Origin: an uncultured Chloroflexia bacterium
GTDB taxonomy: Bacteria; Chloroflexota; UBA6077; JACCZL01
Reading direction: 5' to 3'
DNA: 64,000 bases
Assembly: GCA_963765765.1 (NCBI GenBank)
Contig: CAVXYC010000015.1
Span: 576,001-640,000 of the forward strand
The translations under genes and the position numbers were made by a program. The notes under the pieces were generated by a model that saw nothing but the letters and a program-made list of their open reading frames with translations, was not told the origin of the DNA and ran no database searches. Below, piece after piece: positions 1 to 64,000 of this stretch. Every line of letters begins with the position of its first letter. Positions within the stretch are counted from its first letter, which is position 1.

Positions 1-2
1 AG

Positions 3-704
3 CCAGTTGCCGGTCACATGGATCCGGTCCGGCCAGTCAGGCGGCTTCGGGGAGACGGCGGGACTAAAGCCGTACAGCAAGAGGCCACGCCTCCTATCCA
101 GCTCCCTCAACGGATGTCGCCACGGTAGCGGTGGCAGATGGAGGACCTCACGCCGCGTGGTGTTGACCAGTGGGCGAAAGAGAAGCCATATGAACTGTCG
201 GTAGACCATGTGGGTTAGCAAGTTGAAGTGGCCCCCCAGGCGCTCCCCGAGCGGCGTCAGGGACGTGTCGGCCGGGTAGTAGCGTGTCGGCGTCACCGGA
301 GAAAGGAAAGCTCGGACCAGTGGCACACGCAGCCTTTCGGCGATGTGATAGCCGAGGAAGCTCCCGAGGACACCGGCGACGATGACATCGGCGTTCTGGC
401 ATGCAACCCAACAATCGCTCGCGAGGTGGCGCGCGATAGGTGCCACCGTGCGGTGAAGCCCCCTCGCCCAGCGCAGAATGTCTCCACCGTCATCTACCCA
501 ATCACGTGCCGCCTCGGTCCTCGAAATCTCAACGGGATCGGCTACGATCGGGAAGAAGTCCAGCTTTCGCTCGTTCACGAACGTCTTGAACATGGCGTGC
601 GTTGCGATGCGTACGTCATGACCGGCTGCCTGCAAGCCCCGGCCCAGAGCGACATATGGCTCCACGTCGCCGCGTGAGCCCAGGGTCAGGATGGTCATGC
701 GCAC
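3..704 (-). CDS. GT1-family (sterol/glycolipid-type) glycosyltransferase, 3' end outside window
   Basis: Not in the ORF track because it has no stop in the window. Manual translation from GTG 704 (overlapping the upstream TAG) gives VRMTILTLGSRGDVEPYVALGRGLQAAGHDVRIATH...LYGFSPAVSPKPPDWPDRIHVTGNW, typical of Glyco_transf_28/UGT. Confidence 0.85.
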   Translation of the reverse strand, partial: MRMTILTLGSRGDVEPYVALGRGLQAAGHDVRIATHAMFKTFVNERKLDFFPIVADPVEISRTEAARDWVDDGGDILRWARGLHRTVAPIARHLASDCWVACQNADVIVAGVLGSFLGYHIAERLRVPLVRAFLSPVTPTRYYPADTSLTPLGERLGGHFNLLTHMVYRQFIWLLFRPLVNTTRREVLHLPPLPWRHPLRELDRRRGLLLYGFSPAVSPKPPDWPDRIHVTGNW

Positions 705-1579
705 TACTGTTCGACTTTTTGCAGGACGAACCGCAGGTACTGCAATGCCCCCGACCCGAACATCTCGAACGCTTTGCTGCCCTTGACGCCCGCGAACTCT
801 CGGTATGATGGGCGCAGAGCCCTGGGAAGCCTCTGAATATTCGCCAGCCGGCGCCCGGTGTCGAGCTCGAGCGCGCGGAGTACGTTGGGGGTGATCCATT
901 CTTCCTGGAGTATGACCAAGCCTGATCGCTCGAACTGCTGCCGTAAAGCATCTACTTGGTCCGTTGAGCGTAGATCTGCGAAAAGGAAATGTCCTTCTGG
1001 GCGCAGCACTCTTGCCACTTCACTGAGGAATTGCTCCATACGTGGATAACTATGCGATGACTCAATATTGATTACCGCATCAAATGAGTCACCTGCAAAT
1101 TGCAGATCTTCTGCGTCTCCTTTGGTGAATGATAACCCTTCAATACGATAATGATTTCTGCAAAACTCAATCGCTTTGTCAGAGAGATCAATTCCAATTA
1201 AAGTATGAGGATGAAAATATTCTGCTACAAATGCAGCACCACCACCTCTTCCACAGCCAATCTCTAGTACATTCTTATCGAGAATAGTGACACCATTGAT
1301 CACACGTCTGTAAAGTTGCACGCCATATGTGCTATTGTTGTATTGGTTACGAATTTCTTCATCAACATACGGAATTCCTGCGTTGGCATATCCATAATTC
1401 ATGAATGTTACCCTGGCCGTCTTGTCTCTCGCACTGACCGATTCGTATAGCCTTCGGATAAGCTCCTTCTGGAATCGGGTCCGTATTGGATCAATCCGCG
1501 AAATTGTGTCAAGTGCAAGAGAGAACATCAGTCCCGGAAAGTACCGAATCAGATACCGCAATCTCTTAGACATATACAT
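704..1579 (-). CDS. Class I SAM-dependent methyltransferase (lipid/phthiotriol O-methyltransferase-like)
   Basis: FMNYGY, VLEIGCGRGGG, FDAVINIESSHSYP and VLRPEGHFLFAD motifs. Confidence 0.85.
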   Translation of the reverse strand: MYMSKRLRYLIRYFPGLMFSLALDTISRIDPIRTRFQKELIRRLYESVSARDKTARVTFMNYGYANAGIPYVDEEIRNQYNNSTYGVQLYRRVINGVTILDKNVLEIGCGRGGGAAFVAEYFHPHTLIGIDLSDKAIEFCRNHYRIEGLSFTKGDAEDLQFAGDSFDAVINIESSHSYPRMEQFLSEVARVLRPEGHFLFADLRSTDQVDALRQQFERSGLVILQEEWITPNVLRALELDTGRRLANIQRLPRALRPSYREFAGVKGSKAFEMFGSGALQYLRFVLQKVEQ

Positions 1580-2389
1580 TTCCGCCCCTCTTGAGAAACA
1601 TCAGTTGTCTGGGCGCCGTAATGCCCGATCAGAACACCTCAAGCATCTCCACAGCGTCGCTATGCTGACCATCGCGCAAGCGGCATATGATTGCGGCGGC
1701 TGCTTCCGCCGCAGCCATGGCACCCTCCCGCCCGGCCGGGATAGTCATCTGATCCGTGAGGAAAGGGGGAGCCTAACCACCGGGAAGCGAAGCTGCGTGT
1801 ACTTGGCGGCTGCCCAGTGTACCATCCCCTCCGCCGCGCACTTAGCAGTGACGTAGTGCGGCCAAATTGCGGTGGGAGAATTTACTGCGCTCGACGATAT
1901 CAAGACGATCCAGCCGAGCCGGTCTGATAGCGATTCGAGGAAGGCGGCCATCGACACGCCGACCAGCGCCAGGCTCGTACTGGCAAACGCCTGCCCGCCG
2001 GGAAGGGCAGCTTTCGGCGTTCCCTTTCACGAATGACAGACCCTATGGCGAGCGGCCGTGATGGCAAGGAGATAGGCCACACGGAGGAGTCGCTCGATTG
2101 CGGGAAGACTGCGGGACATCGTCACTGCTTCTCAATGTCCACCGTCTCTTTTCGCCGGGCCAGAGGTCGCTGTGGGAGCGGGTTTATCGCCGTGGTCGCA
2201 GCCTCCATCCCTCGGATCCCCTCCAACCATCTTACCGACCGCGGTTGGGGTCTCTCTGTCAGGGGCGGGCACACTGTGGGACGTCATCCAGCCCTAACGA
2301 CACCCATTTGAGCGGTGCGCAGCCCAGGTGGGTAGACGTGCTCAGCCAGACGTGCACGCGTAACTATGGCTCGATGACCATGCCTGGGG

Positions 2390-3334
2390 TCACGACTTAG
2401 CTTCTCGTCGATGCCCCGTTGGCATTATGAACCGATCGACAAGCCGCTCGGGAATCGGCCCAGCTCGAAGAAGGTCGGCGAGCCTTGCGCCTCGCCCGAC
2501 GAGGTACCGTGCCTTCGGCTTCCTGGCCGTAAGCGCGTGCTCGACCGCGACGGCGATGACATCGGCCGGAACTCGGATGGTGCTCGACTTCTCCTGAGAC
2601 TGTCGATTGTGGGCAGCAGCTGACTGATACAACTCCTGTGCGTCCCGCGGGAGCTGGCTGAGGATCCGGTCGAGCCCGCTGCTCGCCTTATCCCAAATGG
2701 GAGTCGCGACTAATCCGGGCATTACAATGGAGACCTCGATGCGCCAGGGCCGTAATTCTGAGCGCAGCACCGCCGTGAGGGTCCGCAGGGCGCTCTTCGA
2801 GGCAGAGTAGGGACCACTCAGCGGGACACCCAAACCTCCGATTGCTGATCCTATCATCACGACCCGGCCGCGCCCCTGGCGGAGGAGCGGCAGGAACGCC
2901 TGCGTCACCGCGATCTGCCCGATCACGTTCACCTCGAATTGCTCCCGGAGCGCCTCGAGAGGGAGGAACTCGAGCGGCCCTAGGACGGAGATCCCGGCGT
3001 TGTTGACCAGACCTACCAACCCGACCTCGCCGACTTCGGCGGTAATCGCATCGGCCGCCTTCGCGATCGATGTCGAGTGGGTGACGTCCAGGTCGACGAC
3101 GCGCAGCCGCTCGGACGCCTCATCCCGCAGGCGACGGTCGTCCTCGCCCGGCAGCACGCCCGCGAAGACCCGGAAGCCGTGCCGGTCGAGCCGCCGCGCG
3201 CACGCCAGGCCGATGCCGCTCGATGCGCCGGTAACCACCACGCCGCCCCGCTCAGCACGTCGGGCCGTCAAATCGCCGTCGCATGGTGTGCACTGGTCGA
3301 TCGGTTGCTTCCCACCACGAGATGGTAATTGCAC
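2390..3334 (-). CDS. Short-chain dehydrogenase/reductase, copy 1
   Basis: TGASSGIG, NNAG and YSASK motifs; exact start uncertain. Confidence 0.9.
   Translation of the reverse strand: MQLPSRGGKQPIDQCTPCDGDLTARRAERGGVVVTGASSGIGLACARRLDRHGFRVFAGVLPGEDDRRLRDEASERLRVVDLDVTHSTSIAKAADAITAEVGEVGLVGLVNNAGISVLGPLEFLPLEALREQFEVNVIGQIAVTQAFLPLLRQGRGRVVMIGSAIGGLGVPLSGPYSASKSALRTLTAVLRSELRPWRIEVSIVMPGLVATPIWDKASSGLDRILSQLPRDAQELYQSAAAHNRQSQEKSSTIRVPADVIAVAVEHALTARKPKARYLVGRGARLADLLRAGPIPERLVDRFIMPTGHRREAKS
2843..3251. repeat. 409-bp near-identical repeat, copy A (partner 4007-4415)
   Basis: Direct comparison at offset 1164 shows about 4 substitutions by eye. Confidence 0.9.
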
Positions 3335-3525
3335 CGCTCCGACTCAGACAATGGAACCCGTGCAAGTGATCGATAACCGAGGCGAGAATGGATATGCATC
3401 ACACGGAGCCCTCGGCACATGAGGTGTCTGGCGTTGGCTGCGCTGGATGTCACCACGGAGACATCACAGGTGCACCGCATGTCGAGTGAGGTACGAATCC
3501 GGTAGCCATCGAGGTCGGTGGATGT

Positions 3526-4432
3526 TCAAGTCAGGTCTTCTACTTTTCCTCGGGCTGCGTCATACCCTGACCTACGCAGTGCTTGTGCAGCCATCCAATC
3601 AAGCGCTCCGTCTGGCAGAGGTATCCGTCTGCCGAATTCGCTGACCCTTGCGCCCAGCCCGAGGACGTAATGGGACTTCGGTGTGCTGGCTGCAAGCGCG
3701 TGCTCCACTGCAGTGGCGACGCCCTCCGGGGACAGAGGCAGGCTGCGTTTCGAATGCGAGGCTACTCCGGTGAAGGCGCGATCCAGTCGATACATCTCGC
3801 GAGCTTCAGAGTGCAACTGGCGAGCCATGTCATCCAGTCGACGGAAGCCCTTCTCCCAGATTGATGTCGTGACTTCACCTGGGATGACAATCGAGACCCG
3901 AATGCCCCAGGGATGTAGCTCCGCGCGCAGCACCGCCGTGAGGGTCCGCAGGGCGCTCTTGGAGGCGGCATACGGGCCGGTAAGGGGGATCGGTAGCCAA
4001 CCGGTCTGCTGATCCTATCATCACGACCCGGCCGCGCCCCTGGCGGAGGAGCGGCAGGAACGCCTGCGTCACCGCGATCTGCCCGATCACGTTCACCTCG
4101 AATTGCTCCCGGAGCGCCTCGACAGGGAGGAACTCGAGCGGCCCTAGGACGGAGATCCCGGCGTTGTTGACCAGACCCACCAACCCGACCTCGCCGACTT
4201 CGGCGGTAATCGCATCGGCCGCCTTCGCGATCGATGTCGAGTCGGTGACGTCCAGGTCGACGACGCGCAGCCGCTCGGACGCCTCATCCCGCAGGCGGCG
4301 GTCGTCCTCGCCCGGCAGCACGCCCGCGAAGACCCGGAAGCCGTGCCGGTCGAGCCGCCGCGCGCACGCCAGGCCGATGCCGCTCGATGCGCCGGTAACC
4401 ACCACGCCGCCCCGCCGAGGCTGTCCGTCCAT
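3526..4432 (-). CDS. Short-chain dehydrogenase/reductase, copy 2 (+1 frameshift near 4006)
   Basis: ORFs 3875-4546 and 3526-3933 join into TGASSGIG...GPYAASK; ATG 4432 follows a GGAG RBS. Confidence 0.85.
4007..4415. repeat. 409-bp near-identical repeat, copy B
   Basis: Matches 2843-3251. Confidence 0.9.
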
Positions 4433-4649
4433 CACCCGACTCTCCTGCGCCCCTGATGAGTTGAGACCTGGGCGCTTGCCGATGATACGGCCCATGGCCA
4501 AGTCAGTCCCAGGCTGGGGCACCCGCGGGCCGCCTGTTACCCGCAACAGGACCTGTGCTACGCTCTCGCCGCACCTGCCGGACCCATCTCAGCATACCGT
4601 CGAGTCGCTGCCACACCGTCGCGCACTGAGAGTCGGGGACCCTAGCTGG

Positions 4650-5667
4650 ATGCTGCCGATGCTCACTGGAAACAACACGCCCCGCCCCAGCTCAAGTCGC
4701 CGACCGGTCAGTGTGGGTCTGGTGCTGCCACTCGTCGAGGGGCAGCGGGCCGGGTCGACGGCGCGCTGGTCGGACCTTCGCGCGATGGCAGTGCGAGCCG
4801 AAGAGGTCGGCTTCGACTCGATCTGGGTCGTCGACCACCTGCTTTTCCGCTTCAACCTTCGCTTTGGCCGCGAGGTGCGGCTCGGGGCCTGGGAGTGCTG
4901 GAGCCTGCTCTCCGCGCTCGCGGCCGCGACGCAGCGCGTTCAGCTCGGCACCATTGTGGCCTGCACCGCGTTTCGCAACCCCGCCATGCTGGCTAAAATG
5001 GCCGACACCGTGGACGAGATCAGCGGCGGGCGCCTGATCCTGGGACTCGGGGCCGGTTGGCACGAGCCCGAGTTCGACGCCTTCGGCTATCCCTTCGACC
5101 ACCGGGTGGGCCGATTCGAGGAGGCGTTGACGATCATCGCGACCCTCCTGCGCGAGGGGGCGATCGATTTCCGTGGGAAGTACTACCAGGCTCGCGACTG
5201 CGAGCTTCGCCCGCGCGGGCCGCGGCGGACCGGGCCGCCGCTGATGATCGGCGCCTCGGGCGAGCGGATGCTGAGCCTGACCGCCCGATTCGCCGATCTC
5301 TGGAACGCATGGCTGATCTTCGGGCGCAGCCATCCCGACGAGATCCCGCAATTCCGAGCCAAGGTGGACGCGGCGTGCCAGCAGATCGGGCGCGATCCGG
5401 CGTCGCTCGGGCGCACTGTGGCGGTGCGGGTCGCCCCGGGCGGCTCATCCGGGCAGCTGCGCGCCAGCCTGCTGCAACTCGGGGCGCGGCTGGCGGGTCT
5501 CAAGGCTCGAGGCAGTGCCGCTGACCGGGTCACCAGCGGCCCTGGCGGAGGCGCTGCTCGCCTTCGCCGCCGAGGGCATCTCGCACGTCCAGGTCGAGCT
5601 CCAGTCGAACTCTCTGGCCGAGGTCGAGGCTTTCGCCAGCGTGCTCCAGGCGCTCGATCGGCGATAG
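4650..5667 (+). CDS. LLM-class flavin/F420-dependent oxidoreductase (frameshift near 5507)
   Basis: GFDSIWVVDH, RNPAMLAKMADTVDEISGGRLILGLGAGW motifs; corrected end ...FAAEGISHVQV...ALDRR* at TAG 5665-5667. Confidence 0.9.
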
Positions 5668-5670
5668 CCG
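5372..5670. repeat. ~300-bp direct repeat (3' end of LLM gene), copy A
   Basis: Aligns with 8257-8552 with scattered substitutions and small indels. Confidence 0.9.
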
Positions 5671-6369
5671 GCTGAGGTGGGTCCCACGCCGTCCACACCG
5701 CTTCTCTGGCTGGTTCGGCCCGTGGTGCGATCGAGGAATTGAAGTATATCAAGGCAACTACATCACGGTGGGCGCAGCCCACCAGCTTCTCAAGAATTCA
5801 AAGACCGCGCCACGCGGCCGACCCACCAACTGGTGCGACCACCAGAGACCACACCGCTCTCGATATGTCTCATCAACAGGTGCGATACAAGAAAATCGCC
5901 TGTCACGACGAATATATCGACCATGGGATTGTCTCAGATAGTAGGTCCATGGGGCGATCGCCGGCGACCTACATATAACCCAGTCGCCGGCCGAAACAAG
6001 CTACTTAGTGTCCACACGCTGTGGAAATGAATCATCCAGAGCGCGGAGATTGCCCGGGCCCGCCGACAGCCTTGAGGGTTGACGGCGGCCTGGACAAGCA
6101 AAAACCCTCTGCCAAACGGGGACGCCTTTAACATGCCGTGGAGAGCAGATCTGTGAGTCAGATGATCTACCGAATCTATGATTACTACGAGTCCGCTACG
6201 ACGTTTCTGACCTCTGCGGATAGGTCGAGACGGTATCACGGTCCGCGTCGTTATTGGGACGACGAGCACCTATAGCACGCGGGTACGCGGATCGGCACTC
6301 CATGGTAGAGCGCCTCCGGATCACCGAGAGCACGGCCCTAAGGCCTCGAGGCTCCGCGAGACACCGACC

Positions 6370-6934
6370 TCATCGCTGACCGGCAGGAACACCCTCGGCC
6401 CGCAAGCGCTGCAGGTAACCGCGCTGCCACCATGCGAACCAGGCCAGGCCGAGCAGCGGCGACAGCCCGATGAGATACCCAAGCCAGACGGGCGGTATCG
6501 CGCCCGGGGCCGCAACCGTGATCGGCACCTGTGTCGTCCCGCTGCCGAGCACCCCGCCACATCGTATCTCCAATCCCCAGGCGCCTCGTGTCCCGAGCGT
6601 TAGTTCGCCGGCGTAGGAGGCACGGTCGTGGGGCTCGGGCTCCAGGTCGACTGGGTGCGTCGGTGCCGCGTCGGTCTCTAGAGCTGGACGACCCGCCAAC
6701 GTAACCACGGCGCCACGGAGCGAGGAGCCACCGGGTAAGGCCCGAACTATGACCTCAAATGCCTGCCCCATACGAGGCAGATCGGGATAGACTTGGATCT
6801 ACAGTTCATATGGGCCGGCTCTCACCTGCTCAATTCGACCATCCACTGTCGTGCGCCGCAACCGGCACGGCTGCTGCCAGCGTGCTCAGCCCCAACAGGG
6901 ACAGCATCAGACCGCGCCTCAGCGTCTGTTCCAT
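6370..6934 (-). CDS. Exported YtkA/FixH-like Ig-fold protein with predicted N-terminal His and C-terminal TM anchor (frameshift ~6835, in-frame TAG 6799-6801)
   Basis: GGAGG RBS, signal peptide MEQTLRRGLMLSLLGLSTLAAAVPVAA|HDSGW; continues IEQVRAGPYEL*IQVYPD...GAWGLEI...WLGYLIGLSPLLGLAWFAWW. Confidence 0.55.
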
Positions 6935-8085
6935 CGCAGTACCTCCGCGAGTCCACTGCCAACCATGACGCTTACAATGCCCGCCGCAACCGTTACTGGC
7001 AGCGTTGGGACGGCAGCCGACGTCCACCCCAAGAGCGCGATCCCGAGAGCCCAGAGCAAGAGTCCAATGCTCGCGCCGCTCAGCACCAGCAACCGGCCGG
7101 GATTGTGAGCCTTCCCGCGATCGTCGGGTTGAAAGATCCAGAAGGAGTGCAGCCGCAAACAGACCGAGGTCGCGCCAGACGGGACCCAGATTGAACCCCG
7201 GCTCCGCTCCCGCCGCCAGCGCAAACTCGCGGAAGCTCAGACCTTCCACACCGCCCACATCCGAACTAGCCACGGCACCAGTAGCTGTAGCAGGATGTCT
7301 TGAAGCAGCACGATCCCCGCAACCAAGCTCGCGGCACCGGCAACGCGGACCACGCGGATCGCCGCCACGAACAGCCACGGGATGAGCAAAGCAACCAGCG
7401 GCGGGTACGTCATGAAGCGCAGCGGCCCGAAGTCCGCGATCGGATGAAACAACGCCCCCGAGCAACACTACGCCGACGAGCAATTGGCCAATCAAGGCCG
7501 ACATCGCAATCAACGTAGCCCACGCATCAGGGCTCAGACGCTCTGCGAGACCTCGGGGATCGAGAGTCTCTACCCGCAATGCCGCCCAGAAATAGATGAT
7601 ACCGAGTAGCGCAATCACCCCGCCAAGATCCAGCATTACATGAAAGGGCGCCCAAGCATCCGCATCAATTCCATACTGCTCGTGCCACCAGTTGTCGAGC
7701 GGGGCAGCGAACAACGCTGTCAGACAACCGACGCCGCCCAGCACGATGCCAAGGGGGACATGGAAGACTCCGAAGACGCACATCGAGTTGCCGTCGTGCA
7801 CCCCCAGGCCCCTTCGAGTAACGCACTGTTTCCAGCAGGGCCGTCGCGAGGCAGACCACGCCAGCGAGACCCGCCGCCAAGAAAATCACGACATGCGGGG
7901 CCTGGAAGAGCCCTTCGCGGCCAACCCAAATGTGCCATTGATTGTCCCAGAGCATCCCGACCGTCGCTTGCGTAGCGAGATAGATGAGCATCCAGCCTAC
8001 TACTCGCCGAAGCCGCACCTCGCTGTCTACCGTCGCGGACCGGCGCTTGGAAGGCGACTGTCGGTCCGCCCTCGAGATAGGCCAT
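6919..8085 (-). CDS. Polytopic membrane protein with two PmoC/AmoC-like D-x3-H-x12/13-H motifs (several frameshifts)
   Basis: ATG 8085 after GGAGG; joined from ORFs 7720-8109, 7665-8018, 6830-7801, 7237-7452 and 6919-7224; motifs WDNQWHIWVGREGLFQAPH and LDNWWHEQYGIDADAWAPFH. Confidence 0.65.
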
Positions 8086-8256
8086 AGTGCCTCCGTTTTT
8101 ATTGTCCACCAGGAACCCGATCGGCCTAGTTTACTCTGCCGGCTCCATGATTAGCTCAACACGAGCCGTGCGTCGAGCTACTCCGAAAACACCGACGCTC
8201 TGAACACCTCGCACCCTACCAGAAGAGCCTTCAAGGAGAGCGGTCCGCGTCGGTGG

Positions 8257-8552
8257 GGCGTGCCAGCAAATCGGGCGCGACCCGCGTCACTCGGGCGCAC
8301 CGTGGCGGTGCGGGTCGCCCCGGGCGGCTCATCCGGGCAGCTGCGCGCCAGCCTGCTGCAACTCGGGGCGCGCCTGGCGGTCTCAAGGCCGAGGCAGTGC
8401 CGCTGACCGGGTCACCAGCGGCCCTGGCGGAGGCGCTGCTGGCCTTCGCCGCCGAGGGCATCTCGCATGTCCAGGTCGAGCTCCAGTCAAACTCGCTTGC
8501 CGAGGTCGAGGCTTTCGCAAGCGTGCTCCAGGCGCTCGATCGGCGGTAGCCG
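8257..8552 (+). pseudogene. Orphan duplicate of the LLM gene 3' end (repeat copy B)
   Basis: Encodes KAEAVPLTGSPAALAEALLAFAAEGISHVQV...DRR*; the 5' part of the gene is absent. Confidence 0.85.
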
Positions 8553-8686
8553 AGTCAGGCTGGGTCCGGTGCCGGGTCCGCTCGTGCTTTTCGGGCTGGT
8601 ACACCACGGGCGCGCCCGTTATGATGTGCGCCGAACTTGCGCGCCGCCAAGGATCGATTCGGAGCACGCGCGAGGAGGTGAGATCC

Positions 8687-9943
8687 GTGCGATACCTGTT
8701 CCGTCTCGTCCTGCTACTGACACTGTTCGGAAGCACCGTTCCATCAGCCGCGCCAGCAACGGCCCAGGCCGCGCCTGTTCCTGGCGCCTGCGTGCATGGG
8801 ACCCTGCCGCACAAAGCCTTGTCGCTGATCTGCATCCCGACGAGCGGCTGGAACGGCGACCTGGTGGTCTGGGCGCACGGCTACGTGGACTTCACCGAGC
8901 CAATCGGCTTCTACCACCTGGAGCTCCCCGACGGCACGAATCTGCCCGACCTGGTTCAGGGTCTGGGGTTCGCGTTTGCCACGACCAGCTATCGCCAGAA
9001 CGGCCTGGCCATTCTCGAGGGCATCGACGATATCGCCGAGCTTGTCGCGGCGTTCCGCCGCACGGCCGGCCGTACCCCCACCCATACGTACCTGGCGGGC
9101 GTCTCCGAGGGCGGGGCCATCACCGCCCTGGCCATCGAGCGGCGACCGGAGCTCTTCAGCGGCGGGCTCTCGGCCTGTGGCCCGATCGGGGATTTCAAGT
9201 ACCAGGTGGAATACGTCGGCGACTTCCGCGTCCTCTTCGATTACTTCTTCCCCGGAGTGATCCCCGGCGAGCCGACGAACATCCCGTCGGAAGTCATCAG
9301 TAATTGGGACGGTACGTACGTCCCGAGGATACGGCAGGCATTGGCCGCCAACCCGGGCGCGGCCCGCCAGCTGATCAGCACCTCGAAGGCCGCGACCGAC
9401 TCGGCCGACCCCTCAACGGTTGCGACCACCACGGAACACGTGCTCTGGTACAACGTCTTCGGGACCAATGATGCGGTCACCAAACTCGGCGGCAACCCGT
9501 TCGGCAACCGCGATCGCTGGTACTGGGGCTCGGACAACGACATACTGCTCAACGCGCTGGTCAGGCGCTTCAGCGCCGACGAGCGCGCGCTGCGCCAAGT
9601 CGGCCGCTATCAGACAACCGGGCCACTGACCCGACCATTGGTGACCCTGCACACCACCGGTGATGAGGTCATTCCTTTCTGGCATCAAGTTCTCTATGCT
9701 GGCAAAGCAAGTCCATCTGGCGGCGGCAGTCTGACGCAGCTTCCAGTGTTCCGCTATGGCCACTGCAACTTCACGCGGGACGACGCCCTGCTTGCATTCG
9801 GCCTACTGGCTCTGCAAGTGACCGGCAGCCAGCCGCAGGGCATCACCCAGCGGGTCGATGTGGAGCAGACGCGTCGCGACTTCGAGCGTGCGCAGCGGGA
9901 AATTCGTCCGAAGATGCCCACGACCAATCGCGGGCAGGAGTGA
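8687..9943 (+). CDS. Secreted alpha/beta-fold hydrolase
   Basis: GGAGG RBS plus GTG; signal peptide; VVWAHGY, nucleophile GVSEGG, TGDEVIP and GHCNF triad motifs. Confidence 0.8.
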   Translation: MRYLFRLVLLLTLFGSTVPSAAPATAQAAPVPGACVHGTLPHKALSLICIPTSGWNGDLVVWAHGYVDFTEPIGFYHLELPDGTNLPDLVQGLGFAFATTSYRQNGLAILEGIDDIAELVAAFRRTAGRTPTHTYLAGVSEGGAITALAIERRPELFSGGLSACGPIGDFKYQVEYVGDFRVLFDYFFPGVIPGEPTNIPSEVISNWDGTYVPRIRQALAANPGAARQLISTSKAATDSADPSTVATTTEHVLWYNVFGTNDAVTKLGGNPFGNRDRWYWGSDNDILLNALVRRFSADERALRQVGRYQTTGPLTRPLVTLHTTGDEVIPFWHQVLYAGKASPSGGGSLTQLPVFRYGHCNFTRDDALLAFGLLALQVTGSQPQGITQRVDVEQTRRDFERAQREIRPKMPTTNRGQE

Positions 9944-11217
9944 ACGATCGCGCGATCGACCGGACCGATTGCCGTCACGACTGAACGGCGAGGAGCCCGC
10001 TGCGGTTACTGGGCCAGAGCTGGCAAGCTCTTCCGGTAAACGCCCGGACCGCACGCAAGCGACCAGGGCTGACTGCACCCTGGCTGATCAGCACGGGCGA
10101 ATGTGCAAAGAGGAGAGGATCCCGGGAGCCGGTTATTGACGGTTTCGCCCCGTTTTTCCCGGCCGCCGCGACAGTAACCTTCGCGATGGTGTTATTCGAG
10201 CTCGAAGGGTGGTGAGTGACGATCGTTCCTTGCCCGGCGTAATCATCTGAGACCTGATCAACTCAATCTTGCTGACTCATAGTATTCTCAACCACACGCC
10301 CCCCTGGCGACGGTGGCGGATGAGCCGGGGCCTCGGCTCCCCGCCACCATCAGAGACCTGTCACCCCTTTTCCAGTGAGTGTGACCTCGCCAGTCCTGCA
10401 GCGACCATTTTGCTGACAACTGCCGACTGCTCTCGACCGCGCCCCGCGACCAGGCGAGTCCATACTCAAGCTGTCTTCCCGCGTCTGCTCTCGTGCCGTG
10501 CGGTACGAGCGGGCTCTGCCTCCTCGAGCATCTCAGTCGTCATGTGGACTCAGCCCGGATAGGTCGCCGCTCGGTTCAGCGGAACCCTGCCTCCTCGCTT
10601 GCTCCGAGATCCATCGCGCCTCGTCGTCCGAGATGCTCGTCTTCACGCCCTGAATGGCCCGGCACTTCACGTGCCGATATATCAGCCCAGACCCGATCAA
10701 GGCCGAGCTGATTGTTAACCGACAGTGACCGTATTCGAGCGTCGGGATCCGCGTCCGCGAACGCAGATCGGAGTCGTTACCGATCCCGGATTACAGCAAC
10801 GAATATCAGAAAGGTACGAGCGGCCCACGGTGGTGTGCATCGCGATTAACGGGGTTCGTGATACGCCGATCGGCGGAGCACCAGGATAGCCAAGCGCTAC
10901 TGAATCCGCGCGCTCCGCACGAACCTCGATGCGACCATACGAGAGTTGCATCCAACCCGCCGGATAGTGCCACTCGGCGTCGGAATACCGAGGGCCCGTG
11001 CCATGAGTGCTTCGCGCCGTTCATGCGGCTGCGAACCCGTATTTGAACGCGTAGCTGTTTCAAAGCTCAGCTATAGCTATCTCATGCACATCTGTGGTAG
11101 TTTGGCCCAGAGCGAGAGCTCCTCCGTTTCCATTCAGCCTCTGAGCAATTTCGACGTCCGAGCGGCTGTTTGGACGCGGGACCTTTCCCAGCACGTCGCT
11201 ACATAGGAGGTCGACTC

Positions 11218-12459
11218 ATGAGTGAGATGCGCGAGGCGAGCAGCAATCGGAACGCCTGTAGTCGGATACCGCGCCGTTCGCCTCCCTTACTCCTCATTCT
11301 CGCCCTTCTCGCGACGCTTCCCATGCTCGCTGCGGCGCCGGTTGTATCCGCGGAGGCAGCCGACGAGCTGTGCACTGACGTCGTCCCCGGCCCCGATTCG
11401 CGAAACTCCCCGGATATCAGTATGAATACCGCGGGAAGACACATTGCCGGCGCTACAGAGACGCTCAATCCAGCCCCGAGTTTCTTGCTGCGCATCGGGT
11501 TCCCAGCTGACCCGACTGATGCGGCCCAGGCTATCCGCCGAGAGCCGAACCGGATTGCTGACACATCCAGCCACAACGTATCTCGAGGCACGGTATCGGC
11601 CGCTCAGCAACTTACGACGTTCTGGGGAAGTTACTGGGGATGGAATCCATTCTCGCGTCAGTCCACCAGCCTCTATGGCATCTACGGAAAAGAACCTGCT
11701 GCGGATGGGCAGTATCCCGTTTTTATGTACTTTACGGGAGGGCTCTGGCCAGTGCAGGGTCTCTATTATGGCGGTGACGGTCAACGCATGGTGCAGGAGA
11801 TGGCCAGCAGAGGTTTCGTTGCTGTGTCCGTGGAATATGACAACGCGTCTACGCCGACGTGTTCAAGCCTTCCTGAGAAGAGCAGATCCATCTTTAATAA
11901 CAATGTTGGGTCGTCTGCAATTAGAAGTATATGTTCCAGGAGCAAGGCGGACTGCGCAAAAGGAATCGTCCTAGCGGGAGTATCTCAGGGCGCCCAGGTT
12001 GCCACTCTGGGAAAAAACTTCGACGATCGAGTACAAGCGGTGTACAGCATTGGTGGCGCCACCACACCTGATCCTGCACAAACTCTCGCGCCATGCCTGA
12101 ACGAGGGAAATCGAGCATTATCCGGCGATAGATTGCGGGCAGTTTCGGGCGAGAGTGATACCGTTATGACCGGGTTTTGGACGGGATTGAGAGATCCGAG
12201 CGTTGTGCGACGCAGTCTACAGCAGCTCACCGGCGCGAATTGTGCGTCTACCGACTCTTCCTGTTTCCGGAGCAATAACAGTGGCTGGTACATGGTCAGA
12301 GACAGTGAAGTTGAGGACCGAGTAGCTGACCATTGTTACTTCAACTCAGTGGGTGGCTGTCTATCTACACGATTAGACGTGGGCTTTATGCCGCCTGCAG
12401 CACACCAATGGTCTCTCAGCACAAACCTCAATTGGCTGCAGCAGTTCGTGAGGCCTTGA
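11218..12459 (+). CDS. Secreted Cys-rich alpha/beta hydrolase
   Basis: AGGAGG RBS; hydrophobic leader; YPVFMYFTG, RGFVAVSVEY, GVSQGA, GESD and ADHCYF. Confidence 0.7.
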   Translation: MSEMREASSNRNACSRIPRRSPPLLLILALLATLPMLAAAPVVSAEAADELCTDVVPGPDSRNSPDISMNTAGRHIAGATETLNPAPSFLLRIGFPADPTDAAQAIRREPNRIADTSSHNVSRGTVSAAQQLTTFWGSYWGWNPFSRQSTSLYGIYGKEPAADGQYPVFMYFTGGLWPVQGLYYGGDGQRMVQEMASRGFVAVSVEYDNASTPTCSSLPEKSRSIFNNNVGSSAIRSICSRSKADCAKGIVLAGVSQGAQVATLGKNFDDRVQAVYSIGGATTPDPAQTLAPCLNEGNRALSGDRLRAVSGESDTVMTGFWTGLRDPSVVRRSLQQLTGANCASTDSSCFRSNNSGWYMVRDSEVEDRVADHCYFNSVGGCLSTRLDVGFMPPAAHQWSLSTNLNWLQQFVRP

Positions 12460-12835
12460 CATTCAGCATGCCGACTAAGGATTCTGTAGACCCCTGAGCA
12501 GACTAGTGACCGGACGGGGTCCTGATCGAGCTTTTCACGTCATTTGTAGCGCATCGAGTTAGCCCTACGGTGACCGTTCCTGGGTGAGAGTCGCCTGCCT
12601 GCGCCTAATGTGCCTGGCGCGAAGTCTGCGGGTGCCGGCGGACGGGCAGTGAGGGTCCTAGTCTTTGCGCAAGTCTGGGCGTAAACGGGGGCGCGGGCTC
12701 AGTCGTACAAGCGCTCGTCCTACACCCTGTCGCGGCAGGCAGAGCGCAGAGCGGGCACTTTAGGAGTCGGCAACTTCCGGCTGGCGAACTATCCCCCCAT
12801 GGCCGTGGCAGCACCGCGGAAGACGGTACGACTGT

Positions 12836-13937
12836 TTACGGCTTAGTAGGCCCGTGAAGCATCGCACCGATCCAGGAATGGCGCACGAAAAGCCGGTACG
12901 TGCCGAGACTGAGCGCGAGCGTGCCGAACGCGACCAGCGTGTACTTGATCGGACCCCACCACGGCCACGGCGCCACCCAGACCTGCAGGAATACGCAGAT
13001 CGGAAGGTGCACCAGGTAGATCCAATACGCCGCGTCCGAGAGCCACGCCACCCAGGTCCGTTCCGCCGCCATGAAGCGAACGAAAATCCCGATGAACAAG
13101 CCTACAAGCGTCCATGTAAAGAAAGCGTAGAGGAGCGCTCCAGCCAGCCGAGGGGGGCCTCCAGTGCCCACATGGGACCCACTCCTTGAGCCAGCAGGAC
13201 CATGACGGCCAGACTCCCTACGGCGAGCAGAGCGCGAAGCGTCAGGTGCCGTCCGAAGTTTACGATCCGCTCAGGCGCGCGGTGCAGGAACCAGCCATAG
13301 GCGAAGAAAATCGCGTAGTAGGCGAGAATGCCGACGTCCGGTACGAACGTGGTGGGCGCCCAGAGCTGCCGCCTCTGAAGAACAACGACGGCCGTCGCCG
13401 CGACCAGCAGCCAGGGCCGGGCCGCGCAGTCCGCCCAGGGCTCGGCCTTGAATCGCGCGGCCAGAAAGGTGCCGATCGTGATCAGCAGCAGGTAGTAGAG
13501 GAACCAGAGATGAACCGGCGAGATGACGAGGTCGTATGCGTCCAGATCGACGTTGACATTGGAAGTCTGGTGCTGGCAGAGACCTCCCCCAGTGCGACAG
13601 AAGGAACAGCGACCCCGCAGCTGGCGGCCAGAATATCACGAGCGGCACCAGCAGGCGCTTGAGACGCTGCTTGAGGAATTTCGTTCGGCCTCGCCTCTCA
13701 ATCAGCAGCCGCGAGAAGAAGCCCGATAGGAGGAAGAAGACCGGGCATGCGAAAGGCGTGGCTAACAAACGCGAAGACGTCCGCGACAATGGACGTCGAC
13801 CCGTCCTGAACCGCCCATCCAACTGGCGTGGCCATGAACGAGATCGACGCGTGGTAGAACAGACCCAGCAGCATCGCCGCGGTGCGCGCGGCGTCCAGCT
13901 GGTGATATCGAACGGACTGAGAGCTTGCCCTTAACAT
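12836..13937 (-). pseudogene. Acyltransferase-3 family (OpgC/MdoC-like), multiply frameshifted
   Basis: LDAARTAAMLLGLFYH, HAFRMP, FFLLSGFFS, RLKRLLVP and WLSDAAYWIYLVHLP lie in different frames. Confidence 0.75.
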
Positions 13938-14345
13938 GCAGTTGGACTTCCAAGACCACAGTCGAGGTAGGCGACAGTTTACGGTGGCTGGGGTAGCCCG
14001 TCAAGACCGCGAATTGCATCACAAGGTTTCTTCTCGAAAGGAGGAGATCGACCTGGTGGCCCATTGTGGCACCAGCTGCGCCGGCGAGTTTCTGTTCAAC
14101 CTCAGTGCTGTGGATATCGCCACCGGCTGGATGGGTCTGGAAGCTGTCCTGACCAAGGGCGAGCTGGCCGTCTTTGAAGCCTTAGGCCGCCTCCGGACAT
14201 GCCTGCCTTTCCCGCTCCAGGGGCTGGACTCGGACAACGGCAGCGAGTTCATCAACCATCATTTCGTTCGGTGTGTAGAACCGAGGGCATCACGCTGACC
14301 CCCTCGCGGCGTACCGGAAGAACGACAACTGCTTCATCGAACGGT
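13938..14345 (+). mobile_element. rve/DDE transposase core remnant
   Basis: EIDLVAHCG...AVDIATGW...LPFPLQGLDSDNGSEFINH, then frameshifted TPSR/YRKNDNCFIE; truncated at both ends. Confidence 0.8.
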
Positions 14346-14884
14346 TCGCCAAACACCAAACGGGCCGCTCCCTCGGGGGCGCGCTCAGAATAGGATAGCG
14401 TCGAGATTCGACGACACCGCCGGTGCCGTGCGCGCCGACTTTCTGGGAATCACACGGCGCACGGCCTGCCGCCCCAGTTTCGGGCTGTGCTCTAGAATCC
14501 GGCTACGATTGAACGGGTCCGCTGTGTGCTTCGCAGCCAGCCTCATCCAGTTCGCTCGCCGACGTCGTGACATAGGCCCCGCTGTGGTAGCTCTTGAGCC
14601 CTGCTAGTCGTCGGGGCGGACCATGGGTCAAAGCCTGACTTATGAGGGTATGCTCCGTGTCGAGGAGGAACGGGATGTCCGGCGTCTCGGAGGCTGAGCC
14701 CCAGGGGATCAACCGCAGTTACTCTGATATACTCAACCGCTGGTAAAACGGTATCAATGCAGTTGTCTTTGGCGGCCATCCGAATCACAGCGCGCGGCAT
14801 CCCCGCCCGTCACCGGTCGGAGCGTCAATCGCTCCGAGCTGACGTGGCCAGCCACGCGCTCATAGGGCACCAAGAGGCGCTGTT

Positions 14885-17800
14885 GTGGGCCTGACCCGTG
14901 TTGCGATATCGCGCCCTGTATTCATGCTCATGGTCATTTTGGCCATGGTGCTGCTGGGCCTTGTCTCCTTTTTCCGACTGAACGCGGAGCTGTATCCGCC
15001 CACCAATACGCCGGTGGTCACCGTCCTCACCACGTACCAGGGCGCGGCGCCAGAAGACGTCCAACGACTCGTCACTGAGCCACTCGAGGACGCCGTAGCG
15101 GGCATAGCGAACGTCGATGTCATTCAGTCGTCCTCGTTCGAGGGGTCATCGCAGGTCACCATCACCTTTACGGATGTGGCCGATATCAATACGGCCGCCA
15201 CGGACGTTGAGCGTCGTATCAGCGCGGTGCGGGCAACGCTTCCGCAGGACGCTGAGTCGCCAACGGTTCTCAAACTTGACCCGACACAGCTTCCGGTACT
15301 CTACCTCACCTACACCGGCACGATGCCGCTCAACGAGCTATTCCGCATCGCCGACGATCGGATCAAGCCGAGTCTGGAGACTCAAAACGGCGTGGGATCC
15401 GTTGACATCACGGGCGGGCTGGAGCGTGAGATACAGGTTCAGGTCAATCCGGACCGATTGCGCGCCTACGGGGTTACGCTCGATCAGATCTCGCAGGCGT
15501 TGAGTCGCGAGAATCAGGGAATCCCTGGGGGATCCATCGAACGTGGTCGTCAGCAGACAAACCTGCGTCTGTACGGACTCATCCAGTCGGTGGACGAGCT
15601 GCGCAAGGTCACGATTCCCGGCACTCAGGCGTCGCCTCAGCTGGGCGACGTAGCGACGGTTGTCGATACCTACAAGCGCACCACTACCAGGACCTATCTC
15701 AACGGGCAGCCGGCTGTTGGCTTGACCGTGACCAAGCAGTCCGGAGCGAACGAGATTGCCACCGTTGATGCGCTACGCGCGGAGCTGACCCGCCTGAACG
15801 CGACGCTTCCAAACGGATCGTACATTTACACGATTTTGGATACCTCGACGTTCACCCGCAACTCGCTGAACGGTGTTCAGCGCAGCCTGATGGAAGCGGT
15901 GCTGTTGACAGGCCTGGTGCTCCTTGTCTTCTTGCACACCTTCCGCAGTACGGCCATCGTGCTGTTCTCGATTCCGACGTCGTTGATCTCCACGCTCCTG
16001 GTGATGAACTTCCTGGGGTTCACTCTCAACATCATGTCCAGCATGGCGCTGGTACTTGTTGTTGGCGTGCTTGTGGACGATTCGATTGTGGTGCTCGAGA
16101 ACATTTTCAGGCACCTCGAGCACGGCACAAACCCGCGCGAGGCCGCCATTCGGGGCCGCAGTGAGATTGGGCAAGCAGCCATTGCTATCACGCTCGTTGA
16201 CGTGGTCGTCTTTACGCCCGTCGCCTTTATGTCGGGCACAGTTGGGAGTTTCTTCCGCCAGTTCGGCCTCGTCATAGCGGCCGCGACGCTGCTGTCTCTA
16301 TTCATCTCGTTCACATTGACGCCATTGTTGGCCTCGCGGTGGCTGCAGCCAGCGGGGGTAGACGAACCGGATAATTTCCGGTGGCGCTGGAGTCGTGCGT
16401 TCGAGCGATTTATGGATCGCCTGCGACAGCGATATGAGCGAGCGCTCGGATGGGCGCTCCGCCACCGCCGGGTACCGCCGCTGGCGGCAGTGGCGATGCT
16501 CATCTTCTCGTGTGCTCTCATTCCGCTGGGCTACGTCAAGGGAGAGTTCATCCCGCAATCCGATAGCGGTTATCTGACGGTGACAATTGAGACGCCACCG
16601 GGCTCCTCATTGGATGCAACCGAGCAGGCGATTCGCGCCGTTGAGGCCCGACTGGCTGCCATCCCGAGATCCAGTACTACCTATCCACTCCCGGCACCGG
16701 CGGTACAAATTCAAACGGGCTCTCCTCGCGTAATGCACGATTCGGGCGCATCCAGATCGTACTCGTGGACCTGCATCATCGATCTCGGAGCGTATGGCAG
16801 ATTGCGGATCAGATCTCGGCTGAGACGCAGGCGATACCCGACGCGACGATTCGTGCATCGCTTTCAGGTGGCGGCGGAACAGCCCCTGTCCAGGTTCTCG
16901 TGACCGGCGAGGCGCCTCAGGAGGTCGAGTCACTGGCGGCGCGGGTAGAGGAGATGGTGCGTAACGTCCCGGGCACCCGCGACATTACCAACAGCGGCTC
17001 GCGGGCAAACCCTGAAACGAGACTCGTGCCAGACCGAGATCGGTTGTCCGACTTTGGTGTCTCGGCTCAGCAGGTGGCGCTGGCACTGAGGACGTCGGTT
17101 GAAGGCCAAGTGGTGACCGAGCTGCGTCCTGAGGGCGTACCCGAGGTGGACGTGCGTCTCATTGCCGAAGACGCCTCGCGAGATAGTCTGATGAACCTCG
17201 GCAGCTTACCGGTTGTGGGAACACGTCGCGGAGCACCTGTGACGGTGATGTTGAGTCAGCTCACGAGCATCGAGCAGGTCGTTGGGCCGGCCACAATCGA
17301 TCGTCGAAATCGACAGCCGGTGATCACTATCGGCTCGGGGCTGGCGGGCAACACGCCGCTTGGTGAGGTGACTGGGCCTATTCAGCGGGGCATCAATGAG
17401 ATGCGAGCGCGGGGTGAAATCCCCGGGGGCTATAACGTGCAATTCGGCGGTCAAGCCGCCGATCAAGCCAAGGCATTCGACCAGTTGCTCCTGGCACTTG
17501 GGCTCTCTGTCATCCTGGAGTACATGCTGCTCGCGGCGCTTTACGAGAGCGTCATCCTCCCGTTCGCTACGATGTTCGCGCTACCGCTAGCCATCATCGG
17601 CGCACTGCTAGCGTTGGCAGTCACGGGTAACACGCTGAACCTGCTGTCAATGATCGGCGTTGTGGTGCTCATGGGATTGGTTGGCAAGAACGGCATCCTG
17701 CTCGTGGACTACACCAATTCGCTACGGCGCGCTGGCGAGCCACGCCCTGATGCGTTGCGTCAGGCGGGGGGAGCGCGCCTCCGGCCGATCCTGATGACCA

Positions 17801-18112
17801 CGATGGCCTTGGTGTTCGGCATGATGCCACTGGCGCTTAAGCTCGAGGAGGGATCCGAGATCTACGTTGGTATGGCCACCGTAATCATCGGTGGCATGTT
17901 GAGCTCAACGTTTCTGAGCTTGCTCGTGGTTCCTTGCATGTACACGTACTTCGGACGATTTCCAGACCTTAATGGTGCCCCTGCTCCGCTGGCGCCCATT
18001 CCGCCGCCGTCCGAAATCTCCGCCGCCCGCGCCTAGCCCGTTCCCGACGACGCCATACTCCGAGCCCGCCCCGCGATTTGAGCGGGAGCACGTCGGTTCC
18101 GGCCGCAGGTAG
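14885..18112 (+). CDS. RND efflux permease (AcrB/SwrC-like), frameshifts near 16667 and 17953
   Basis: RVAISRPV, GVLVDDSIVVLENI, GKNGILLVD and RLRPILMTT motifs; ORFs 14885-16903 and 16765-18036; corrected tail ends at TAG 18110-18112. Confidence 0.9.
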
Positions 18113-18349
18113 GCGATGAGGTGACGCGTGGCGTGTGGGAGTGCCGCCTTCACTTCCGCGGAGGTTGTCAATCGGCCGGCTCAAGTGATCTGCTTGATTG
18201 AGCTCTCCTCATGGCGGCTTCGGTGTTGACGGGATCGGTGCGCTTACGGTGTGGAAGGATGCGCCTGAACTCGGAAGCGGAATGCTAATTGGCACGTCTT
18301 GGCTGAAACGCCGCGCTTCCGGTAGCACTCGCGCTGCTCCAGGAAGCGC

Positions 18350-18860
18350 CAGTCGCGCCCTGTAGATCGCCCCGAGGCTGGCGAGTGCCTTACGGGCAGC
18401 GGTAGGCATCCTCTCCGACGAGCCATTCGACGGACGAACGTAACCGGCCTCCGTCGACTTACTAGTTCTACCTCGATTGGTGGACGCTGGGGCCCGACTC
18501 GGCCCCGCGCAGTAGGCCCGAGAGCGTGCTGCTTCGGGTGACGGAGATGAGGGCCGGGCGCTTCTGGGCTGGGTCCTGGACAACGAAGTGACACTGGCGG
18601 CCCTCGAGCTGCGGGGCCAGGAGGCCATCGAGCGCGGGTTGCGGGAGCTCTACGACGCCGTGAAGGCGGCGGACCCCGCCACTGGGTCACGCACTCGAAC
18701 TGGCCGCTCACGAAGCAGTTGAACTTGGGTCCCTGGACATCGCCAGCTTCAATCTGTACCCGGTCCACCCCACCGGATGTGGCGGCGCTCGGGTACGAGA
18801 CGTACATCCGGGAATGTTGCGTCCGCTCACCGGTGACAGGCCACTCCTGCTGACCGAGCC
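18350..18860 (+). pseudogene. Glycoside hydrolase (GH2-like TIM barrel) remnant
   Basis: Fragments across frames: LLGWVLDNEV, LYDAVKAADP, WVTHSNWP, LDIASFNLYP, TGDRPLLLTE. Confidence 0.45.
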
Positions 18861-19251
18861 GAAGCCGCCCGATCGGCGGGTGTGAGCGTCTCCGGTATGA
18901 AATCGCGGGTGCAACGTGGTCGCCGCTCGCTGCGCCAGCTCCTCACCGAGTGCTGCCGCGTGTGCACCGGGCCCGCGGGCAGAATCAGGGGCTACGAATC
19001 CGGCGCCGGCTGCGGCGGGAGTCGCCGCAGCCGGCGGGGGCGGCGTCCCGGGCCACTGCGGATGCGCGGGCCCACCGCCGTGAGCCGAGGAGGCGCCGGC
19101 TAGGCCTTCCGGGGTCGAGCACCGCCCGGGCGGCGGGATCGTCGGCGAAGGCGTTCATCGAGCGCACGGGCGCACCGCCTGGGATCAAGTCACCGGGGGC
19201 GGCTCGAATTTGGAACGATCTGACAGCTTGCACCTTCCCAGCGTCGCGCGG

Positions 19252-19503
19252 TCAACGTGAGCTGCATCCGGAAGGCCATTGGCTCCTAGGCAGCGAGCGG
19301 TCGTCGGGATCGGCCAGGTCAGCCTGCACCCACCGCCGATCTGGCCAGCGCTGGCTCGCACGATCGGCGTCCCGACTCACACAGCGCACTCGCAGTCCGG
19401 CGGCATTCAGTGCGGGCCAAAGCCGGCTCCCGACGAAGCCCGCCGCCCCGGTGAGGAGCACGTCGGCCGGAGGGAGGTCAGGCACGCCCAGGACCGTGGC
19501 CAC
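19252..19503 (-). pseudogene. NAD(P)H-binding (atypical SDR/epimerase) N-terminal remnant
   Basis: DVLLTGAAGFVGSRL...VRCVSR...VQADLADP, then similarity is lost. Confidence 0.6.
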
Positions 19504-20036
19504 GCGGTCAGAAGCGCGTCCGCCGGTCGGACTGCGACGACCATTCCCACTGCCTGCTGTGGATCCCTCGGGTGCATTCTATCTATATGGTAGGCCATAG
19601 CCTGCCTGCTGGCTGGAAGCTGCCACGCTCCGTGCTCCGCAACGCGACGGTCTCATTGTCAACGAGCGAGACCGGCGATGACGATTGGATCGGAGTGGAG
19701 ATACCGACGGAGATGCTATCGACAGACACTCCTGATGTTTCCCGTGCCTGGTGTGTCGATCTGTGGGGGGAGCCTCAGGACTAGGTCAGACTCACAACGA
19801 CCTGGAACGGAAGCCCCTGAGTGGCCTTTTCATTTACTGCGCAATATGCATCCGCATGCACATTCGATCCTGCAAAACCGGCACATGACCGGACTGCCGG
19901 TTTGGCGAGAGGTTGCGCTCGCAGCGAGCGAGGGTAGAAGAGATCGGCCTTAGCGCCAGCGTCGCCGCAAGTGGTTCAGCGACGTGCAAGCTGCACGGCC
20001 GCTACTGGGCTGTAACGCTCAGCGATTACTCAATCG

Positions 20037-20690
20037 TCATTGAATGGGGACCTCGAGGTTCGCGGCGACGGCGGAGGTCCGCACGGTCTCGTCGATGATC
20101 ACGGACTGGCCGCCGGCGCCGGTCGTCACCGCTCCGTGGTTGCCGGCGAACACGCCGGTGTTCGCGAACAGTTCCTGGACGACAACCGCGCCGGTCGAGC
20201 CCGGAGCTCCCGACGAGGGTATAGTCGTTCGACGTAAAGACGGCGTGGAGCGCGGCGAGCTGGCCGTTTGTGCCATCGATGACGTTGTTGGTGACGTGAA
20301 CGCTTTCGTACGGCGTGTCCAATGCGTTCACCTGCCCCAGGGCAAGCTGGCGAAGCGCCTCGATCATCCCCGTGGAGAGGAGCAGCTGGTTGAATCTGTT
20401 GTGGCGGATGTGAACGGTGCAAGCCATACCGTTAATCACCACGCGGTTCTTGAGTCGACTCCCAGGAGTCCGCGCTCGTCTACGTTGAGCGGCCGGCCAT
20501 CTGCCACACCGTACAGACTGATGTTTCCGGCAATCTCGTTGTCTACGATCGTGACCGTTCAGGGCGTGACATTCGAAGGATCGGTCAGCTTCTCCTGGAG
20601 GTCGTCAGGCGCGCCAATCTCCAGTGCAACGACGTCCGATTGCTGCGCCACCGCGGCCCTCAAGTAGCCGACCGCGCGCCACCGCCCCAG
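20037..20690 (-). pseudogene. C-terminal remnant of a beta-helix-like protein
   Basis: VTIVDNEIAGNISLYG, VHIRHNRF, VHVTNNVI, VFAGNHG repeats; internal TGA and frameshifts. Confidence 0.4.
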
Positions 20691-21180
20691 GGTCGCTTTT
20701 GGCACCGATCAAGGCGGACAAATATCTGAGTTGAGCCGTAACCTTCGCTGATAGTCCGGCGCTCTCGCTGGCGATCCCGCGGTCAAGGTCGCGTGTGAGC
20801 GCTCGGCGAGCGGAGGCGGAGAGTCCATCGATCTCGCGGGCCGGGCGGTTTGAATCGCTACTTATCCTGCCAGGGCGTCAGTGCCCCCAGAAGAGCGGGG
20901 CGATGTTGAATCCGTAAAGCAACTGCACCAACACACGCAAGCTGTGACAGAGCATCTTCAACAGTGGCTCATTCATCTGCCGGGTGGTGCTCGAGCTGCG
21001 CCACTTGCCCGCTAACTTTGCCGAAATGTTGGCGAGCACGCTCGCCAGCAGGGTGTCTCAGGCGTGCAGGGCCTGAGCTTGGAGCGTGGCTCAGAAGATG
21101 CTAACTTTGCGCCTGTTTGATTACGTCCGTATGATTCGACGCGCACGGGCGAGTTGCGACGCGTGATGGAGAGAAAGAGC

Positions 21181-22531
21181 ATGACACAACTGACATCCGG
21201 ACTCGGGCGTAGAGCTATCTGGCCGGTAACCTTGCTGGTCGCGGTCCTTGTCGCCTGCGCGCCCGCCGCACCGGCTGCACCGACTTCGGCACCCGCTAAG
21301 CCTACCGAGGCCGCGGCGAAACCGGCCGGATCACCAGCGGCTGCCGCTTCACCTGGCGCGGCTGCCTGCGGCATCACCGGCGGCTGCCGTTTCCCCCGCG
21401 GCTGCTGCGCCCGCCGCCCCGGCTGCTGCCAAGCCCACCGGGCCGGCCATCAAGGTCGGCAGCGTTCTTTCCACATCCGGACCCCCAGCCTACCTCGGCG
21501 ACAAAATGAAGAAGGGCGTGGAGCTGGCGATTGAAGAGATCAACAATGCTGGCGGCATCAACGGACGCCCCCTAGAGCCCACCTTTTACGACCCAGCGGG
21601 CGATTCTGCCGCGGCCGTTCAGCAGACCCGCCGGCTTCTTGAGCAGGACCGGGTTGACGTCATTGTTGGTGGCGGTAGCGCGAGCGGTATTGCTCTAGCG
21701 ATGGTTCCGCTGACCCAGGAAGCCGGCGTGCTGTTTATGTCCACCGAGGGCGCTCGGCAGATTACCGAGCCAGTGGATGAGCGCAAGCTCGTCTTCAAGG
21801 CGACACTCAACGACACCGAGGTGGTCAATCGTACGCTCGCATTCTGGAAGAAGAAGAACATCACGACGATCGGATTTCTACCGGATACATCAGGGTTTGG
21901 CCAATCAGCGGATGAAGTGATGAAGGAAGTCGCGCCGAAAGCGGGCATTCGGGCGGTGGTCGAGACGTTCGACCCCGGTGTCCAGGACATGACGCCGCAG
22001 CTCACTCGCATCGCGTCCCAGAATCCCGGCGCCGTTCTGGCCTGGACAGCCACGCCAGCCGGCGTCGTCTTCCTCAAGAACGCCGAACAGCTTGGGCTCA
22101 ATCAACGAGCCCTCATTCAGCACGGGTTCGGATTTGTCGATGACCGCTTTATGAGACAGGCTGGCACGGCGGCCAACGGATCGCTGCTCTCCTCACAGAA
22201 GGTGCCAGTGGTAGATCAGCTTCCTGACGCGGACCCGGCCAAGCGACGCATCACCCAGTTCTCCCAGGCGTATCGAGCTAAGTTCAATGAGGATCCCAAT
22301 ATCTACGCCGGCCAGACGTACGATGGCATCTACCTCGTTGCCGAGGCGCTCAGGAAGGCGAACAGCACGAAGGGAACCGATGTCGCCGCGGAGCTGGAGA
22401 AGATCACGGCCTTCAATGGCGCGACGGGCATCTTCAACTTCGGTCCGAATCGACATAACGGACTTGCCGAGAAGGACGTCGTCATCATCAAGTGGGATGG
22501 CGAGCGGTTCGTCCTCGAAGACTACGAGTAA
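21181..22531 (+). CDS. Branched-chain amino acid-type ABC substrate-binding lipoprotein (frameshift ~21360)
   Basis: Lipobox LVAC, Pro/Ala linker, GVELAIEEINNAGGINGRPL, FNGATGIFNFGP. Confidence 0.9.
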
Positions 22532-22625
22532 CTGCGGACGCAGCTCCTGCAACCGATAACACGGCGGCCGCCAGCTCCGGCCGGTATTATCTCCCCATGT
22601 TGACTGGGGCTGGCGACCCGCGTTC

Positions 22626-23501
22626 ATGAGCGACCTCCTGCAGTTTGCGTTCGCGGGCCTCACAATCGGGTCAAGCTACGCGCTGGTTGCCCTCGGTTTC
22701 AGCATCGTGTATCGCGGGACCGGTGCGATCAACTTCGTGCAGGGCGAGTTTGTGATGGCTGCCGGCGTGCTCGCTGGCGTCGTTCATGAGTCGTTCAGTC
22801 CGCCGCTGCCACTCACGATTGTGGTGACGCTTACCCTGCTGATCGCGCTGGGAGTGCTCACCGAGGCCGTCAGCATGCGCCTCGTACGAGCGCGAAGCGC
22901 CGAGGCTCTGACCATCACCACGATCGGCCTTGCCGTGGTGCTCAAGGCTGCAGCGATGATGGCGACCGGCAAGCGCACGTTCTCGCTGCCGGCGTTTAGC
23001 GGTTCGGAGCCTATCCGCGTTGGAGCGGCCGCTCTCCTGCCACAGACCCTGTGGAATGTAGGACTAGTGGCATTGGCGGCCGTGCTGTTCACGCTGTTTT
23101 TTCGCTATACGCGTCGCGGCGTGCTGCTGCGCGCGGCCGCTGACGACGGCGAGGCCGCCTCGATGATGGGGGTGTCATTGCGCGAGACGACTACCTGGAC
23201 CTTCGCGCTCGCCGCGATACTCGGCGGGGTAGCCGGACTCATCCTCACCCCAGTGACGCTGATGTCGTTCGATTCCGGAACACTTCTCGGACTGAAAGGC
23301 TTCGCCGCGGCCATGCTGGGAGGAATTGGAAGCATGTACGGCGCCCTGGCGGGTGGATTGCTCCTTGGTCTAGCGGAAGCGATGACCGCGGGGTACGTCT
23401 CTAGTCAGTGGGCCGATGTGATGAGCTTCATCGTCCTACTGATCATTCTCTTCGTGCGGCCCACCGGAATCCTGGGCTTGCGCGGGGCTCGGCGAGTCTA
23501 G
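22626..23501 (+). CDS. livH: ABC permease, LivH-like
   Basis: GSSYALVALGFSIVY, INFVQGE, GLKGFAAAMLGG, RPTGILG. Confidence 0.85.
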   Translation: MSDLLQFAFAGLTIGSSYALVALGFSIVYRGTGAINFVQGEFVMAAGVLAGVVHESFSPPLPLTIVVTLTLLIALGVLTEAVSMRLVRARSAEALTITTIGLAVVLKAAAMMATGKRTFSLPAFSGSEPIRVGAAALLPQTLWNVGLVALAAVLFTLFFRYTRRGVLLRAAADDGEAASMMGVSLRETTTWTFALAAILGGVAGLILTPVTLMSFDSGTLLGLKGFAAAMLGGIGSMYGALAGGLLLGLAEAMTAGYVSSQWADVMSFIVLLIILFVRPTGILGLRGARRV

Positions 23502-23502
23502 C

Positions 23503-24555
23503 ATGGCTCAGACTGCAACGAGCCCGGTTATTCGCGAGCGGCCCGCCTCACTGACGAGCCGCCTGGCCGGGGCGTTGAGCGGAGATTGGTGGGCTCTGGG
23601 TGTATTCGCACTCGTTCTCGCGATAGCGCCTCTCGTGCAGGGTACGTCCTACTATCACGGGATTCTGGTCACGTTCACGATCAACCTCATCCTACTGATC
23701 GGCCTGAATCTGATTGCCGGCTACGCCAATCAGCTTTCACTCGGTCATGCGGGCTTTTACGGACTCGGCGCCTACACTGCCGGCATCGTCTCAGTAAAAT
23801 TGGGCTGGCCCCCGATTCTCGGACTGCTTCTGGCACCACTCGTCGTAGCGGCGGTCTCGTTGCTCGTGGGCCTGCCAACGCTGCGCCTACGAGGTCTCTA
23901 TTTCTCAATGGCGACACTCGGGCTCGGAACAGTGCTCTTTCTAGGATTTGGTCGCGCGGTTCCGTTAACCGGCGGGCCTAACGGTCTGCTCGGCGTCCCA
24001 CGATTCAGTATTGGGGAATTTCCACTCATTGGCCCTCTCCCCTGGTATTGCTTCGGCGCGATCATCGCCTTTCTCGGGCTGGCCGCGACGCGTAATCTAC
24101 TCCGCTCGCGAGTTGGTCGGGGGCTACGAGGCCTGGGATTCTCGGAAGCGGCTGCCGCGGCAGTCGGCGTTGACGCGTTTCGCTCCAAGCTGGTCATCTT
24201 CACTGTTACCGCCGGGTACGCGGGAATCGCTGGCGCCATTCAGGTGTTCCAGGCGCGGTTCGTGAGCCCGGAGCCCTTCAATTTTTTCACCACCGTGATC
24301 CTCGTCGTGATGATGGTGCTCTCCGGAGCCGGAACCGTCTGGGGCCCAGTCGTCGGTGCGCTTATGTTGACCGGCCTGGATGAGGTCCTGACCGGCTACC
24401 AGGATCTGAAGCCGCTTGTGCTTGGGGTGGTGTTCCTCGTGGTGCTCCGGCTGTTCCCTCGCGGCATTGTTGGCGGGATCGAGCATGCGCTGGCCGTTCG
24501 CCGTGACCACGCGGCTGAGCGGGCGCGGGAGTCCGGCGTCGCGGAAGGTCGGTAG
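23503..24555 (+). CDS. livM: ABC permease, LivM-like
   Basis: QLSLGHAGFYGLGAY, LRLRGLYFSMATLG, LTGGPNG, FPRGIVG. Confidence 0.85.
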   Translation: MAQTATSPVIRERPASLTSRLAGALSGDWWALGVFALVLAIAPLVQGTSYYHGILVTFTINLILLIGLNLIAGYANQLSLGHAGFYGLGAYTAGIVSVKLGWPPILGLLLAPLVVAAVSLLVGLPTLRLRGLYFSMATLGLGTVLFLGFGRAVPLTGGPNGLLGVPRFSIGEFPLIGPLPWYCFGAIIAFLGLAATRNLLRSRVGRGLRGLGFSEAAAAAVGVDAFRSKLVIFTVTAGYAGIAGAIQVFQARFVSPEPFNFFTTVILVVMMVLSGAGTVWGPVVGALMLTGLDEVLTGYQDLKPLVLGVVFLVVLRLFPRGIVGGIEHALAVRRDHAAERARESGVAEGR

Positions 24556-25337
24556 TGAGGAGGCAGAGTCTCGAGATCCGCGAGATCAGCAAGTCATTCG
24601 GTGGCGTTCGGGCGCTCCACAAAGTGAGCTTCATCGCCAAGCCAGGCCATGTCAACGCGCTCATCGGCCCGAATGGCGCCGGCAAGAGCACACTTGCCAA
24701 CGTCATCTCCGGTTTCACCCGGGCCGATAGTGGCGTGGTGCTCGTAGGTGACCGAGCCGTCACCGGTCTGCCGGCTCATAAGCGTGCCGAGCACGGGATT
24801 GGCCGCACGTTTCAGAACCTGGAGCTATTTGCCGGGCTGAGTGTGCTCGAGAACCTGATGCTCGGGGCCTATTCCCGTGGCCGGGCCGGGTTCGCGTCCG
24901 CGTTCCTCCGCCTGCCCTCGGTCCAGCGCGAGGACGCGGCGGCGCGAGAGATGAGTCTACGTGTGCTCGACTCGATCGGCCTCGGCGGTCTGGCCGCACG
25001 CCCCGTGGACTCACTGTCGTATGGACAGGCAAAGCTGGTTGAGCTCGGACGGGCGCTGGTAGGCGAGCCCGCGGTGCTCCTCCTCGACGAGCCCGCCGCC
25101 GGGCTCACTCCGGCGGAATCCCATGATGTCGGCCAGCGCATTGCGCGGCTGGCGGAGGGCGGCGTGACCGTGCTGTTGATCGAGCACAACATGCGTCTGG
25201 TAATGGGGATCTCGCACTGGATTACGGTCTTGGATGAGGGACAGGTCATTGCGGCCGGCCCGCCGGCTGAGATTCAGTCCAATGAGCGCGTCATTGAGGC
25301 GTACCTCGGCCGACAGAGTGCCGATAGCGCCGCATGA
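24555..25337 (+). CDS. livG: ABC ATP-binding protein, LivG-like
   Basis: GPNGAGKST, GRTFQN, LSYGQ, LLLDEPAAG, IEHNM, VIEAYLG. Confidence 0.9.
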   Translation: MRRQSLEIREISKSFGGVRALHKVSFIAKPGHVNALIGPNGAGKSTLANVISGFTRADSGVVLVGDRAVTGLPAHKRAEHGIGRTFQNLELFAGLSVLENLMLGAYSRGRAGFASAFLRLPSVQREDAAAREMSLRVLDSIGLGGLAARPVDSLSYGQAKLVELGRALVGEPAVLLLDEPAAGLTPAESHDVGQRIARLAEGGVTVLLIEHNMRLVMGISHWITVLDEGQVIAAGPPAEIQSNERVIEAYLGRQSADSAA

Positions 25338-26050
25338 GCCAGGCTGAGCTGGTTATCCAAGAACTGAAAATCGGCTACGGGCGCATTGAAGTAGTCCACG
25401 GATTGTCCCTGCGGGCTGCACCGGGCCGGGTCACCTCCCTGATCGGCCCCAATGGAGCCGGCAAGACCACCACCATTGCAAGCATCCTCGGGCTTGTTCC
25501 AGCCTGGTCTGGCGCAATTACCCTTGACGGCAGAGACCTGGTGCGCTTGCCAACGCATGAGCGAATTCGCCGTGGCATTGGGGTCGTGCCGCAGGGCCGA
25601 CGGATCTTTCCGACGCTGTCTGTGATTGAGAACCTCCGCATAGGTGCGAGCAGCCGTCGCGGTGGTTGGAACGACGAAGGAGCCATCGATCGCGTCCTCG
25701 AGACGTTCCCCGCGCTCGCACGAATGCGCGAGCGCCTGGGCGGCAGCCTCTCCGGTGGGGAGCAGCAGATGTTGGCCCTTGGGCGCGCCTTGATGGCCGA
25801 ACCCAGATTGCTGTTACTCGACGAGCCATCAATGGGTCTCTCCCCGCGCATGGTCGAGGTGATCTACGAAGCGCTCGCCGGCCTCCGTGATCGGGGAATG
25901 ACCATGCTTCTGGCCGAGCAGAACGCCCGCTCCGCCCTGGCGCTCAGCGATGATGCCTACGTCCTGGAGTCCGGTCGCGTTGAGGAAAACGGCCTCTCCG
26001 CTGAACTGCGCTCATCACCGCGAGTGCAGGAGATCTACTTCGGAGCGTAG
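25334..26050 (+). CDS. livF: ABC ATP-binding protein, LivF-like
   Basis: GPNGAGKTT, LSGGEQQMLA, LDEPSMGLSP, EQNA. Confidence 0.9.
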   Translation: MSQAELVIQELKIGYGRIEVVHGLSLRAAPGRVTSLIGPNGAGKTTTIASILGLVPAWSGAITLDGRDLVRLPTHERIRRGIGVVPQGRRIFPTLSVIENLRIGASSRRGGWNDEGAIDRVLETFPALARMRERLGGSLSGGEQQMLALGRALMAEPRLLLLDEPSMGLSPRMVEVIYEALAGLRDRGMTMLLAEQNARSALALSDDAYVLESGRVEENGLSAELRSSPRVQEIYFGA

Positions 26051-26280
26051 GCGAACGACCGCGCGAGGGTAGGTCACCGGTCGTGTGATGCTCCTCGAGC
26101 TCGGCCACTGGTGGACCACATCGACCTCAGCGAAAATCGGCCAGAGGCGCAATTCCGTCCACCAGGCTACGTCGGATGGGTCCGAAGGGCCGACGAGGAC
26201 CCGTGAGACGAGAGTACCGTGTGCCAAATGCGCCGCGCAGTCATACGCGTGGCGATACCCAAAGCCGATGAGGGAGCGAC

Positions 26281-26709
26281 ATGGTGGACGAGCCAGGGGC
26301 GTGCTCTGAATGCGGTGCGCCAAGGGTAATGGGCCTGAGCTGCTGGGAGCAGCTCGGAGCCCTCATCGCGTGGGAGGGCAGTGATCCCGAGCTGCTCGCC
26401 GAACACTTCCTCACCGTCACTTGCTACAACCTTCAGCACCCGGCCCAGTTTACCGATGCGGCCCTGGCCAACCTGCGCGCCGCCATGATGGACCGGTTGG
26501 ACAAAGGGGTCGCCGTTGAAGAGCTGCGGCGCCGTGCGGCACGCCGCTTCGAGGGCAAAACGCGCGTCCTGAAACCTGCGTCCGAGCGACGTCCCGTCTT
26601 GCGCGAGTGGGGTATGACGATCGCGGACGTGTACACCCCCGAGCATCCGGACGGCGCTGCCGACAGGGTCAGAGCGTGGGCCGCCACTATTCGTCGGGAG
26701 CTGGGTTGA
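26281..26709 (+). CDS. Conserved hypothetical protein (DUF5946-like)
   Basis: GGAG RBS; N-terminal CSECGA..C, H..TVTCYNLQHP, TIADV, VRAWA. Confidence 0.55.
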   Translation: MVDEPGACSECGAPRVMGLSCWEQLGALIAWEGSDPELLAEHFLTVTCYNLQHPAQFTDAALANLRAAMMDRLDKGVAVEELRRRAARRFEGKTRVLKPASERRPVLREWGMTIADVYTPEHPDGAADRVRAWAATIRRELG

Positions 26710-27111
26710 CCGCAAAGGTCTCAGATCAGCGGCAGCCACGCACGACCACGCCCATCCCACGACCGTATGATGCTCTAATTCGGGCCACCTGACATCATCC
26801 ACCCCGCCTTTGGGCTAGTAGTCCGGACGGCGCGCTTCCGCCCGTTGGCCTGGGACTTCGACCGGCCGCCGAAGACGATGATCAGGCTACATGACGTAGC
26901 GTTTGCCTGTCGTGCTGCGCACGCCGGTCTCCACCTACGTGCAGCCTTCACGACAAACTCTAGAGACTCAGAATGACATTGCGCTCGCGGAACACTTGAT
27001 CCCGTAGGGATGGTGGATCGCCGTGTGCCGCCTGTTGTCCACGATCTACCGTCCAATCTGGCGCCCGGTCCGCTCCGTCCGTCACCATTGCACTACGAAG
27101 CAGGAGGAACC

Positions 27112-27902
27112 ATGACGTTCAGTATTACCCCGATCATCATTGCCCGTGGTCCACACCGGGAGTGCAGCCGCTTTACGTACCTGAACAACTTTGGCGAGAA
27201 GGTAACGATCCCCTACGTTGCCTGGCTGATCCGTGGCAAGGATATGAACGTGCTGGCGGACACCGGCTGCACTGCCGAGCAGTACGCCAAACACATCCGC
27301 CCGATCGAGCGGCCAGCTCATGGTCGCCGGCGAAGCGTTCGCCGACGTCGAGGACGTTACGCCGCTCGATGAGGGGCTGAAGGCCAAGCGGCCTCACTCG
27401 TGACGACATCGACGTGCTCATTCAGACCCATCTTGATTGGGACCACTGTATGAACACTTCCGGCTTCAAGCGCTCCAAAGTCCTCATCCAGAAGACCGAG
27501 ATCGAGGATCTGCCGGTCCACCCGCTCTACGAGAAGACCCACGCCCCGGACTACATCTACGACGATATAAAGTCGCTCGACCTGCAGATCGTCGACGGGG
27601 ATCATGAGGTCGCGCCCGGACTCACCGCCCTCTACACGCCCGGGCACACCGCCGGCGGCATGTCAGTAGCGGTGGACACGAAGTCCGGCACACATGTCAT
27701 CACCGGTCTGTGCACGGTCAAGGCGAACTACTATCTGACCGACGAACAGAAGGAGCAGCTCGGTTACGAGGTCATCCCGCCGGGAATGCACCTGGATGCG
27801 CGCACGGCGTATGACAGCACGTTGCGGATTCTTCGCGTTGGTGGTGAGCACGTCCTGGCCAACCACGACCCATCGAACTTCAACCTGGTGACGATCGAGT
27901 AA
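27112..27902 (+). CDS. MBL-fold N-acyl homoserine lactonase-family protein (frameshift ~27310)
   Basis: AGGAGG RBS; LADTG, THLDWDH, TPGHTAG, NHDP. Confidence 0.8.
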
Positions 27903-27919
27903 CTCGACACATCCGGGTT

Positions 27920-30322
27920 TTATCTCACCGCGGGAGCACCCGGGCCAGCTTCACGAAGCTCCGTGAAGGGGGCAGAGTGCTCCCGCGTACTCTTTGCCAG
28001 ATTCCGGACTCGCTCGGGGGTCAGCGGCAGGCGCACGTCATCAGTCACCGGCAGTCCCAGCGCGTTCAGGACCGCGTTGGCTACCGCGGCTGGTGTTGCC
28101 AGGAGCCCGGATTCCCCCATGCCTTTGACGCCGCCCACGGTGAAGGGCGACGGCGACTCCAGGTGCTGGATGGACAGGTCCGTCATTTCGGTTGCTCCGG
28201 GCAGCAAGTAATCCATCATGCTGGCCGTGAGAAGCTGGCCTTCGTCGTCATAGATGATGTCTTCAAAGAGGGCGCCGCCAACCCCCTGGGCCACGGCGCC
28301 CTGGATCTGCCCCTCGACGATACTCGGATTGAGCACGGTGCCACAGTCTTCAGCCGCGCCGAGCTGAAGCAGCTGAACAAGCCCCGTCTCGGGATCCACC
28401 TCGCATTGCACCGCGATGCAGCCATTTGAATAGGTCGCCTTCGGATCGTAGAACGCCGTGGCACTCAGCATCGGCTCGGGATCGACCGCTCGAACCGCCG
28501 GCGAGAAGTACGCCGCTTCGGCGACCTGCATGAGCGTCACGCGTTGATCGGGCGCGCCCCGCACGTGGAACGCGGAGTCTTCCAGGACGACGTCATCCAC
28601 GCCCGCTTCCAGCAGGAACGCGGCAATGCGAACGAGCTTCTCGCGAACCTGCTGAGCGGCCCTGGTCAGCGCCCCGCCCGATACGACGGCGGTCCGACTC
28701 GCCCGAGCGCCAATGCCAAAGGGGGTTTGAGAGGTGTCACCCAGCAATACGGTGACGTTGCTGGGCTCGATGTCGAACACGTCCGCCACCACCTGCGCCA
28801 GGACCGTCTCGTGGCCCTGGCCCTGTGACGCCGTGCCGACCGCCGCGGTGACGTTGCCCGAAGGATCAACCGTCACACTGGCCAGGTCATGCGAGGCAAA
28901 CGGCCAGTTCGCCTGCGCGCCGCCCTCAGAGCCCCACCCGCCCGGCTCCACATAGGGGCTGAAGCCTACTCCGACGAGGCGTCCGTCTGCCTGCGTGCTC
29001 GTCGAGCCAATGGTCTCCACTGCCGCGTTCAGCGACTCGAGGTAGCTGCCGCTGTCGTACACCATGCCGGTGCAGGATCTGTAGGGGAATTCGTCCGACC
29101 GAATCATGTTCTTGCGGCGCAGCTCGATCGGGTCCAGCCCGAGGTCGTGCGCGACCCGGTCGAGCAAAAGCTCCCGAGCAACCTGCCCGGCCGTCCAGCC
29201 AACCCCGCGATACGGGCTGATCGGCGCCTTGTTCGTCAGCACCGCGACCACTTCATGCCGCACATCCTGAACGCGATACACGCCGGGCGTGAGCTGGGCC
29301 GCCAGATACGGCTCCACCAGCGCGCTGGCGCTGTTGAATGAGTACGCCCCAACGTCGCCGACATAGCGCGCCTTGAACGCGAGCAATGTTCCATCGGAGC
29401 GCGCGGCTACCTCGAGCGTGATGGTCTGCTCCTTCGCGTGGGTTCCAGCAACGAGGTTCTCGCGTCGATCTTCCAGCCAGCGCACCGGTCGGCCGAGCCG
29501 AATCGAGGCCGCCGCGATGACACCTTCTTCAGGGTGCATCGGTATCTTCTGACCGAATCCGCCGCCAACGGCGGGCGCAATGACTCGCACGCGATGCTCG
29601 GGGATGTCCAGCGTTCGAGCGAGACGATTTCGCAGCAGATGCGGGCATTGTGTTGACGACCACATCGTCAGGTCACCTGCCAGCGAGTCGTATGAGGCCA
29701 GGCATCCGCGTGGCTCCATCGGCATGGCCGCGAAGCGGTTGCCTCGATACGTCCAGGAAGCGGTGTAGTCAGCCTCCTCGAATGCCTTATCCGGTTCGCC
29801 TATGGTCGTGACCTGTCGAAAGATCGTGTTGGTGCCCAGGTCATCAAACAGCACGGGCGCCTCAGGTGCGCTAGCGGCATCCGGGTCCACGACCGCGGGT
29901 AGCGGCTCATAGTCCACTTCGACCAGCTCGGCCGCGTCTTCCGCCACGTAGCGGTCCTCGGCCAGCACCACGGCGACCGCTTCACCGGCAAACCTCGCGC
30001 GGTCACCGGCCAGCAGAGGCTGAGGAGTCTTGAGCAGCCCCTCCAGCCGCATTCGGTCGGTAAGCGGGACGCCGCGCACTTCGGCTGCCGTCAACACGAC
30101 CACGACGCCGCTCATGGCCATGGCTGCCGAGGTATCGATCGAGAGGATGCGCGCGTGAGCGTGCGGCGAGCGCACGAACGCGGCATGGAGCAGGTCCGTG
30201 CGTGTGAGATCACCGATGAACGTAGCTCGGCCGGTGAGCAGGCGTGGATCTTCACCGCGCCGAACGCGCGCGCCGATCCAGCGGCCCGCGCCGATCGGCG
30301 CACCGAGATCAGTCTGCGTCAC
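27920..30322 (-). CDS. Xanthine dehydrogenase/CoxL-family molybdopterin-binding large subunit
   Basis: EDPRLLTG, VRSPHAHA, GGGFGQK, GQGHET, VEGQIQG, KGMGESG; GTG 30322 overlaps the upstream TGA. Confidence 0.92.
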   Translation of the reverse strand: MTQTDLGAPIGAGRWIGARVRRGEDPRLLTGRATFIGDLTRTDLLHAAFVRSPHAHARILSIDTSAAMAMSGVVVVLTAAEVRGVPLTDRMRLEGLLKTPQPLLAGDRARFAGEAVAVVLAEDRYVAEDAAELVEVDYEPLPAVVDPDAASAPEAPVLFDDLGTNTIFRQVTTIGEPDKAFEEADYTASWTYRGNRFAAMPMEPRGCLASYDSLAGDLTMWSSTQCPHLLRNRLARTLDIPEHRVRVIAPAVGGGFGQKIPMHPEEGVIAAASIRLGRPVRWLEDRRENLVAGTHAKEQTITLEVAARSDGTLLAFKARYVGDVGAYSFNSASALVEPYLAAQLTPGVYRVQDVRHEVVAVLTNKAPISPYRGVGWTAGQVARELLLDRVAHDLGLDPIELRRKNMIRSDEFPYRSCTGMVYDSGSYLESLNAAVETIGSTSTQADGRLVGVGFSPYVEPGGWGSEGGAQANWPFASHDLASVTVDPSGNVTAAVGTASQGQGHETVLAQVVADVFDIEPSNVTVLLGDTSQTPFGIGARASRTAVVSGGALTRAAQQVREKLVRIAAFLLEAGVDDVVLEDSAFHVRGAPDQRVTLMQVAEAAYFSPAVRAVDPEPMLSATAFYDPKATYSNGCIAVQCEVDPETGLVQLLQLGAAEDCGTVLNPSIVEGQIQGAVAQGVGGALFEDIIYDDEGQLLTASMMDYLLPGATEMTDLSIQHLESPSPFTVGGVKGMGESGLLATPAAVANAVLNALGLPVTDDVRLPLTPERVRNLAKSTREHSAPFTELREAGPGAPAVR

Positions 30323-31158
30323 GATGCGGCGTGCGACTCTTTGGGTGTGTTGGGGTCCGCGCCCCACTCGGACCAGGAGCCATCGTACAGCACGAGATTG
30401 TCATACCCGGCCAGGGTCAAGCCGATGAAGCTCGCGCTCGCCGATACACCCCCGCCGCAATACAGAACGATGCGCTCGGATGACGCATCAGCGCCTGCCG
30501 CCGCGGCCATCCGGGAAATCTCTTCTGCGTCGCGCCACCGGCCACCGGCATCCAGCAGACCGGGGCCCGGAAATCGGCGCGCTCCCGGAATGTGGAGGCC
30601 GGTTCCGAAGTAGGTGGCATCCATCCGACAATCCAGGAGCCGACCGTTCAGCTCACCCAGATCTCGCAACAGCTCCTCTTTGGTGGTGCGCATCTCCGGT
30701 CGTTGACGTGGCGTGAACCTGGCGCGAGGAGCTGTGGTCGTCGCCTGCTCGATCGGTCTTCCCTCGGCAATCCATCGATTAATGCCGCCATCGAGCACGC
30801 GCACCTGGTCGTGCCCGTAATAACGGAGCGACCACCACACCCGCGCCGCCATCGTCACTTGATTGTCATCGTAAGCAACGACCAGGGTCTGGTCACCGAT
30901 GCCGTTGCGCTCCATGGACTCGCGGAAGATCTCCGGCGGGGCGATCTGCCCTTCCACAGGATCGTCAGGATCAGAGAGGTCGTGGTGCCAATCGAGGTGC
31001 ACCGCGCCCGGAATGTGACCGTTGAGATACTGCTGCCGTCCATCCACGCCGCTGCTCACGCCGGGCAGCGCGAAGCGCGCGTCGACGATGCGTATGTTCG
31101 GATCATTGATATGGTCTGCCAGCCACTCTGTGGACACCAGGATCTCGTCGCGCTGCAT
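30319..31158 (-). CDS. Two-domain rhodanese/mercaptopyruvate sulfurtransferase (SseA-like)
   Basis: LVSTEWL, GHIPGA, VLDGG, YCGGGVSA, LYDGSWSEWG. Confidence 0.92.
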   Translation of the reverse strand: MQRDEILVSTEWLADHINDPNIRIVDARFALPGVSSGVDGRQQYLNGHIPGAVHLDWHHDLSDPDDPVEGQIAPPEIFRESMERNGIGDQTLVVAYDDNQVTMAARVWWSLRYYGHDQVRVLDGGINRWIAEGRPIEQATTTAPRARFTPRQRPEMRTTKEELLRDLGELNGRLLDCRMDATYFGTGLHIPGARRFPGPGLLDAGGRWRDAEEISRMAAAAGADASSERIVLYCGGGVSASASFIGLTLAGYDNLVLYDGSWSEWGADPNTPKESHAAS

Positions 31159-31938
31159 GAGCTTGTTCTCCCTCAGACCTGCCAATCATAGAAGAATTTC
31201 ACTCTGATAAAGCACGTCCCGGCCCAGCAATGGCGTTCGCTGAAATGGTCGTCAGACGACGCGCTTCTCGCTCAGGAATACCGCGATCTCACCAAGAACG
31301 TCAACCGGCGTCCGTGGACCAGGGTGCTGTAGAGCGATACGGCGCTGCTCGCTGGGAGACTCGTTGAGGCCATACGCCCGGCGCATTCTCCGCACGGTGC
31401 GCGTCTCCGCCATTTGATGATGTCGTCGTCCCAGAGCCGAGCGTTCGAAGAGCCTGAGAGCCCGCGCCACACCGGCCCAGGTGACCGAGATCTTCCAGTA
31501 GCTCGGACGCTCGATCCGTCTGGCGGCCTGCTGCCTCGCGGAGACCGGTTCCCAAGGCATCCGAACCATTCGTTCTGATACCGCATTTCCCAGAACCACC
31601 GGCGACGAACTTACTCTCGGAGTCGATCTTCGGGGTTCCCGATTCTGGCCTGTGACTGCGGTTATCGGAGCGGATTCTGGCCACACCGGGGGCTTGACAA
31701 CGCCGCTCCTCCGCCGGGCGACGCGTCCGATGTTCTGGGACCGACGGCACATTGGCGTTACAACGCCGCCGTTGCGTGGAACGTGAGGGCCGGCGCGAGG
31801 TTTTCATTTACCGGCAATATGCATCGGATGACGACGTGGGCGTTGAGTGGGCCAATGGGCCCTTAGATATAAAGCGATGTGGGCATAGATGTTGAATAAG
31901 TCACTCGGTTCTGATCTCGTCTAGGAAGGGGAGCCTCT

Positions 31939-32394
31939 TTAGGACAGAGAGCCGCTGTTGCGCTCGAGCGTCAGCGCCACGACGGGGATTTCTCCGTCCG
32001 ATCGCGTTGGCATCTCCGGCAGGTCGGGGGATTCTCGGCGCGATGTATCCCAGGCAGCACGCATGCGCTCTAGTATCCGCGCTCTACGTTTTCCGTCTAA
32101 CACAGCCGCGGTCGCCAGGCCGCGCGTATTAGCGACCTCGACTGTAGCGACTGGATTGGCGACGAGATTCTTGAACCAGTCCGAAATCCTGGACGAGTTG
32201 AGATCGGCGCCAATGACGATCAATTGACCCTCGTCCTCGATATACGAGAGTGGCGTGGTATGTTGCTGCCCGGTCTTTCTGCCAGTCGTCGTGAGCAGTA
32301 GCAGCGCGTCCCGCGCGAAGAACCCGCCAACCTTTCCGCCGTTGGCACGGAATTCGGCTATGACTTCAGCGTTGCTCGCGCCTAGCTTGCTCAT
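31939..32394 (-). CDS. Deazaflavin (F420)-dependent nitroreductase, DDN family
   Basis: IAEFRANGGKVGG, LLLLTTTGRKTG, DWFKNLVANP, IPVVAL. Confidence 0.85.
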   Translation of the reverse strand: MSKLGASNAEVIAEFRANGGKVGGFFARDALLLLTTTGRKTGQQHTTPLSYIEDEGQLIVIGADLNSSRISDWFKNLVANPVATVEVANTRGLATAAVLDGKRRARILERMRAAWDTSRRESPDLPEMPTRSDGEIPVVALTLERNSGSLS

Positions 32395-32478
32395 GTCCTT
32401 TCAGCCTCGACGCACACGTATCATCAGCGCTGGACATGTGGACAGATCCCGGGTCAACCGGAGACACCGCTGAGCAGC

Positions 32479-32922
32479 TCAGTCACTGACAGGCGGTCCG
32501 GCTTCGCCATCGGGACTGGCCAGGACAACGATGTATCCGTTTGGATCTTTGAGCCAGACCTCTCGATGATTCGGGCCTCCACGGCCGTCGGGCGGGTTAC
32601 GGTGCGGCGGCAAAACGATCTCTGCCTGCAGCTCGTTTGCTCGCACCACGGCAGCGTCGAAATCGTCGATCTCGAACCACAGCAGCACGCCGTTGCCATA
32701 GGGCATATCGCTGGGATCGCCGACGGCGCCGTGGTCGTGATCCACATCCCAGTGGTGAAGCTGCATGATCAGCGTGCCATTGTCCTCGAGGCGCTCATAC
32801 TCCGGGCCGCCATGCGCGCTCTGGCAGCCAAGCAATCGTTGATACCAGAGACTTGTGGCCTCGACATCCGCGACGGCGATGAGTGGTTGTGGACGCATGG
32901 TACGAGGTCCCGAACTATTCAT
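32479..32922 (-). CDS. VOC/glyoxalase family protein
   Basis: PLIAVADV, WYQRLLG, LWFEIDDFD, EVWLKDPNGY. Confidence 0.85.
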   Translation of the reverse strand: MNSSGPRTMRPQPLIAVADVEATSLWYQRLLGCQSAHGGPEYERLEDNGTLIMQLHHWDVDHDHGAVGDPSDMPYGNGVLLWFEIDDFDAAVVRANELQAEIVLPPHRNPPDGRGGPNHREVWLKDPNGYIVVLASPDGEAGPPVSD

Positions 32923-33301
32923 TCTCCTGCGAGACTACGGGATGTCTTATCGGCAAGCAAGCCAGTACGGGAAGCGCAGCTTCGGATGGCATGGTAACTT
33001 GGACAACTGGCTTAAGCACATATCTGGCGTGGTCGTGACCGGTGGCTCCTTCAGTATTGACGTTCAAGAAGTCAGGAAGCTTGTTGCGACGCTGTTACAA
33101 AATACGTAGGATGGCGACACTTGTCCGTCCCTCCTTTTGTCTGCAAAAACGAAATTGATTACAGCAGAGCATTCATTGGTAACACTTCGTGTGTGATTGA
33201 CTGCGATAACGAAGTACCGAATGAGGGCGTCGATCGATAAACGAGTGTGGAACACTCCGCAACCGATGTCGAAACGCATTTTGTGATTCCGATACGTCCA
33301 G

Positions 33302-34463
33302 TTGAAGATGTTTCGTGTGGAGGTTCAATACGTGTCCCAACCTGACACGGCCAACTCATCGATAAGTGGGGATTCAGTCGAGGGCGACAGACCCACGTCG
33401 AAGCAGCTCAGGGCTGGATTAGTGTCAGCACTGGCCTCCGTCTATGGCGATGTACTCCGTCGGCAGGGCAGGACAACAACACAGTTCGTCCGCTGGTCCA
33501 AAGTCACGAAAAGAGCACACGAATTTGCGTGGCTCGGCGGCGTGGAATCGCGCGAAACCCTGATGCATGGTAATGGGCCCTTGCAAGTTCGGCCGAATAG
33601 CGAGCTTTTTGATGCTGTCCGGAAAATGCATGCCACGGTGAGTCTGAACCCGTACGAGCGCGATTACGGACTGGCTTCGTCACTGTGCGTCGGTTCAGGC
33701 CACGTCGCCACGGCCGGTTGCCGGTACCCGGCTTGGACAGGTCGATTCGCAGTTCGATGCCGATGTTGCAGCCACGCTGCGTGAAAGTGGCTTACGGGTG
33801 CTGCACCAGTATCCGGCCTGCGGTTTCAACATCGATTTGATTGCCGAACGTTCTGACGATCATGTCCGTGTGGCCGTAGAGTGCGATGGAGAGCGGTATC
33901 ACGTTGATGAGCATGGCATGCTCAAGATTGAGGACATCGAACGGCAGGCGATTTTGGAGAGGGCTGGCTGGCGGGTCGTGCGGATCCCGTACCGGAAATG
34001 GATCGCAAATCCGAGCCTAGAGGTGACGCGCGTCCTTGCAGCAATTGATGAAATCCCGGCCGAAGACGACGAAACAGATGGCGAGGCCGATGCATCGACG
34101 GCAACCATCAATTCGGCGCGAGCGCTTAGCGGCGGGGTGGTTCCCGGCACGGCCGGCAAGCGCGAACAGGTAACACACGAGCAAGCTGCGCTCATCGAGG
34201 CGTTAAAAGAAGGTTTGTCGGAAGAGGTAGATTTGTTTCTTCGCGTACGGGACTTAGTCGGGTCAAAACGACTTACGCAGAGATTGCGGAGGGCGTTCGA
34301 GAGTGCTGCTTCCGATCTCGCCCGGCGTAAGCTGCTCACCATAGAGGATGGAGAATGGTTTCTTCTTCCGGCTGGGAGAGAGGCCACACTGTCCGTCGAC
34401 CCGCTCCCGCTAGGTCGGCCCGACGTCGCTCGGGACGACAGCGATGGGCTCGGTTATCGTTGA
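33302..34463 (+). pseudogene. Probable internally deleted gene ending in a Vsr/DUF559-like (PD-(D/E)XK) nuclease domain
   Basis: N-terminal piece ends at SLNPYER (~33660); 33798-34463 has QYPACGFNIDL, VAVECDGERYH, DIERQAILERAGWRVVRI, typical of nuclease domains fused to SF1 helicases. Confidence 0.55.
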
Positions 34464-34528
34464 CGATGAAGTTCGCGCTCTCCCGGTCGCTTATCCTCTA
34501 GGTATTCTCACGTACACGGAGCATGCGG

Positions 34529-34794
34529 ATGTGCCGAAGTATCAAGACGCTCGCCAATTTTGAGCCACCGGCAACGGATGAAGAGATCTATGCATCAGCT
34601 TGCAGTTCGTTCGCAAGCTGAGCGGTACGGCAAAGCCATCGCGGGCGAATGAGGCGGCGTTCAACCTGGCGGTTGAGCAGGTCACCGCCGCCGCTCATCT
34701 CCTCATTGGGTCACTGCAGTCGGCGGCGCCACCGAAGAATCGAGATGAGGAAGCGCGCAAGGCTCGGGAGCGCGCGGCGCTGCGCTACGCCTGA
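34529..34794 (+). CDS. DUF2277-family small protein (frameshift ~34600)
   Basis: MCRSIKTLANFEPPATDEEI..LQFVRKLSG..PSRANEAAF. Confidence 0.75.
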
Positions 34795-34842
34795 CCCGGC
34801 TTTCCAGTTGAGCGAATGTCGCCAGGATTCGATCGATGGGGA

Positions 34843-34869
34843 TGTCGATTTCATTGTGACCCGTTCGTT
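34843..34869 (+). promoter_or_regulatory. ECF42-like promoter (TGTCGA-N17-CGTT)
   Basis: tgtcgatttcattgtgacccgttcgtt; same motif as at 38589, 39330 and 40597. Confidence 0.55.
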
Positions 34870-35004
34870 CTTTCTCATGAGTGGCCTGCTTGAGACCGTT
34901 CACGCTGCGTGAACGGTCTCGAGTCCAGCGCAGGTCAGGTGTAACGTTGGCTGGTGTACTGGCCGCAGCCGAAGACCTGAATCGAGAGAGAAGGGGAGTC
35001 TTAG

Positions 35005-36120
35005 ATGACCGGAGTACGATTACTCGTGGGCACCCGCAAGGGTGCGTTCATTCTGACATCTGACGGTAAGCGCGAGACTTGGGACGTGAGCGGTCCCCAT
35101 TTCGCGGGCTGGGAGATGTATCACGTCAAGGGCTCGCCGGTTGATCCCAACCGCCTCTATGCGTCGCAGACGAGCGGCTGGTTTGGACAGATGATCCAAC
35201 GCTCCAACGACGCGGGGAAGACGTGGGAAGCGGTGGGCAATGAGTTTGTCTATGACGGCAACGTCGGTGAGCACCTCTGGTACGACGGCACGCCCAAGCC
35301 GTGGGAATTCAAGCGCATCTGGCACCTGGAGCCTTCGCTGACTGATCCGGACACCGTCTATGCTGGCGCGGAGGACGCGGCGCTATTCAAGACCACCGAC
35401 GGTGGCAAGACCTGGGCGGAGCTCACGGCGCTCCGTACGCACGAATCTGGGCCGGGCTGGATGCCCGGCGCAGGCGGTATGGGACTCCACACCATCATCC
35501 AGGACCCGACCAATCACAATAGGCTGTTCATCGCCATCTCCGCGGCGGGCGTCTTCCGATCGGATGATGCCGGCGCAACCTGGAAGCCAACGAACAAGGG
35601 CCTTCATTCTGAGTTCATGCCGGCGCCGGAGGCAGAGGTCGGCCACTGCGTGCATCGGATTGCGCTTCACCCATCGAAGCCTGATGTGCTCTACATGCAG
35701 AAGCACTGGGATGTCATGCGCAGCGACAATGCCGGCGACTCCTGGACCGAAGTGAGCGGCAATCTGCCGTCGGATTTCGGATTCCCCATCGACGTTCACG
35801 CGCACGAGCCAGAAACCATCTACGTGGTTCCAATCAAGAGCGACTCAGAGCATTTCCCACCGGACGGCAAGCTCCGTGTATATCGCAGCCGAAGCGGGGG
35901 CAATGACTGGGAAGAGCTCACCAGGGGTTTGCCGCAGAGTGATTGCTACGTAAATATCCTGCGTGAAGCGATGTCGGTGGATACCCTGGACTCCTGTGGA
36001 ATCTACTTTGGCACGACCGGCGGTCAGGTGTACGCCTCCTCCGATGCTGGAGACACCTGGAAGGCGATCGTGCACGATCTTCCATCCGTGTACTCGGTGG
36101 AAGTCCAGACACTGCCATGA
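35005..36120 (+). CDS. BNR/Asp-box beta-propeller protein (sialidase/VPS10-like)
   Basis: Repeated S/T-x-D-x-G-x-T/S-W boxes: [40 protein letters not shown]. Confidence 0.88.
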
Positions 36121-36413
36121 TTCGCATACGGCTCCCGCAGCATCTCCGCACCATTGCTCAGGTTGACGGTGAGGTGGAGGTGGACGTGACCGAGCCCGTG
36201 ACGCAACGGACGGTCATCGATGCGCTCGAGGCGGCGTATCCAGCGCTGCGGGGAACGATTCGAGATCACACCACCAAGAAACGGCGAGACTTCCTGCGCT
36301 TTTACGCGTGCGAGGAAGATCTGTCGAATGAGCCGATCGATGCGCCGCTGCCAGAGGCGGTGGTCAGCGGAGCCGAGCCATACCTCGTGATAGGAGCAAT
36401 CGCCGGCGGCTGA
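36117..36413 (+). CDS. MoaD/ThiS-family ubiquitin-like protein
   Basis: 98 aa, [11 protein letters not shown]-terminal AIAGG; ATGA overlap with the upstream gene. Confidence 0.88.
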
Positions 36414-36444
36414 GCGAAGAACGGCCTTGACGCGACAGTAGAAC

Positions 36445-36485
36445 AATGGTCCCTTGCGATTGTCGTGAGGGACCATTTCTTTTTT
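36445..36485 (+). terminator. Intrinsic terminator
   Basis: aatggtccct...agggaccatt stem followed by a T-tract. Confidence 0.7.
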
Positions 36486-36519
36486 AGCGAACGGCCCTGC
36501 TTCATATGCCTTGAATGTT

Positions 36520-36539
36520 ATATACGCAGTAGGGTATAT
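36520..36539. promoter_or_regulatory. Probable ArsR operator (ATATAC-N8-GTATAT)
   Basis: Inverted repeat immediately before the ArsR ATG at 36547. Confidence 0.5.
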
Positions 36540-36546
36540 TAGGTCC

Positions 36547-36873
36547 ATGTCAGCAGAAGTGTTCGGCGCGCTCGCGGACCCGACACGGCGACGAATCTTG
36601 CAGGAGCTCGGCCAGAAGGAGCGCAGTGTCGGCGAACTGGTGGGATCGTTGGATGTGAGCCAGCCCGCGATCTCCAAGCATCTACGGGTACTGCGTGAAT
36701 CAGGGGTTGTGGTCTCGCGCACGGCGGCGCAGCAGAGGCTCTACCGTGTTGAGCCTCAGGCCCTCGCCGCAATTGATGAGTGGCTGCAACCTTTCCGGGC
36801 ACTCTGGACAACGCACCTTGATCGGCTCGAGCGTTATCTCGACGCCGAGGAGCATCGGAGTCTCAATGAATAA
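36547..36873 (+). CDS. ArsR/SmtB-family regulator
   Basis: FGALADPTRRRIL, SQPAISKHLRVLRESGVV. Confidence 0.9.
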   Translation: MSAEVFGALADPTRRRILQELGQKERSVGELVGSLDVSQPAISKHLRVLRESGVVVSRTAAQQRLYRVEPQALAAIDEWLQPFRALWTTHLDRLERYLDAEEHRSLNE

Positions 36874-37423
36874 GAAATTGGATCTGGGCGACCTTTCAGA
36901 GGTCGCCTGTCTCACATCCGATAAGACCTGGACATTGGTATTTGTGCGAAATCTTCGGCATTCCCCAAAGCGTGTCTGGGAAGCGCTCACGGATCCTGCT
37001 CAGATGCGGGAATGGTCGCCTTTTACCGCCGAGCGCAATCTGGGCAGTGTCGGGCCGGCGATCGTGAGCATGGTTGATGGCGATTCCGAGGAGCCTTCTG
37101 ATTCGCTTGTGACAGTAGCTGATGAGCCGCGATTGCTCGAATATTCCTGGGGTACAGGGGTGATCCGATGGGAGCTCGAGCCGGATGGCCAGGGCACGCG
37201 ATTGACGCTTCGGCACACTATTGACGACCCGAGTTTTCTCTCCAAGGTGGCCGCCGGTTGGCATATCTGCCTGGTTGTTGCGGAGTACCTTATGGACGGG
37301 ACGCCCGTGGGGCCCATCGTTGGAGAGCGGGCGCGTGAGTTCGGCTGGGATGAGCTGAACGATAGGTACGCAGAGCGTCTGGGGATGCCCACTGCCCTTA
37401 CTAAGAAGCGCGCTTCTCCTTAG
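36866..37423 (+). CDS. SRPBCC/AHSA1-family protein
   Basis: RVWEALTDPAQMREW, PRLLEYSW, TRLTLRH, AAGWHICL. Confidence 0.85.
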   Translation: MNKKLDLGDLSEVACLTSDKTWTLVFVRNLRHSPKRVWEALTDPAQMREWSPFTAERNLGSVGPAIVSMVDGDSEEPSDSLVTVADEPRLLEYSWGTGVIRWELEPDGQGTRLTLRHTIDDPSFLSKVAAGWHICLVVAEYLMDGTPVGPIVGERAREFGWDELNDRYAERLGMPTALTKKRASP

Positions 37424-37571
37424 TAAAGGCCCCTTGATGTTCGGAGTGCGGAACTTGAACCGTCTCCTGAACGATGTCGAGAGACAGCCGAATAAATTCC
37501 GCGCTACCAATAAGCCTGGATCATGCCGCCCGGAGTTGCTCCGATTAATCATCATTGCTACACTTTAGCAA

Positions 37572-37925
37572 ATGCTTAACCAAACAGCCTCATTAGATCT
37601 TGTCTTTCACGCCTTGTCGGACCCTGCCCGGCGGCTGATGGTTGATCGGCTGACTCGCGGGCCGGCGTCCGTTAGTGAGCTGGCCCAGCCACTCGACATG
37701 ACTCTCTCCGCGGTGGTCCAGCATCTCGCTGTCCTAGAGGGCAGTGGCCTCGTGCGATCGGAAAAGGTTGGTCGCGTTCGCACTTGCCGAATGGAGCCCG
37801 TGGGACTCAGGATGGCCGAGAGCTGGATTACCGAGCGACGTGCGGTCTGGGAGTCCCGCTTTGACCGGCTCGCTGAGCTGTTAGCAAATGGGAGCGACGA
37901 TGCGGGAGACCAAACGCCGACATGA
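37572..37925 (+). CDS. ArsR/SmtB-family regulator
   Basis: FHALSDPARR, AVVQHLAVLEGSGLVRSEKVGRVRTC. Confidence 0.9.
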   Translation: MLNQTASLDLVFHALSDPARRLMVDRLTRGPASVSELAQPLDMTLSAVVQHLAVLEGSGLVRSEKVGRVRTCRMEPVGLRMAESWITERRAVWESRFDRLAELLANGSDDAGDQTPT

Positions 37926-38570
37926 CCGAACCGGATGAGATCCATTCCACGTTTGTCATTGAACGGACGTTAAACGTCCCATCGTCGCGGGTCTCAATTA
38001 CTTCGCCAAACCTGAGCTGAAGCCGCGCTGGTTCAGGGGGCCGGAGCCTCGGGTACCGCGCAGTTCGAATCGGATTCCCGAATCGGTGGTAGTGAGATCA
38101 ATCGACGGGGCCGGGGATTCGAAGAACATCTCGCCGCTCTCCGAGCGTGCTGGCCTGAAGATCCGGTGGAGTGTGATGGGCCGTATTACCCTGTCCCGCG
38201 GGCAAAGATTGGCCCCAAGCCGATGCGAGGCTCAATTCCCGTGCTGATCGGCGCAGTGACGCCGTTGGCGGCTGAGCGGGCGGCGCGACTGGCGGATGGC
38301 TTCATCGCAGCCTTTCGCGATTGGGAGGGCCTCACCGATCACATTCGCTGGTATCGCGATGCCGGAGGCAATGGCGCCGTAATAGTCCGCGCTGGACCTC
38401 TGCCGTCTGAGGACGATCCCTCAGGCCTGGCCCATCCCTGGAGCCCCGAGTCCATGCCCGACAGCCTGCAACGGGCGCGTTCGCTTGGTGTGGACGAGGT
38501 GATCTGGGATCTCAACATCGTGTTCATGCCACGCCGAGGAGCAAGTAAACGAATTTCGCTCATTGGCGAA
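37922..38570 (+). pseudogene. Chimeric remnant: SRPBCC N-terminus joined to the C-terminal half of an LLM oxidoreductase
   Basis: MTEPDEIHSTFVIER..RWFRGP..IGGSEIN, then from ~38103 RGRGFEEHLAALRACW..IGPKP..ERAARLADG. Confidence 0.6.
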
Positions 38571-38588
38571 GAAACTCGATCTTTAACC

Positions 38589-38615
38589 TGTCGATTTCCG
38601 GTCATGTCAGTCGTC
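38589..38615 (+). promoter_or_regulatory. ECF42-like promoter (TGTCGA-N17-CGTC)
   Basis: tgtcgatttccggtcatgtcagtcgtc upstream of the DoxX gene. Confidence 0.65.
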
Positions 38616-38664
38616 TTAGAGATAACAGCCGCTGTTTCACTCACAAAGCACATAGGAGATGACC

Positions 38665-39064
38665 ATGAAATACGCACTCTGGACGCTACAAGCTCTTCTG
38701 GCCGCGCTCTTCCTCTTCGGTGGAGTTGTGAAACTTAGCCATGCCAATTGAGGAGCTGACTGCCGCGATGCCGTTTCCAGCTCTGTTCATTCAATTCATC
38801 AGCGTGTGCGAGATTCTTGGAGCCGTCGGGCTCATCCTTCCTGGCCTCCTGCGCATTCAGCCAGTTCTGACTCCCATCGCAGCTGCTGGCCTAACCATCA
38901 TCATGATCGGCGCAACGGTTCTCACGGTTACGATGATGGGCGTTCCATCGGCAATCACGCCCTTCGTGGTGGGCCTGGTGTCTGCGTTCATCGCATACGG
39001 TCGGTTTTCTCTGGCTCCGCAGTCGAATGAGCCGCGTCGATTGGTTCTTCAGACTGCTCGCTAA
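38665..39064 (+). CDS. DoxX-family membrane protein (frameshift ~38737)
   Basis: MKYALWTLQALLAALFLFGGVVKL..CEILGAVGLILP..LTPIAAAGL. Confidence 0.85.
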
Positions 39065-39091
39065 TTTCACGCTCCGCTTACTGATCTCTGG

Positions 39092-39127
39092 GCAATAGCG
39101 CCTGCCGCATGCGGCAGGCGCTATTGC
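39092..39127. terminator. Perfect 36-bp palindrome, probable terminator
   Basis: gcaatagcgcctgccgcatgcggcaggcgctattgc. Confidence 0.6.
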
Positions 39128-39155
39128 TATTCTGGCTGTGAATAGTCGCGGAGAT

Positions 39156-39259
39156 ACCCTAGCCCGAGCCCTCCCCGCTGCTGTGGCAGGTACGGAGCCG
39201 GGTTCTCTTTTTCTAAACACGCTCCTTCCCTGCCGCAGCGGGGAGGGCCGGGTGGGGTC
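39156..39259. repeat. REP-like palindromic element, degenerate copy
   Basis: Right arm taaacacgctccttccctgccgcagcggggagggccgggtggggtc matches the element at 43175-43264. Confidence 0.75.
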
Positions 39260-39329
39260 CTCTCGAGCACGCGTCATTGTTCGACTTTGTCAAAAGTAAA
39301 GAAAATTATCCGGATGTCTCTTCCACTCC

Positions 39330-39356
39330 TGTCGATTCATGTACCTCATGTTCGTC
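39330..39356 (+). promoter_or_regulatory. ECF42-like promoter (TGTCGA-N17-CGTC)
   Basis: tgtcgattcatgtacctcatgttcgtc upstream of a YciI/DGPF gene. Confidence 0.7.
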
Positions 39357-39434
39357 GTACTCTATGAACGGGATTTACGGGTCGACCAAACGAAATCTCG
39401 AAAAGCACGACAAAACTGTTGAAGGAGCAAGTCC

Positions 39435-39863
39435 ATGCGAGTCCTGGTGATTGTCAAGGCAAATGAAGAGTCCGAGAACGGGGTCATGCCCAGCGAGCAG
39501 ATGCTCACTGAGATGGGTAACTACAACGAGCAGCTCGTGAACGCGGGAATCATGATCGCAGGCGAGGGTCTCCATCCAAGCTCGAAGGGCAAGCGCGTAG
39601 CTTTCGGAGGCCAGGGCGCGACTCCCAGGGTTATCGACGGACCATTCGCTGAGACCAAAGAGCTCATCGCTGGCTACTGGATCTGGAAAGTGAATTCCAT
39701 GGATGAAGCGATTGACTGGATCAAGCGCAGTCCATTCCAGGACACGGAGATCGAGCTTCGTCCGATTTTTGAGATGGAAGACTTTGGCGAGGCAATGACT
39801 CCTGAGCTGCAACAGCAGGAGGATCGGCTTCGAGCCCAAATGGAGGGGCAGCAACAGTCCTAA
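39435..39863 (+). CDS. YciI/DGPF-family protein
   Basis: GEGLHPSS, VIDGPFAETKELIAGYW, IELRPI. Confidence 0.9.
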   Translation: MRVLVIVKANEESENGVMPSEQMLTEMGNYNEQLVNAGIMIAGEGLHPSSKGKRVAFGGQGATPRVIDGPFAETKELIAGYWIWKVNSMDEAIDWIKRSPFQDTEIELRPIFEMEDFGEAMTPELQQQEDRLRAQMEGQQQS

Positions 39864-39884
39864 AAGCCGTGCCAGAACAGTCAT

Positions 39885-39923
39885 ACTGGCCCTGGCCGCT
39901 CATCGCGGTCGGGGCCAGTTTTT
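39885..39923 (+). terminator. Intrinsic terminator
   Basis: actggccc...ggggccagt stem plus T-tract. Confidence 0.7.
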
Positions 39924-40043
39924 AAGTCGATCGCCAACGAGTCAATTGATGATTAGAAAGGCAGCCGGGCCGGAATTCGTGACTCGTGGACAGACCCGTG
40001 GTACGGTGCGCGAACGCTGAGCTTTACGAGCGGGGGCAGTAAA

Positions 40044-40567
40044 TTGGAGACTGTTGTTATCGTCGTCGTCTTAGCAGTGGTTGGATTTCTTGGGTTCGTG
40101 GCAACGAGGCCGGGGAGTTTCAAGGTTCAACGATCCACGAGCGTCAACGCTCCAGCCGAAGCAATTTTCCCTCTGATCAATGATTTTCATCGCTGGGCGG
40201 AATGGTCTCCATTTGAGAAGTTTGATCCAGACATGCGCAAGTCGTTCGGCGGTGCTCAGCAGGGTAACGGGGCGACGTACGCGTGGGAGGGGAACAACAA
40301 GGCCGGCAAGGGGCGCATGGAGATCATCGGGTCAACTCCACCGTCCAACGTAAGATTCAGCTCGATTTCGAAAAACCGTTCCCGTCGAGTAACGTGACGG
40401 ACTTCATCCTGTGGCCTAGCGGCGATCAGACGAATGTCACCTGGGCGATGAGCGGGCCCAGCTCGTTCATTGTCAAATTCATGGGAATCTTCATGAGCAT
40501 GGATCGAATGATCGGTAAGGATTTCGAGGAAGGACTGTTCAATCTGAAACGCGTTGCTGAAGCCTGA
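40044..40567 (+). CDS. SRPBCC polyketide-cyclase-like protein with N-terminal TM (frameshift ~40350)
   Basis: FKVQRS, INDFHRWAEWSP, WEGNNKAGKG, MDRMIGKDFEEGL. Confidence 0.85.
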
Positions 40568-40596
40568 GGCGCGTGACAGCGAGTAGACCTGTTCGC

Positions 40597-40622
40597 TGTC
40601 GATTTCGCCTGGTGCGTTCGTC
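40597..40622 (+). promoter_or_regulatory. ECF42-like promoter (TGTCGA-N16-CGTC)
   Basis: tgtcgatttcgcctggtgcgttcgtc upstream of the second YciI gene. Confidence 0.7.
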
Positions 40623-40695
40623 ATATCAGTGAGAGCGGCGATGCCCGAGTCGGTCGCCGGTCCCGCGACAATCAACAGGTGGGAGAAGAACAACG

Positions 40696-41115
40696 ATGAG
40701 ATTCATGATGTTAATGATCCCAAAGGGATACGAGTCTGCCGAACCTGGAGCCATGCCTGACGTGGACGCCGTGTCCGCCATGATGGCGTACAACGAGTCA
40801 CTCCAGAACGCTGGAATATTGATCTCCGCGGAAGGCTTGCACCCGCCGTCGATGGGCGCTCGCGTCACCTTTCCCGGCGGCGTTCCAACCGTGACAGATG
40901 GCCCATTCGCCGAGGCAAAGGAAGTGCTCGGTGGCTTCTGGATCATTCAAGTGAGCTCTCGAGAGGAAGCTATCGAATGGGCCAAGAAGTGTCCCGGCGG
41001 CGAAAACGAGATCATCGAGATTCGTCAGGTGCAGGAGATGGACGACTTCCCTCAGGACGTGCAAGATGTCGCCGCGAAGTTTTCGGAGATGCAAACACGG
41101 CCGAGTCAGGGGTAG
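40696..41115 (+). CDS. YciI/DGPF-family protein
   Basis: EGLHPPS, TDGPFAEAKEVLGGFW, IEIRQV. Confidence 0.9.
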   Translation: MRFMMLMIPKGYESAEPGAMPDVDAVSAMMAYNESLQNAGILISAEGLHPPSMGARVTFPGGVPTVTDGPFAEAKEVLGGFWIIQVSSREEAIEWAKKCPGGENEIIEIRQVQEMDDFPQDVQDVAAKFSEMQTRPSQG

Positions 41116-41118
41116 GGG

Positions 41119-41539
41119 ATGTCCGCAAAGATAGTAACGGGCAATCCGGAAATCGATGCGTACTTCGCTAAGGTTCCGAATGATCAGCGTGCGGCGCTGC
41201 TTGCTCTTCGTGATTCCATTCGAGATCGCGGCCCCGGAAGCTGTCGAGGTCATCAGTTATGGCCTGCCTACGTTCAAGCTGCATGGCTCTCTGGTAGCGC
41301 TGGGATCGGCCAAGAAGCATTGTGCTTTCTATCACATGAGCTCGAGTCTCCTGGATCGTATTGGTGCTGAGCTCGATGGGTTCAGCACATCCAAGGGCAC
41401 CATACGGTTCAGTCCTGACAAGCCTCTCCCAGATGGTCTGGTCCACAAGATCGTCCACATGAGAATTGAGGAAAACCTCGAGATTCTTCGAGAGCGCGAC
41501 AAGCGCAAGGCGGAGAAGAGGGTCGCGACCGCGCCCTAG
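41119..41539 (+). CDS. DUF1801/YdhG-like protein (frameshift ~41225)
   Basis: IDAYFAKVP..APEAVEVISYGLPTF..KKHCAFY..SKGTIRF..DKPLP. Confidence 0.8.
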
Positions 41540-41610
41540 CCCACCGCGAAACGTGACGCTTCACCGTTGGCAGAGTCGCCCTGCCGCCCGGTGACTCGGG
41601 TATACTTACG

Positions 41611-41676
41611 CTGCTGAGGAGCGCTGCGTCCGGGGATACGCCCTGGTCAGGCTCAGTGAAATGAACGGCGCTCGCA
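41611..41676 (+). ncRNA. SAH riboswitch
   Basis: ctgaGGAGCGCTGC...CAGGCTCag...AACGGCGCTC consensus with pseudoknot GAGCGCT/GGCGCTC; sits upstream of ahcY and just after a TATACT -10 box. Confidence 0.9.
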
Positions 41677-41699
41677 TCTTCGTTGGTGCGGGCGCTTTT
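41668..41699 (+). terminator. Riboswitch expression-platform terminator
   Basis: gcgctcgcatc-ttcgtt-ggtgcgggcgc followed by tttt. Confidence 0.7.
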
Positions 41700-41739
41700 G
41701 TATGTCCAGAGCGCGCGCTCAAGAAAGGGAGCTCAGCTC

Positions 41740-43129
41740 ATGAACGTATCCGATTCGTATCACGTCGCCGATCTCGGCCTGGCTGAATGGGGCCGGCGGG
41801 AGATCGCCATCGCGGAATCAGAAATGCCCGCGCTCATGGCAATTCGCGATGAGTACGCCGAATCTCAGCCGCTTAAAGGCGCGCGTATCGCCGGATCGCT
41901 ACATATGACGATCCAGACAGCCGTACTCATCGAGACGCTCAACGCGTTGGGCGCTGAGGTGCGCTGGGCCTCGTGCAACGTGTTCTCAACTCAGGACCAC
42001 GCCGCGGCGGCAATTGCCGCGGGTGGCACGCCCGTATTCGCCTACAAGGGCGAGAACCTGGATGAGTACTGGGAGTTCACCCACAGAATCTTCGAATTCG
42101 GTGACCGCGGCCCAACGATGATCCTGGACGATGGCGGAGACGCCACTCTCCTGGTTCATCTGGGGCTCCGCGCGGCTGAGAACCCTTCGCTGCTGGACAA
42201 CCCAGAGAGCGAAGAGGAGCGCGCCCTCTTCAAAGCGATCAAGAAGCGCGACGCGGCATGGTATCAGCGGGCAGCCAAAGACATCATCGGTGTCTCTGAA
42301 GAGACGACCACGGGCGTTCATCGCCTCTACCAGATGGCTGACGACGATCGGCTACTCTTCCCCGGAATCAATGTGAACGACTCGATCACCAAGTCGAAGT
42401 TCGACAATATTTACGGCTGTCGCGAGTCGCTGGTGGACGGCATCAAGCGAGCGACGGACGTGATGGTGGCCGGCAAGATTGCTGTGGTGGCGGGTTACGG
42501 TCAGGTAGGCAAAGGCTCGGCTCAGGCTTTGCGAGGTCTCCAGGCTCAGGTTTGGGTGACGGAGATCGACCCGATCTGTGCACTCCAGGCAGCTATGGAA
42601 GGCTACCGAGTGGTCACAATGGACTACGCGGCGGACAAGGCTGACATCTTCGTGTCTGCCACCGGTAATCGAAACGTGATCACCCACGACCATCTGCGGG
42701 CGATGAAATCCAACGCCATCGTCTGTAACATCGGCCACTTCGACAATGAGATCGATGTCGCCAGTCTGCGCGAGTATCAGTGGGAGAATATCAAGCCCGA
42801 GGTGGACCACATCATCTTCCCCGATGGCAAGAGAATCATCCTGCTTGCTGAGGGGCGGCTCGTCAACCTGGGCTGCGGCACCGGCCATCCGAGCTACGTG
42901 ATGAGCTCATCGTTTGCTAACCAGACGCTGGCGCAGATCGAGCTCTACACCAACACGGAAGCGTATCCCGTGGGCGTCTACCGACTGCCCAAGGCGCTTG
43001 GACGAAAAGGTCGCGCGCCTGCAGCTCAGCAAGCTGGATGCTCAGCTCACCGAGCTCACCGATGAGCAGGCGGTCTACATCGGGATCGACAAGCAGGGGC
43101 CATATAAGAGCGAGCACTACACGTACTAG
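41740..43129 (+). CDS. ahcY: Adenosylhomocysteinase (frameshift ~43000)
   Basis: [53 protein letters not shown]. Confidence 0.97.
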
Positions 43130-43174
43130 CTCGGCTAACTTCACAGGCTTCCTTAGCGGGGGAAGCCTGTGAAG

Positions 43175-43264
43175 ACCCCACCCCAGCCCTCCCCGCTGCG
43201 GCAGGGAGGGAGCGTGTTTAAAAACGCTCCCTCCCTGCCGCAGCGGGGAGGGCTGGGGTGGGGT
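43175..43264. repeat. REP-like element with perfect 41-bp inverted arms
   Basis: 43175-43215 is the exact reverse complement of 43224-43264, with an 8-nt loop. Confidence 0.85.
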
Positions 43265-43296
43265 TCCGCTCAGGGGCTCCTCGCAACAAATCGCCC

Positions 43297-43334
43297 AACA
43301 AAAACGGCCGCCCCTGTCATAAGGAGCGGCCGTT
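43297..43334 (-). terminator. Intrinsic terminator of the dioxygenase gene
   Basis: aacggccgc...gcggccgtt stem with a T-tract on the minus strand. Confidence 0.6.
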
Positions 43335-43360
43335 CTAGTCCAGCTTGAGAAACGCTTGGT

Positions 43361-44446
43361 TTAGTGCGTTCCGTTGCCGTTGCCGTTGGTGACCCATCGG
43401 CCTACGCACACGCCGCAGCCGGTACCGGCCGGGGAGCGGTAGCCTGGCTGATAGGTCATGACTTCCATTTTCGTGTCGCCCATCGCGCCCGCGGCGGCTA
43501 CCCAGTTCAGAATCTCCGTTGTGGCTGACTGCAGCTTGTAGCGCGGGAGTGTGCTGAGAATGTCGCCGTTGGCTTCGGTGAGACCCTTGATAGCGAGCCG
43601 ATCGATCTCTTCGTCAACGGTGAAGTGGCTCAGACCGCCGGACGTGATCACGGCCACGCGCACATCCTTGTCCCAGTTCAGAATCGCCTCATGGACCTGG
43701 CGACCTAGCGCATACGCACGGCGGGGGCTGATCCAATTAGGCGGGTAGCAGGTGTTGATCGTGATCGGCACCATCGGAGGTCGCTTGCCCTTGAACCAGC
43801 GGCACACCGGAAACGAGAAGGCATGCGGCATGCCTTGACGTCGCGGCTTCACGTTTCGCTGTGAATCCAGGTACCACGTCGCTGGGCCGATTGTCCCGCC
43901 GTACTCTTCTTTCATATAGCGCTGTTGCGCCACGTCAAAGTCATGCTCCTGGAGCTCTTCGATAATGTGCAGACCGAGATCCTGCTCAATTGGGTAGACG
44001 ATCTCTTCGGTGCCATACACTGACGCGGCGATTGACACGGCCGCGGTCATGCCGGGCCGGTTGTTGATGCGCGGATAGTGAGTAAGTGTCTCGCCCCAAT
44101 AAACGCTGATCATCGGATAGTTGTCGTCGAAGAAGAACTCGCCCTGATCATCCCCAATGGCGACGACGACGTCTGGATCACACTCCGCGAAGGCTTCGCC
44201 CAAACGATCGAGCCCGTCTTGAATCGCGGCGTACTTGCGCACGAAGATCGATTCGTCAATGTGCTCCTCGGCGATCTTGGGATCTGCCGTGGCAAGGAGC
44301 TCGTCATAGGGCACACGCTTGCCATCTCGCGGTCGGACGAGCTCACGATTCCGCGTGTCATCGTCCGCTCGCTTGGCCCAGTCCTCGCCGGGAAGACTCA
44401 TGAGCGGTGTGTGTGATGAAGCAAAGCCACCAACGATAGTTGCCAT
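43361..44446 (-). CDS. LigB-family (class III) extradiol ring-cleavage dioxygenase-like protein
   Basis: MATIVGGFASSHTP, DVVVAIGDDQ, PHAF, VAVITSGGLSHF, TEILNW, YRSPAGTG. Confidence 0.8.
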   Translation of the reverse strand: MATIVGGFASSHTPLMSLPGEDWAKRADDDTRNRELVRPRDGKRVPYDELLATADPKIAEEHIDESIFVRKYAAIQDGLDRLGEAFAECDPDVVVAIGDDQGEFFFDDNYPMISVYWGETLTHYPRINNRPGMTAAVSIAASVYGTEEIVYPIEQDLGLHIIEELQEHDFDVAQQRYMKEEYGGTIGPATWYLDSQRNVKPRRQGMPHAFSFPVCRWFKGKRPPMVPITINTCYPPNWISPRRAYALGRQVHEAILNWDKDVRVAVITSGGLSHFTVDEEIDRLAIKGLTEANGDILSTLPRYKLQSATTEILNWVAAAGAMGDTKMEVMTYQPGYRSPAGTGCGVCVGRWVTNGNGNGTH

Positions 44447-44745
44447 ATGCGACGACCTCCATATAGGTCCCAGCGGACTTTCCAGCTGGGAGAGCGCGTT
44501 CAACCTGGACAGATATCAATCACTCGGTATATGGCACAAGTGTAATCCCGCGTGCCATTACCGCGCATCTTGAAATCTACCGCTTGCTTGACCTGTCGTC
44601 AATTGCAGTTGTTGTTGCCTAACGTACCGATGCGGGATTTGGCCTGCGACTATCGAATTGTGTCATCAAGGTTACGGCTGACTCTGCATATAGCTGGGCA
44701 GATTGGGTAGCCCCTCAAGGCCATGCGGTCCTGGCGACTGCAGCG

Positions 44746-46458
44746 TCAGCCGGCAGTTCGTGACTCGTAGTCCGGTGTGGGTACCGGTACGAAATCCTCG
44801 ATCTCGTAGTGATAGCCCTGCTCCGTGAGGAAGAGCTGGCGGTGGTCGGAGTATGTCTGGTCGATGGTGTCGTGGCTGACGATGCCGTAGAAGAAGGCTT
44901 GTCCGCCATCGGCTTTGGGACGGAGTACTCGACCGAGACGCTGGGCCTCTTCCTGACGTGAGCCGAATGTTCCGGAGAGCTCAATCGCCACATTGGCCTC
45001 GGGGAGGTCGATGGCGAAGTTCGCGACCTTAGATACGACGAGGTGAGTGATTGCGCCGGTTCGGAAGCTTTCGTAGAGCTTCTCACGCTCTCGGTTGGGC
45101 GTCTTCCCCGTGATGAGCGGCGCACGGAGAAACTCGGCAATCTCGTCTAGCTGATCCAGGTATTGAGCGATCACAAGGACGCGATCGTTTTCATGCCGCT
45201 CCAGGAGCGCGCCCAGCGCCAGCATCTTTGTCGGGTTCGTGGCGGCGATTCGATATTTGTCTCGCCGTTCCGCGCCGGCGTATTCCAGCTTAAGCTCGCG
45301 CGGCATCGGCACGCGAATCTCGGTGCATAGAGCGGGGGCAATCCAGCCCTGGTCTTCCAGCTCTTTCCACGGGGCATCGAATTTCTTGGGGCCAATGAGC
45401 GAGAAGACGTCTTCCTCGTTTCCGTCCTCGCGCACGAGTGTCGCGGTCAGTCCTAGACGTCGACGTGATTGAATCTCGGCCGTCGCGCGGAAAACGGGGG
45501 CGGGCAGCAAATGGACCTCGTCATAAATAATCAGGCCCCAGTCCTCGCGCTGGAACACCTCGAGGTGCGGAAACTCATCTCGGACGCCCTTTTTGCGCGT
45601 CGTCATCACCTGGTAGGTGGCCAGGGTGATTGGCCTGATCTCCTTACGCTCGCCTGAGTATTCGCCAATCGAGTCAGCAGGAATCTCAGTCTTTTCCAGC
45701 ATCTCCCGCTTCCACTGATGCACAGCGGAGATGCCGGTACAGAGTATGAGTGTGTGTGTGGACGCGCGCTCCATCACACCCAAACCGATCACCGTCTTCC
45801 CCGAGCCACACGGGAGTACGAGTACGCCGCTACCGCCGCTCGGTGCACCGTTGGCCCAAAATGCGTCTATCGCCTGGATCTGGTACTCGCGAAGGTGTAT
45901 TCCGCCGATGGCCCCTTCCGACCGAAGCTCGATCGGAAACTTTGCGCCCTCCGTGTATCCGGCGAGGTCTTCCACCGGCATGCCGGCCTTGAGCAAGGCC
46001 TGTTTGAGCTTGCCTCTATCACCGGGCTCCACCAAAGCGCGCCGCTGCTCCGAGCGAGCGCCGAGCAGTGGGGCCAGCCGCGCGTTTCGGCTAAGCTGCT
46101 CCAGGAGATCCGGATCATCGACTTCGAGGGTGAGCGAGCCGGCCTGCCGGAAAAGTCGAATACGACCGTAGCGAGACATCAAGTCTCGGATATCGGTGAC
46201 GACGTTCCCCGGCAGGTCGAACTTGGCGTACTCCTCCAGAGTTTCGAGCACGAATTCCAGCGTGATGCCGGCAGAGCATGCGTTCCAGAGCGAAAGGGCC
46301 GATATCGCGTAGGTGTGGATGTGCTCGGGGCTCTTGCGTAGCTCGGCAAACGCCGCCAGTCGATCGCGACAGTCCGCGAAAAACGGATTGTCCACCTCGA
46401 GCAACAGGCTTCGATCTGCCTGAACAATCAGTGGCCGATCCGGTCGATAGACGCTCAT
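44746..46458 (-). CDS. Bacterial XPB/Rad25-like SF2 DNA helicase
   Basis: MSVYRPDRPLIVQADRSLLLE, KSPEHIHTY, LPCGSGKT, DEVH, GLTAT, QRLGRVLR; true ATG 46458. Confidence 0.93.
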   Translation of the reverse strand: MSVYRPDRPLIVQADRSLLLEVDNPFFADCRDRLAAFAELRKSPEHIHTYAISALSLWNACSAGITLEFVLETLEEYAKFDLPGNVVTDIRDLMSRYGRIRLFRQAGSLTLEVDDPDLLEQLSRNARLAPLLGARSEQRRALVEPGDRGKLKQALLKAGMPVEDLAGYTEGAKFPIELRSEGAIGGIHLREYQIQAIDAFWANGAPSGGSGVLVLPCGSGKTVIGLGVMERASTHTLILCTGISAVHQWKREMLEKTEIPADSIGEYSGERKEIRPITLATYQVMTTRKKGVRDEFPHLEVFQREDWGLIIYDEVHLLPAPVFRATAEIQSRRRLGLTATLVREDGNEEDVFSLIGPKKFDAPWKELEDQGWIAPALCTEIRVPMPRELKLEYAGAERRDKYRIAATNPTKMLALGALLERHENDRVLVIAQYLDQLDEIAEFLRAPLITGKTPNREREKLYESFRTGAITHLVVSKVANFAIDLPEANVAIELSGTFGSRQEEAQRLGRVLRPKADGGQAFFYGIVSHDTIDQTYSDHRQLFLTEQGYHYEIEDFVPVPTPDYESRTAG

Positions 46459-48727
46459 ATGTAGTACTTCTTCGATTCGGCCGTCGTGAGTAGACGGACG
46501 GACAGGATCGATGAGACCGGCATCTCTACCATTTCGCCCGAATTCGCTTCGTATCCAGCCAAGGTTGCATGGCGCATGTTTGCGGGCTCCATCACGTATT
46601 CCAGCGGTGCCATACTCGGGACTGTTCCATTGGACCCGTGCGAGCCGGAGGTCGTTGATTGCTCCCCGGAGCAATGTCTTGATCTCATCCTGCGTTTGTG
46701 TGGCGCGTATGGGCGTGGGCTTTGAATTCGATTTTGCCTTTACGGTCGCCTGAACTGGAAGGTAGCCATTTTTCCGGAGTGATGCGATCGTGGTCACGTC
46801 ATCCGTTCCCCGGATCACAGCGACAGTCGGTGCAATCACCTGGATGTCGAGTCGATCCAGCTTCGCATTTCGAACGATCTCATCGAGCACTTCGGGATCG
46901 TCCACTTCCAGATAGGCAGTCGCGCTCCCCACGCGCACTTGACCGTAACGCTGAGACTGATCGCGGATAACACGCTCAATGGTAGCCGGCATGGGTGTCC
47001 GTGAGTGCCGCTCGAAGAGCCCGGCGATCTCATCTGGAGTCATGCCGTGATTCAACGCGGCACTGATGGAGTCCGCTGATACGCGGAAGATTGATGCCCC
47101 CTGGTTCTCGATTAATTCGGCCACACTCCAGAGATCCAGGATGGAGTCAGGATGCGCATTGGGCGGGGCGACGATTGTCCGATCGGGCTGCACGATCCAG
47201 CTCATGTCCCAATCGGGCAACTTGAGATCAGGTGTCACGCCCTCGGCAAGGATAACGTCGAGTCCCGCGGATTGAATGAGAAACGACTCACGTTTCTCGG
47301 CGTCGCGACCCTCACCTAACACTGTGGCATATAGGGCTGCCCACTCGCCGGATATGTGTTCATTGGAGCTCTTGACCTTGGCGTTGAAGAGCAAGGGCCA
47401 GAAGAAGCTCAATAAGCTTTCAAAAGATTCCCGATCAATCCAGACGTCAAGCGGCAAGCTCGGCAGAAGGCTCAGCACTCGCCGATGTGTATCCCTTGGC
47501 AAATATTGGTCGCTGGAGTAGCTATTTATAGGTTCTTCTGACCAGCCCTGGATCAAGCTGCGGATCAGATCGTCTGGCCGTGCTTCACTCAGGTCCGCCG
47601 CGATGTAGCCACCTTCCCGATCTCCTGATGGGATCACGACCGAAACGTCCATGGCGAGCTTCCAGAGCGTTGATCCGTAGTCCTTCGTAGGCCCGCTGAT
47701 CAGCTTGCTCAATGTCTGGAGCGAGCGTGCGTATGGCTCGCCGTCCTGGCGCCACTCGGCACGTCCCAACGAGATGAAGGCTCTCAGGTGCGAAAGGTCG
47801 CGCAAGAGCGTCGTCATGTTGGGCAAGCGCGTCTCGGTCGGGTTGGCGGAAACGAGCTGCGGCGGCACAAGTGGTGCCGTGTCAAAGATGCTGGTCCCGG
47901 CATAGGCAGTGGCCACGTCTGATGGGATTGCGAAGTAGCTGGCGTAGCCCCAACTATTGCCATACGCCGAAAACACCGGCAACGAGGGCACGTTCCAGCA
48001 GATCGATAAACGGTGATGCTTTAGCCGCGTTAGTTGCGCCCCAGCCGGTTAGTGCCCGTGACACATAGGACATTGCCGCGTAGTAGCCTTCACCCAGCTT
48101 GACCGCCAGTGCGTTGTGGTCTGCCATGCCGCCACGGTCGCTGATCCACTCAAACAGCTCCTTGGATTCGTCTGGCAACGAGGCGATCAGAAAGACCAGA
48201 AATCTATGATCGGTGAGACAGCGAGTGATGACCTCGATGCGCTTGGCTTTGGTGGTGGGGATAGGCGCAATCGAGAGTTTTTGACACATGGCGTGCAGCA
48301 TTTCGGACGATATGCCATTAAGGGCGGAGTTCAGGTCGATCCCGTGTGAGATCGGTTGGGCGCTAGCCACAGCCGCGTACGTGGCGATCCAGCCGGATTC
48401 GGGCTCCGCCACATAGTCCACGAGCCCGAACATCCGAAGATCGTTGAGCACCTGGAGTAGTGAGGGCCTCGGAATTCGACCGTTCAGCTCGTTAGTGAAA
48501 TGGTCCCAGGTCGCCTGGAGCTTCTCTTGCTGAGCGAGCCAGCGGACGATGAGCAGCTGGGCCTGATTTAGCTCGGTAAGAATGGCGTTGAGGTGCTTGG
48601 GCTGCACCACGATCGTTGCCATTCGCTCGGGATCAGTTGTTCCCCCCGGAATCTCATGACGACTGAGAAACTCGTTGAGCTCGCCGGCATTAAGTCGCTT
48701 TATGAGCTGCGCAAGCTGCAAGGGCAC
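46455..48727 (-). CDS. XPB-associated protein with Helicase_C_3-like and WYL-like C-terminal domains (frameshifts ~47970 and ~46610)
   Basis: IVQPDRTIVAP..FRVSADSI..SRTPMPATIERVI..YGQVRVG; corrected tail (YVMEP..VEMPVSSILSV..YI*) ends in an ATGA overlap with XPB. Confidence 0.75.
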
Positions 48728-48923
48728 ATCCGTGTGAATATGAGCTTCGCCAACTGTACGCGTTACCGCGAGACCGACTCAACACTTGCTGTCCCGTGGC
48801 ACGCAGCAGTGGCAACGGTACGCAATATTCAATGCCGCATGTCTCGCGTTATCACTTGCGGCCGAATTAGGAGCAGATTGATCAAACGACAACAAGGAGC
48901 AAGGTAATTACGCCCGTGGGTGC

Positions 48924-49715
48924 TTATCTCAACTGTGTCAGATGCCAGCGCCCATCATTATCCAAGCTGGCGTGCTGCTCATCTTCTAGCTTCCAGAGAT
49001 GCGCTTGCACATTTCCTGCCGCCGCTTTCTGTAGTCGCGGATCCAACAACGGGTAGATGGTCTCAACCAGCTCCTGGATAGATCTTGCGCCAGCGCGTAA
49101 GCCATCGACGATTTCTCGTTCGCGCCCGAGCCGATGATCCAGATACTGCTGAAGAAGCTCTCGTCCATGAGAAGCTGCCGGGCCATGCCCCGGGAGAATC
49201 GTCTCCATTGGCTCATTGAGCAGTCTTTGAAGTGACTCGAGATAGAGACCAAGATCGCCGCGCTCTCGACCGACTACCACTGTGCCCTCGCCGGCGACCA
49301 CGTCGCCGGCAAAGAGCAGACGCTCATCTTCGACTAAGAACGACAGACTGTCGCGGGTGTGTCCGGGCGTGTCCAACGCACGTAGCCCACGTTGGGCCAC
49401 TTCCAGCACCTCTCCATCGCGCAGCACGTTGGTGACGCCAGGCAGTAGCTCATGGCCATAAATCGGTGCCCCCGTCTCGCGGGCCAGAGGATACGCGGCA
49501 GGCAAATGATCACTGTGGCCGTGCGTCACGACGATTGCGCTTACGCTACGTGAGCCGACTTGCGTGAGTATGGAATCGAGATGCTCTGGCATGTTGGGGC
49601 CAGGGTCAAGCACGACCACCGTGTCAATGCCGAACACATACGTGTTCGTGCCTCGCCCCGTCATGACTGATGGGTTGGGCGCTAGAACCAGCTCAATTCC
49701 CGGGCCTACCAACAC
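48924..49715 (-). CDS. MBL-fold hydrolase (LACTB2-like)
   Basis: APNPSVMTGRGTNTY, THGHSDH, TPGHT, LPGHG, C-terminal winged-helix. Confidence 0.88.
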   Translation of the reverse strand: MLVGPGIELVLAPNPSVMTGRGTNTYVFGIDTVVVLDPGPNMPEHLDSILTQVGSRSVSAIVVTHGHSDHLPAAYPLARETGAPIYGHELLPGVTNVLRDGEVLEVAQRGLRALDTPGHTRDSLSFLVEDERLLFAGDVVAGEGTVVVGRERGDLGLYLESLQRLLNEPMETILPGHGPAASHGRELLQQYLDHRLGREREIVDGLRAGARSIQELVETIYPLLDPRLQKAAAGNVQAHLWKLEDEQHASLDNDGRWHLTQLR

Positions 49716-50489
49716 GCGATGATCTCTGGATCGGCGTTCCCCGATCGACCGCTCGCAACGATGGGATCGACACATCGAATCACTTTGGAGTGAGCGAATT
49801 CGAGCACGTCGCTGACCGACTCGTATGGCAGGAGGAGACTGATGTTCATGCGTGTCGGGAATACCAGCAAGAGCTCTTTCGCCTCACCCCGGGCGAGCGC
49901 CTCACGCGGTGAGATCCAGAGACCATCAGTTGTCTCGATGTTGCAGTGGCTTGCATCTTGCCCGGCGGGCATCGACGTGATGAAAAATCGCGTGTCGTAG
50001 CGCTTGGGCGCCTGGACTGGCGTACGCCAATGCGAAAAGTAGATGAGGCGCTCAAGACACAGTCCGACGCCCATTGACTGTACCGCGCTCGCAAAATCGG
50101 CACCGTCTGCAAGTGATCTCAGACGTGCGCTTGCGATCTCATCCTGACCTGGCAACCGAGCGCCGTCATGGACAAGGACGCCGGCTTCCTCGAGGAGCTC
50201 CCGGGCCGCGGCCAACCAGAAACTGAAGCACTCAGTAGGTGAGTCAGGCGAAAGGTCGCCTCGCTCGTGTAACACGTCGAAGGCGTCCGCGGGCGTGAAC
50301 GATCTGCTGAGCCCTATTGAGGCCTCGGCAGTATCGCTCGGAATTGTTGTCCCGCCGGGAAAGACGTAGGCAAGATTGGCGAAGCCGCTCTGCTCGTGGC
50401 GTCTAACAAGAAACATCTCCAGCCCCGTTGGGCCGTCGCGAACCAGGATGACCGTGGATGATGGGCGAGCAAAGGCCGGCTTCAGTCAC
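49706..50489 (-). CDS. NUDIX hydrolase (NUDT19-like); start uncertain
   Basis: RPSSTVILVRD, YVFPGG, ARELLEEAG, WRTP..KRYDTRFF, VFPT. Confidence 0.85.
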
Positions 50490-50536
50490 CGTCTCGCCCA
50501 TCACCACAAGCTACTCCCGTCGCGCTGATGCACGAG

Positions 50537-51518
50537 TTAGGGATACTGGCTTGCAGTGGCTTTGAGCCCTGCCTCGGCGCTGCTCCGTTCTTCATCCGCC
50601 AGCGACTCCAAAAGCCGCGTCACCGCGATGGCCGCGGTGGTCGCATCGCCGGTGGCGTTGGTAATTTGACGAACGAATTGATGTCGAACGTCCCCAGCGC
50701 AGAAGATACCCGGCTGGGAAGTCTCCATCTTATCGTCGGTGATGATGAAGCCCATCTCATCTTTCTCGATCGGGTCACGAAAGATATTGCTGGTGGGATC
50801 AAATCCTACATAAATGAAGATTCCGCCGACCTCGACCTCTTTCTCTGTCCCGTCCACGACGTTCTTCGTTTTGAGCTTTTGAACCTTGCCTTCGCCAATG
50901 ATCTCTTCGATGATCGTGTTCCAGACAACTTCGATCTTCTCGTTGGCAAAAAGACGCTCCTGCAGGACGCTCTCAGCGCGTAATTTATCGCGACGGTGGA
51001 ACAGCAGGACCTTGCTTGCATAGCGTGTCAGAAACGTCGCTTCCTCAACGGCGGCGTCGCCACCGCCCACGACCGCAAGGACCTGTCCACGGAAGAACGC
51101 GCCGTCACAGATGGCACAATACGACACGCCTCTTCCACCGAGCTCCGCCTCGCCCGGGCACGCCAAGTTTTCGAGGCGTTCCGCCACTGCAAACGATGAC
51201 GGCTTTAGCCCGATACTCGTCACCTTCGTCTGTTTTGACGACTTTCTCTTTACCGTCGGTGTAGATCTCCGTGACGGTGCCGTATTCAATTGTGGCCCCG
51301 AATTCAAGCGCCTGCTCCTCGAAGACCTGTGCCATCTCGTGCCCGGTGATGCTCTTGAAGCCGGGATAGTCCTCGATGAGCTCGGTGTTCAACAGCTCGC
51401 CGCCAGGGCCCATCTTCTCCACGATGATCGTGCTGAGGTTGCCTCGGCCCGTGTAGAGCGCCGCCGTTAGGCCAGCCGGGCCCGCGCCAACGATCACCAC
51501 GTCACTCGTTTTTTCCAT
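50537..51518 (-). CDS. trxB: Thioredoxin reductase (frameshift ~51157)
   Basis: GAGPAGLTAALY, GVSYCAICDG, VGGGDAAVEEA, HRRDKLR, AGDVR. Confidence 0.95.
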
Positions 51519-51584
51519 ATTTAATCCTCGTCAAGCGCTGCTCGCTGGATGTCTGAGCATCGCCCAACTACTCCCGTTTGAACA

Positions 51585-51610
51585 AACGCCCCCAGGGTGA
51601 CTCGTATTCC
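51585..51610 (-). promoter_or_regulatory. SigR/SigH-like ECF promoter GGAAT-N18-GTT
   Basis: Minus strand ggaatacgagtcaccctgggggcgtt, about 70 nt upstream of trxB. Confidence 0.65.
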
Positions 51611-51684
51611 GCTTGGAAATCAACGGGACGAGCAACCGGGCGTTCGTCTAAGTATAGGCACGCCTTCGAGAGCCGAACCATCGC

Positions 51685-52869
51685 TCATTCGGCAGGTTGC
51701 CCCCGATCCTTGAGCCGCGCCTCGCCACGTTCGACGGGTTCGCTGGCAATCTGACTCGCTGGTAGTGGGGTCGTCGACGATGAATCGTCGCCTCTGTTCA
51801 CTTCGTTTCGACGCGCAGCCCTGTCGATGCGATAGAAGTGCAGCATCGATAGGGCTGCCGCGGCTATTGGAATGCCAAAGAATGCTCCCCAGACGCCAGC
51901 CACGCGAGCGCCAACCAGAAACACCAGGAACATGAGTAGCGGATGCAGACCTATCGTCTGGCTCATGGCCCGCGGTCCCACGACGTTGTAGACGACCTGC
52001 TGAAGAATAAGGGACGCAATCAGGACGAAGATTCCTGAACCTGACTGAGCGATGAGCACGATGATCAGTGGAATTATTAAGGCGAGCATCCCGCCGATAA
52101 ATGGAATCACCGCGCAGATTCCCGCCGTGATGCTGGAGACCAAGACATACGGAAGACCAGCAGCCATCATGATTCCCGCTGTCCCAATCGCGTAGGCAAT
52201 TGCCATGATCATGTTGCCCTTGAGAAAGCCGAAGAAGGCGCTACGCACGCTTTCCAGCAGATAGCGCGCATCGTCCCCGTATCGAGCAGGGAGTAGCTCA
52301 ATGGCTTCTTTTGCCACGCGCCGACCGTCAAGAGTGAAGTAGAACGAGATGATGACCAGCAAAGCGGCCTGGAGGATGGCATTTGCGATTCCCGAGGCCG
52401 CGCCGAAAATGTTAGACAGAATCAGCGGGACGGCCGCCTCCAGGCGGCCCGTTACGTCGTAGGTTCTGACTGCCGATTCGAGATCGACGTAAACACCGCG
52501 CAGCTGGAGCTCCGCGTACAGGGCGAGAAGCTGATCGTTGAAGAAATCAATGAGCGTGGGCAGATACCCGATGATCTGCACAATTTGGGTGACTAAGAGG
52601 GGAGTGACGATCAGTGCGCCCACGATGATCAGCACAAACACGCCGAGATAGACGACCGAGACAGCGATGGGGCGAGGTAGTCTCGTGTAGCTCACCAGCA
52701 TGATCGCGGATGGCTCGATGACGAGCGCCAGGGCCCAGGCGAGGAAAAACAGCAGTACGATGTCCGAGAAAGCTGAGCCAATGAGCCAGATCGCGAACAT
52801 CAGTCCGAGAGCCGCGAGCAGGACGCAAAGAATCACCAGAGCTCGAATCCATGGATCGTCGCTTCTCAT
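51685..52869 (-). CDS. AI-2E family transporter
   Basis: Multi-TM protein with FYFTLDG, IPFIG, VGPRAM..GLHPL, GAFFGIP. Confidence 0.88.
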   Translation of the reverse strand: MRSDDPWIRALVILCVLLAALGLMFAIWLIGSAFSDIVLLFFLAWALALVIEPSAIMLVSYTRLPRPIAVSVVYLGVFVLIIVGALIVTPLLVTQIVQIIGYLPTLIDFFNDQLLALYAELQLRGVYVDLESAVRTYDVTGRLEAAVPLILSNIFGAASGIANAILQAALLVIISFYFTLDGRRVAKEAIELLPARYGDDARYLLESVRSAFFGFLKGNMIMAIAYAIGTAGIMMAAGLPYVLVSSITAGICAVIPFIGGMLALIIPLIIVLIAQSGSGIFVLIASLILQQVVYNVVGPRAMSQTIGLHPLLMFLVFLVGARVAGVWGAFFGIPIAAAALSMLHFYRIDRAARRNEVNRGDDSSSTTPLPASQIASEPVERGEARLKDRGQPAE

Positions 52870-52963
52870 GTTTCGTTGGTTGCCCAGGACCGCGGCGTGA
52901 TCATTTCAGCGATAGCATTCTAGCCGTGCCATGCATCGCTCGTTTCACCAGCGCGGATCTCGT

Positions 52964-53500
52964 CTAGTCGTCCTTCCGAGGCCCTTGAGTCTCTCGGTTA
53001 CTCGCCCGCAGGCCGGCAATGCGAAAGACAAGCGGAATCGTCATAAATACGCTGATCTGACGCACCATATGGAGCGCGGCGACCACGCCCGCATCAGCCT
53101 GGAAGTCGAGTGCTGCCGCGGCCATCTCGGATGCACCGCCCGGCGAAAGCCCCAGCATTGCCGTGATCAAGCGCATCCCCGTGGCCTGCTCGAGGACCCA
53201 TCCGCCAAATAGGCCGGTGCACACGAGGAGGACTACGCCGATGGCCGCTAGGCGTACTGAGCGAACCATGAGCGCGATTGCCCCGCGATTGAACGCCGTG
53301 CCCACTACGGCACCAATGAGGCAGAGCGCGATGAAGCGCAATTCTGATCCGAGAGTGGCAAGCGGAAGCGCCTCGGTGAGCTGGAGTCCACCGACGACGA
53401 TCATAGGTCCCAGGATGCTGCCTGATGGCAGCTTGAGCTTCGTTGCTCCCCATGACGCGGCGAATCCGAGCACCAGCGTGAGAAGTAGGTTGGGGCTCAT
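52964..53500 (-). CDS. AbrB-family (PF05145-type) membrane protein, half-size
   Basis: LPSGSILGPM, IGAVVG, SPGGASEM, VAALHMVR. Confidence 0.8.
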   Translation of the reverse strand: MSPNLLLTLVLGFAASWGATKLKLPSGSILGPMIVVGGLQLTEALPLATLGSELRFIALCLIGAVVGTAFNRGAIALMVRSVRLAAIGVVLLVCTGLFGGWVLEQATGMRLITAMLGLSPGGASEMAAAALDFQADAGVVAALHMVRQISVFMTIPLVFRIAGLRASNRETQGPRKDD

Positions 53501-54009
53501 CCGCGGCTTAGCACGAAGACGACGGCGATCGGAACGACTACCAGGATCAGTACGAGCCGAAGCACATGAAGCGCGGCGACGATTCGCATGTCCGCGCCCA
53601 GGTCATGAGCCATGGACGTCATCTCACCCATGCCACCGGGCGTGAACGAGCAGATCGCGGTTGCTTTGTCCAGCTTGGCGATTTTCGCTGTGAGAAATGC
53701 GATTCCCACACTCGCTCCAAGCAGCAAAAAGGCGATCACGATCGTTGGCACGATTGCAGAGCCCAGCACCTCGAGTGTTTGTCGATTGAGCGACGAGCCG
53801 ATGGCCGTACCGAGCAAGGCTCGACCGGCAAAATTGACGTTGCGCGGGATCGCGGCCGAGCGGCCGGAGATGAGGCTTGTCGCGCCGACGGCGATCAGCG
53901 CGCCGACCATAGCTCCCGCCGGAATGCGATACCACACGGCCGCGAATCCGCCGGCCGCGGCGATCGGCGCGATGAGCCATAGCGGCAGCATGCGGGGATG
54001 CGGTCTCAT
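53497..54009 (-). CDS. AbrB-family (PF05145-type) membrane protein, half-size
   Basis: IPAGAMVGAL, LGTAIG, TPGGMGEM, VAALHVLR. Confidence 0.8.
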   Translation of the reverse strand: MRPHPRMLPLWLIAPIAAAGGFAAVWYRIPAGAMVGALIAVGATSLISGRSAAIPRNVNFAGRALLGTAIGSSLNRQTLEVLGSAIVPTIVIAFLLLGASVGIAFLTAKIAKLDKATAICSFTPGGMGEMTSMAHDLGADMRIVAALHVLRLVLILVVVPIAVVFVLSRG

Positions 54010-54136
54010 AGTGGCGCGGAGCGCTTTAAAGTGCGGCGAGGATTGCCGCTTTCTGCGCCTCCCAGACGCCGGATCGTGATATCGACATAGCGGCGATCCT
54101 CACGGCAGTCTAAAGCGCTCCGCGCCGACGGGAACG

Positions 54137-55003
54137 TCAGGAGAATCTCCGCTCGATCTCGACGTAGTCCTCAAAGCCGACGACGCGATTCCATTCTTCG
54201 AATGGCGCCATGAGGTCGCGATAGTTCCGCGTGTGACCATCACGACGCAGGCGCGCCAGGCTTGTCTGGACGGCCTTGACCACCGTGTAGCGCGCAATGC
54301 CCGCATACGCCGCCATGGCCAGGCCCATCTCGGTGAGCTCGTCGGCATTCAGGTCGCCTGCTTCGCCGCGCTCGTCCATCACAATCGCGAGCGGACCGTG
54401 AACACCCGCGGCGGCGGTGCGGATATCCGCGGCGCTTTTCGGGCCCACAATCATGGCGGCATCGGCCCCTGCCGCCAGGTACGAGTTCGCCCGACGGATT
54501 GCCTCATCCAGCCCCATCGTAGACATCGCGTCAGTTCGCGCGATGATGACGAAGTCAGGGTCTTTCCGTGCCCAGTCAGCCGCGTGTAGCTTGGCCACGA
54601 AGTCCGACTCAGAGACGACCGGAATGGGCATGTTGACCAATCCGCAGCGTTTGGGTGTGACCTGGTCCTCAATGTGGATGCCTGCAACGTCCGCCTGCTC
54701 GAATTCGCGGATGGTCCGGGTCACGTTGACCACGCTGCCGTACCCAGTATCGGCGTCCGCAATCACCGGAATGCTCACCGTTGCGGCGATGTTTCGCGCG
54801 GCCGTCACCACCTCCGTCAGCGTGGTGAGGCCGATGTCGGGGGCACCGAGCATAGATGCCGCCAGAGCGTTACCCGTGATGGAAATCGCCTCGAATCCGG
54901 CTTCGGCCGCCATTCGGGCGGTGAGGCCGTCATAGACACCGGGCACCTGGATCACGCGACCACGAGTGAGAAGCGCGCGCAGCTCGCGCGAGCGTGATGT
55001 CAT
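54137..55003 (-). CDS. Isocitrate lyase/PEP mutase superfamily enzyme
   Basis: PGVYDGL, PVIADADTGYG, IHIEDQ..KRCG, IIARTDA. Confidence 0.9.
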   Translation of the reverse strand: MTSRSRELRALLTRGRVIQVPGVYDGLTARMAAEAGFEAISITGNALAASMLGAPDIGLTTLTEVVTAARNIAATVSIPVIADADTGYGSVVNVTRTIREFEQADVAGIHIEDQVTPKRCGLVNMPIPVVSESDFVAKLHAADWARKDPDFVIIARTDAMSTMGLDEAIRRANSYLAAGADAAMIVGPKSAADIRTAAAGVHGPLAIVMDERGEAGDLNADELTEMGLAMAAYAGIARYTVVKAVQTSLARLRRDGHTRNYRDLMAPFEEWNRVVGFEDYVEIERRFS

Positions 55004-55219
55004 GAAGTCTTCTCCAGCCTGGGTTGACGCCGATTCTAGCAGGCTCACCGGCGGACTATTGTCGGGTTGGGGAAAGCCGCGCTAGCTACACGACTTGAAC
55101 CAGCGCGGGTGCCCCTACCACTGTCACGAAACGGGAGCGAATGGCCGGAACTATCGTCCACATTGCGATGGATACTCGTCACATTTCCATCACGAGGCCT
55201 TGCTATAGCTGGCCTCGCG

Positions 55220-55271
55220 TTGACATGTCTTCGCCCAGGTGCCTAGTATCCCGAATTCGGAACATCTGTTC
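55220..55271 (+). promoter_or_regulatory. Sigma70 promoter (TTGACA-N18-TAGTAT) with LexA/SOS box GAACATCTGTTC (55260-55271)
   Basis: Read directly upstream of the helicase GTG at 55286. Confidence 0.7.
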
Positions 55272-55285
55272 GGGAGAGATCCGAC

Positions 55286-57571
55286 GTGAACGTGGCGCAG
55301 TTTGTCGATCGCTTCCTCAGATCATCGTCCGCCCGAGCCAACGTCACTTCCGTCCAGCACCTTGCGCCTCAGCCTGCGCAGTGGGCCGAGTTCCCTCCAG
55401 GAATCGACGCTCGCCTGACCGCGGCGCTTGCGCGCCGGGGCGTTCAGCGACTCTACACGCACCAGGCCGAGGCCATTGATCGGGCTATGGCTGGTGAAAA
55501 CGTCGTCACTGTCACTCCGACCGCTTCAGGCAAGACGCTTTGCTACAACGTGCCCGTCCTTCAATCGGTCCTTAATGATCACTCGTCGAGGGCACTCTAC
55601 CTCTTCCCTACTAAGGCGCTTGCTCAAGATCAATTGCGCGAGCTCTCGGGGTTGGTAGACACCTTGGACGTGGACATCAAGGCGTACACGTACGACGGTG
55701 ACACGCCGGCGGATGCGCGAAGGGCCGTGCGCGCGGCCGGCCACATTGTCGTGACGAATCCGGACATGCTCCACACGGGTATTCTCCCGCATCACACGCG
55801 CTGGGTACGGCTCTTCGAGAATCTGCGCTATATCGTCATCGACGAGCTTCATCAGTATCGTGGAGTGTTCGGGAGCCACCTGGCCAACGTACTGCGCAGA
55901 CTTCTCCGCATCTGCGAGTTCTATGGAGCGTCGCCAAAGTTCATTTGCAGCTCGGCGACGATCGCCAATCCCGATGAGCTGGCCGTCAGACTCACCGGAC
56001 AGCCCTTTCGACTCGTAAACAAAAATGGTGCTCCGACCTCCGAGAAATTCATCCTTTTCTATAACCCGCCGGTGGTGAATCAGCAGCTCGGAATACGGGC
56101 AGGCTCCTCGCAGACCTCGCGCCGACTCGCGGGCGAGCTTCTGGCGAACGACATTCAGACGATCGTGTTTGCGCGAAGCCGCCTGGGCGTGGAGATTCTC
56201 GTCAGCGAGCTAAAGCAGCTCGCCGCCTCACGCGGCACGTCGCCGGACGTTGTCCAGGGCTACCGCGCCGGTTATTTGCCAAATGAACGTCGCGCCATTG
56301 AGCGCGGCATCAAAGACGGGCAGATCCGTTCAATCGTGGCCACCAACGCGCTCGAGCTCGGCGTGGATATCGGCGGACTGGAGGCGGCCGTGCTGAACGG
56401 CTATCCGGGCAGTATCGCTAGCGCCTGGCAACAAATGGGGCGCGTGGGACGTCGAGAAGGCACATCGCTGGCGATCTATGTGGCGAGTTCATCGCCGCTG
56501 GACCAGTTTCTTGTTACACGCCCGGATTACTTTTTCTCGCAGTCACCCGAAGCCGCCCTGGTGCACCCAGACAACCTCGTGATCCTGGCAAACCACCTGC
56601 GCTGTGCGGCCTTCGAGCTGCCGTTCAACCAGAGCGAACGATTTGGCGAGAACGAATCCACCGAAGAGATTCTGGAATTTCTAGCCGAGGAGCAGGTGGT
56701 GCGTCACGCGGGCGGTCGGTGGTTCTGGATGTCCGAGCGATATCCCGCCGAGGGGCTTAGTTTGCGTAGCGCGGCGATCGATAACTTCGTCATCATCGAG
56801 TCCGGACCTCGCCCGCGAGTCATTGGTGAAATGGATCGCGCATCGGCGCCCATGTTGATCCACGAGGAGGCGATCTACATTCATCTGGGTCAGCAGTATC
56901 AGGTAGAGAAGCTGGACTGGGAAGAGAAGAAGGCGTTCGTCAAGGCCGTCAACGTGGACTACTACACGGATGCCGAGATGGCCGTTGATCTGAAAATTCT
57001 GGACATTTTTGCCGAGACCGAGGCTGAGTCGCCGAGAGCCGCTCACGGTGAGGTGAGCGTGACGGCCCAGGCAACGATCTTCAAGAAGCTCAAGTTCGAT
57101 ACGCATGAGAATATTGGCTGGGGAAAGATTCAGCTCCCGGAAGAAGAAATCCACACTTCGGCATTCTGGATGGCGATCCCGGCCAGAAGTGTCGCCGACA
57201 TGCCGCGAGCCGCATTGGAGAGTGGGCTCATGGGCATGGCAAACCTGCTGGTGAATCTTGCGCCGCTCTTTCTCATGTGCGACCCTCGCGATCTTCGGTC
57301 CGAGACAGAGATTCGTTCGCCTTTCACGGGAGAGCCGACGGTGTATCTCTACGAGCGCAATCCGGGTGGCGTCGGGCTCTCTGAGAAGCTCTTCTACACT
57401 CGTCGCCAGCTCATTCAGTCCGCGCAGGATCTGTTAACCGGTTGCGCGTGTCCAAATGGATGCCCGTCGTGTGTCGGCGCCCATCACCTCGTGGGCTTCG
57501 ACGGGAAACCGTCCACGCTGGAGCTATTCCGTCGAATGGGCGTTCAGAGTCAGCGGCACGCGATCGCATGA
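55286..57571 (+). CDS. mrfA: DEAD/DEAH helicase with DUF1998 (MrfA/YprA/SftH/Hrq1-like)
   Basis: TASGKT, DELH, SAT, QQMGRVGRR; C-terminal MCDP..CACPNGCPSC cysteine motif. Confidence 0.88.
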   Translation: MNVAQFVDRFLRSSSARANVTSVQHLAPQPAQWAEFPPGIDARLTAALARRGVQRLYTHQAEAIDRAMAGENVVTVTPTASGKTLCYNVPVLQSVLNDHSSRALYLFPTKALAQDQLRELSGLVDTLDVDIKAYTYDGDTPADARRAVRAAGHIVVTNPDMLHTGILPHHTRWVRLFENLRYIVIDELHQYRGVFGSHLANVLRRLLRICEFYGASPKFICSSATIANPDELAVRLTGQPFRLVNKNGAPTSEKFILFYNPPVVNQQLGIRAGSSQTSRRLAGELLANDIQTIVFARSRLGVEILVSELKQLAASRGTSPDVVQGYRAGYLPNERRAIERGIKDGQIRSIVATNALELGVDIGGLEAAVLNGYPGSIASAWQQMGRVGRREGTSLAIYVASSSPLDQFLVTRPDYFFSQSPEAALVHPDNLVILANHLRCAAFELPFNQSERFGENESTEEILEFLAEEQVVRHAGGRWFWMSERYPAEGLSLRSAAIDNFVIIESGPRPRVIGEMDRASAPMLIHEEAIYIHLGQQYQVEKLDWEEKKAFVKAVNVDYYTDAEMAVDLKILDIFAETEAESPRAAHGEVSVTAQATIFKKLKFDTHENIGWGKIQLPEEEIHTSAFWMAIPARSVADMPRAALESGLMGMANLLVNLAPLFLMCDPRDLRSETEIRSPFTGEPTVYLYERNPGGVGLSEKLFYTRRQLIQSAQDLLTGCACPNGCPSCVGAHHLVGFDGKPSTLELFRRMGVQSQRHAIA

Positions 57572-58837
57572 CCACCGCGACCGCGCCCCGCATTTCGGCT
57601 GACCGTCTCCGGACAGCCCTGGGTACGCGGGACCCTAAGCGGGCCCCTCAGCCTGCGCCTCGACGTCATGCCGCGTTGGAAGCGCTCTACCCGGGGCGCG
57701 AGATCGAGAACGAGTATGGACGGTGCTTCGTTGCCGAATGGACGTTTCCACTCGAGCACCCGCACGGCCGTCAACCGCTCGAGCAGGCATTGCTGCTGAA
57801 TGATCGCGGAGCGGCCTGTATTGGGCGGGCCCTGGGGTACAAGGCCCCTGAACGCCCCGCGTTCCTGGACACTGAAACCACTGGGCTTTCCGGTGGCACG
57901 GGAACGTACGCTTTTCTCGTGGGCATCGGGTCTATCGAGGGCGATGCCGCCATTGTTCGGCAGTACTTCATGCGCGACTACGACGAAGAGCCCGCTCTGC
58001 TGGAGGCGGTGTCACAGCAGCTCGCGCGGCATGATGCTGTCATCACCTACAACGGCAAGACCTTTGACCTTCCACTCATCGAGACCCGTTTCATCGCCTC
58101 CCGCCGATCCACTGACGTCATCCCGCCGTCGCATCTGGATTTGCTCTTTCCGACACGACGGCTTCTTCGAGGCTTTCTCGAGACATGCACGCTGGCCAAC
58201 GTCGAGCGATCGGTTCTACGTCATCATCGAGTGGGGGACCTGCCGGGTTGGATGATTCCGTCGTTGTACTTTCAGTTTGTTCGTGAAGGTGACCCACGTC
58301 TGATTGGTGGCGTGTTAGAGCACAACCGAGACGACATCTTGAGCCTTTTCGGGCTCACGGGCTGGCTCTGCCGCGTTTACCAGTCGCCCACCGAGAGCCG
58401 ATGCGACGCCCGACTTCTCACGCGAGTGTCCAGGACGTACGAATTGCTGGGCTGGCGAGATGAAGCCGTGCGTGTGCTCAGCTCACGCGGTCTCCGAAGC
58501 CTCGTCGGGAGATGGCCGTGCGGAGGCCGCGCTGGACCTGGCTCGGCTGCATCGGATGATGGGGGCCGGCGAGGACGCAGAGCCAATGTGGCACATCGCG
58601 GCGGAGCATCCCGCGCTGGGATTGGAAGCGTTGATCGCCTGGGCGAAGTATCTCGAGCACGAGCGGCGGGACTTCGATAAGGCACAAGGTGTGCTGGACC
58701 GAGCGCTCGTTCGGATTCAGCTCAGGTACGGTCCATCGCCAGATGCCGCGATCGACGCTCTCCGCCAGGCGCTCGAGTATCGACTTGCCCGAATCGTGCG
58801 TCGCCAAGGGCGCCGAGATCCGTCCGGCATGAAGTGA
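57568..58837 (+). CDS. mrfB: RNase_H_2/DEDD exonuclease with TPR-like tail (MrfB/YprB-like; frameshift ~58485)
   Basis: FLDTETTGL, TYNGKTFD, HLDLL, HNRDD, AKYLEH; ATGA overlap with the helicase. Confidence 0.85.
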
Positions 58838-58912
58838 ATGCTTTGCGCTTTATGGGCGGTCGCACAAGCGCTGAATTGAAGCGATCACTCCACACGTAGC
58901 GAAACTTGACCT

Positions 58913-60013
58913 CTAAGACCGATCGGGCGCGGGCTCGTGGAAGATGGTTTGCCAAAGACTCGCGGTGAATCGAAGGACGATCATGCTTGCCAGAGCGGTA
59001 GATGCGGCGGATAGTCCGGTCCAGATCAGTTTCTTGCGGGCACCCGGATCTCGGGTTGTAGTCGGTCGCACCGGCACTAGAGCCGGTGCTGGTGCAGGTT
59101 GGGCAGTTTGCGGTTTCGTCCCCTGCTCCAGTTTTGTCTCCGTACTAATCGGAACGGCACCTGCACTCGGAACGATGCGACTCCCGCGCTGCCGTGCATA
59201 AACCTGGGTAAATTCCGCTCCAAAGAACAGAATCTGGGCCGAGTAGTAGACCCACACCAGAAACACAAGTAGCGAGCCCGCGGCCCCGTAGGTCGAACCG
59301 ACGCTTGCATGACCGAGATAGATGCCGATGAGCGTCTTGCCAATGACGAAGAGCAGCGCCGTTACGGCTGCACCCACCCACACGTCAGACCATCGCACCT
59401 CCACGTCCGGCAGCACCTTGTAAATAGCCGCGAACAGGAGTGTGATGATTGCGAACGACAACACCACATTGACGATCTGCCAGAAGGCGTTTGATCCCGG
59501 CAAGATGTCTCCAAGGAAGTTGCCCACGGCGGAGATCGTGGCGGTTAACGCTAAGGAGACGAGAAGAAGGAAACCGACCCCCAGTACCATCGTCAGGGGC
59601 ACGATTCGGCGCTTTACTGTTCCAACAATTCCGGACGGTGCTGGCTGCACCTCCCAGATGGTGTTGAGGGCATCCTGAAGCTGACCGAACACATTGCCCG
59701 CGCTCCAGATCAGTGTTGCGATCCCGATGATCGCCGAAATGCTGGAAGCACCCGGTTCGCGTGAATTGGCAATTGCGGACTGAAAGAAGCCCGCCGCTTC
59801 CGGCCCAAGTAGCCCTTCAAGCTGGTAGAAGATCGTGCCTCGTGCGGCCTCATCACCCAGAAAGATTCCTGCAATGCTGATGATGAGAAGCAGCAGTGGT
59901 GCGATGGAGAACGCCGTGTAATAGGCGAGGGCTGCAGCGAGGCGTGAAGCCTTGTCGCGCTGCCATTCGCTGAATGACTCCTTGAGGAGGCCGAGAGCGT
60001 TCAGGTGATCCAC
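58913..60013 (-). CDS. YihY/BrkB family membrane protein
   Basis: AAALAYYTAFSIAP, LQDALNTIW, YKVLPD, YGAAGSL, WVYYSAQILFFGAEF. Confidence 0.92.
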   Translation of the reverse strand: MDHLNALGLLKESFSEWQRDKASRLAAALAYYTAFSIAPLLLLIISIAGIFLGDEAARGTIFYQLEGLLGPEAAGFFQSAIANSREPGASSISAIIGIATLIWSAGNVFGQLQDALNTIWEVQPAPSGIVGTVKRRIVPLTMVLGVGFLLLVSLALTATISAVGNFLGDILPGSNAFWQIVNVVLSFAIITLLFAAIYKVLPDVEVRWSDVWVGAAVTALLFVIGKTLIGIYLGHASVGSTYGAAGSLLVFLVWVYYSAQILFFGAEFTQVYARQRGSRIVPSAGAVPISTETKLEQGTKPQTAQPAPAPALVPVRPTTTRDPGARKKLIWTGLSAASTALASMIVLRFTASLWQTIFHEPAPDRS

Positions 60014-60124
60014 GACATCCACTCCTTCCGCGAGCACATGTAATCACACATCTAAATGCAGAATTCACACCATGCTGTGAGCCAATAGTCGGCATGCGCT
60101 TTGCAGCAGAGGTCGCACGGAGAG

Positions 60125-60922
60125 ATGGAAAACGAGCACGTTCGCATGGGGCAGCGAACAGAGCCAGCCTGGCTCGAGCTGCAATCAATTCGATGGGAGC
60201 CGGCAGGGCGCGCGCTGCTGAGCAACCTCGGTGATGGAGCGGGGCTCCATGCTGTGGACGTCGGCTGTGGGGACCTGGGCTGGTTACGTGTGTTGAGCGA
60301 GTGGGTGGGGCCGGATGGCTCAGTGACAGGTACCGACGTAGGTGACGATCTCATTGAGGCCGCGCAACGTCGGATCGAGCAAGAAGATCTTTCGAATGTC
60401 ACCGTGGTACGCGATGATTTGTTCGATTCTCGACTCCCAGCCAGGAGTTTTGATCTAGTTCACGCTCGATTCGCCGTCACTCCATTGGATCGCGTGAATC
60501 AGCAGCTCGAGTCGTATCTGAGACTCCTCCGGAGCAGTGGCCGGATTGTCCTGGAGGACAACGACATCGGCTCGTGGCATTTCAATCCGCCGGCGCCCGC
60601 CACGGAGCGTTTGATTCATCTCATAGCCGAGTCGTTTCTCGCAGCCGGTGAGAGTTTCAACGATGGCCGGCGGCAGCCCCAACGGCTTCGTGAGCTGGGA
60701 TTGGAGCCACACGTCTCGGCACAGGTACTGGCGCTGGCACCCGCGGATCGGTATTTGCGCCTCCCCATCCACTTCACATTCACGCTCGAGGATCGGCTTT
60801 TGAAGCTGGTTACAACTGACGAGCTGGAAACTCTGAGGCAGCAGGCAGAAGGGGAGATCGCCTCACCGGGTCGATGGGGCACCACGTTCACAGTGATTCA
60901 GAGCTGGGCGGTAGTGCCCTGA
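60125..60922 (+). CDS. Class I SAM-dependent methyltransferase
   Basis: AVDVGCGDLG, VTGTD, FDLVHARF. Confidence 0.85.
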   Translation: MENEHVRMGQRTEPAWLELQSIRWEPAGRALLSNLGDGAGLHAVDVGCGDLGWLRVLSEWVGPDGSVTGTDVGDDLIEAAQRRIEQEDLSNVTVVRDDLFDSRLPARSFDLVHARFAVTPLDRVNQQLESYLRLLRSSGRIVLEDNDIGSWHFNPPAPATERLIHLIAESFLAAGESFNDGRRQPQRLRELGLEPHVSAQVLALAPADRYLRLPIHFTFTLEDRLLKLVTTDELETLRQQAEGEIASPGRWGTTFTVIQSWAVVP

Positions 60923-61004
60923 GCTCTCGCAACCGCGATAGTGGGATGCTCACCGCTAGGCTGAATCATGGAGCGACACGTTCGAGCGTGCCACCCCATG
61001 AGAC

Positions 61005-61166
61005 TTATTTCTTTTTGGTCTCGCCAGCCTCGCGTCGTTCTTTGTTGACGGTGCGAGCCGCACGCTCTTCAGCTTCATCTTTGGAGACCCCGCGCTCTTC
61101 GTAGGAGTCTTTAATGTGCTCGTACTGACGGTCGCGTTTGCTACCTTCTCTCACTCCGCGTGGCAT
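61005..61166 (-). CDS. 53-aa conserved small basic protein
   Basis: GGAGG RBS; MPRGVREGSKRDRQYEHIKDSYEERGVSKDEAEERAARTVNKERREAGETKKK; too short for the ORF track. Confidence 0.7.
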   Translation of the reverse strand: MPRGVREGSKRDRQYEHIKDSYEERGVSKDEAEERAARTVNKERREAGETKKK

Positions 61167-61557
61167 GGTTTACCTCCCTTTCGCTGCAATGTTGCAGATA
61201 TTGGACCGTCCGAATCCCAACATTAGTGAGGCATGGAGGTGGCGCGGGCTCGGCGGTGCCAATCGCGGTCGCTTGGTGTCCGGTGGCAACGCTGAAATCG
61301 TCGGTTAAGGCACGCTACATTTGGAAATCCGGCCGCATTGTAGCGTGGCCGAGATCAACTATTTGGTCTCTAGACCCGAGAATGACAGTGGAACTGGGTG
61401 GCCGGTACCGCGGGAGCGTAGCGAGTATCGAAGAACGCCAGCCTTCGGGACCACGGCCATCCAGCGGCCCGGCCCCGGAGGGCCGCCTCCGACCAGAGCT
61501 GCCAACACAGGAAGGTCCCTAGACGGCGTCACTTTGTCTATCGCAGACGAGCGACGA

Positions 61558-62210
61558 TTAGTGCGCTTCGCTCAGTGCCCCAAGGCCCGCCTGGCAGGCG
61601 AGGTGGTCCTGCTCCGTGGTGGGGCTGCCGGCCACTCCGATGGCAGCGACGATCTCGCCTAGCTCCACCAGCGGTATAGCTCCCTGCTCGATGAGCAGGC
61701 GAGCGGGAACCACTTCCTCGTCCGCCGGAGGCTCCTGGTCGGCTTTGAGCTGGTTAGTGCCCAGGCGGAAGACCAGCGAGGTGTAAGCTTTGCGATCGGC
61801 CCGCGCAGCGGCGGAGCGTTCGGTGCCCGGCATGGCCATGGATGCCACAGACTTTCCGCCGCGATCCAGCACCACAGCCGCAACCGTAAGGCCGATTCGC
61901 TCAGCGTATGCCTGCACTCCATCCAGCATGCGCTTGGCGGATTCCACCGCGAACCTCTGCTCGGCCTTGTTCTCCGTGAAGAAGTCTGCATTGATCTGAA
62001 TATATTGCTGCCACTGCGCTGGCACCTCGGAGTCTAGAAAGACGGCATCCACGGGGCACACCAGCACGCACTGCTCGCACTCAATGCACACGTCCGGATC
62101 GATGTAATTCTGGGGGAGTCCGGTGTCGTGTGGATGCACGCCGCCGGGCAAACGTCCACGCAGGCGCCATTCTTTTCGTCGATGCACGGCTCCACGATGA
62201 CATAGGTCAT
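61558..62210 (-). CDS. 7Fe-type ferredoxin fused to a GlcG/HbpS/PduOC-like domain (frameshift in G-run 62112-62116)
   Basis: MTYVIVEPCIDEKNGACVDVCP..IDPDVCIECEQCVLVCP..NADFF, then VAAVVLDRGG..KAYTS..GAIPL..AIGVAG..EQD. Confidence 0.8.
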
Positions 62211-62809
62211 GGCGTTGGCTCCAGCGCATCTGGCTCCAGCGGCAGCTCAGTCACGATCACCTCCGCGGCGTGCACGCATGGTCGCAGCCGAGGGCTCTCC
62301 AGTCGCCCCTCGGAGTTCATCGTGCCGAGGCCGGCAATCGCCGCCAGGCGCTCGGCATCCATCGTTTTGGATCTGTTGGCTCGATAGCCCATCTCGCGTA
62401 TGTACGCCGCCAGGTTGAAAGTGGCAAACAGGCCCTTTACCGTAGGTGCCTGGCCACCGCTTCCGGGCGCTGTGCGGGTATCGTGGTCGGCCTGGAGCAA
62501 TGAGACGATGCCGAAGAAAGGGCCTGCGGCACCCGGGGCGTCCTCAAACGGGCTCGCCGCTAGCTGAACGATACCCACCTCGTTGATGCCGAGATAGTGT
62601 CCCAGCTCCTTGACATGGCTGGCCATCACGTTGGCTGAGTGGACCTCAGTACGCGTGGGATGCACCGAACCCTCTTCCGCGTCCGCCATCGCTAACGTCA
62701 CCACGTTCCGCGCGTCGGCGGGCGGCCGGTTGATGAACGCGTCCCAATACGGGTCCTCGGGCTCAGTGTGCCGAATCCTGAACGGACCGATCCGCATGGC
62801 AGCCCCCAT
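62207..62809 (-). CDS. Reductive dehalogenase-like cobalamin-fold domain without Fe-S motifs
   Basis: MASHVKELGHYLG..VGI, LAAYIREMGY, AAIAGLG, IVTELPLEPD* parallel the upstream gene and stop where its Fe-S domain begins. Confidence 0.65.
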   Translation of the reverse strand: MGAAMRIGPFRIRHTEPEDPYWDAFINRPPADARNVVTLAMADAEEGSVHPTRTEVHSANVMASHVKELGHYLGINEVGIVQLAASPFEDAPGAAGPFFGIVSLLQADHDTRTAPGSGGQAPTVKGLFATFNLAAYIREMGYRANRSKTMDAERLAAIAGLGTMNSEGRLESPRLRPCVHAAEVIVTELPLEPDALEPTP

Positions 62810-64000
62810 CAGCTCAACTTGACGAAGCGGTTGGTGTTCTCCTTCAGCGGCGCGTAGTAGCCGATGTCGTCCAGCGGCACGTCGATCTTGTGCTCGCCTT
62901 CACCGTGCTGCGCTGTACAGCCGGCGACGGTACACGCCATGGAGCCGGGCTTGATCCCACTGTCATAGCCCAGCCAGCGCACCCGCTTGCGCGGCACCTT
63001 GCCCCAGAAGCGATCATCGATCCACTTGAGCGAGCGCACCAGCGCTGGCCTCGCCTTTACGGGCGTGTGCTTCAGCGTCTGCACTGTCATCGTTCGCCAC
63101 CAGGTGTTCGGCTTGGTGAACGGGCAGACCGTGGAGCAGGTGAGGCAGACGGACCAGTGATCCGTCATGAGCGGCCGAAGCTTGTAACACGGCTCCCACT
63201 TGATCTTGTACTTCTCAACGCCGTTGTAGACCTGCTTCCCTTCAAAGGAGATGCTGTTGGTAGGACAGGTCTCGGCGCACTTACGGCAGATCTTGCAGAA
63301 ATCCTCAACGCCGATGTCGATCGGCTTGTCAGGCACCAGCGGCAGATCGGTCAAGATGGCGTCGTTCAGATGAATCCGGGCGCCAAACTCCTCGGAGATG
63401 ATCAAGCCGTTGCGCCCAAGCTCGCCGATGCCGGCCGCCAGCGCCGCGGCCTGGGGATTCACCTTTCCGCGGATGGCGGTGTAGCCGAGTTCGCGAATGT
63501 AGCCCTCGAGCTGCGTCAGTACGAGTCCCAGGTTCATGAGTGTGAACTCATACGCGGCATCGCCGATGTGATGGCGATGCGCCTGGGCCATCTCATAGTT
63601 CCAGGCCACGGGCGTGACCAGGACGTATGGATATGCCGTGCACAGCTCTTCCTGGGTCATCGTGCCGTCGTCGACGCTTGTGCGGAAGCCCACATCGTGC
63701 AGCGCGCCACCGCCGTACAGGAACGATGGGTGGGAGCGAGCCACGCCAACGATATCCGCGCCGAACGTCTTGGCCACCCGTTTGATGTGGCCAGTCATGA
63801 CGGCTGGATCCGCGACGGGCGTGCGCTCGGGATTAGTGCTGCCCTTCTTAAGGCCGCGCAGGTGGGCCTGAAAGACGTTCTTGTTATCGCGCCCGCGATT
63901 TGGGGAATTGATGCGGCTAAGAGGATCCTTACTCACGCTGTTGCGGTACCAGTTGAACAGCGACTTGCCCACCTCACCGCGCGACACGCGCGGGTGCGGC
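62809..64000 (-). CDS. Reductive dehalogenase (RdhA/QueG superfamily) B12 and 2x[4Fe-4S] enzyme; frame open to window edge
   Basis: FGADIVGV, YIRELGY, AGIGELGRNG, LTDLPLVPDKPID, FCKICRKCAETCP, C-x13-CLTCSTVCPF. Confidence 0.85.
   Translation of the reverse strand, partial: PHPRVSRGEVGKSLFNWYRNSVSKDPLSRINSPNRGRDNKNVFQAHLRGLKKGSTNPERTPVADPAVMTGHIKRVAKTFGADIVGVARSHPSFLYGGGALHDVGFRTSVDDGTMTQEELCTAYPYVLVTPVAWNYEMAQAHRHHIGDAAYEFTLMNLGLVLTQLEGYIRELGYTAIRGKVNPQAAALAAGIGELGRNGLIISEEFGARIHLNDAILTDLPLVPDKPIDIGVEDFCKICRKCAETCPTNSISFEGKQVYNGVEKYKIKWEPCYKLRPLMTDHWSVCLTCSTVCPFTKPNTWWRTMTVQTLKHTPVKARPALVRSLKWIDDRFWGKVPRKRVRWLGYDSGIKPGSMACTVAGCTAQHGEGEHKIDVPLDDIGYYAPLKENTNRFVKLS

Follow-up and report, generated by a model that had tools for sequence, protein, structure and literature searches.

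Among the closest described systems is NpRdhA (Nitratireductor pacificus; PDB 4RAS, 6ZXX), a soluble catabolic reductive dehalogenase (RdhA) that does without Tat and RdhB, has ferredoxin genes nearby and unites in one chain a catalytic core with a cofactor-less duplicate core; according to the available part of PMC10463259, this vestigial domain mimics a dimer interface. Apart from the single chain, the locus described here shares these traits and the equivalent of R552 with NpRdhA, just as it shares with catabolic RdhAs (NpRdhA/BhbA) the soluble, Tat- and RdhB-free layout with a ferredoxin encoded alongside, judged from gene linkage. It differs from NpRdhA in that identity is only ~30%, that the catalytic protein has a single core while the duplicate core is encoded by a gene of its own further downstream, apparently of independent origin, and that there are an extra Cys/His tail and GlcG/HbpS partners. 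Respiratory PceA (Sulfurospirillum, PDB 4UQU; PceA2B2, 8Q4H) gives the top sequence score among PDB chains and has the same core and Fe-S motifs, but here Tat and RdhB are missing, the catalytic Tyr/Arg columns are replaced and a heterodimer with an inactive partner, rather than a homodimer, is predicted. The 'simplified cytosolic' RdhA-like proteins (PMC12219181) and cytoplasmic RdhAs from Dehalococcoidia and Desulfatiglans (PMC4959651, PMC6129605) are, as far as the available text of these sources goes, likewise of ~400 aa and free of Tat, RdhB and an in-chain vestigial domain, have Chloroflexota and Desulfobacterota hosts as here, and are of putative function. These same portions of text do not mention a separate vestigial subunit or GlcG partner, in which the present set differs by description, nor does the available supplement text of PMC12219181 refer to GlcG, DUF336, HbpS or heme-binding. 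QueG, finally, shares the cobalamin/2x[4Fe-4S] fold and the cytoplasmic location, and its substrate is non-halogen.

In the window, i.e. the whole stretch of 64,000 nucleotides analysed, three minus-strand genes very probably encode an RdhA-family cobalamin reductase that is soluble, non-respiratory and heterodimeric. This gene set for an RdhA-related B12 enzyme is conserved in many uncultured bacteria and apparently undescribed; the literature searched, to which most subscription journals did not belong, yielded no description of the operon and no paper joining GlcG/DUF336 with RdhA. Its features are as follows.

62809..64000, minus strand: gene 1 (alpha), RdhA-clade cobalamin and 2x[4Fe-4S] enzyme, first 60 residues outside the window
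63550..63579, minus strand: motif HRHHIGDAAY (201-210 in the database protein P0080); H201, R202, H203, D207 and Y210 in 89/89 rows
63370..63372, minus strand: His270, aligned with NpRdhA K488; His in 88/89 rows
63121..63297, minus strand: two Fe-S motifs with R335 (NpRdhA R552) between them; both motifs in 79/79 loci
62905..62934, minus strand: C-x4-C-x3-H tail, candidate metal site with His57 of gene 2; C416 and C421 in 89/89 rows, H425 in 88/89
62207..62809, minus strand: gene 2 (beta), 200 aa, stand-alone copy of the cobalamin-binding core without the Fe-S part, from homology, synteny and model
62639..62641, minus strand: His57 of gene 2, invariant in 68/68 rows
61558..62210, minus strand: gene 3, 7Fe-type (FdxA-like) ferredoxin (Fer4) fused to GlcG/HbpS (DUF336, PF03928), frame-broken here
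62112..62116, minus strand (five G on the plus strand): five-base homopolymer, frame switch of gene 3, where two frames meet in tblastn of the intact gene from locus L002

The reading frame of gene 1 runs unbroken from the window edge to its TGA, and its missing 60 residues are supplied by P0080 (456 aa), which is 99% identical and differs at 5/396 positions. A sequence-only reading had called gene 1 an RdhA-like enzyme, and our data agree as to the family: a nitroreductase-type cobalamin core, both Fe-S motifs (CxxCxxCxxxCP and C-x13-CxxCxxxCP) and the CTVAGCTAQH tail it had noticed are all present. Against the RDH model TIGR02486, gene 1 scores 161.3 bits (P0080, 163.3), just above the cut-off of 160.35, with three of four other core-family members tested falling just under it (138.8-154.3), and NpRdhA (residues 269-638) is the best fold match for the P0080 model (Z 32.1, rmsd 3.1, 344 aligned). 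ESM Atlas places gene 1 in generic RdhA clusters. In a quick tree set against RdhA, NpRdhA and QueG, as the sequence-only reading had suggested, the family branches by itself (SH-aLRT 96), outside the catabolic clade and distinct from the respiratory references, and QueG forms a different clade with support of 100. Identity of gene 1 with QueG was rejected, its score with TIGR00276 being 65.9 bits for a cut-off of 200, the fold match Z 13.9 versus ~32 for NpRdhA, and the DYH motif of QueG rows being absent from the gene 1 family. The doubt over a Tat signal in the missing N-terminus resolves against Tat, since P0080 has no such motif and a twin-arginine pattern occurs in 0/120 relatives (a few N-terminally incomplete). 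As expected from the earlier reading, no RdhB follows downstream in the window; nor is there an RdhB-like ORF beside the operon elsewhere, the small 2-TM ORFs in 2/79 loci both lying at least ~2 kb beyond gene 1, and the search detected 3/3 known loci used as control.

Gene 2 is indeed a paralog of the gene 1 core (26% identity, E 2e-12; profile-profile probability 99.9) that stops before the Fe-S domain, CxxCxxC being found in 0/68 family rows. Pfam assigns it no family, a PDB sequence search finds nothing to E=1, and ESM Atlas returns unnamed clusters and one weak RdhA-fragment lead at 0.86. Its model (pLDDT 86) best matches NpRdhA residues 42-221 (Z 16.8, rmsd 3.1, 162 aligned), ahead of PceA (Z 12.5). 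The B12 hairpin is degenerate, with E, R and N of GELGRNG not kept and the hairpin deleted in 19/68 rows, from which we infer that beta does not bind B12.

Two accounts would make beta something other than a subunit in its own right or give it another ancestry. Several frame breaks in the window might suggest a decayed duplicate or, at the alpha-beta junction, a frameshift artefact of an error-prone assembly. Decay, which the earlier reading had named as an outcome that would count against it, is refuted by 79 homologs at 44-94% identity, by a median dN/dS of 0.20 versus 0.17 for gene 1 (785 non-independent pairs) and by synteny, gene 2 adjoining gene 1 directly 3' in 77/79 GTDB loci (drawn from the best 80 of 147 confirmed matches, biased to the core clade). 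Gene 2 is under purifying selection, and with separate beta genes in nearly all of these loci and, as weak evidence, no alpha-beta fusion of this family among five longer hits, we regard either version as barely conceivable. Fission of an NpRdhA-type two-domain chain, i.e. a split catabolic RdhA, could draw on the structural match of beta to the N-terminal part of NpRdhA, which might argue for common origin, and on fused two-core proteins (P0236, P0350) in a nearby clade. Yet the domain trees (quick mode, 181 columns cut with a beta-derived HMM, QueG and Dehalococcoides rows being absent for lack of a beta-profile hit) group beta with the core of its own family (SH-aLRT 97) and catabolic vestigial domains with catabolic cores (99), and an AU test, run after removal of four long or partial rows, rejects union of beta with the NpRdhA-type vestigial clade (p=0.0013). 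In addition, the order alpha-then-beta is the reverse of that in NpRdhA, and the N-domains of P0236 and P0350 score below their own catalytic cores on the beta profile. So to our minds fission is highly improbable and beta, as judged from these trees, arose by a duplication of its own and has remained a gene apart from alpha. This would mean that a B12 dehalogenase design with one active and one dead protomer evolved at least two times, once within the NpRdhA chain and once here with the dead protomer encoded by its own gene, with P0236 and P0350 perhaps a third case.

Complex prediction, proposed in the sequence-only reading for the two Rdh-like chains, gave gene 1 with gene 2 a score of 0.88, the best control scoring 0.00; the score mark is reached by 116/157 solved pairs and 2/215 mismatched pairs, separate runs share 96% or more of their contacts and partner pLDDT is at least 86. 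Beta is thus predicted to bind alpha, with the proviso that the score may echo the solved PceA/NpRdhA interface. Together with the above, the 'split heterodimeric' enzyme proposed earlier finds support as a heterodimer (synteny, complex model) and none as a fission product (trees, AU test). Expression of alpha probably needs this 'hypothetical' partner.

The TGA of gene 1 (62811-62809) overlaps the gene 2 ATG in a TGATG junction, and the end of gene 2 overlaps the ATG of gene 3 at 62210 (ATGA). The alpha-beta overlap is one base in 41/77 loci, and in 30 loci pairwise identities follow those of gene 1 closely, with Spearman coefficients of 0.90 (gene 2) and 0.92 (gene 3). Both overlaps had been seen before; that gene 3 is one open frame had been assumed and is incorrect, since here residues 1-34 are read in a different frame from the remainder. 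Since other genes of the window (trxB, an RND permease) are frame-broken too, the break is probably a sequencing indel; gene 3 is one intact ORF in 61/65 loci with room for it, among them L001-L003. The ferredoxin fusion itself was recognised earlier, its fusion partner was not: the C-terminal domain is GlcG/HbpS (71.8 bits with PF03928, gathering score 25). Best PDB matches of gene 3 are 7Fe-type ferredoxins and, for the C-domain, HbpS, EfgA and OrfY, with NahX also matched, whereas fusion to a 7Fe-type ferredoxin and the tie to RdhA set it apart from these DUF336 proteins. Also overlooked was a fourth gene, as most genomes extend the window's three-gene set by a second GlcG gene upstream of gene 1 (59/74 loci), so that nearly every locus has one or two such domains. 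The upstream protein of L028 matches OrfY, NahX, PduOC, EfgA and HbpS; a helix-1 His is found in 59/60 upstream proteins, not aligned with His18 of PduOC, the helix-1 residue tied to heme or cobalamin binding, and is absent from the gene 3 domain of the window. Beyond these genes, none is conserved when the neighbours in all 79 loci are clustered, the largest genuine outside cluster comprising 27 loci. Of 128 candidate flanking proteins from 30 loci, the 81 run against Pfam showed a mixed catabolic background (six luciferase-like monooxygenases, five Amidohydro_2, two Rieske, one LigB and solute-binding proteins), too variable for the substrate to be named from context. A promoter/terminator scan of 60900-64000 found none, and plasmid tblastn gave no record with 80% query coverage.

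Where gene 1 departs from known dehalogenases is the active site. Residue numbers were mapped from PDB alignments, i.e. by sequence alignment rather than structural superposition, and roles for Y426, K488, R552 and S422 in NpRdhA, S422 lining the active site, are taken from the available part of PMC7565698. In P0080 the column of the canonical Tyr (Y426) holds L214, and across the family it is Q (46 rows), L (27), G (9) or T (7), with Tyr in 0/89 rows, while the K488 column, marked via a K488Q PDB chain and shifted by one residue in one pairwise alignment, holds H270. Catabolic and respiratory reference rows keep both the Tyr and the Lys/Arg columns. The catalytic Tyr plus Lys/Arg pair is therefore absent from the gene 1 family, which the sequence-only reading had not noticed and which leaves dehalogenation not assured. 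R335, the R552 equivalent, is kept in 89/89 rows, and the invariant Y210 falls one helical turn before the canonical position, in the column of S422 (D207 in that of A419). The position of the proton donor may simply have shifted, with Tyr now at the S422 site. With regard to the ortho-halophenol specificity of catabolic RdhAs (NpRdhA/BhbA), the R552 column is retained and those of S422, Y426 and K488 differ. Database auto-annotation labels these genes reductive dehalogenase, QueG or ferredoxin and would count them as soil or sediment dehalogenation potential despite the missing canonical pair.

Taken as a whole, our best explanation, which we hold at roughly even chances, is a soluble heterodimeric RdhA-family cobalamin reductase, ferredoxin-fed and a probable dehalogenase. 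Going by fold and motifs, alpha would carry one cobamide and two [4Fe-4S] clusters; cofactor-less beta would stand in place of the second protomer of a PceA-type dimer and do the job of the in-chain NpRdhA vestigial domain from a separate, translationally coupled gene. Gene 3 would pass low-potential electrons from its ferredoxin to alpha, and the fused and stand-alone GlcG/HbpS proteins would probably assemble into an oligomer that binds tetrapyrrole and acts as a redox or cofactor aid, the weaker of these suggestions. In the cytoplasm, Co(I) would then reductively break a bond of a small substrate, Y210/H270/R335 taking the parts of NpRdhA Y426/K488/R552, with dehalogenation ahead of catabolism as the likeliest reaction. 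The earlier idea of a soluble enzyme with linked ferredoxin draws support from synteny and the complex model; synteny is no proof of the donor, however, as the available text of PMC10463259 reports that the NpRdhA pathway, when reconstituted in vitro with the ferredoxins encoded nearby, did not work. The broken gene 3 of this window and a second alpha-beta pair in L004, for which no gene 3 match was obtained, also weigh against the explanation. Being soluble and having its own ferredoxin, the enzyme offers a tractable test of cytoplasmic RdhA homologs and of redox roles for GlcG/HbpS.

For an organohalide substrate in particular the scales stand about level, and two other functions have to be weighed. 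The same heterodimer may be no dehalogenase at all, its His-rich site (HRHHIGDAAY, H270) reducing an epoxide, C-O, C-S or N-O bond of a common natural metabolite in QueG-like fashion. Family-wide replacement of the canonical Tyr and Lys next to five invariant residues in the motif would fit, as would 51-71% identity over many phyla, suggestive of one common substrate, and the lack of a dehalogenation-pathway gene as conserved neighbour (79-locus clustering; 81 flanking proteins). The family is nested in RdhA and far from QueG, however, retains the R552 equivalent and has its invariant Tyr where a relocated proton donor could sit, so we consider this possible but distinctly less likely. An improbable third option sees a cobamide handling or redox-recycling module (reductase or chaperone), akin to the CblC-CblD same-fold pair or PduO/PduS, with GlcG/HbpS carrying the tetrapyrrole. 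The near-ubiquity of GlcG/HbpS domains speaks for it, since relatives such as HbpS and PduOC, in the available text of PMC4923194, bind heme or (aquo-)cobalamin and DUF336 proteins sit in B12 operons; so does a likeness of the beta model to CblD, at a Z of 7.7 that common arrangements also reach. Yet some DUF336 proteins act outside B12 metabolism (EfgA, PMC8153426), no B12 biosynthesis or transport genes occur among the 81 flanking proteins, the 15 loci tested out of 79 give no Rfam match and hence no cobalamin riboswitch, and alpha keeps the full RdhA substrate-pocket architecture.

A further twist, in our opinion doubtful, combines several of these elements: an RdhA-derived heterodimer that left dehalogenation for a non-halogenated metabolite, with a His-rich, Tyr-shifted B12 site, the independently evolved, inactive beta clamped on by a Cys2His2 metal site shared between the subunits (C416, C421 and H425 of alpha, H57 of beta) and a ferredoxin-GlcG/GlcG oligomer as dedicated electron or cofactor relay. 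If this were true, DUF336 proteins would gain a defined redox role. As for the putative clamp, the predicted interface includes C416 and C421 as well as H57 on the partner chain, the pLDDT of the tail being low, and H57 and the Cys tail occur together in 74/79 loci, both being absent in L077.

Three coupled genes lie at the end of the window on its minus strand, and both overlaps on which the sequence-only reading had based their coupling are present:

Window edge to 62809, minus strand: gene 1 (alpha), overlapping gene 2 by TGATG
Minus strand, 200 aa: gene 2 (beta), overlapping the ATG at 62210 by ATGA

Gene 1 narrowly passes the RDH model (161.3 bits, cut-off 160.35), fails that of the epoxyqueuosine reductase QueG (65.9 bits, cut-off 200) and has PceA and NpRdhA as its best PDB sequence matches. 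The alpha model (pLDDT 82) matches NpRdhA 269-638 (Z 32.1), 8Q4H (30.7), PceA (29.0) and QueG (13.9), and a quick-mode tree of the catalytic core (58 rows) groups the operon's alpha family into one clade (SH-aLRT 96) apart from QueG (100), catabolic BhbA-type enzymes (100) and respiratory references. This upholds the proposed RdhA-like enzyme and speaks against a grouping with QueG. P0080, a near-identical database protein (5 of 396 positions differ), supplies 60 further N-terminal residues; a twin-arginine pattern is absent from it and from all of the 120 best homologs (a few N-terminally incomplete), which argues against the Tat signal previously allowed for upstream of the window.

For gene 3, the claimed ferredoxin fusion stands (ferredoxin plus GlcG/HbpS domains, the former best matching 7Fe-type proteins), while a single open frame in the window does not: codons 1-34 and the rest are in different frames, joined at a five-base run (62112-62116). 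This is probably due to a read error, since trxB (50537-51518) and an RND permease (14885-18036) in the window are frame-broken too, as is, albeit only apparently, an exonuclease-like gene (57442-58837); the assembly seems indel-prone here. Downstream, a SAM methyltransferase (60101-60922, plus strand) and a YihY/BrkB-family membrane protein (58913-60037, minus strand) lie outside the operon and are not among its conserved neighbours.

Scanning GTDB with the family alignment gave 147 confirmed matches, and all locus counts in this paragraph refer to the best 79 of these. By record name they come from Binatota (19), Chloroflexota (17, including the closest at 69-71%), Thermodesulfobacteriota (7), Rokubacteria (7), Myxococcota (5) and five other phyla (7), with 17 lacking a phylum in the name; to judge from the closest, the window is probably of Chloroflexota origin as well. 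In 77 of 79 loci gene 1 is followed by gene 2, with a 1-base overlap in 41 of the 77; at one exception (L045) the contig stops after 78 nt, and at the other (L011:1-1949) gene 1 has ferredoxin-GlcG upstream of it, at the contig start, with no beta following, possibly an operon rearranged and cut. Where there is room, ferredoxin-GlcG comes next in 62 of 65 loci (one ORF in 61 of 65). Immediately upstream of gene 1, again where there is room, 59 of 74 loci have a separate, strongly conserved GlcG/HbpS gene, making four genes in most hosts (L009-L079). It is absent from the eight top-listed loci (L001-L008) and so may also be absent upstream of the window. Across 785 non-independent pairs from 69 loci, dN/dS has a median of 0.20 in gene 2 and 0.17 in gene 1, and pairwise identities track those of gene 1 (Spearman 0.90 for gene 2, 0.92 for gene 3; 30 loci, every second eligible one). 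Hence gene 2 is not a decayed duplicate. Nor is an RdhB anchor seen beside the operons: small two-helix membrane ORFs occur near 2 of 79 operons only, both distant, in a search that detected 3 of 3 RdhB-position controls. Flanking genes vary. In one locus a further alpha-beta pair, oriented divergently, adjoins the main operon and has no gene 3 match (L004:7379-9340, minus strand); in another, an HbpS-like gene with two tandem domains runs divergently to gene 1, near a Rieske gene (L045:2599-3555, minus strand).

Gene 2 shares homology with the core of gene 1 (profile probability 99.9), has no Fe-S motif in any of 68 family rows and finds no Pfam or PDB sequence match. Its model (pLDDT 86) best matches NpRdhA 42-221, the N-terminal duplicate domain of that enzyme (Z 16.8, rmsd 3.1, 162 aligned), followed by PceA (Z 12.5) and QueG (Z 10.9). 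The B12-side hairpin is degenerate in beta and deleted in 19 of 68 rows, which would be consistent with loss of cofactor binding. While a 200-aa paralog without the Fe-S domain is thus borne out, its origin by splitting an NpRdhA-type chain is made very unlikely by the cobalamin-core tree (69 rows, 181 columns) and the AU test. Betas have the core of their own family as sister group (97), catabolic vestigial domains have catabolic cores (99), and a clade uniting betas with those vestigial domains is rejected (p=0.0013; four long or partial rows removed). The best reading is therefore that beta arose by an independent duplication and was never fused. That beta scores higher structurally against the vestigial domain of NpRdhA is a contrary hint; no alpha-beta fusions of this family occur among the longer proteins found, which is weak evidence. 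Elsewhere, P0236 and P0350, from a neighbouring clade that keeps the catalytic Tyr (with P0301, P0353 and P0354), are RdhA proteins in which a degenerate core is joined to the N-terminus. Their extra core probably represents a third vestigial duplication of independent origin. P0273 (685 aa) carries two full RdhA units in a single chain, and both have Fe-S motifs.

Complex prediction supports the suggested heterodimer of the two Rdh-like chains, scoring 0.88 (best control 0.00), a mark that 116 of the 157 solved pairs reached, against 2 of 215 mismatched ones. Separate runs agree in at least 96% of contacts, partner pLDDT is at least 86, and equivalent helices of alpha and beta are opposed in the model, consistent with a pseudo-two-fold dimer. 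We take the score as support for alpha-beta binding, short of demonstration, and the score may echo a known likeness because, in the available part of PMC10463259, the dimer interface of PceA is mimicked by the vestigial domain of NpRdhA. In alpha, C416, C421 and H425 (P0080 numbering) are nearly invariant; both cysteines sit in the predicted interface together with beta His57, which all 68 close betas have. Tail and His57 are both present in 74 of 79 loci (best 79 of 147 matches); both are absent from L077:9938-12796, where Ser replaces His57, the L074 tail appears frame-shifted, and no beta can be read at three loci. The L077 locus belongs with P0271, P0351 and P0352 to a deeper, tail-less branch of the family. 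A candidate Cys2His2 metal site shared by alpha and beta, resting on one co-loss and a low-confidence model region, is a lead.

Y426 and K488 form the proton-donor pair of NpRdhA, and S422, K488 and R552 bind the phenol (PMC7565698, available part). In the mapped alignment of the alpha family, the Y426 position is occupied by Q, L, G or T (Tyr in 0 of 89), K488 is replaced by His (88 of 89) and R552 is retained (89 of 89), while the S422 and A419 columns are invariant Tyr210 and Asp207, within an HRH-x2-GD motif invariant in 79 of 79 loci (best 79 of 147 matches). All ten rows of catabolic and respiratory enzymes retain the catalytic Tyr, as do most of the remaining RdhA rows; P0284, the nearest outlier, likewise lacks it. 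A proton donor shifted by one helical turn is the simplest inference, but altered chemistry would fit the alpha sequence equally well.

Conservation, linkage, fold, the lack of export and anchor signals and the changed catalytic columns are directly observed, and the heterodimer is modelled. Only alpha would carry cobamide and clusters, with electrons supplied by the fused ferredoxin of gene 3. A putative cytoplasmic reductive dehalogenase has, we think, about an even chance. Putative reductive cleavage of a non-halogen bond, a form that altered chemistry could take, is a less probable option. The GlcG role may be tetrapyrrole-related, as heme is bound by both HbpS and PduOC, and aquo-cobalamin by HbpS (PMC4923194, available part); against this stands EfgA, a formaldehyde sensor (PMC8153426, available part), and we regard a putative operon function in cobamide handling as improbable.

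Cytoplasmic RdhA homologs that, like alpha, are without Tat or RdhB are known and described as functionally uncharacterised in the available parts of PMC12219181 (section 9), PMC4959651 and PMC6129605. The literature searched, thin on subscription journals and exclusive of supplementary figures, yielded no free-standing vestigial subunit or RdhA-GlcG link, and the operon is a real, conserved variant of a known enzyme kind, apparently undescribed so far. Class III extradiol (LigB-like) dioxygenases whose N-termini are very similar are encoded in the window (43361-44503, minus strand) and at L065:6041-7108, there just upstream of the operon, a hint at aromatic catabolism in the hosts.
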